14,316 nucleotides of DNA from a virus (lineage: Duplodnaviria > Heunggongvirae > Uroviricota > Caudoviricetes). Positions 1 through 14,316 of the stretch are shown piece after piece (the stretch's first letter is position 1; every line of letters starts with the position of its first letter). Both the position numbers and the translations under genes were made by a program. Location of the stretch: the IMG/VR virus record IMGVR_UViG_2547132279_000010; one strand, 5' to 3'. Below the pieces are notes generated by a model that saw nothing but the letters and a program-made list of their open reading frames with translations, did not search any database and was not told the origin of the DNA.

Positions 1-1949
<1,949 letters not shown>

Positions 1950-1964
1950 TCCGGGGAGTCAGAG

Positions 1965-2387
1965 ATGTTCCTGAAAACCGAATCATTTGAACATAACGGT
2001 GTGACCGTCACGCTTTCTGATCTGTCAGCCCTGCAGCGTATTGAGCATCTCGCCCTGATGAAACGGCAGGCAGAACAGGCGGAGTCAGACAGCAACCGGA
2101 AGTTTACTGTGGAAGACGCCATCAGAACCGGCGCGTTTCTGGTGGCGATGTCCCTGTGGCATAACCATCCGAAGAAGACAAAGCTGCCTTCCATGAATGA
2201 AGCCGTTAAACAGATTGAGCAGGAAGTGCTTACCACCTGGCCCACGGAGGCAATTTCTCATGCTGAAAACGTGGTGTACCGGCTGTCCGGTATGTATGAG
2301 TTTGTGGTGAATGATGCTCCTGAACAGACAGAGGACGCCGGGCCTGCAGAGCCTGTTTCTGCGGGAAAGTGTTCGATGGTGAGCTGA
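1965..2387 (+). CDS. G: Tail assembly chaperone G
   Basis: Translation MFLKTESFEHNGVTVTLSDLSALQRIEHLALMKRQAEQAE...PAEPVSAGKCSMVS is near-identical to lambda gpG. A GGGGAG ribosome-binding site lies upstream of the ATG. Confidence 0.9.
   Translation: MFLKTESFEHNGVTVTLSDLSALQRIEHLALMKRQAEQAESDSNRKFTVEDAIRTGAFLVAMSLWHNHPKKTKLPSMNEAVKQIEQEVLTTWPTEAISHAENVVYRLSGMYEFVVNDAPEQTEDAGPAEPVSAGKCSMVS
2363..2369 (+). promoter_or_regulatory. Programmed -1 frameshift slippery heptamer G_GGA_AAG (G to G-T)
   Basis: G-frame codons GCG GGA AAG TGT place the heptamer at 2363-2369. A -1 slip enters the T frame exactly (2369 GTG TTC GAT...). The motif and its position near the G 3' end are as in lambda. Confidence 0.8.
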
Positions 2388-2803
2388 GTTTTGCCCTGAA
2401 ACTGGCGCGAGAGATGGGGCGACCCGACTGGCGTGCCATGCTTGCCGGGATGTCATCCACGGAGTATGCCGACTGGCACCGCTTTTACAGTACCCATTAT
2501 TTTCATGATGTTCTGCTGGATATGCACTTTTCCGGGCTGACGTACACCGTGCTCAGCCTGTTTTTCAGCGATCCGGATATGCATCCGCTGGATTTCAGTC
2601 TGCTGAACCGGCGTGAGGCTGACGAAGAGCCTGAAGATGATGTGCTGATGCAGAAAGCGGCAGGGCTTGCCGGAGGCGTCCGCTTTGGCCCGGACGGGAA
2701 TGAAGTTATCCCCGCTTCCCCGGATGTGGCGGACATGACGGAGGATGACGTAATGCTGATGACAGTATCAGAAGGGATCGCAGGAGGAGTCCGGTATGGC
2801 TGA
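2363..2803 (+). CDS. T: T segment of the G-T tail assembly chaperone fusion, reached by -1 frameshift from G (full fusion spans 1965..2803)
   Basis: The -1 frame after the slippery site reads VFDGELSFALKLAREMGRPDWRAMLAGMSSTEYADWHRFY...GIAGGVRYG, which matches lambda gpT. It has no independent ATG or ribosome-binding site. Its stop overlaps the H start. Confidence 0.85.
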   Translation, partial: GKVFDGELSFALKLAREMGRPDWRAMLAGMSSTEYADWHRFYSTHYFHDVLLDMHFSGLTYTVLSLFFSDPDMHPLDFSLLNRREADEEPEDDVLMQKAAGLAGGVRFGPDGNEVIPASPDVADMTEDDVMLMTVSEGIAGGVRYG

Positions 2804-5375
2804 ACCGGTAGGCGATCTGGTCGTTGATTTAAGTCTGGATGCGGCCAGATTTGACGAGCAGATGGCCAGAGTCAGGCGTCATTTTTCCGGTACGGAAACT
2901 GATGCGAAAAAAACAGCGGCAGTCGTTGAACAGTCGCTGAGCCGACAGGCGCTGGCTGCACAGAAAGCGGGGATTTCCGTCGGGCAGTATAAAGCCGCCA
3001 TGCGTATGCTGCCTGCACAGTTCACCGACGTGGCCACGCAGCTTGCAGGCGGGCAAAGCCCGTGGCTGATCCTGCTGCAACAGGGGGGGCAGGTTAAGGA
3101 CTCCTTCGGCGGGATGATCCCCATGTTCAGGGGGCTTGCCGGTGCGATCACCCTGCCGATGGTGGGGGCCACCTCGCTGGCGGTGGCGACCGGTGCGCTG
3201 GCGTATGCCTGGTATCAGGGCAACTCAACCCTGTCCGATTTCAACAAAACGCTGGTCCTTTCCGGCAATCAGGCGGGACTGACGGCAGATCGTATGCTGG
3301 TCCTGTCCAGAGCCGGGCAGGCGGCAGGGCTGACGTTTAACCAGACCAGCGAGTCACTGACGGCGCTGGTGAATGCCGGTGTGCGTGGTGGTGAGCAGTT
3401 TGAGGCGATCAGCCAGAGTGTGGCGCGTTTCTCCTCTGCATCCGGCGTGGAGGTGGACAAGGTCGCTGAAGCCTTCGGGAAGCTGACCACAGACCCGACG
3501 TCGGGGCTGACGGCGATGGCGCGTCAGTTCCATAACGTGACGGCGGAGCAGATTGCGTATGTTGCTCAGTTGCAGCGTTCCGGAGATGAAGCCGGGGCAT
3601 TGCAGGCGGCGAACGAGGCCGCAACGAAAGGGTTTGATGACCAGACCCGCCGCCTGAAAGAGAACATGGGCACGCTGGAGACCTGGGCAGACAGGACAGC
3701 ACGGGCATTCAAATCCATGTGGGATTCGGTGCTGGATATTGGTCGCCCGGACACTGCCCAGGGAATGCTGGAGAAAGCAGAAAAGGCTTTTGATGAGGCG
3801 GACAAAAAATGGCAGTGGTATCAGAGCCGGAGCCACCGGCGCGGTAAAACCTCAGCATTTCTTGCCAATCTCCGGGGAGCATGGGAGGACAGAGCGAATG
3901 CGCAACTTGGGCTTTCAGCCGCCACGTTGCAGGCCGATCTTGAAAAGGCCAGAGAGATGGCAGCAAAGGACTGGGCCGAGTCTGAGGCATCACGGCTGAA
4001 ATATACCGAAGAGGCGCAGAAGGCTTACGAACGGCTGCAGACGCCGCTGGAGAAATATACCGCCCGTCAGGAAGAACTGAACAAGGCACTGAAAGACGGG
4101 AAAATCCTGCAGGCGGATTACAACACGCTGATGGCGGCGGCGAAAAAGGATTATGAAGCGACGCTGAAAAAGCCGAAACAGTCCGGCGTGAAGGTGTCTG
4201 CGGGCGATCGTCAGGAAGACAGTGCTCATGCTGCCCTGCTGACGCTTCAGGCTGAACTCCGGACGCTGGAGAAGCATGCCGGAGCAAATGAGAAAATCAG
4301 CCAGCAGCGCCGGGATTTGTGGAAGGCGGAGAGCCAGTTCGCGGTACTGGAGGAGGCGGCGCAACGTCGCCAGCTGTCTGCACAGGAGAAATCCCTGCAG
4401 GCGCATAAAGATGAGACGCTGGAGTACAAACGCCAGCTGGCTGCACTTGGCGACAAGGTTACGTATCAGGAGCGCCTGAACGCGCTGGCGCAGCAGGCGG
4501 ATAAATTCGCACAGCAGCAACGGGCAAAACGGGCCGCCATTGATGCGAAAAGCCGGGGGCTGACTGACCGGCAGGCAGAACGGGAAGCCACGGAACAGCG
4601 CCTGAAGGAACAGTATGGCGATAATCCGCTGGCGCTGAATAACGTCATGTCAGAGCAGAAAAAGACCTGGGCGGCTGAAGACCAGCTTCGCGGGAGCTGG
4701 ATGGCAGGCCTGAAGTCCGGCTGGAGTGAGTGGGAAGAGAGCGCCACGGACAGTATGTCGCAGGTAAAAAGTGCAGCCACGCAGACCTTTGATGGTATTG
4801 CACAGAATATGGCGGCGATGCTGATCGGCAGTGAGCAGAACTGGCGCAGCTTCACCCGTTCCGTGCTGTCCATGATGACAGAAATTCTGCTTAAGCAGGC
4901 AATGGTGGGGATTGTCGGGAGTATCGGCAGCGCCATTGGCGGGGCTGTTGGTGGCGGCGCATCCGCGTCAGGCGGTACAGCCATTCAGGCCGCTGCGGCG
5001 AAATTCCATTTTGCAACCGGAGGATTTACGGGAACCGGCGGCAAATATGAGCCAGCGGGGATTGTTCACCGTGGTGAATTTGTCTTCACGAAGGAGGCAA
5101 CCAGCCGGATTGGCGTGGGGAATCTTTACCGGCTGATGCGCGGCTATGCCACCGGCGGTTATGTCGGTACACCGGGCAGCATGGCAGACAGCCGGTCGCA
5201 GGCGTCCGGGACGTTTGAGCAGAATAACCATGTGGTGATTAACAACGACGGCACGAACGGGCAGATAGGTCCGGCTGCTCTGAAGGCGGTGTATGACATG
5301 GCCCGCAAGGGTGCCCGTGATGAAATTCAGACACAGATGCGTGATGGTGGCCTGTTCTCCGGAGGTGGACGATGA
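2796..5375 (+). CDS. H: Tail tape measure protein H (859 aa)
   Basis: The N-terminus MAEPVGDLVVDLSLDAARFDEQMARVRRHFSGTE... and C-terminus ...GGYVGTPGSMADSRSQASGTFEQNNHVVINNDGTNGQIGPAALKAVYDMARKGARDEIQTQMRDGGLFSGGGR match lambda gpH. An AGGAGG ribosome-binding site precedes the start. The start overlaps the T stop. Confidence 0.95.
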   Translation: MAEPVGDLVVDLSLDAARFDEQMARVRRHFSGTETDAKKTAAVVEQSLSRQALAAQKAGISVGQYKAAMRMLPAQFTDVATQLAGGQSPWLILLQQGGQVKDSFGGMIPMFRGLAGAITLPMVGATSLAVATGALAYAWYQGNSTLSDFNKTLVLSGNQAGLTADRMLVLSRAGQAAGLTFNQTSESLTALVNAGVRGGEQFEAISQSVARFSSASGVEVDKVAEAFGKLTTDPTSGLTAMARQFHNVTAEQIAYVAQLQRSGDEAGALQAANEAATKGFDDQTRRLKENMGTLETWADRTARAFKSMWDSVLDIGRPDTAQGMLEKAEKAFDEADKKWQWYQSRSHRRGKTSAFLANLRGAWEDRANAQLGLSAATLQADLEKAREMAAKDWAESEASRLKYTEEAQKAYERLQTPLEKYTARQEELNKALKDGKILQADYNTLMAAAKKDYEATLKKPKQSGVKVSAGDRQEDSAHAALLTLQAELRTLEKHAGANEKISQQRRDLWKAESQFAVLEEAAQRRQLSAQEKSLQAHKDETLEYKRQLAALGDKVTYQERLNALAQQADKFAQQQRAKRAAIDAKSRGLTDRQAEREATEQRLKEQYGDNPLALNNVMSEQKKTWAAEDQLRGSWMAGLKSGWSEWEESATDSMSQVKSAATQTFDGIAQNMAAMLIGSEQNWRSFTRSVLSMMTEILLKQAMVGIVGSIGSAIGGAVGGGASASGGTAIQAAAAKFHFATGGFTGTGGKYEPAGIVHRGEFVFTKEATSRIGVGNLYRLMRGYATGGYVGTPGSMADSRSQASGTFEQNNHVVINNDGTNGQIGPAALKAVYDMARKGARDEIQTQMRDGGLFSGGGR

Positions 5376-5701
5376 AGACCTTCCGCTGGAAAGTGAAACC
5401 CGGTATGGATGTGGCTTCGGTCCCTTCTGTAAGAAAGGTGCGCTTTGGTGATGGCTATTCTCAGCGAGCGCCTGCCGGGCTGAATGCCAACCTGAAAACG
5501 TACAGCGTGACGCTTTCTGTCCCCCGTGAGGAGGCCACGGTACTGGAGTCGTTTCTGGAAGAGCACGGGGGCTGGAAAGCCTTTCTGTGGACGCCGCCTT
5601 ATGAGTGGCGGCAGATAAAGGTGACCTGCGCAAAATGGTCGTCGCGGGTCAGTATGCTGCGTGTTGAGTTCAGCGCAGAGTTTGAACAGGTGGTGAACTG
5701 A
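5372..5701 (+). CDS. M: Minor tail protein M
   Basis: Translation MKTFRWKVKPGMDVASVPSVRKVRFGDGYSQRAPAGLNANLKTYSVTLSVPREEATVLESFLEEHGGWKAFLWTPPYEWRQIKVTCAKWSS... matches lambda gpM. The ATGA start/stop overlap with H is as in lambda. Confidence 0.9.
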   Translation: MKTFRWKVKPGMDVASVPSVRKVRFGDGYSQRAPAGLNANLKTYSVTLSVPREEATVLESFLEEHGGWKAFLWTPPYEWRQIKVTCAKWSSRVSMLRVEFSAEFEQVVN

Positions 5702-6399
5702 TGCAGGATATCCGGCAGGAAACACTGAATGAATGCACCCGTGCGGAGCAGTCGGCCAGCGTGGTGCTCTGGGAAATCGACCTGACAGAGGTCGGTGGAG
5801 AACGTTATTTTTTCTGTAATGAGCAGAACGAAAAAGGTGAGCCGGTCACCTGGCAGGGGCGACAGTATCAGCCGTATCCCATTCAGGGGAGCGGTTTTGA
5901 ACTGAATGGCAAAGGCACCAGTACGCGCCCCACGCTGACGGTTTCTAACCTGTACGGTATGGTCACCGGGATGGCGGAAGATATGCAGAGTCTGGTCGGC
6001 GGAACGGTGGTCCGGCGTAAGGTTTACGCCCGTTTTCTGGATGCGGTGAACTTCGTCAACGGAAACAGTTACGCCGATCCGGAGCAGGAGGTGATCAGCC
6101 GCTGGCGCATTGAGCAGTGCAGCGAACTGAGCGCGGTGAGTGCCTCCTTTGTACTGTCCACGCCGACGGAAACGGATGGCGCTGTTTTTCCGGGACGTAT
6201 CATGCTGGCCAACACCTGCACCTGGACCTATCGCGGTGACGAGTGCGGTTATAGCGGTCCGGCTGTCGCGGATGAATATGACCAGCCAACGTCCGATATC
6301 ACGAAGGATAAATGCAGCAAATGCCTGAGCGGTTGTAAGTTCCGCAATAACGTCGGCAACTTTGGCGGCTTCCTTTCCATTAACAAACTTTCGCAGTAA
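5701..6399 (+). CDS. L: Minor tail protein L (C-terminal cysteine cluster)
   Basis: Translation MQDIRQETLNECTRAEQSASVVLWEIDLTEVGGERYFFCNEQ...KDKCSKCLSGCKFRNNVGNFGGFLSINKLSQ matches lambda gpL. Its start overlaps the M stop by 1 nt. Confidence 0.9.
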   Translation: MQDIRQETLNECTRAEQSASVVLWEIDLTEVGGERYFFCNEQNEKGEPVTWQGRQYQPYPIQGSGFELNGKGTSTRPTLTVSNLYGMVTGMAEDMQSLVGGTVVRRKVYARFLDAVNFVNGNSYADPEQEVISRWRIEQCSELSAVSASFVLSTPTETDGAVFPGRIMLANTCTWTYRGDECGYSGPAVADEYDQPTSDITKDKCSKCLSGCKFRNNVGNFGGFLSINKLSQ

Positions 6400-6404
6400 A
6401 TCCC

Positions 6405-7148
6405 ATGACACAGACAGAATCAGCGATTCTGGCGCACGCCCGGCGATGTGCGCCAGCGGAGTCGTGCGGCTTCGTGGTAAGCACGCCGGAGGGGGAAAGA
6501 TATTTTCCCTGCGTGAATATCTCCGGTGAGCCGGAGGCGTATTTCCGTATGTCGCCGGAAGACTGGCTGCAGGCAGAAATGCAGGGTGAGATTGTGGCGC
6601 TGGTCCACAGCCACCCCGGTGGTCTGCCCTGGCTGAGTGAGGCCGACCGGCGGCTGCAGGTGCAGAGTGATTTGCCGTGGTGGCTGGTCTGCCGGGGGAC
6701 GATTCATAAGTTCCGCTGTGTGCCGCATCTCACCGGGCGGCGCTTTGAGCACGGTGTGACGGACTGTTACACACTGTTCCGGGATGCTTATCATCTGGCG
6801 GGGATTGAGATGCCGGACTTTTATCGTGAGGATGACTGGTGGCGTAACGGCCAGAATCTCTATCTGGATAATCTGGAGGCGACGGGGCTGTATCAGGTGC
6901 CGTTGTCAGCGGCACAGCCGGGCGATGTGCTGCTGTGCTGTTTTGGTTCATCAGTGCCGAATCACGCCGCAATTTACTGCGGCGACGGCGAGCTGCTGCA
7001 CCATATTCCTGAACAACTGAGCAAACGAGAGAGGTACACCGACAAATGGCAGCGACGCACACACTCCCTCTGGCGTCACCGGGCATGGCGCGCATCTGCC
7101 TTTACGGGGATTTACAACGATTTGGTCGCCGCATCGACCTTCGTGTGA
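6405..7148 (+). CDS. K: Tail assembly protein K (JAB/MPN metalloprotease-like plus NlpC/P60-like domains)
   Basis: Translation MTQTESAILAHARRCAPAESCGFVVSTPEGERYF...ALVHSHPGG (HxH JAMM-like motif) ...HGVTDCYTLFRDAYHLAGIEMPDF... matches lambda gpK. Confidence 0.9.
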   Translation: MTQTESAILAHARRCAPAESCGFVVSTPEGERYFPCVNISGEPEAYFRMSPEDWLQAEMQGEIVALVHSHPGGLPWLSEADRRLQVQSDLPWWLVCRGTIHKFRCVPHLTGRRFEHGVTDCYTLFRDAYHLAGIEMPDFYREDDWWRNGQNLYLDNLEATGLYQVPLSAAQPGDVLLCCFGSSVPNHAAIYCGDGELLHHIPEQLSKRERYTDKWQRRTHSLWRHRAWRASAFTGIYNDLVAASTFV

Positions 7149-7717
7149 AAACGGGGGCTGAAGCCATCCGGGCACTGGCCACACAGCTCCCGGCGTTTCG
7201 TCAGAAACTGAGCGACGGCTGGTATCAGGTACGGATTGCCGGGCGGGACGTCAGCACGTCCGGGTTAACGGCGCAGTTACATGAGACTCTGCCTGATGGC
7301 GCTGTGATTCATATTGTTCCCAGAGTCGCCGGGGCCAAGTCAGGTGGCGTATTCCAGATTGTCCTGGGGGCTGCCGCCATTGCCGGATCATTCTTTACTG
7401 CCGGAGCCACCCTTGCGGCATGGGGGGCAGCCATTGGGACCGGTGGTATGACCGGCATCCTGTTTTCTCTCGGTGCCAGTATGGTGCTCGGTGGTGTGGC
7501 GCAGATGCTGGCACCGAAAGCCAGAACTCCCCGTACACAGACAACGGATAACGGTAAGCAGAACACCTATTTCTCCTCACTGGATAACATGGTTGCCCAG
7601 GGCAATGTTCTGCCTGTTCTGTACGGGGAAATGCGCGTGGGGTCTCGCGTGGTTTCTCAGGAGATCAGCACGGCAGACGAAGGGGACGGTGGTCAGGTTG
7701 TGGTGATTGGTCGCTGA
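7046..7717 (+). CDS. I: Tail assembly protein I
   Basis: Translation MAATHTLPLASPGMARICLYGDLQRFGRRIDLRVKTGAEAIRALATQLPAFRQKL...GQVVVIGR matches lambda gpI. It overlaps the 3' end of K by about 100 nt in a different frame, as in lambda. Confidence 0.9.
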   Translation: MAATHTLPLASPGMARICLYGDLQRFGRRIDLRVKTGAEAIRALATQLPAFRQKLSDGWYQVRIAGRDVSTSGLTAQLHETLPDGAVIHIVPRVAGAKSGGVFQIVLGAAAIAGSFFTAGATLAAWGAAIGTGGMTGILFSLGASMVLGGVAQMLAPKARTPRTQTTDNGKQNTYFSSLDNMVAQGNVLPVLYGEMRVGSRVVSQEISTADEGDGGQVVVIGR

Positions 7718-7735
7718 TGCAAAATGTTTTATGTG

Positions 7736-7756
7736 AAACCGCCTGCGGGCGGTTTT
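7736..7756 (+). other. Perfect 8-bp hairpin (AAACCGCC-tgcg-GGCGGTTT) with T-rich 3' side in the I-J intergenic space
   Basis: Read directly from the sequence at 7736-7755, followed by T then GTCATTT. A GAGGAA ribosome-binding site and the J ATG (7778) lie about 20 nt downstream. The function is unknown; it could be a partial terminator or a processing/stability element. Confidence 0.3.
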
Positions 7757-7777
7757 GTCATTTATGGAGCGTGAGGA

Positions 7778-10700
7778 ATGGGTAAAGGCAGCAGTAAGGG
7801 GCATACCCCGCGCGAAGCGAAGGACAACCTGAAGTCCACGCAGCTGCTGAGTGTGATCGATGCCATCAGCGAAGGGCCGGTTGAAGGTCCGGTGGATGGA
7901 TTAAAAAGCGTGCTGCTGAACAGTACGCCGGTGCTGGACACTGAGGGGAATACCAACATCTCCGGTGTCACGGTGGTGTTCCGTGCCGGTGAGCAGGAGC
8001 AGACACCGCCGGAGGGGTTTGAATCCTCCGGCTCCGAGACGGTGCTGGGTACGGAAGTGAAATATGACACGCCGATCACCCGCACCATTACGTCTGCAAA
8101 CATCGACCGTCTGCGCTTTACCTTCGGCGTGCAGGCACTGGTGGAAACCACCTCAAAGGGGGACCGGAATCCGTCGGAAGTCCGCCTGCTGGTTCAGATC
8201 CAGCGTAATGGTGGCTGGGTGACGGAAAAAGACATCACCATTAAGGGCAAAACCACCTCGCAGTATCTGGCCTCGGTGGTGGTGGGTAACCTGCCGCCGC
8301 GCCCGTTCAATATACGGATGCGCAGGATGACGCCGGACAGCACCACAGACCAGCTGCAGAACAAAACGCTCTGGTCGTCATACACCGAAATCATCGATGT
8401 GAAACAGTGCTACCCGAACACGGCACTGGTCGGCGTGCAGGTGGATTCGGAGCAGTTCGGCAGCCAGCAGGTGAGCCGTAATTATCATCTGCGCGGGCGC
8501 ATTCTGCAGGTGCCGTCGAACTATAACCCGCAGACGCGGCAATACAGCGGTATCTGGGACGGAACGTTTAAGCCAGCATACAGCAACAACATGGCCTGGT
8601 GTCTGTGGGATATGCTGACCCATCCGCGCTACGGCATGGGGAAACGTCTTGGTGCGGCGGATGTGGACAAATGGGCGCTGTATGTCATCGGCCAGCATTG
8701 CGATCAGTCGGTGCCGGACGGTTTTGGCGGCACGGAGCCGCGCATCACCTGTAATGCGTACCTGACCACACAGCGCAAGGCGTGGGATGTGCTCAGTGAT
8801 TTCTGCTCTGCGATGCGCTGTATGCCGGTATGGAACGGGCAGACGCTGACGTTCGTGCAGGACCGACCGTCGGATAAGGTGTGGATCTATAACCGCAGTA
8901 ATGTGGTGATGCCGGATGATGGTGCGCCGTTCCGCTACAGCTTCAGCGCCCTGAAGGACCGCCATAATGCCGTTGAGGTGAACTGGATTGACCCGAATAA
9001 CGGCTGGGAGACGGCGACAGAGCTTGTGGAGGACACGCAGGCCATTGCCCGTTACGGTCGTAACGTCACGAAGATGGATGCTTTTGGCTGTACCAGCCGG
9101 GGGCAGGCACACCGCGCCGGGCTGTGGCTGATTAAAACAGAACTGCTGGAAACGCAGACCGTGGACTTCAGCGTGGGTGCCGAAGGGCTTCGCCATGTAC
9201 CGGGCGATGTCATTGAAATCTGCGATGATGACTATGCCGGTATCCGCACCGGCGGGCGCGTGCTGGCGGTAAACAGCCAGACCCGGACGCTGACGCTCGA
9301 CCGTGAAATCACGCTGCCATCTTCCGGCACCACGCTGATAAGCCTGGTTGACGGGCAGGGGAGTCCGGTCAGCGTGGAGGTTCAGTCCGTCACCGACGGC
9401 GTGAAGGTGAAAGTGAGCCGTGTTCCTGACGGCGTTGCTGAATACAGCGTATGGGGGCTGAAGCTGCCGACGTTGCGCCAGCGCCTGTTCCGCTGCGTGA
9501 GTATCCGTGAGAACGACGACGGCACGTATGCCATCACCGCCGTGCAGCATGTACCGGAAAAAGAGGCCATCGTGGATAACGGGGCGCACTTTGACGGCGA
9601 CCAGAGCGGCACGGTAAATGGTGTCACGCCGCCAGCGGTGCAGCACCTGACCGCAGAAGTCACCGCAGACAGCGGGGAATACCAGGTGCTGGCGCGCTGG
9701 GACACGCCGAAGGTGGTGAAGGGCGTGAGCTTCCTGCTTCGCCTGACCGTGGCAGCGGATGACGGCCGTGAGCGGCTGGTCAGCACGGCCCGGACGACGG
9801 AAACCACTTACCGCTTCACACAACTGGCTCTGGGGAACTACAGGCTGACAGTCCGGGCAGTAAATGCGTGGGGGCAGCAGGGCGATCCGGCATCGGTATC
9901 GTTCCGGATTGCCGCACCGGCAGCGCCGTCGCGGATTGAGCTGACGCCGGGCTATTTTCAGATAACCGCCACGCCGCATCTTGCGGTTTATGACCCGACG
10001 GTACAGTTTGAGTTCTGGTTCTCGGAAAAACGGATTGCGGATATCAGGCAGGTTGAAACCAGCGCGCGTTATCTTGGTACGGCACTGTACTGGATAGCCG
10101 CCAGTATCAATATCAAACCGGGCCATGATTATTATTTTTACGTTCGCAGTGTGAACACCGTTGGCAAATCGGCATTCGTGGAGGCTGTCGGTCAGCCGAG
10201 TGATGATGCATCCGGCTATCTGGATTTTTTCAAAGGCGAGATAGGGAAAACCCATCTGGCTCAGGAGCTGTGGACGCAGATTGATAACGGTCAGCTTGCG
10301 CCTGACCTGACTGAAATCAGGACGTCCATAACGGATGTCAGCAATGAAATAACACAGACCGTCAATAAGAAGCTGGAAGACCAGAGTGCAGCGATCCAGC
10401 AGATACAGAAGGTTCAGGTTGATACAAATAATAACCTGAACAGCATGTGGGCAGTGAAGCTGCAGCAGATGCAGGACGGACGCCTTTATATTGCGGGTAT
10501 CGGTGCCGGTATTGAGAACACCCCTGACGGCATGCAGAGTCAGGTGCTGCTGGCAGCAGACAGGATTGCGATGATTAATCCTGCGAATGGCAACACAAAG
10601 CCGATGTTTGTTGGTCAGGGCGATCAGATATTCATGAATGAAGTGTTCCTGAAACGCCTGACGGCCCCCACCATTACCAGCGGCGGTAATCCTCCGGCAT

Positions 10701-11257
10701 TTTCCCTGACATCAGACGGGAGACTGACGGCGAAAAATGCGGATATCAGTGGTAGTGTGAATGCGAACTCAGGAACGCTCAACAATGTCACGATTAACGA
10801 GAACTGTCGGGTTCTGGGAAAATTGTCCGCCAACCAGATTGAAGGCGATCTCGTTAAAACAGTGGGCAAAGCTTTCCCCCGGGACTCCCGTGCACCGGAG
10901 CGGTGGCCATCAGGAACCATTACCGTCAGGGTTTATGACGATCAGCCGTTTGACCGGCAGATTGTTATTCCGGCGGTGGCATTCAGTGGCGCTAAGCATG
11001 AGAGAGAGCATACTGATATTTACTCCTCATGCCGTCTGATAGTGCGGAAAAACGGTGCTGAAATTTATAACCGTACCGCGCTGGATAATACGCTGATTTA
11101 CAGTGGCGTTATTGATATGCCTGCCGGTCACGGTCACATGACACTGGAGTTTTCGGTGTCAGCATGGCTGGTAAATAACTGGTATCCCACAGCAAGCATC
11201 AGCGATTTGCTGGTTGTGGTGATGAAGAAGGCCACAGCAGGCATCACGATTAGCTGA
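7778..11257 (+). CDS. J: Tail tip / host-specificity protein J (1159 aa; central fibronectin-III-like repeats, C-terminal receptor-binding domain)
   Basis: Translation [58 protein letters not shown]... matches lambda gpJ over most of its length. The ribosome-binding site GAGGAA precedes the start. Only the last ~150 aa diverge. Confidence 0.95.
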
Positions 11258-11275
11258 ATTTTATAACCCAGATAC

Positions 11276-11300
11276 GGGCGCCAGAAATGGCGCCTTTTTT
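11276..11300 (+). terminator. Rho-independent terminator downstream of J (tJ-like)
   Basis: GGCGCC-agaaat-GGCGCC stem-loop (11277-11294) followed directly by a TTTTTT run (11295-11300). Confidence 0.7.
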
Positions 11301-11324
11301 ATTGCAGAAAAGCGAGAGGTAATT

Positions 11325-11924
11325 ATGCGTAAATTATGTGCTGTTATTCTGTCCGCAGCCATCTGTCTGTCCGTATCCGGTGCGCCTGCATGGGCGTCTG
11401 AGCAGCAGGCCACACTGAGCGCAGGGTATCTTCATGCCCGTACGAACGCTCCCGGCAGCGATAATCTGAACGGGATTAACGTGAAATACCGTTATGAGTT
11501 TACGGACACGCTGGGGCTGATTACGTCATTCAGTTATGCCAACGCTGAAGATGAGCAAAAAACGCATTACAGCGATACCCGCTGGCATGAAGATTCCGTG
11601 CGTAACCGCTGGTTCAGCGTAATGGCGGGGCCGTCTGTGCGCGTGAATGAATGGTTCAGCGCGTATGCGATGGCGGGTGTGGCTTACAGCCGTGTGTCGA
11701 CTTTCTCCGGGGATTATCTCCGCGTAACTGACAACAAGGGGAAAAAGCACGATGTGCTGACCGGAAGTGATGACGGTCGCCACAGCAACACGTCTCTGGC
11801 GTGGGGAGCTGGCGTGCAGTTTAACCCGACCGAATCCGTGGCCATTGATGTCGCTTATGAAGGCTCCGGCAGTGGTGACTGGCGCACTGACGGGTTCATC
11901 GTGGGTGTTGGTTATAAATTCTGA
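11325..11924 (+). CDS. lom: Lom-like outer membrane beta-barrel protein (Ail/Lom/PagC/OmpX family), a prophage moron
   Basis: Signal peptide [24 protein letters not shown]. The C-terminal half ...[30 protein letters not shown]...[28 protein letters not shown] is near-identical to lambda Lom, while the N-terminal half is more divergent. A GAGAGG ribosome-binding site precedes the start. Confidence 0.9.
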
Positions 11925-11950
11925 TTAGCCAGGTAACACAGTGTTATGAC

Positions 11951-11978
11951 AGCCCGCCGGTTCAGGCGGGCTTTTTTG
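11951..11978 (+). terminator. Rho-independent terminator downstream of lom
   Basis: AGCCCGCC-ggttca-GGCGGGCT 8-bp stem (11951-11972) followed by TTTTTTG. Confidence 0.7.
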
Positions 11979-11988
11979 TGGGGTGAAT

Positions 11989-14316
11989 ATGGCAGTAAAA
12001 ATTTCAGGTGTACTGAAAGACGGCACAGGAAAACCGGTACAGAACTGCACAATCCAGCTGAAAGCAAAACGTAACAGTACCACGGTGGTGGTGAACACGC
12101 TGGCATCTGAAAATCCGGATGAAGCCGGGCGTTACAGTATGGACGTTGAGTACGGTCAGTACAGCGTTATTCTGTTGGTGGAAGGATTCCCGCCGTCACA
12201 TGCCGGGACCATCACAGTGTATGAAGATTCCCGACCCGGTACGCTGAATGATTTTCTCGGTGCCATGACGGAGGATGATGCCCGTCCGGAGGCACTGCGC
12301 CGTTTTGAGCTGATGGTGGAAGAGGTGGCGCGTAACACGTCCGCAGTGGCACAGAACACGGCAGCCGCGAAGAAGTCAGCCAGTGATGCCAGCACATCAG
12401 CCCGTGAGGCGGCAACCCGTGCGACTGATGCTGCAGGCTCAGCACGTGCCGCCAGCACGTCAGCCGGACAGGCCGCGTCGTCGGCTCAGTCAGCGTCTTC
12501 CAGCGCAGGAACGGCATCGACAAAGGCCAGTGAAGCAGCGAAAAGTGCTGCCGCTGCAGAGTCCTCAAAAAGTGCGGCGGCCACCAGTGCCGGTGCGGCG
12601 AAAACGTCAGAAACGAATGCCGCAGCGTCACAACAATCAGCAGCCACTTCTGCATCCACCGCGACCACGAAAGCGTCAGAAGCTGCCACCTCAGCCCGGG
12701 ATGCGGCGGCCTCAAAAGAGGCAGCGAAATCATCAGAAACGAACGCATCCTTGAGCGCCAGTAGCGCAGCTTCCTCGGCAACGGCGGCAGGAAATTCCGC
12801 GAAGGCGGCAAAAACGTCCGAGACGAACGCCAGGTCTTCTGAGACGGCAGCGGGACAGAGCGCCTCAGCTGCGGCAGGCTCAAAAACAGCGGCTGCATTA
12901 TCTGCCAGTGCCGCGTCAACAAGTGCCGGGCAGGCCTCAGCCAGTGCCACCGCCGCCGGAAAATCGGCAGAAAGCGCCGCATCATCCGCTTCAACAGCCA
13001 CAACGAAGGCTGGCGAAGCCACTGAGCAAGCCACTGCAGCAGCGAGGTCTGCTTCTGCAGCAAAAACCTCTGAAACAAATGCAAAGACTTCAGCAGACAA
13101 TGCTGCTTCCTCTAAGGCGGCAGCCGCATCGTCCGCTGGTTCAGCGGCGTCATCGGCATCATCTGCGTCTGCTTCAAAAGATGAGGCGACCAGACAAGCG
13201 TCAGCAGCGAAAGGTAGTGCCACGACAGCAACAACGAAAGCATCAGAGGCGGCAGGCAGTGCGACGGCTGCATCTCAGAGCAAAGTTGCTGCTGAATCCG
13301 CGGCAACGCGTGCCGAAACAGCGGCAAAACGGGCAGAGGATATTGCTGATGCCGTATCTCTGGAAGATGCGAGCACGACGAAAAAAGGTGTGGTTCAGCT
13401 CAGCAGTGCGACCAACAGCACTTCCGAGTCACTGGCGGCAACACCAAAGGCAGTAAAGGCAGCATATGACCTTGCTAACGCAAAATATACCGCTCAGGAC
13501 GCAACGACGGCACGAAAAGGGATAGTTCAGCTCAGTAGCGCCACTAACAGCACATCTGAAACGCTGGCTGCGACGCCAAAAGCTGTTAAGGCGGTAATGG
13601 ATGAAACGAACAAGAAAGCGCCCTTAAATAGTCCTGCACTGACCGGAACGCCAACAACGCCAACTGCGCCGAAAGGGACTAATAATACTCAGATCGCAAG
13701 CACGGCTTATGTGATGGCCGCGATTGCCGCACTTGTAGACTCGTCGCCTGACGCACTGAATACGTTGAACGAGTTAGCGGCGGCGCTGGGAAACGACCCG
13801 AATTTTGCGACCACCATGACTAAAGCGCTTGCGGGTAAGCAACCGAAAGATGCCACCCTGACGGCGCTGGCCGGGCTTGCTACTGCGGCAGACAAGTTTC
13901 CGTATTTTACGGGGAATGATGTCGCCAGCCTGGCAACTCTGACAAAAGTCGGGCGGGATATTCTTGCGAAATCGACCGTTGCCGCTGTTATCGAATACCT
14001 CGGTTTACAGGAAACGGTAAATCAGGCTTCTGGCGCATTACAGAAAAAACAGAACGGCGCAGATATTCCAGGAAAAGATACCTTCACCAAAAATATTGGT
14101 GCCTGCCGCGCATATAGCGCATGGCTGAATATTGGTGGCGATAGTCAGACCTGGACAACCGCACAATTCATTTCGTGGCTGGAGAGTCAGGGGGCATTTA
14201 ACCATCCTTACTGGATGTGCAAAGGCTCATGGGCTTATGCAAACAATAAGGTCATTACAGATACAGGTTGCGGAAATATTTGTCTTGCAGGTGCTGTGGT
14301 GGAAGTTATTGGCACT
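11989..14316 (+). CDS. stf: Side tail fibre protein Stf-like, 3'-partial (776 codons open to the window end)
   Basis: The N-terminus MAVKISGVLKDGTGKPVQNCTIQLKAKRNSTTVVVNTLASENPDEAGRYSMDVEYGQYSVIL...FPPSHAGTITVYEDS matches lambda Stf. It is followed by a long Ala/Ser/Thr-rich shaft and two phage-tail-fibre repeats (KG[IV]VQLSSATNSTSE[ST]LAATPKAVK). My hand translation found no stop in this frame through 14316. The ORF track omits it, apparently because it has no stop inside the window. Confidence 0.85.
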   Translation, partial: MAVKISGVLKDGTGKPVQNCTIQLKAKRNSTTVVVNTLASENPDEAGRYSMDVEYGQYSVILLVEGFPPSHAGTITVYEDSRPGTLNDFLGAMTEDDARPEALRRFELMVEEVARNTSAVAQNTAAAKKSASDASTSAREAATRATDAAGSARAASTSAGQAASSAQSASSSAGTASTKASEAAKSAAAAESSKSAAATSAGAAKTSETNAAASQQSAATSASTATTKASEAATSARDAAASKEAAKSSETNASLSASSAASSATAAGNSAKAAKTSETNARSSETAAGQSASAAAGSKTAAALSASAASTSAGQASASATAAGKSAESAASSASTATTKAGEATEQATAAARSASAAKTSETNAKTSADNAASSKAAAASSAGSAASSASSASASKDEATRQASAAKGSATTATTKASEAAGSATAASQSKVAAESAATRAETAAKRAEDIADAVSLEDASTTKKGVVQLSSATNSTSESLAATPKAVKAAYDLANAKYTAQDATTARKGIVQLSSATNSTSETLAATPKAVKAVMDETNKKAPLNSPALTGTPTTPTAPKGTNNTQIASTAYVMAAIAALVDSSPDALNTLNELAAALGNDPNFATTMTKALAGKQPKDATLTALAGLATAADKFPYFTGNDVASLATLTKVGRDILAKSTVAAVIEYLGLQETVNQASGALQKKQNGADIPGKDTFTKNIGACRAYSAWLNIGGDSQTWTTAQFISWLESQGAFNHPYWMCKGSWAYANNKVITDTGCGNICLAGAVVEVIGT
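12330..13330 (+). repeat. Low-complexity Ala/Ser/Thr-rich degenerate repeat region encoding the Stf shaft
   Basis: Recurring AAKTSETNA, SAATSAG and ASSAQSASS-type motifs. The strong compositional bias generates long spurious antisense ORFs (12212..13084 and 12486..13223, minus strand). Confidence 0.6.
13375..13608 (+). repeat. Tandem pair of phage-tail-fibre repeat units (~40 codons each) within stf
   Basis: Unit 1 (~13375-13480) encodes TTKKGVVQLSSATNSTSESLAATPKAVKAAYDLANAKY. Unit 2 (~13504-13608) encodes TARKGIVQLSSATNSTSETLAATPKAVKAVMDETNKK. The copies are similar at protein level but carry many synonymous differences at DNA level, so the duplication is old rather than recent. Confidence 0.6.

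Follow-up and report, generated by a model that had tools for sequence, protein, structure and literature searches.

The J protein encoded in the window (the entire stretch of 14,316 nucleotides analysed here) ends in a receptor-binding domain (RBD) of the 1A2/VT1-Sakai type which, with a probability of about 85%, is an Ig-like domain that docks on OmpC rather than on LamB, the allele present here, with an arginine at position 1076 (R1076), being expected to behave like the gpJ variant 1A2. The first-pass annotation of the window had predicted, from the divergent C-terminus of J, that the phage would recognise not LamB but some other outer-membrane protein, for instance a different porin, and this is supported both by the near-identity of the RBD to that of the OmpC-using 1A2 and by the structure of the related gpJ A8 in complex with OmpC. 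The use of OmpC by this RBD type being already published, the prediction is right but not new.

The J gene and its domain layout

The window corresponds to a lambda-like tail block of E. coli, comprising a truncated V, G/T, H, M, L, K, I, J, a lom-like gene and the start of stf. J, which encodes the tip attachment protein or central tail fibre, is an intact open reading frame of 1159 residues on the plus strand (7778..11257) with 83% identity to lambda J overall, and is placed as is typical of lambda, 3' of H-M-L-K-I and 5' of lom and stf. Six J-specific Pfam families were recovered above their cut-offs and in order, namely FNIII-A_GpJ, Phage-tail_3, Ig_J, Ig_J_second, Phage_Tail_Tip, and Ig_GpJ_C, the latter spanning residues 1029-1159. 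Pairwise protein alignment with lambda J (NC_001416, 1132 aa) shows that residues 1-800 (7778..10177, plus strand), which comprise the hub and the FNIII/Ig domains, are lambda-like, 784 of these 800 positions being identical (98%). The alpha-helical-shaft module that follows (residues 801-930; 10178..10567, plus strand) is divergent, with 52/102 identical residues (51%) and a 28-residue insertion. Then comes a conserved central-straight-fibre segment (residues 931-1000; 10568..10777, plus strand), 87% identical to lambda (61/70) and 100% identical to phage Kati, which would serve as an upstream recombination arm. Finally, residues 1001-1159 (10778..11254, plus strand) form the RBD, assigned to the 1A2/VT1-Sakai type on the basis of identity, Pfam, and AlphaFold2 fold.

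Over this last part, 69 of 159 residues are shared with lambda J (residues 974-1132), so that the C-terminal divergence noticed in the first-pass annotation was borne out at 43% identity, and not above 90%; the lambda C-terminus that it had quoted also proved correct when checked against the lambda genome. Its description of J as lambda-like through about residue 1000 holds for residues 1-800 and 931-1000 but fails for the shaft at residues 801-930. In the same line, the 27-residue excess that it reported (1159 vs 1132) is real, but arises from the 28-residue shaft insertion (nt 10178-10567) minus one residue in the RBD, and not from a longer RBD.

In the conserved fibre segment, F952 (nt 10631-10633, within '[11 protein letters not shown]') is the counterpart of lambda F924 and is conserved. 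Residue F924 of lambda J triggers HepS, a prophage-encoded abortive-infection nuclease (PMC13043305), and the window J is therefore predicted to trigger HepS as well.

RBD types and mosaic boundaries

Pairwise identities among the phages compared define four RBD groups. The lambda type, represented by lambda itself, is 43% identical to the window RBD, the 434 type (434 and Kati) 44-45%, with 434 at 45%, and the A8 type (A8, Chlobot, and mEp460_4F5) 64-69%, with A8 and Chlobot at 64% and mEp460_4F5 at 69%, while the 1A2/VT1-Sakai type (VT1-Sakai and PhiR55_1) reaches 98-99%, with PhiR55_1 at 98% and VT1-Sakai at 99%. The window RBD is thus not of the lambda, 434, or A8 subtype, two differences in loop length adding to the distance from the last of these. 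Phage Chlobot has exactly the RBD sequence given for A8 in the PDB (100% identity). The long-tailed EHEC phage phi330, which targets OmpC, was also considered as a relative of the same type, and was rejected, its RBD being 35-40% identical to those of 434 and lambda according to its paper.

The limits of the domain were located by scoring DNA identity along J in 100-nt bins against lambda, Kati, and VT1-Sakai. Identity to lambda, at 88% before nt 10778, is reduced to 52-62% from there on, and identity to Kati, which is 99-100% at 9978-10777, is 46-72% across 10778-11277 and returns to 89-99% in lom. VT1-Sakai shows the reverse pattern, the first 2.2 kb of J having 54-93% DNA identity and the RBD (10778-11277) 97-100%. 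Such an abrupt collapse at about 10780, together with the recovery in lom, argues for a sharp mosaic, or recombination, junction near this position rather than for gradual drift. As judged from these alignments, the RBD is a cassette of about 480 bp with a conserved flank on either side, the fibre segment '[32 protein letters not shown]' preceding it and lom following it, and lambda-like J proteins carry at least four such exchangeable cassettes, of which the 1A2/VT1-Sakai type is one. The conserved central-straight-fibre segment and lom would let homologous recombination swap the RBD between lambdoid phages or prophages.

The shaft appears as a module of its own. Its long form recurs, at 95-100% identity, in Kati, Chlobot, mEp460_4F5, PhiR55_1, and VT1-Sakai, with three RBD types among them, and phage 434 combines lambda's short shaft with the RBD type of Kati. 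Since the same shaft is found whatever the RBD type, the shaft assorts independently of the RBD. Besides, the long shaft is common to many natural lambdoid J proteins and would lengthen the central fibre.

Neighbouring tail genes

The conserved flank downstream of the RBD cassette is a lom-like outer-membrane protein gene (11325..11924, plus strand; Pfam Ail_Lom, E 1.7e-126). It is followed by the side tail fibre gene stf (11989..14316, plus strand; Pfam phage_tail_N and Phage_fiber_2), whose N-terminal 776 codons are present and which runs off the end of the window and of the contig. A terminator-like hairpin with a T-run lies between J and lom (11276..11303, plus strand), in the position where the annotation of phage 434 also has a terminator, and a second terminator-like hairpin with a T-run is found directly 3' of lom (11951-11980), the pair bracketing lom as a unit of its own. 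Upstream of J, the H gene (2796-5375) encodes a tape measure protein of 859 aa that is essentially identical to that of phage PhiR68_2. One segment of it, at about nt 3760-3985 (residues about 322-392), differs from lambda, with 15-30 of 50 positions identical per bin and six additional residues, and is the same in PhiR68_2. Residues 300-400 of the PhiR68.2 tape measure were singled out as divergent in a published study, in which this phage was reported not to need the inner-membrane ManYZ complex and to be only modestly affected by the SNIPE defence nuclease (PMC13190303).

Structure of the receptor-binding domain

Among solved structures, the best sequence match for J is 'A8 gpJ 713' (PDB 9wca/9wcb, E 1.5e-108), with lambda J (8xcj/8xck) ranking lower. 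Entry 9wcb is entitled 'Open state of A8 gpJ 713 central tail fiber with OmpC G17 from E. coli EDL933', 9wca being the closed state, and the A8 RBD of 9wcb is 64% identical to the window RBD. The modelling of the C-terminal domain that the first-pass annotation had proposed was carried out with AlphaFold2 on J residues 977-1159, as a monomer and with an alignment of 16 sequences. The large protein search had recovered, for the most part, short fragments and pseudo-proteins with frameshifts, and the lambda and 434 types were absent from the 120 proteins listed; the alignment behind the model is shallow for that reason. The model, whose confidence is moderate (mean pLDDT 76.7, pTM 0.63), shows a beta-sandwich, and its top four PDB matches by Foldseek are 9wca/9wcb and 8xck/8xcj (E 3e-19 to 8e-17, query-normalised TM 0.67-0.69), which means that the predicted fold matches the entries of both the OmpC-bound A8 and the LamB-binding lambda J. 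Within the limits of this moderate-confidence model, the window RBD has the same Ig-like fold as the A8 RBD (E 3e-19, query-normalised TM 0.67-0.68).

In lambda, four distal loops of the Ig-like domain insert into LamB (Ge and Wang). When close relatives of the window RBD are compared, variation peaks at 1075-1081, 1098-1109, 1118-1121, and 1130-1136. Variability in these relatives is not concentrated in the loops of the model compared with its strands (mean entropy 0.68 vs 0.63, p = 0.42), and no claim is therefore made of a divergence confined to receptor-contacting loops.

Receptor data from gpJ 1A2

The gpJ variants 1A2 and A8 are chimeras in which natural variants were substituted for everything in lambda gpJ from residue 964 to the C-terminus (Brödel et al., Nature 2024, PMC11338833). 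Given that lambda residue 964 corresponds to G992 of the window J, the part exchanged in these chimeras coincides with the divergent segment. The 1A2 sequence used for comparison is DNA machine-read from the supplement, with dropped bases and five unreadable RBD residues. It was compared with the window RBD by frameshift-tolerant protein-to-DNA alignment, plain tblastn yielding, on account of the dropped bases, fragmented and misleading matches of 67%. In this machine-read sequence, 148 of the 154 readable residues are identical to the window RBD. Four of the six mismatches adjoin obvious reading errors, including an internal stop; the remaining ones are F1069, which is read as L and could be a genuine difference, and R1076, at which 1A2 has K as VT1-Sakai does.

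Particles carrying 1A2 were reported to reach about 98% delivery into MG1655 devoid of lamB and ompC when these cells are given the OmpC of EDL933, and about 2% with K-12 OmpC, while the wild-type, LamB-positive MG1655 allows about 5% delivery by 1A2 compared to 98% by wild-type lambda (PMC11338833). In the same study, 1A2 was active on 20 of 23 natural OmpC variants, with at least 76% delivery at the top MOI; the variants refusing it are G1, G2, and G40, the values for G1 being the same as those of the K-12 OmpC panel, and A8, unlike 1A2, accepts K-12 OmpC (PMC11338833). In a later preprint, 1A2 serves as an O157-targeting tip. As regards the natural phages bearing this RBD (VT1-Sakai, PhiR55_1, and 2G7b), the literature search found no receptor data.

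The proposed mechanism is that the last 159 residues of J would trimerise at the tail tip and dock on the trimeric porin OmpC, this RBD being predicted to accept most natural OmpC alleles, including that of O157 EDL933, but not the K-12 allele. Docking on OmpC would then trigger the opening of the tail tip, as described for lambda on LamB.

The shared fold and the 43% identity with the LamB-binding RBD of lambda could also mean that the divergent domain is another sequence solution for binding the same receptor, all the more so as LamB is also the receptor of phage 21, whose J is lambda-like. This is highly improbable: the near-identical 1A2 works in a lamB deletion and fails, at the above-mentioned 5%, in LamB-positive MG1655 with its K-12 OmpC, and the nearest solved relative, A8, was captured bound to OmpC. 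A distinct question is whether the window allele, with its R1076, its hybrid J backbone, and its long shaft, would have a range of OmpC alleles other than that of 1A2, or an additional or different receptor. The R1076 codon (AGA, 11003..11005, plus strand) encodes the sole RBD difference from VT1-Sakai J in the sequence alignment, and the residue sits in a loop whose length varies between RBD types and which may contact the receptor. Moreover, one of the four stretches in which close relatives vary most contains this residue, and a single J mutation in phage 21 opens a new receptor. Nevertheless, the exchange between R and K is a conservative one, the RBD agrees with that of VT1-Sakai J at all of the 158 remaining positions, and 1A2 already tolerates 20/23 OmpC variants, which makes an altered range unlikely. 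Docking on OmpC, with an R1076 allele that presumably behaves like 1A2, hence remains the preferred reading.

Prevalence of the RBD

Searching the complete E. coli genomes with the window RBD DNA (10780-11257) recovered it in 3376 of 5426, often in several copies per genome, the best match having at least 95% identity in 2106 records. The lambda RBD DNA was found in just 98 of the same 5426 genomes, which, among the matches listed, include laboratory-type strains. The window RBD is the usual allele in E. coli genomes, and that of lambda the rare one. An RBD with at least 95% protein identity occurs in 53 records of the phage collection, mostly Stx1/Stx2 and other prophages of O157-type strains. 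The RBD type on J is a practical predictor of the E. coli strains that are open to lambdoid or Stx-converting phages, or to lambda-derived delivery particles. The 1A2/VT1-Sakai type is already exploited in engineered particles against O157, and the window adds nothing new on the receptor.

A defective prophage remnant

The locus that carries this J is a dead, defective prophage remnant and not a functional tail module. An IS3-family element occupies the start of the window on the minus strand (1..1245; NCBIfam transpos_IS3), with OrfA at 867..1214 and OrfB at 1..747, the latter cut by the window start. It abuts the major tail gene V (1251..1949, plus strand) at about its 15th codon, so that V is devoid of some 14 codons at its start, and its frame is preceded by in-frame stops; this truncation point, at about codon 15, was placed against the lambda V sequence. 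No similarity to lambda or its relatives was found before nt 1251 in the window comparisons. On the draft contig AELC01000016.1, the sole contig with this exact J, ynfA and speG lie just beyond the IS3 element, on the side away from the truncated V, and the contig ends inside stf, 3 kb past J. The ynfA locus is the site of the Qin prophage in K-12. Head, connector, Z, and U genes are lacking at the locus, where V is truncated, ynfA is directly beyond IS3, and the DNA upstream is chromosomal. As V is truncated by IS3 with chromosomal DNA upstream, the locus is a remnant, and the J protein is therefore probably never used from it. Intact RBD cassettes thus persist in dead prophage remnants, from which they could be picked up by recombination.

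The window was also compared as a whole, by means of mismatch maps, with the complete genome of E. coli O114:H49 90-9280, and proved to be a hybrid of two prophage regions of that strain. Positions 1-9565 match a remnant on the ynfA side with 99.9% identity, just four mismatches occurring between 3984 and 9891, whereas 9566-14316 match a prophage on the potB side without a single mismatch, the last mismatch being at 9565. The crossover therefore falls inside J, in the interval 9566..9891, with the ynfA-side remnant on its left and the potB-side prophage on its right. The two regions are inverted in 90-9280 and about 476 kb apart, and the ynfA remnant of that genome has a J with a 434-type RBD and an IS3 element further split by IS30. 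An origin of the window wholly in the potB-side prophage, to which 9800-12300 are 100% identical, was rejected by the whole-window comparison. Beyond stf in this potB-side prophage (17162-20568 of that stretch, outside the window), two opposed tail-fibre-assembly genes are found together with tfa fragments and a short ORF of the 'recombinase family', an arrangement that resembles what is left of an invertible host-range switch of the tail fibre.

The window is thus either one junction of a real recombination, by chromosomal inversion, or an assembly chimera. That the ynfA-side backbone was joined to the 1A2-type RBD, lom, and stf by misassembly across the near-identical J genes of two co-resident prophage regions is a serious possibility, although short of an even chance. 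The exact J is indeed known from the single draft contig AELC01000016.1 (samples_with_this_contig = 3), which ends in stf, and the switch falls in a 327-bp stretch that is identical in both regions. The three closest complete genomes do not show the hybrid, the two halves of the window being found there apart from each other, in prophage regions of opposite orientation. However, the repeats are inverted, so that genuine recombination leading to a chromosomal inversion would give exactly this junction, and the J reading frame is intact. A real and recent exchange, in an ETEC lineage, of the distal host-range block (the C-terminal ~40% of J with the RBD, lom, and stf) between co-resident prophage regions can accordingly be proposed, albeit tentatively. 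It would have proceeded by recombination between the inverted J genes, thereby inverting about 476 kb of chromosome, and a dead remnant would have switched from a 434-type to a 1A2-type RBD. Since the window RBD is present at 100% identity in the potB-side prophage of 90-9280 as well, the question of a chimera leaves the identity of the RBD unchanged, but the particular combination of modules in the window should not be over-interpreted.

Comparison with known systems

The closest system with receptor data, gpJ 1A2, departs from the window J by the short shaft of lambda, recoded DNA, a K for R1076, and a private source strain. Among natural phages, VT1-Sakai (AP000400) has a J whose RBD is identical to that of the window at 158/159 residues and which shares the long shaft (95%), but whose N-terminal two thirds are just 54-93% identical at the DNA level; the J genes of PPompW and of the Stx2a prophages of O157 group with it as relatives with the same RBD. 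The VT1-Sakai record splits J into two CDSs that overlap and bear the remark 'truncated by a mutation' (AP000400, 686-4158). The RBD of the phage 434/Kati/WGPS6 type is an OmpC-targeting cassette too, on the same J scaffold, but has 44-45% identity to the window RBD and longer loops; Kati J is 100% identical to the window J in the shaft and fibre segments, and yet carries this 434-type RBD. Compared to the window, the A8 RBD has a loop after 'KHE' that is five residues longer, and a loop after 'FPR' that is four residues shorter. Finally, the lambda RBD (PDB 8xcj/8xck) is the same Ig-like domain, at the same position of J and between the same conserved flanks, but with 43% identity, and it is a LamB binder.

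What the first reader, a model, noticed from the sequence alone, without database searches (positions are those of the whole stretch)
11989..14316. Stf-like side tail fibre with expanded Ala/Ser shaft, duplicated fibre repeat and a non-lambda distal region; ORF is open, unlike the frameshifted stf of laboratory lambda
The N-terminal ~100 residues match lambda Stf. The Ala/Ser/Thr-rich shaft then appears longer than I remember for lambda. Two tail-fibre repeat units are present in tandem (13375-13608). After ...ILAKSTVAAVIEYLG (about 14003) the sequence switches to ...LQETVNQASGALQKKQNGADIPGKDTFTKNIGACRAYSAWLNIGGDSQTWTTAQFISWLESQGAFNHPYWMCKGSWAYANNKVITDTGCGNICLAGAVVEVIGT. That does not match my recollection of the lambda Stf distal region ([37 protein letters not shown]...). 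The distal domain of side tail fibres, together with the downstream tfa chaperone, sets receptor specificity, so this points to modular exchange of the fibre tip. The frame is uninterrupted for 776 codons and still open at the window edge.
Basis: partly seen in the sequence, partly recalled or inferred. Interest (0 to 1): 0.5.

Follow-up and report, generated by a model that had tools for sequence, protein, structure and literature searches.

The report
Lambda-type tail fibre with switchable tip
This is the front three-quarters of a lambda-type side tail fibre gene whose "non-lambda" end is the phage Mu S'-type tip of a flip-flop (invertible) DNA cassette; this is a known way for phages to switch host range, so it is a tidy but largely ordinary example.

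Summary
Window 11989-14316 is one open frame of 776 codons. Its N-terminus is the lambda Stf type (93% identity over 100 aa). Compared with lambda, the Ala/Ser shaft has 105 extra residues and there is one extra 44-aa fibre repeat. Lambda homology ends exactly after ...EYLG.

The switch point is not an arbitrary mosaic joint. It is a 34-nt inverted-repeat arm (window 13988-14021) with the same core as the phage Mu gix crossover site. What follows is 96-98% identical in DNA to the Mu/D108 S' tip.

In genomes whose last 3 kb are 100% identical to the window, the ORF runs to 989 aa. After it come tfa, an inverted tfa, an inverted alternative tip, a second gix site and a dead invertase stub. In-silico inversion gives an in-frame 961-aa fibre. 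The flipped form exists in a near-identical prophage in ETEC-2264. Among complete E. coli genomes with the same dead-invertase lesion, 96 show one orientation and 56 the other, so flipping is probably driven in trans.

The window ends at a draft-contig end, so the cassette is inferred from relatives.

Verdict: a new member of a known kind (Mu G / P1 C / e14 P type). Interest is modest.

The parts
11989..14316 (+). stf: the first 776 codons of a side tail fibre gene, cut off by the end of the draft contig. The full length is 989 aa in genomes identical over window 11300-14316.
   Evidence: Open frame. Pfam PF08400 plus two PF03406 repeats. 100% identity to NZ_CP024240.1 174096-177112, where the CDS is 2970 nt. 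Contig end.
11989..12390 (+). Lambda Stf-type N-terminal domain (residues 1-134), the part that attaches the fibre to the tail.
   Evidence: PF08400 over 1-134/134, E = 4.9e-71. 93% identity to lambda Stf over residues 1-100 and 89.6% over 1-134.
12331..13353 (+). Ala/Ser/Thr-rich shaft (about residues 115-455). In 50-residue bins, 68-80% of residues are A, S or T.
   Evidence: Composition by 50-residue bins. Alignment to lambda.
12898..13212 (+). 105-residue block of shaft (residues 304-408) that lambda Stf lacks.
   Evidence: MAFFT global alignment shows a single gap block in lambda after its residue 303. The same shaft length occurs in many lambdoid phages, which match query positions 1-1482 or 1-1592 in one ungapped piece.
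13366..13629 (+). Two tandem 44-residue phage tail fibre repeats (13366-13497 and 13498-13629). Lambda Stf has one.
   Evidence: Pfam PF03406 in two stretches. The units share 30/44 aa and 83/132 nt, and lambda lacks one unit.
13988..14021 (.). Left arm of the 34-nt inverted repeat, a gix-type crossover site. The 26-bp core TTATCGAATACC-TC-GGTTTACAGGAA lies at 13988-14013. The central TC at 14000-14001 falls inside the Leu671 codon. The arm encodes VIEYLGLQETVN.
   Evidence: Arms at L001 11689-11722 and 14608-14641 are 94% complementary and 2885 nt apart. Same core as the Mu G-segment repeats. The annotated Mu G-segment boundary maps here. Lambda DNA keeps the left half-site and diverges at the centre.
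14022..14316 (+). First 98 codons of the variable receptor-binding tip, Mu S' (G(-)) type.
   Evidence: Window 13990-14316 is 96-98% identical to Mu, D108, SfMu and P88 S', and window 14035-14316 is about 97% identical to P7/RCS47. The full tip, Stf 667-989, is 95% identical in amino acids to Mu S' 166-488. PDB 8JU3 matches with E = 6.5e-213.

Best explanation
The gene encodes a lambda-type side tail fibre. Its constant part (N-terminal attachment domain, long Ala/Ser shaft, two fibre repeats and a collar region) ends at a gix-type crossover site. From that site onward the reading frame enters a Mu G-type invertible cassette.

In the closest complete genomes the order is gix, S'-type tip, U'-type chaperone, inverted U-type chaperone, inverted alternative tip, gix, invertase stub. 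A Gin/Pin-family serine invertase acting on the two gix sites reverses the 2.9-kb cassette. The same constant fibre is then completed by one or other tip and made together with its matching chaperone, which changes the surface receptor the particle recognises. For Mu, the two tips recognise different parts of the LPS core.

In the window's orientation the Mu S' (G(-)) type tip is the one expressed.

In every close relative examined, the cassette's own invertase is dead. It has a stop at codon 65 and is fused to a tfa fragment after about codon 77. Flipping therefore most likely depends on invertases encoded elsewhere in the genome.

Shown: the anatomy, the homologies, the in-frame alternative fusion, and both orientations in near-identical prophages.

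Inferred: that inversion is enzymatic and occurs in trans, which invertase does it, the receptor specificity, and that the window's own genome carries the rest of the cassette.
For: - Inverted repeat: a 34-nt repeat, 94% complementary, brackets 2885 nt, and its left arm lies at window 13988-14021. The core is the same as the Mu G repeats.
- Homology to Mu: L001 11689-13790 is 93.7% identical to Mu Sv'-U'-U, and 14328-14641 is 92% identical to the start of Mu Sv plus gix.
- Proteins: the tip is 95% identical to Mu S', and the Tfa proteins are 94% identical to U' and U. Both chaperones hit Pfam Caudo_TAP.
- Alternative fusion: in-silico inversion at the gix centres gives an uninterrupted 961-aa Stf.
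- Flipped form in nature: the predicted flipped junction occurs at 100.0% identity over 800 nt in ETEC-2264 and LR882978. ETEC-2264 has the same prophage at potB with the same 64-aa invertase stub (WP_001387651.1), and differs by an exact repeat-to-repeat inversion plus about 15 substitutions in 12.8 kb.
- Population counts: among complete E. coli genomes with the invertase::tfa lesion, 96 have one orientation and 56 the other. Both occur within the same downstream-context classes.
- Conserved stub: the stretch from the right gix site through the first 190 nt or so of the invertase gene is almost invariant compared with Mu and with a P2-like prophage that has an intact 199-aa invertase. In the Hin system the enhancer lies about 100 bp from one site (PMC3798978).
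- Candidate helpers: three more Gin-like 3' regions per chromosome in 90-9280, ETEC-2264 and H10407, plus an intact pinQ.
- Published precedent: PinQ, PinR and PinE all invert the e14 segment, and PinE inverts Mu G (PMC12529663). G(+) and G(-) fibres bind different LPS core regions (PMC11821841, PMC11915804).
Against: - The window stops 295 nt past the left gix site because the draft contig ends there. The second gix site, the alternative tip, the chaperones and the invertase were seen only in related genomes.
- The window is a hybrid of two prophages of strain 90-9280, so its true downstream context (potB type with a dead invertase, or Qin type with pinQ) is unknown.
- No reads or experiments show inversion within one culture.
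- The positions and intactness of the three Gin-like loci were not determined.
- PinQ is only 36% identical to Gin.
- Homologous recombination across the 34-nt repeats, or exchange between prophages, would give the same products as site-specific inversion.
Confidence: 0.8

Rival explanations
1. Fossil cassette. The invertible segment was captured from a Mu-like or P2-like phage and has been frozen since its invertase died. The two orientations seen across genomes would then be old states spread by descent and by recombination between prophages, not ongoing switching.
For: The local invertase is unquestionably dead, with a stop at codon 65 and a fusion to a tfa fragment. Prophage mosaicism is rampant here: the window itself is a hybrid of two prophages. 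At least one lesion-bearing genome (E66) shows no other Gin-like region.
Against: 90-9280 and ETEC-2264 differ by an exact repeat-to-repeat inversion while their flanks are 99.8-99.97% identical and they share the same lesion. Both orientations recur inside each downstream-context class. The gix sites and the stub region where an enhancer would lie remain intact. Both alternative tips and both chaperones remain open reading frames.
Confidence: 0.15
2. Simple mosaic joint. The tip was swapped once by ordinary homologous recombination at a conserved sequence box, and no inversion system is involved at this locus.
For: Lambda Stf shares the sequence up to ...EYLG and retains the left half-site. 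This shows the box is a general recombination joint among fibre genes. The distal constant part (residues 445-675) is also 90% identical to a P2-like H fibre.
Against: A complete second inverted site, a second tip and chaperone in the opposite orientation, and an invertase stub lie downstream in all 100%-identical relatives. The flipped state exists in nature.
Confidence: 0.04
3. Host-domesticated switch. The fibre is no longer used to build infectious phage. The cell uses it, as it uses e14 StfE2, as an inversion-controlled protein that masks surface receptors against other phages, or as the targeting fibre of a tail-only (tailocin-like) particle.
For: In the source contig the tail genes V through stf abut an IS3 transposase and chromosomal genes, with no head genes to the left. 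PinQ-driven inversion of the e14 stf segment blocks T2 adsorption (PMC12529663). The lesion-bearing cassette is kept in about 150 complete genomes with all four ORFs open.
Against: The identical stf allele in 90-9280 sits in an otherwise nearly complete lambdoid prophage with integrase, lysis, head and tail genes. No expression or phenotype data exist. The tail-only context may be an assembly chimera.
Confidence: 0.08

Closest known systems
Phage Mu G segment (S/U, S'/U', gin) and its D108 and SfMu relatives
   Same: Same gix core, the same cassette order (tip, chaperone, inverted chaperone, inverted tip) and the invertase gene next to the right site. DNA identity over Sv'-U'-U is 93.7%. The expressed tip is 95% identical to Mu S', and the chaperones are 94% identical to U' and U.
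   Different: The constant part is a 672-residue lambda Stf-type protein on a siphovirus tail, not the 170-residue Mu Sc on a contractile-tail baseplate. The alternative tip is only 48% identical to Mu S. The invertase is a dead stub.
e14 P segment with pinE (stfE/tfaE/tfaP/stfP) in E. coli K-12
   Same: A lambdoid prophage in which a serine invertase flips a tail-fibre tip and chaperone cassette. Inversion has been shown in culture and can be driven in trans by PinQ and PinR (PMC4272514, PMC12529663).
   Different: In e14 the segment is 1797 bp, its repeat sequence is different (TTGGTTTGGGAGAAGG), only a fragment of the fibre's constant part remains, and its own invertase (pinE) is intact. 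Here the full-length Stf is present and the invertase is dead.
P2-like prophage H-fibre invertible cassettes (for example strain CH4804 and phage P88) and the P1/P7 C segment
   Same: Near-identical cassette: the alternative tip is 96% identical, the gix cores match, and the distal constant part is 90% identical to Stf 445-675. P7 and RCS47 S match window 14035-14316 at about 97%.
   Different: Those cassettes sit on myovirus fibres (baseplate genes V, W, J, I upstream) and keep an intact 199-aa invertase.
Lambda Stf/Tfa (Ur-lambda type, 774 aa)
   Same: Position after J and lom, the PF08400 N-terminal domain, the shaft, a fibre repeat and the collar up to ...EYLG. Identity is 83.7% over 523 aligned residues.
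   Different: Lambda lacks 105 shaft residues and one repeat. It has a different, non-invertible His/Gly-rich tip after EYLG, and only the left half of the crossover site.

Membership tests
Lambda Stf-type side tail fibre | N-terminal 'prophage tail fibre N-terminal' domain (PF08400) | tested here: met
   PF08400 over 1-134/134, 237 bits against a cut-off of 26.6. 93% identity to lambda Stf residues 1-100.
Lambda Stf-type side tail fibre | Located downstream of J and lom in a lambda-order tail gene cluster | tested here: met
   The source contig has the order V, G, T, tape measure, M, L, K, I, J, Lom, stf. The annotation of relatives gives the same order.
Lambda Stf-type side tail fibre | Colinear with lambda Stf through the receptor-binding C-terminus | tested here: not met
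   Homology ends after residue 672 (lambda residue 523). The distal 317 residues are Mu S' type.
Lambda Stf-type side tail fibre | Followed by a Tfa-type assembly chaperone | tested here: met
   In genomes 100% identical over window 11300-14316, a 177-aa Caudo_TAP protein starts 2 nt after the stop codon. This cannot be seen in the window itself because the contig ends.
Gin/Cin/Pin/Hin-type invertible tail-fibre cassette (Mu G type) | Two inverted crossover sites with the gix-type 12-2-12 core, the left one inside the fibre ORF at the boundary between constant and variable parts | tested here: met
   The left arm is in the window at 13988-14021. The right arm is at L001 14608-14641. The arms are 94% complementary, the core matches Mu, and the central dinucleotide is TC/GA.
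Gin/Cin/Pin/Hin-type invertible tail-fibre cassette (Mu G type) | Two alternative tip-plus-chaperone gene sets in opposite orientation between the sites, both giving in-frame fusions | tested here: met
   Annotation and Pfam for the relatives. The in-silico flip gives a 961-aa open frame. This lies outside the window.
Gin/Cin/Pin/Hin-type invertible tail-fibre cassette (Mu G type) | Intact adjacent serine invertase gene | tested here: not met
   Only codons 1-64 are present (95% identical to Gin). A TGA replaces Arg65, about 12 further codons follow, and then the gene is fused to a tfa 3' end. The state in the source genome is unknown.
Gin/Cin/Pin/Hin-type invertible tail-fibre cassette (Mu G type) | Fis-dependent enhancer in cis | tested here: inconclusive
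   The first 190 nt or so of the invertase gene are almost invariant compared with Mu and with a P2-like prophage that has an intact invertase. The enhancer itself was not mapped here. Its position is taken from the Hin system (PMC3798978) and from memory for gin.
Gin/Cin/Pin/Hin-type invertible tail-fibre cassette (Mu G type) | Both orientations occur | tested here: met
   An exact repeat-to-repeat inversion separates the near-identical prophages of 90-9280 and ETEC-2264. 96 genomes against 56 among lesion-bearing prophages.
Gin/Cin/Pin/Hin-type invertible tail-fibre cassette (Mu G type) | Inversion catalysed by a serine invertase within a cell population | not testable with these tools
   This needs read-level or PCR data from clonal cultures and invertase mutants.
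Mu S' (gp52, G(-)) receptor-binding tip | Sequence and fold of the S' C-terminal region | tested here: met
   95% amino-acid identity over 323 residues. The solved Mu S/S' fibre 8JU3 matches residues 1-317 of the tip with E = 6.5e-213. Only the first 104 tip residues lie in the window.
Mu S' (gp52, G(-)) receptor-binding tip | Same receptor and host range as Mu G(-) | not testable with these tools
   There are 16 substitutions in 323 residues. Adsorption tests on defined LPS core types are needed.

The most novel reading that the evidence does not exclude
The cassette is an 'orphan' switch. It has lost its own invertase but kept both crossover sites, the probable enhancer region and all four ORFs, and it is flipped by invertases of other resident prophages (Gin-like genes of P2- or Mu-type prophages, or PinQ). 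If so, one prophage's recombinase would set the host range of another prophage. Alternatively, as with PinQ and StfE2, the cell could use the flip to display a fibre that masks receptors against incoming phages. The tail-only context in the source contig would also be consistent with a tailocin-like particle whose targeting can be switched.
Probability: 0.2. Interest if true: 0.55.

Novelty: new member of a known kind. Interest (0 to 1): 0.3.

Why it matters
The result gives a concrete mechanistic reading of a gene that genome annotation labels only "prophage tail fiber N-terminal domain-containing protein". The alternative tip next to it is labelled "hypothetical protein".

It shows that a complete lambda-type side tail fibre can carry the Mu G-type flip-flop tip, so a siphovirus and several myoviruses share one receptor-recognition cassette.

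About 150 complete E. coli genomes carry the cassette next to an identical dead invertase yet show both orientations. This is a natural data set for studying cross-talk between prophage recombinases, a topic that has gained interest since PinQ-driven inversion was linked to phage defence.

Practically, host-range prediction and phage or tailocin engineering from such prophages must take into account that the assembled orientation is only one of two states.

Tried and rejected
- **First orientation counts.** These gave 160 genomes against 129, but the 80% coverage threshold also admitted cassettes with an unfused recombinase (hits covering 1-587). I redesigned the queries so that both the tip and the invertase::tfa fusion were required.
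- **e14 Pin as helper.** I looked for e14 and pinE at the icd site of strain 90-9280. It is absent.
- **Treating 90-9280 as the source.** I assumed this after the 100% match of the last 3 kb. That was wrong: upstream the window is only about 98% identical to that prophage, and no complete genome covers the whole window. An exact-protein look-up of J found the true source, a draft contig that ends at the window edge.
- **Locating the three extra Gin-like loci.** Only their number could be obtained, through a chimeric anchor query. Their positions and intactness remain unknown.
- **PinQ.** It was found intact but is only 36% identical to Gin, so it is a candidate helper and not an assignment.
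- **Tandem Repeats Finder.** It did not report the 132-nt fibre repeat. The units are only 63% identical in DNA, but the repeat is clear at the protein level.
- **Papers not held.** Mehta et al. 2004 (e14), Sandmeier et al. 1992 (Min/Cin) and Johnson's review were not in the library. Statements that rest on them are marked as memory or are cited through papers that quote them.
- **Structure prediction.** Not run, because a solved structure of the homologous tip exists.
Full report
**1. What is in the sequence**

Window 11989-14316 is a single open frame of 776 codons on the + strand. It lies after genes for the tail tube, G/T, tape measure, M, L, K, I, J (window 7778-11257) and Lom (11325-11924), which is the lambda tail gene order.

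Pfam places the "prophage tail fibre N-terminal" domain on residues 1-134 and finds two "phage tail fibre repeat" units.

I aligned the protein with the uninterrupted 774-aa Stf of a record labelled phage Lambda (KT232076). The first 100 residues are 93% identical. Residues 1-672 align with lambda 1-523 at 83.7% identity with only two gaps. One is a 105-residue block of Ala/Ser shaft (residues 304-408). The other is a 44-residue block that is one extra fibre repeat.

The two repeat units are at window 13366-13497 and 13498-13629 and share 30 of 44 residues. The long shaft is not unusual: about twenty lambdoid phages (PhiR26_1, mEp460_ev081, ev099, 2H10 and others) match the first 1482-1592 nt in one ungapped piece at 90-92%.

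After ...VIEYLG the two proteins have nothing in common.

**2. What the switch point is**

The last 327 nt of the window are 96-98% identical to the S' variable region of phages Mu, D108 and SfMu and of the P2-like phage P88. Window 14035-14316 is about 97% identical to the S variable part of the P7 C segment. The annotated Mu "G-segment boundary" falls at window position 14000 or so.

In NZ_CP024240.1 (E. coli O114:H49 strain 90-9280), window 11300-14316 is reproduced at 100% identity. There a 34-nt inverted repeat, 94% complementary, has arms at positions equivalent to window 13988-14021 and 2885 nt further on. Its 26-bp core is TTATCGAATACC-TC-GGTTTACAGGAA. This is the Mu gix sequence with two or three substitutions. 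The central TC lies in the Leu671 codon.

Lambda DNA keeps the left half-site (TTcTtGAATACC) and diverges within a few bases of the centre.

**3. What lies beyond the window, in relatives**

In 90-9280 the ORF continues to 989 aa. It is followed by a 177-aa Tfa, then on the other strand a 175-aa Tfa and a 278-aa ORF annotated "hypothetical protein", then the second gix site, then a 64-aa "recombinase family protein".

- DNA identity to Mu is 93.7% over Sv'-U'-U and 92% over the start of Sv plus gix. The middle of the alternative tip has no DNA match to Mu.
- At the protein level, Stf 667-989 is 95% identical to Mu S', and the two Tfa proteins are 94% identical to U' and U.
- The alternative tip is 48% identical to Mu S but 96% identical to the alternative tip of a P2-like prophage.
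- The solved Mu S/S' fibre (PDB 8JU3) matches the expressed tip at E = 6.5e-213. Mu S (5YVQ) matches the N-terminal part of the silent tip.

Reversing the interval between the two gix centres in silico gives an uninterrupted 961-aa Stf...VIEYLGLQETVN-RARNAVQKNGDTLSGG....

**4. The invertase is dead**

The stub reads VLIGYVRVSTNDQ...VVWKLD and is 95% identical to Mu Gin residues 1-64, including the catalytic serine region. It then has TGA where Gin has Arg65 and about 12 more recognisable codons. After that it runs directly into the 3' end of a tfa gene. The rest of the catalytic domain and the whole DNA-binding domain are missing (Pfam Resolvase positions 2-73 of 145).

By contrast, the segment from the right gix site through the first 190 nt or so of the invertase gene is almost invariant compared with Mu and with the P2-like prophage whose 199-aa invertase is intact. 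In the related Hin system the Fis-bound enhancer lies about 100 bp from one crossover site (PMC3798978). From memory of Kahmann et al. 1985, the gin enhancer likewise lies in the 5' part of gin. So the cis elements probably survive, but that step is an inference.

**5. Evidence that the cassette still flips**

The predicted flipped left junction (800 nt) occurs at 100.0% identity in ETEC-2264 and in LR882978. ETEC-2264 has the same prophage at the same potB site, with the same Lom, the same two Tfa proteins and the same invertase stub. The two loci differ by an exact repeat-to-repeat inversion. The inverted block has 4 mismatches in 2953 nt, and the flanks are 99.8-99.97% identical.

I built right-junction queries that reach 80% coverage only if both a given tip and the invertase::tfa fusion are present. 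With these, 96 complete E. coli genomes have the window's orientation and 56 the other. Both orientations are found in each class of downstream context.

The identical lesion is most simply explained by a single origin. On that reading, inversion has happened repeatedly after the invertase was lost, which means in trans.

Candidate helpers exist. I ran a chimeric query made of a single-copy anchor plus the 3' two-thirds of Mu gin, which the stub lacks. It returns one place in many genomes but four in 90-9280, ETEC-2264, H10407 and LR882978. In addition, 90-9280 has an intact pinQ at its Qin-site prophage, though PinQ is only 36% identical to Gin.

Trans-inversion is established for this enzyme family. 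PinQ, PinR and PinE all invert the e14 segment, PinE inverts Mu G, and Fin inverts the Salmonella H segment (PMC12529663). The e14 segment flips in ordinary cultures (PMC4272514).

**6. How it most likely works**

Gin-type dimers bind each gix site. With Fis and the enhancer they form a tetramer, cut both sites through the serine (Ser9 in Gin), rotate by 180 degrees and religate (PMC3575834, PMC3798978). The constant Stf is thereby completed by one tip or the other, and the matching chaperone becomes co-oriented with it.

In Mu the G(+) and G(-) fibres recognise different parts of the LPS core and give different host ranges (PMC11821841, PMC11915804, and van de Putte 1980 as cited there). By analogy, the window's state would display a Mu G(-)-type specificity on a lambda-type virion. 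The receptor itself was not tested.

**7. Caveats about the window itself**

An exact-protein look-up of J identified the source as contig AELC01000016.1 of draft assembly GCA_000166575.2. The window's right edge is the contig end. The "open at the edge" frame is therefore an assembly break 295 nt past the gix site. That is a plausible place for a break, either because the tip is repeated elsewhere in the genome or because the culture was mixed in orientation. This is speculation.

The left flank (ynfC, speG, ynfB, ynfA, an rspA fragment, then an IS3-family transposase abutting tail gene V) places the contig at the Qin site, with no head genes.

Relative to 90-9280, the window is a hybrid. Positions 1 to about 10,800 are 99.9-100% identical to that strain's Qin-site remnant. 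Positions from about 9,000 to the end are 100% identical to its potB-site prophage. The two share about 1.8 kb of J. The resulting J protein is on record only for this contig. The contig is therefore either a true recombinant or a chimeric assembly. In either case the stf allele studied is the potB-type one.

In 90-9280 that prophage is nearly complete, with integrase, regulators, lysis, head and tail genes, and a frameshifted replication gene.

**8. Comparison with what is known, and verdict**

Invertible tail-fibre cassettes are classical: Mu G/gin, P1 and P7 C/cin, p15B Min and e14 P/pin. The shared joints between lambda Stf and the P2, Mu and P1 fibres were noted in the early 1990s (from memory: Haggard-Ljungquist 1992, Sandmeier 1992; those papers are not held in the library).

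This locus adds three things:
- a full-length lambda-type Stf joined to a near-Mu cassette;
- a precisely defined dead-invertase lesion shared by about 150 complete genomes;
- population evidence that the orphan cassette still changes orientation.

That makes it a new member of a known kind. It is useful for annotation and for studying cross-talk between prophage recombinases, but it would not surprise a specialist. Interest 0.3.

Noticed in passing
window 1-1178 (minus strand), and 1257-1949: An IS3-family transposase (392 aa; HTH_Tnp_1 and rve domains) directly abuts tail tube gene V. To its left in the source contig are the chromosomal genes ynfC, speG, ynfB, ynfA and an rspA fragment. So at this (Qin) site the prophage is a tail-only remnant without head genes. 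In strain 90-9280 the same IS3 copy is itself interrupted by IS30.
   Followed up: partly
window about 9000-10800 (inside J, 7778-11257): The window switches here from 99.9-100% identity with the Qin-site remnant of strain 90-9280 to 100% identity with its potB-site prophage, across about 1.8 kb that the two share. The hybrid J protein is on record only for this draft contig. It is either a real inter-prophage recombinant or a chimeric assembly.
   Followed up: partly
window 14316: The window's right edge coincides with the end of draft contig AELC01000016.1 (240,153 bp), 295 nt past the gix site. The break may reflect a repeated tip sequence or mixed cassette orientation in the sequenced culture.
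   Followed up: no
L001 14918-16068 (NZ_CP024240.1 180013-181163): A class I SAM-dependent methyltransferase gene (222 aa; PHROG of unknown function) sits at the prophage end. It is flanked by two 76-nt direct repeats (96% identical) of a tfa 3' end, one of which is fused to the invertase stub. It looks like cargo inserted by recombination between tfa ends.
   Followed up: no
L008 8026-10044 (NZ_AP022287.1): In another E. coli genome, the same methyltransferase and a frameshifted recombinase remnant are followed by a gene annotated 'TIR domain-containing anti-phage reverse transcriptase'. This suggests that this prophage end is a hot spot for defence cargo.
   Followed up: no
L001 13790-14328 and 14887-14927: The cassette is itself mosaic. 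The middle of the silent tip has no DNA similarity to Mu S but is 96% identical in protein to a P2-like prophage tip. Codons 65-77 of the invertase stub diverge sharply in DNA from both Mu gin and the P2-like invertase, although codons 1-64 are nearly identical to them.
   Followed up: partly
window 8378-10255 (minus strand): A 625-codon ATG-initiated open frame runs antisense to J. It is probably a by-product of J's codon composition and was not examined.
   Followed up: no
L010 20233-24894 (NZ_CP024240.1 641088-645749): The Qin-site remnant of 90-9280 carries a different, 1132-aa Stf followed by tfaQ and an intact pinQ. No gix-like site of the type studied here was found in that 28.7-kb stretch.
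   Followed up: partly
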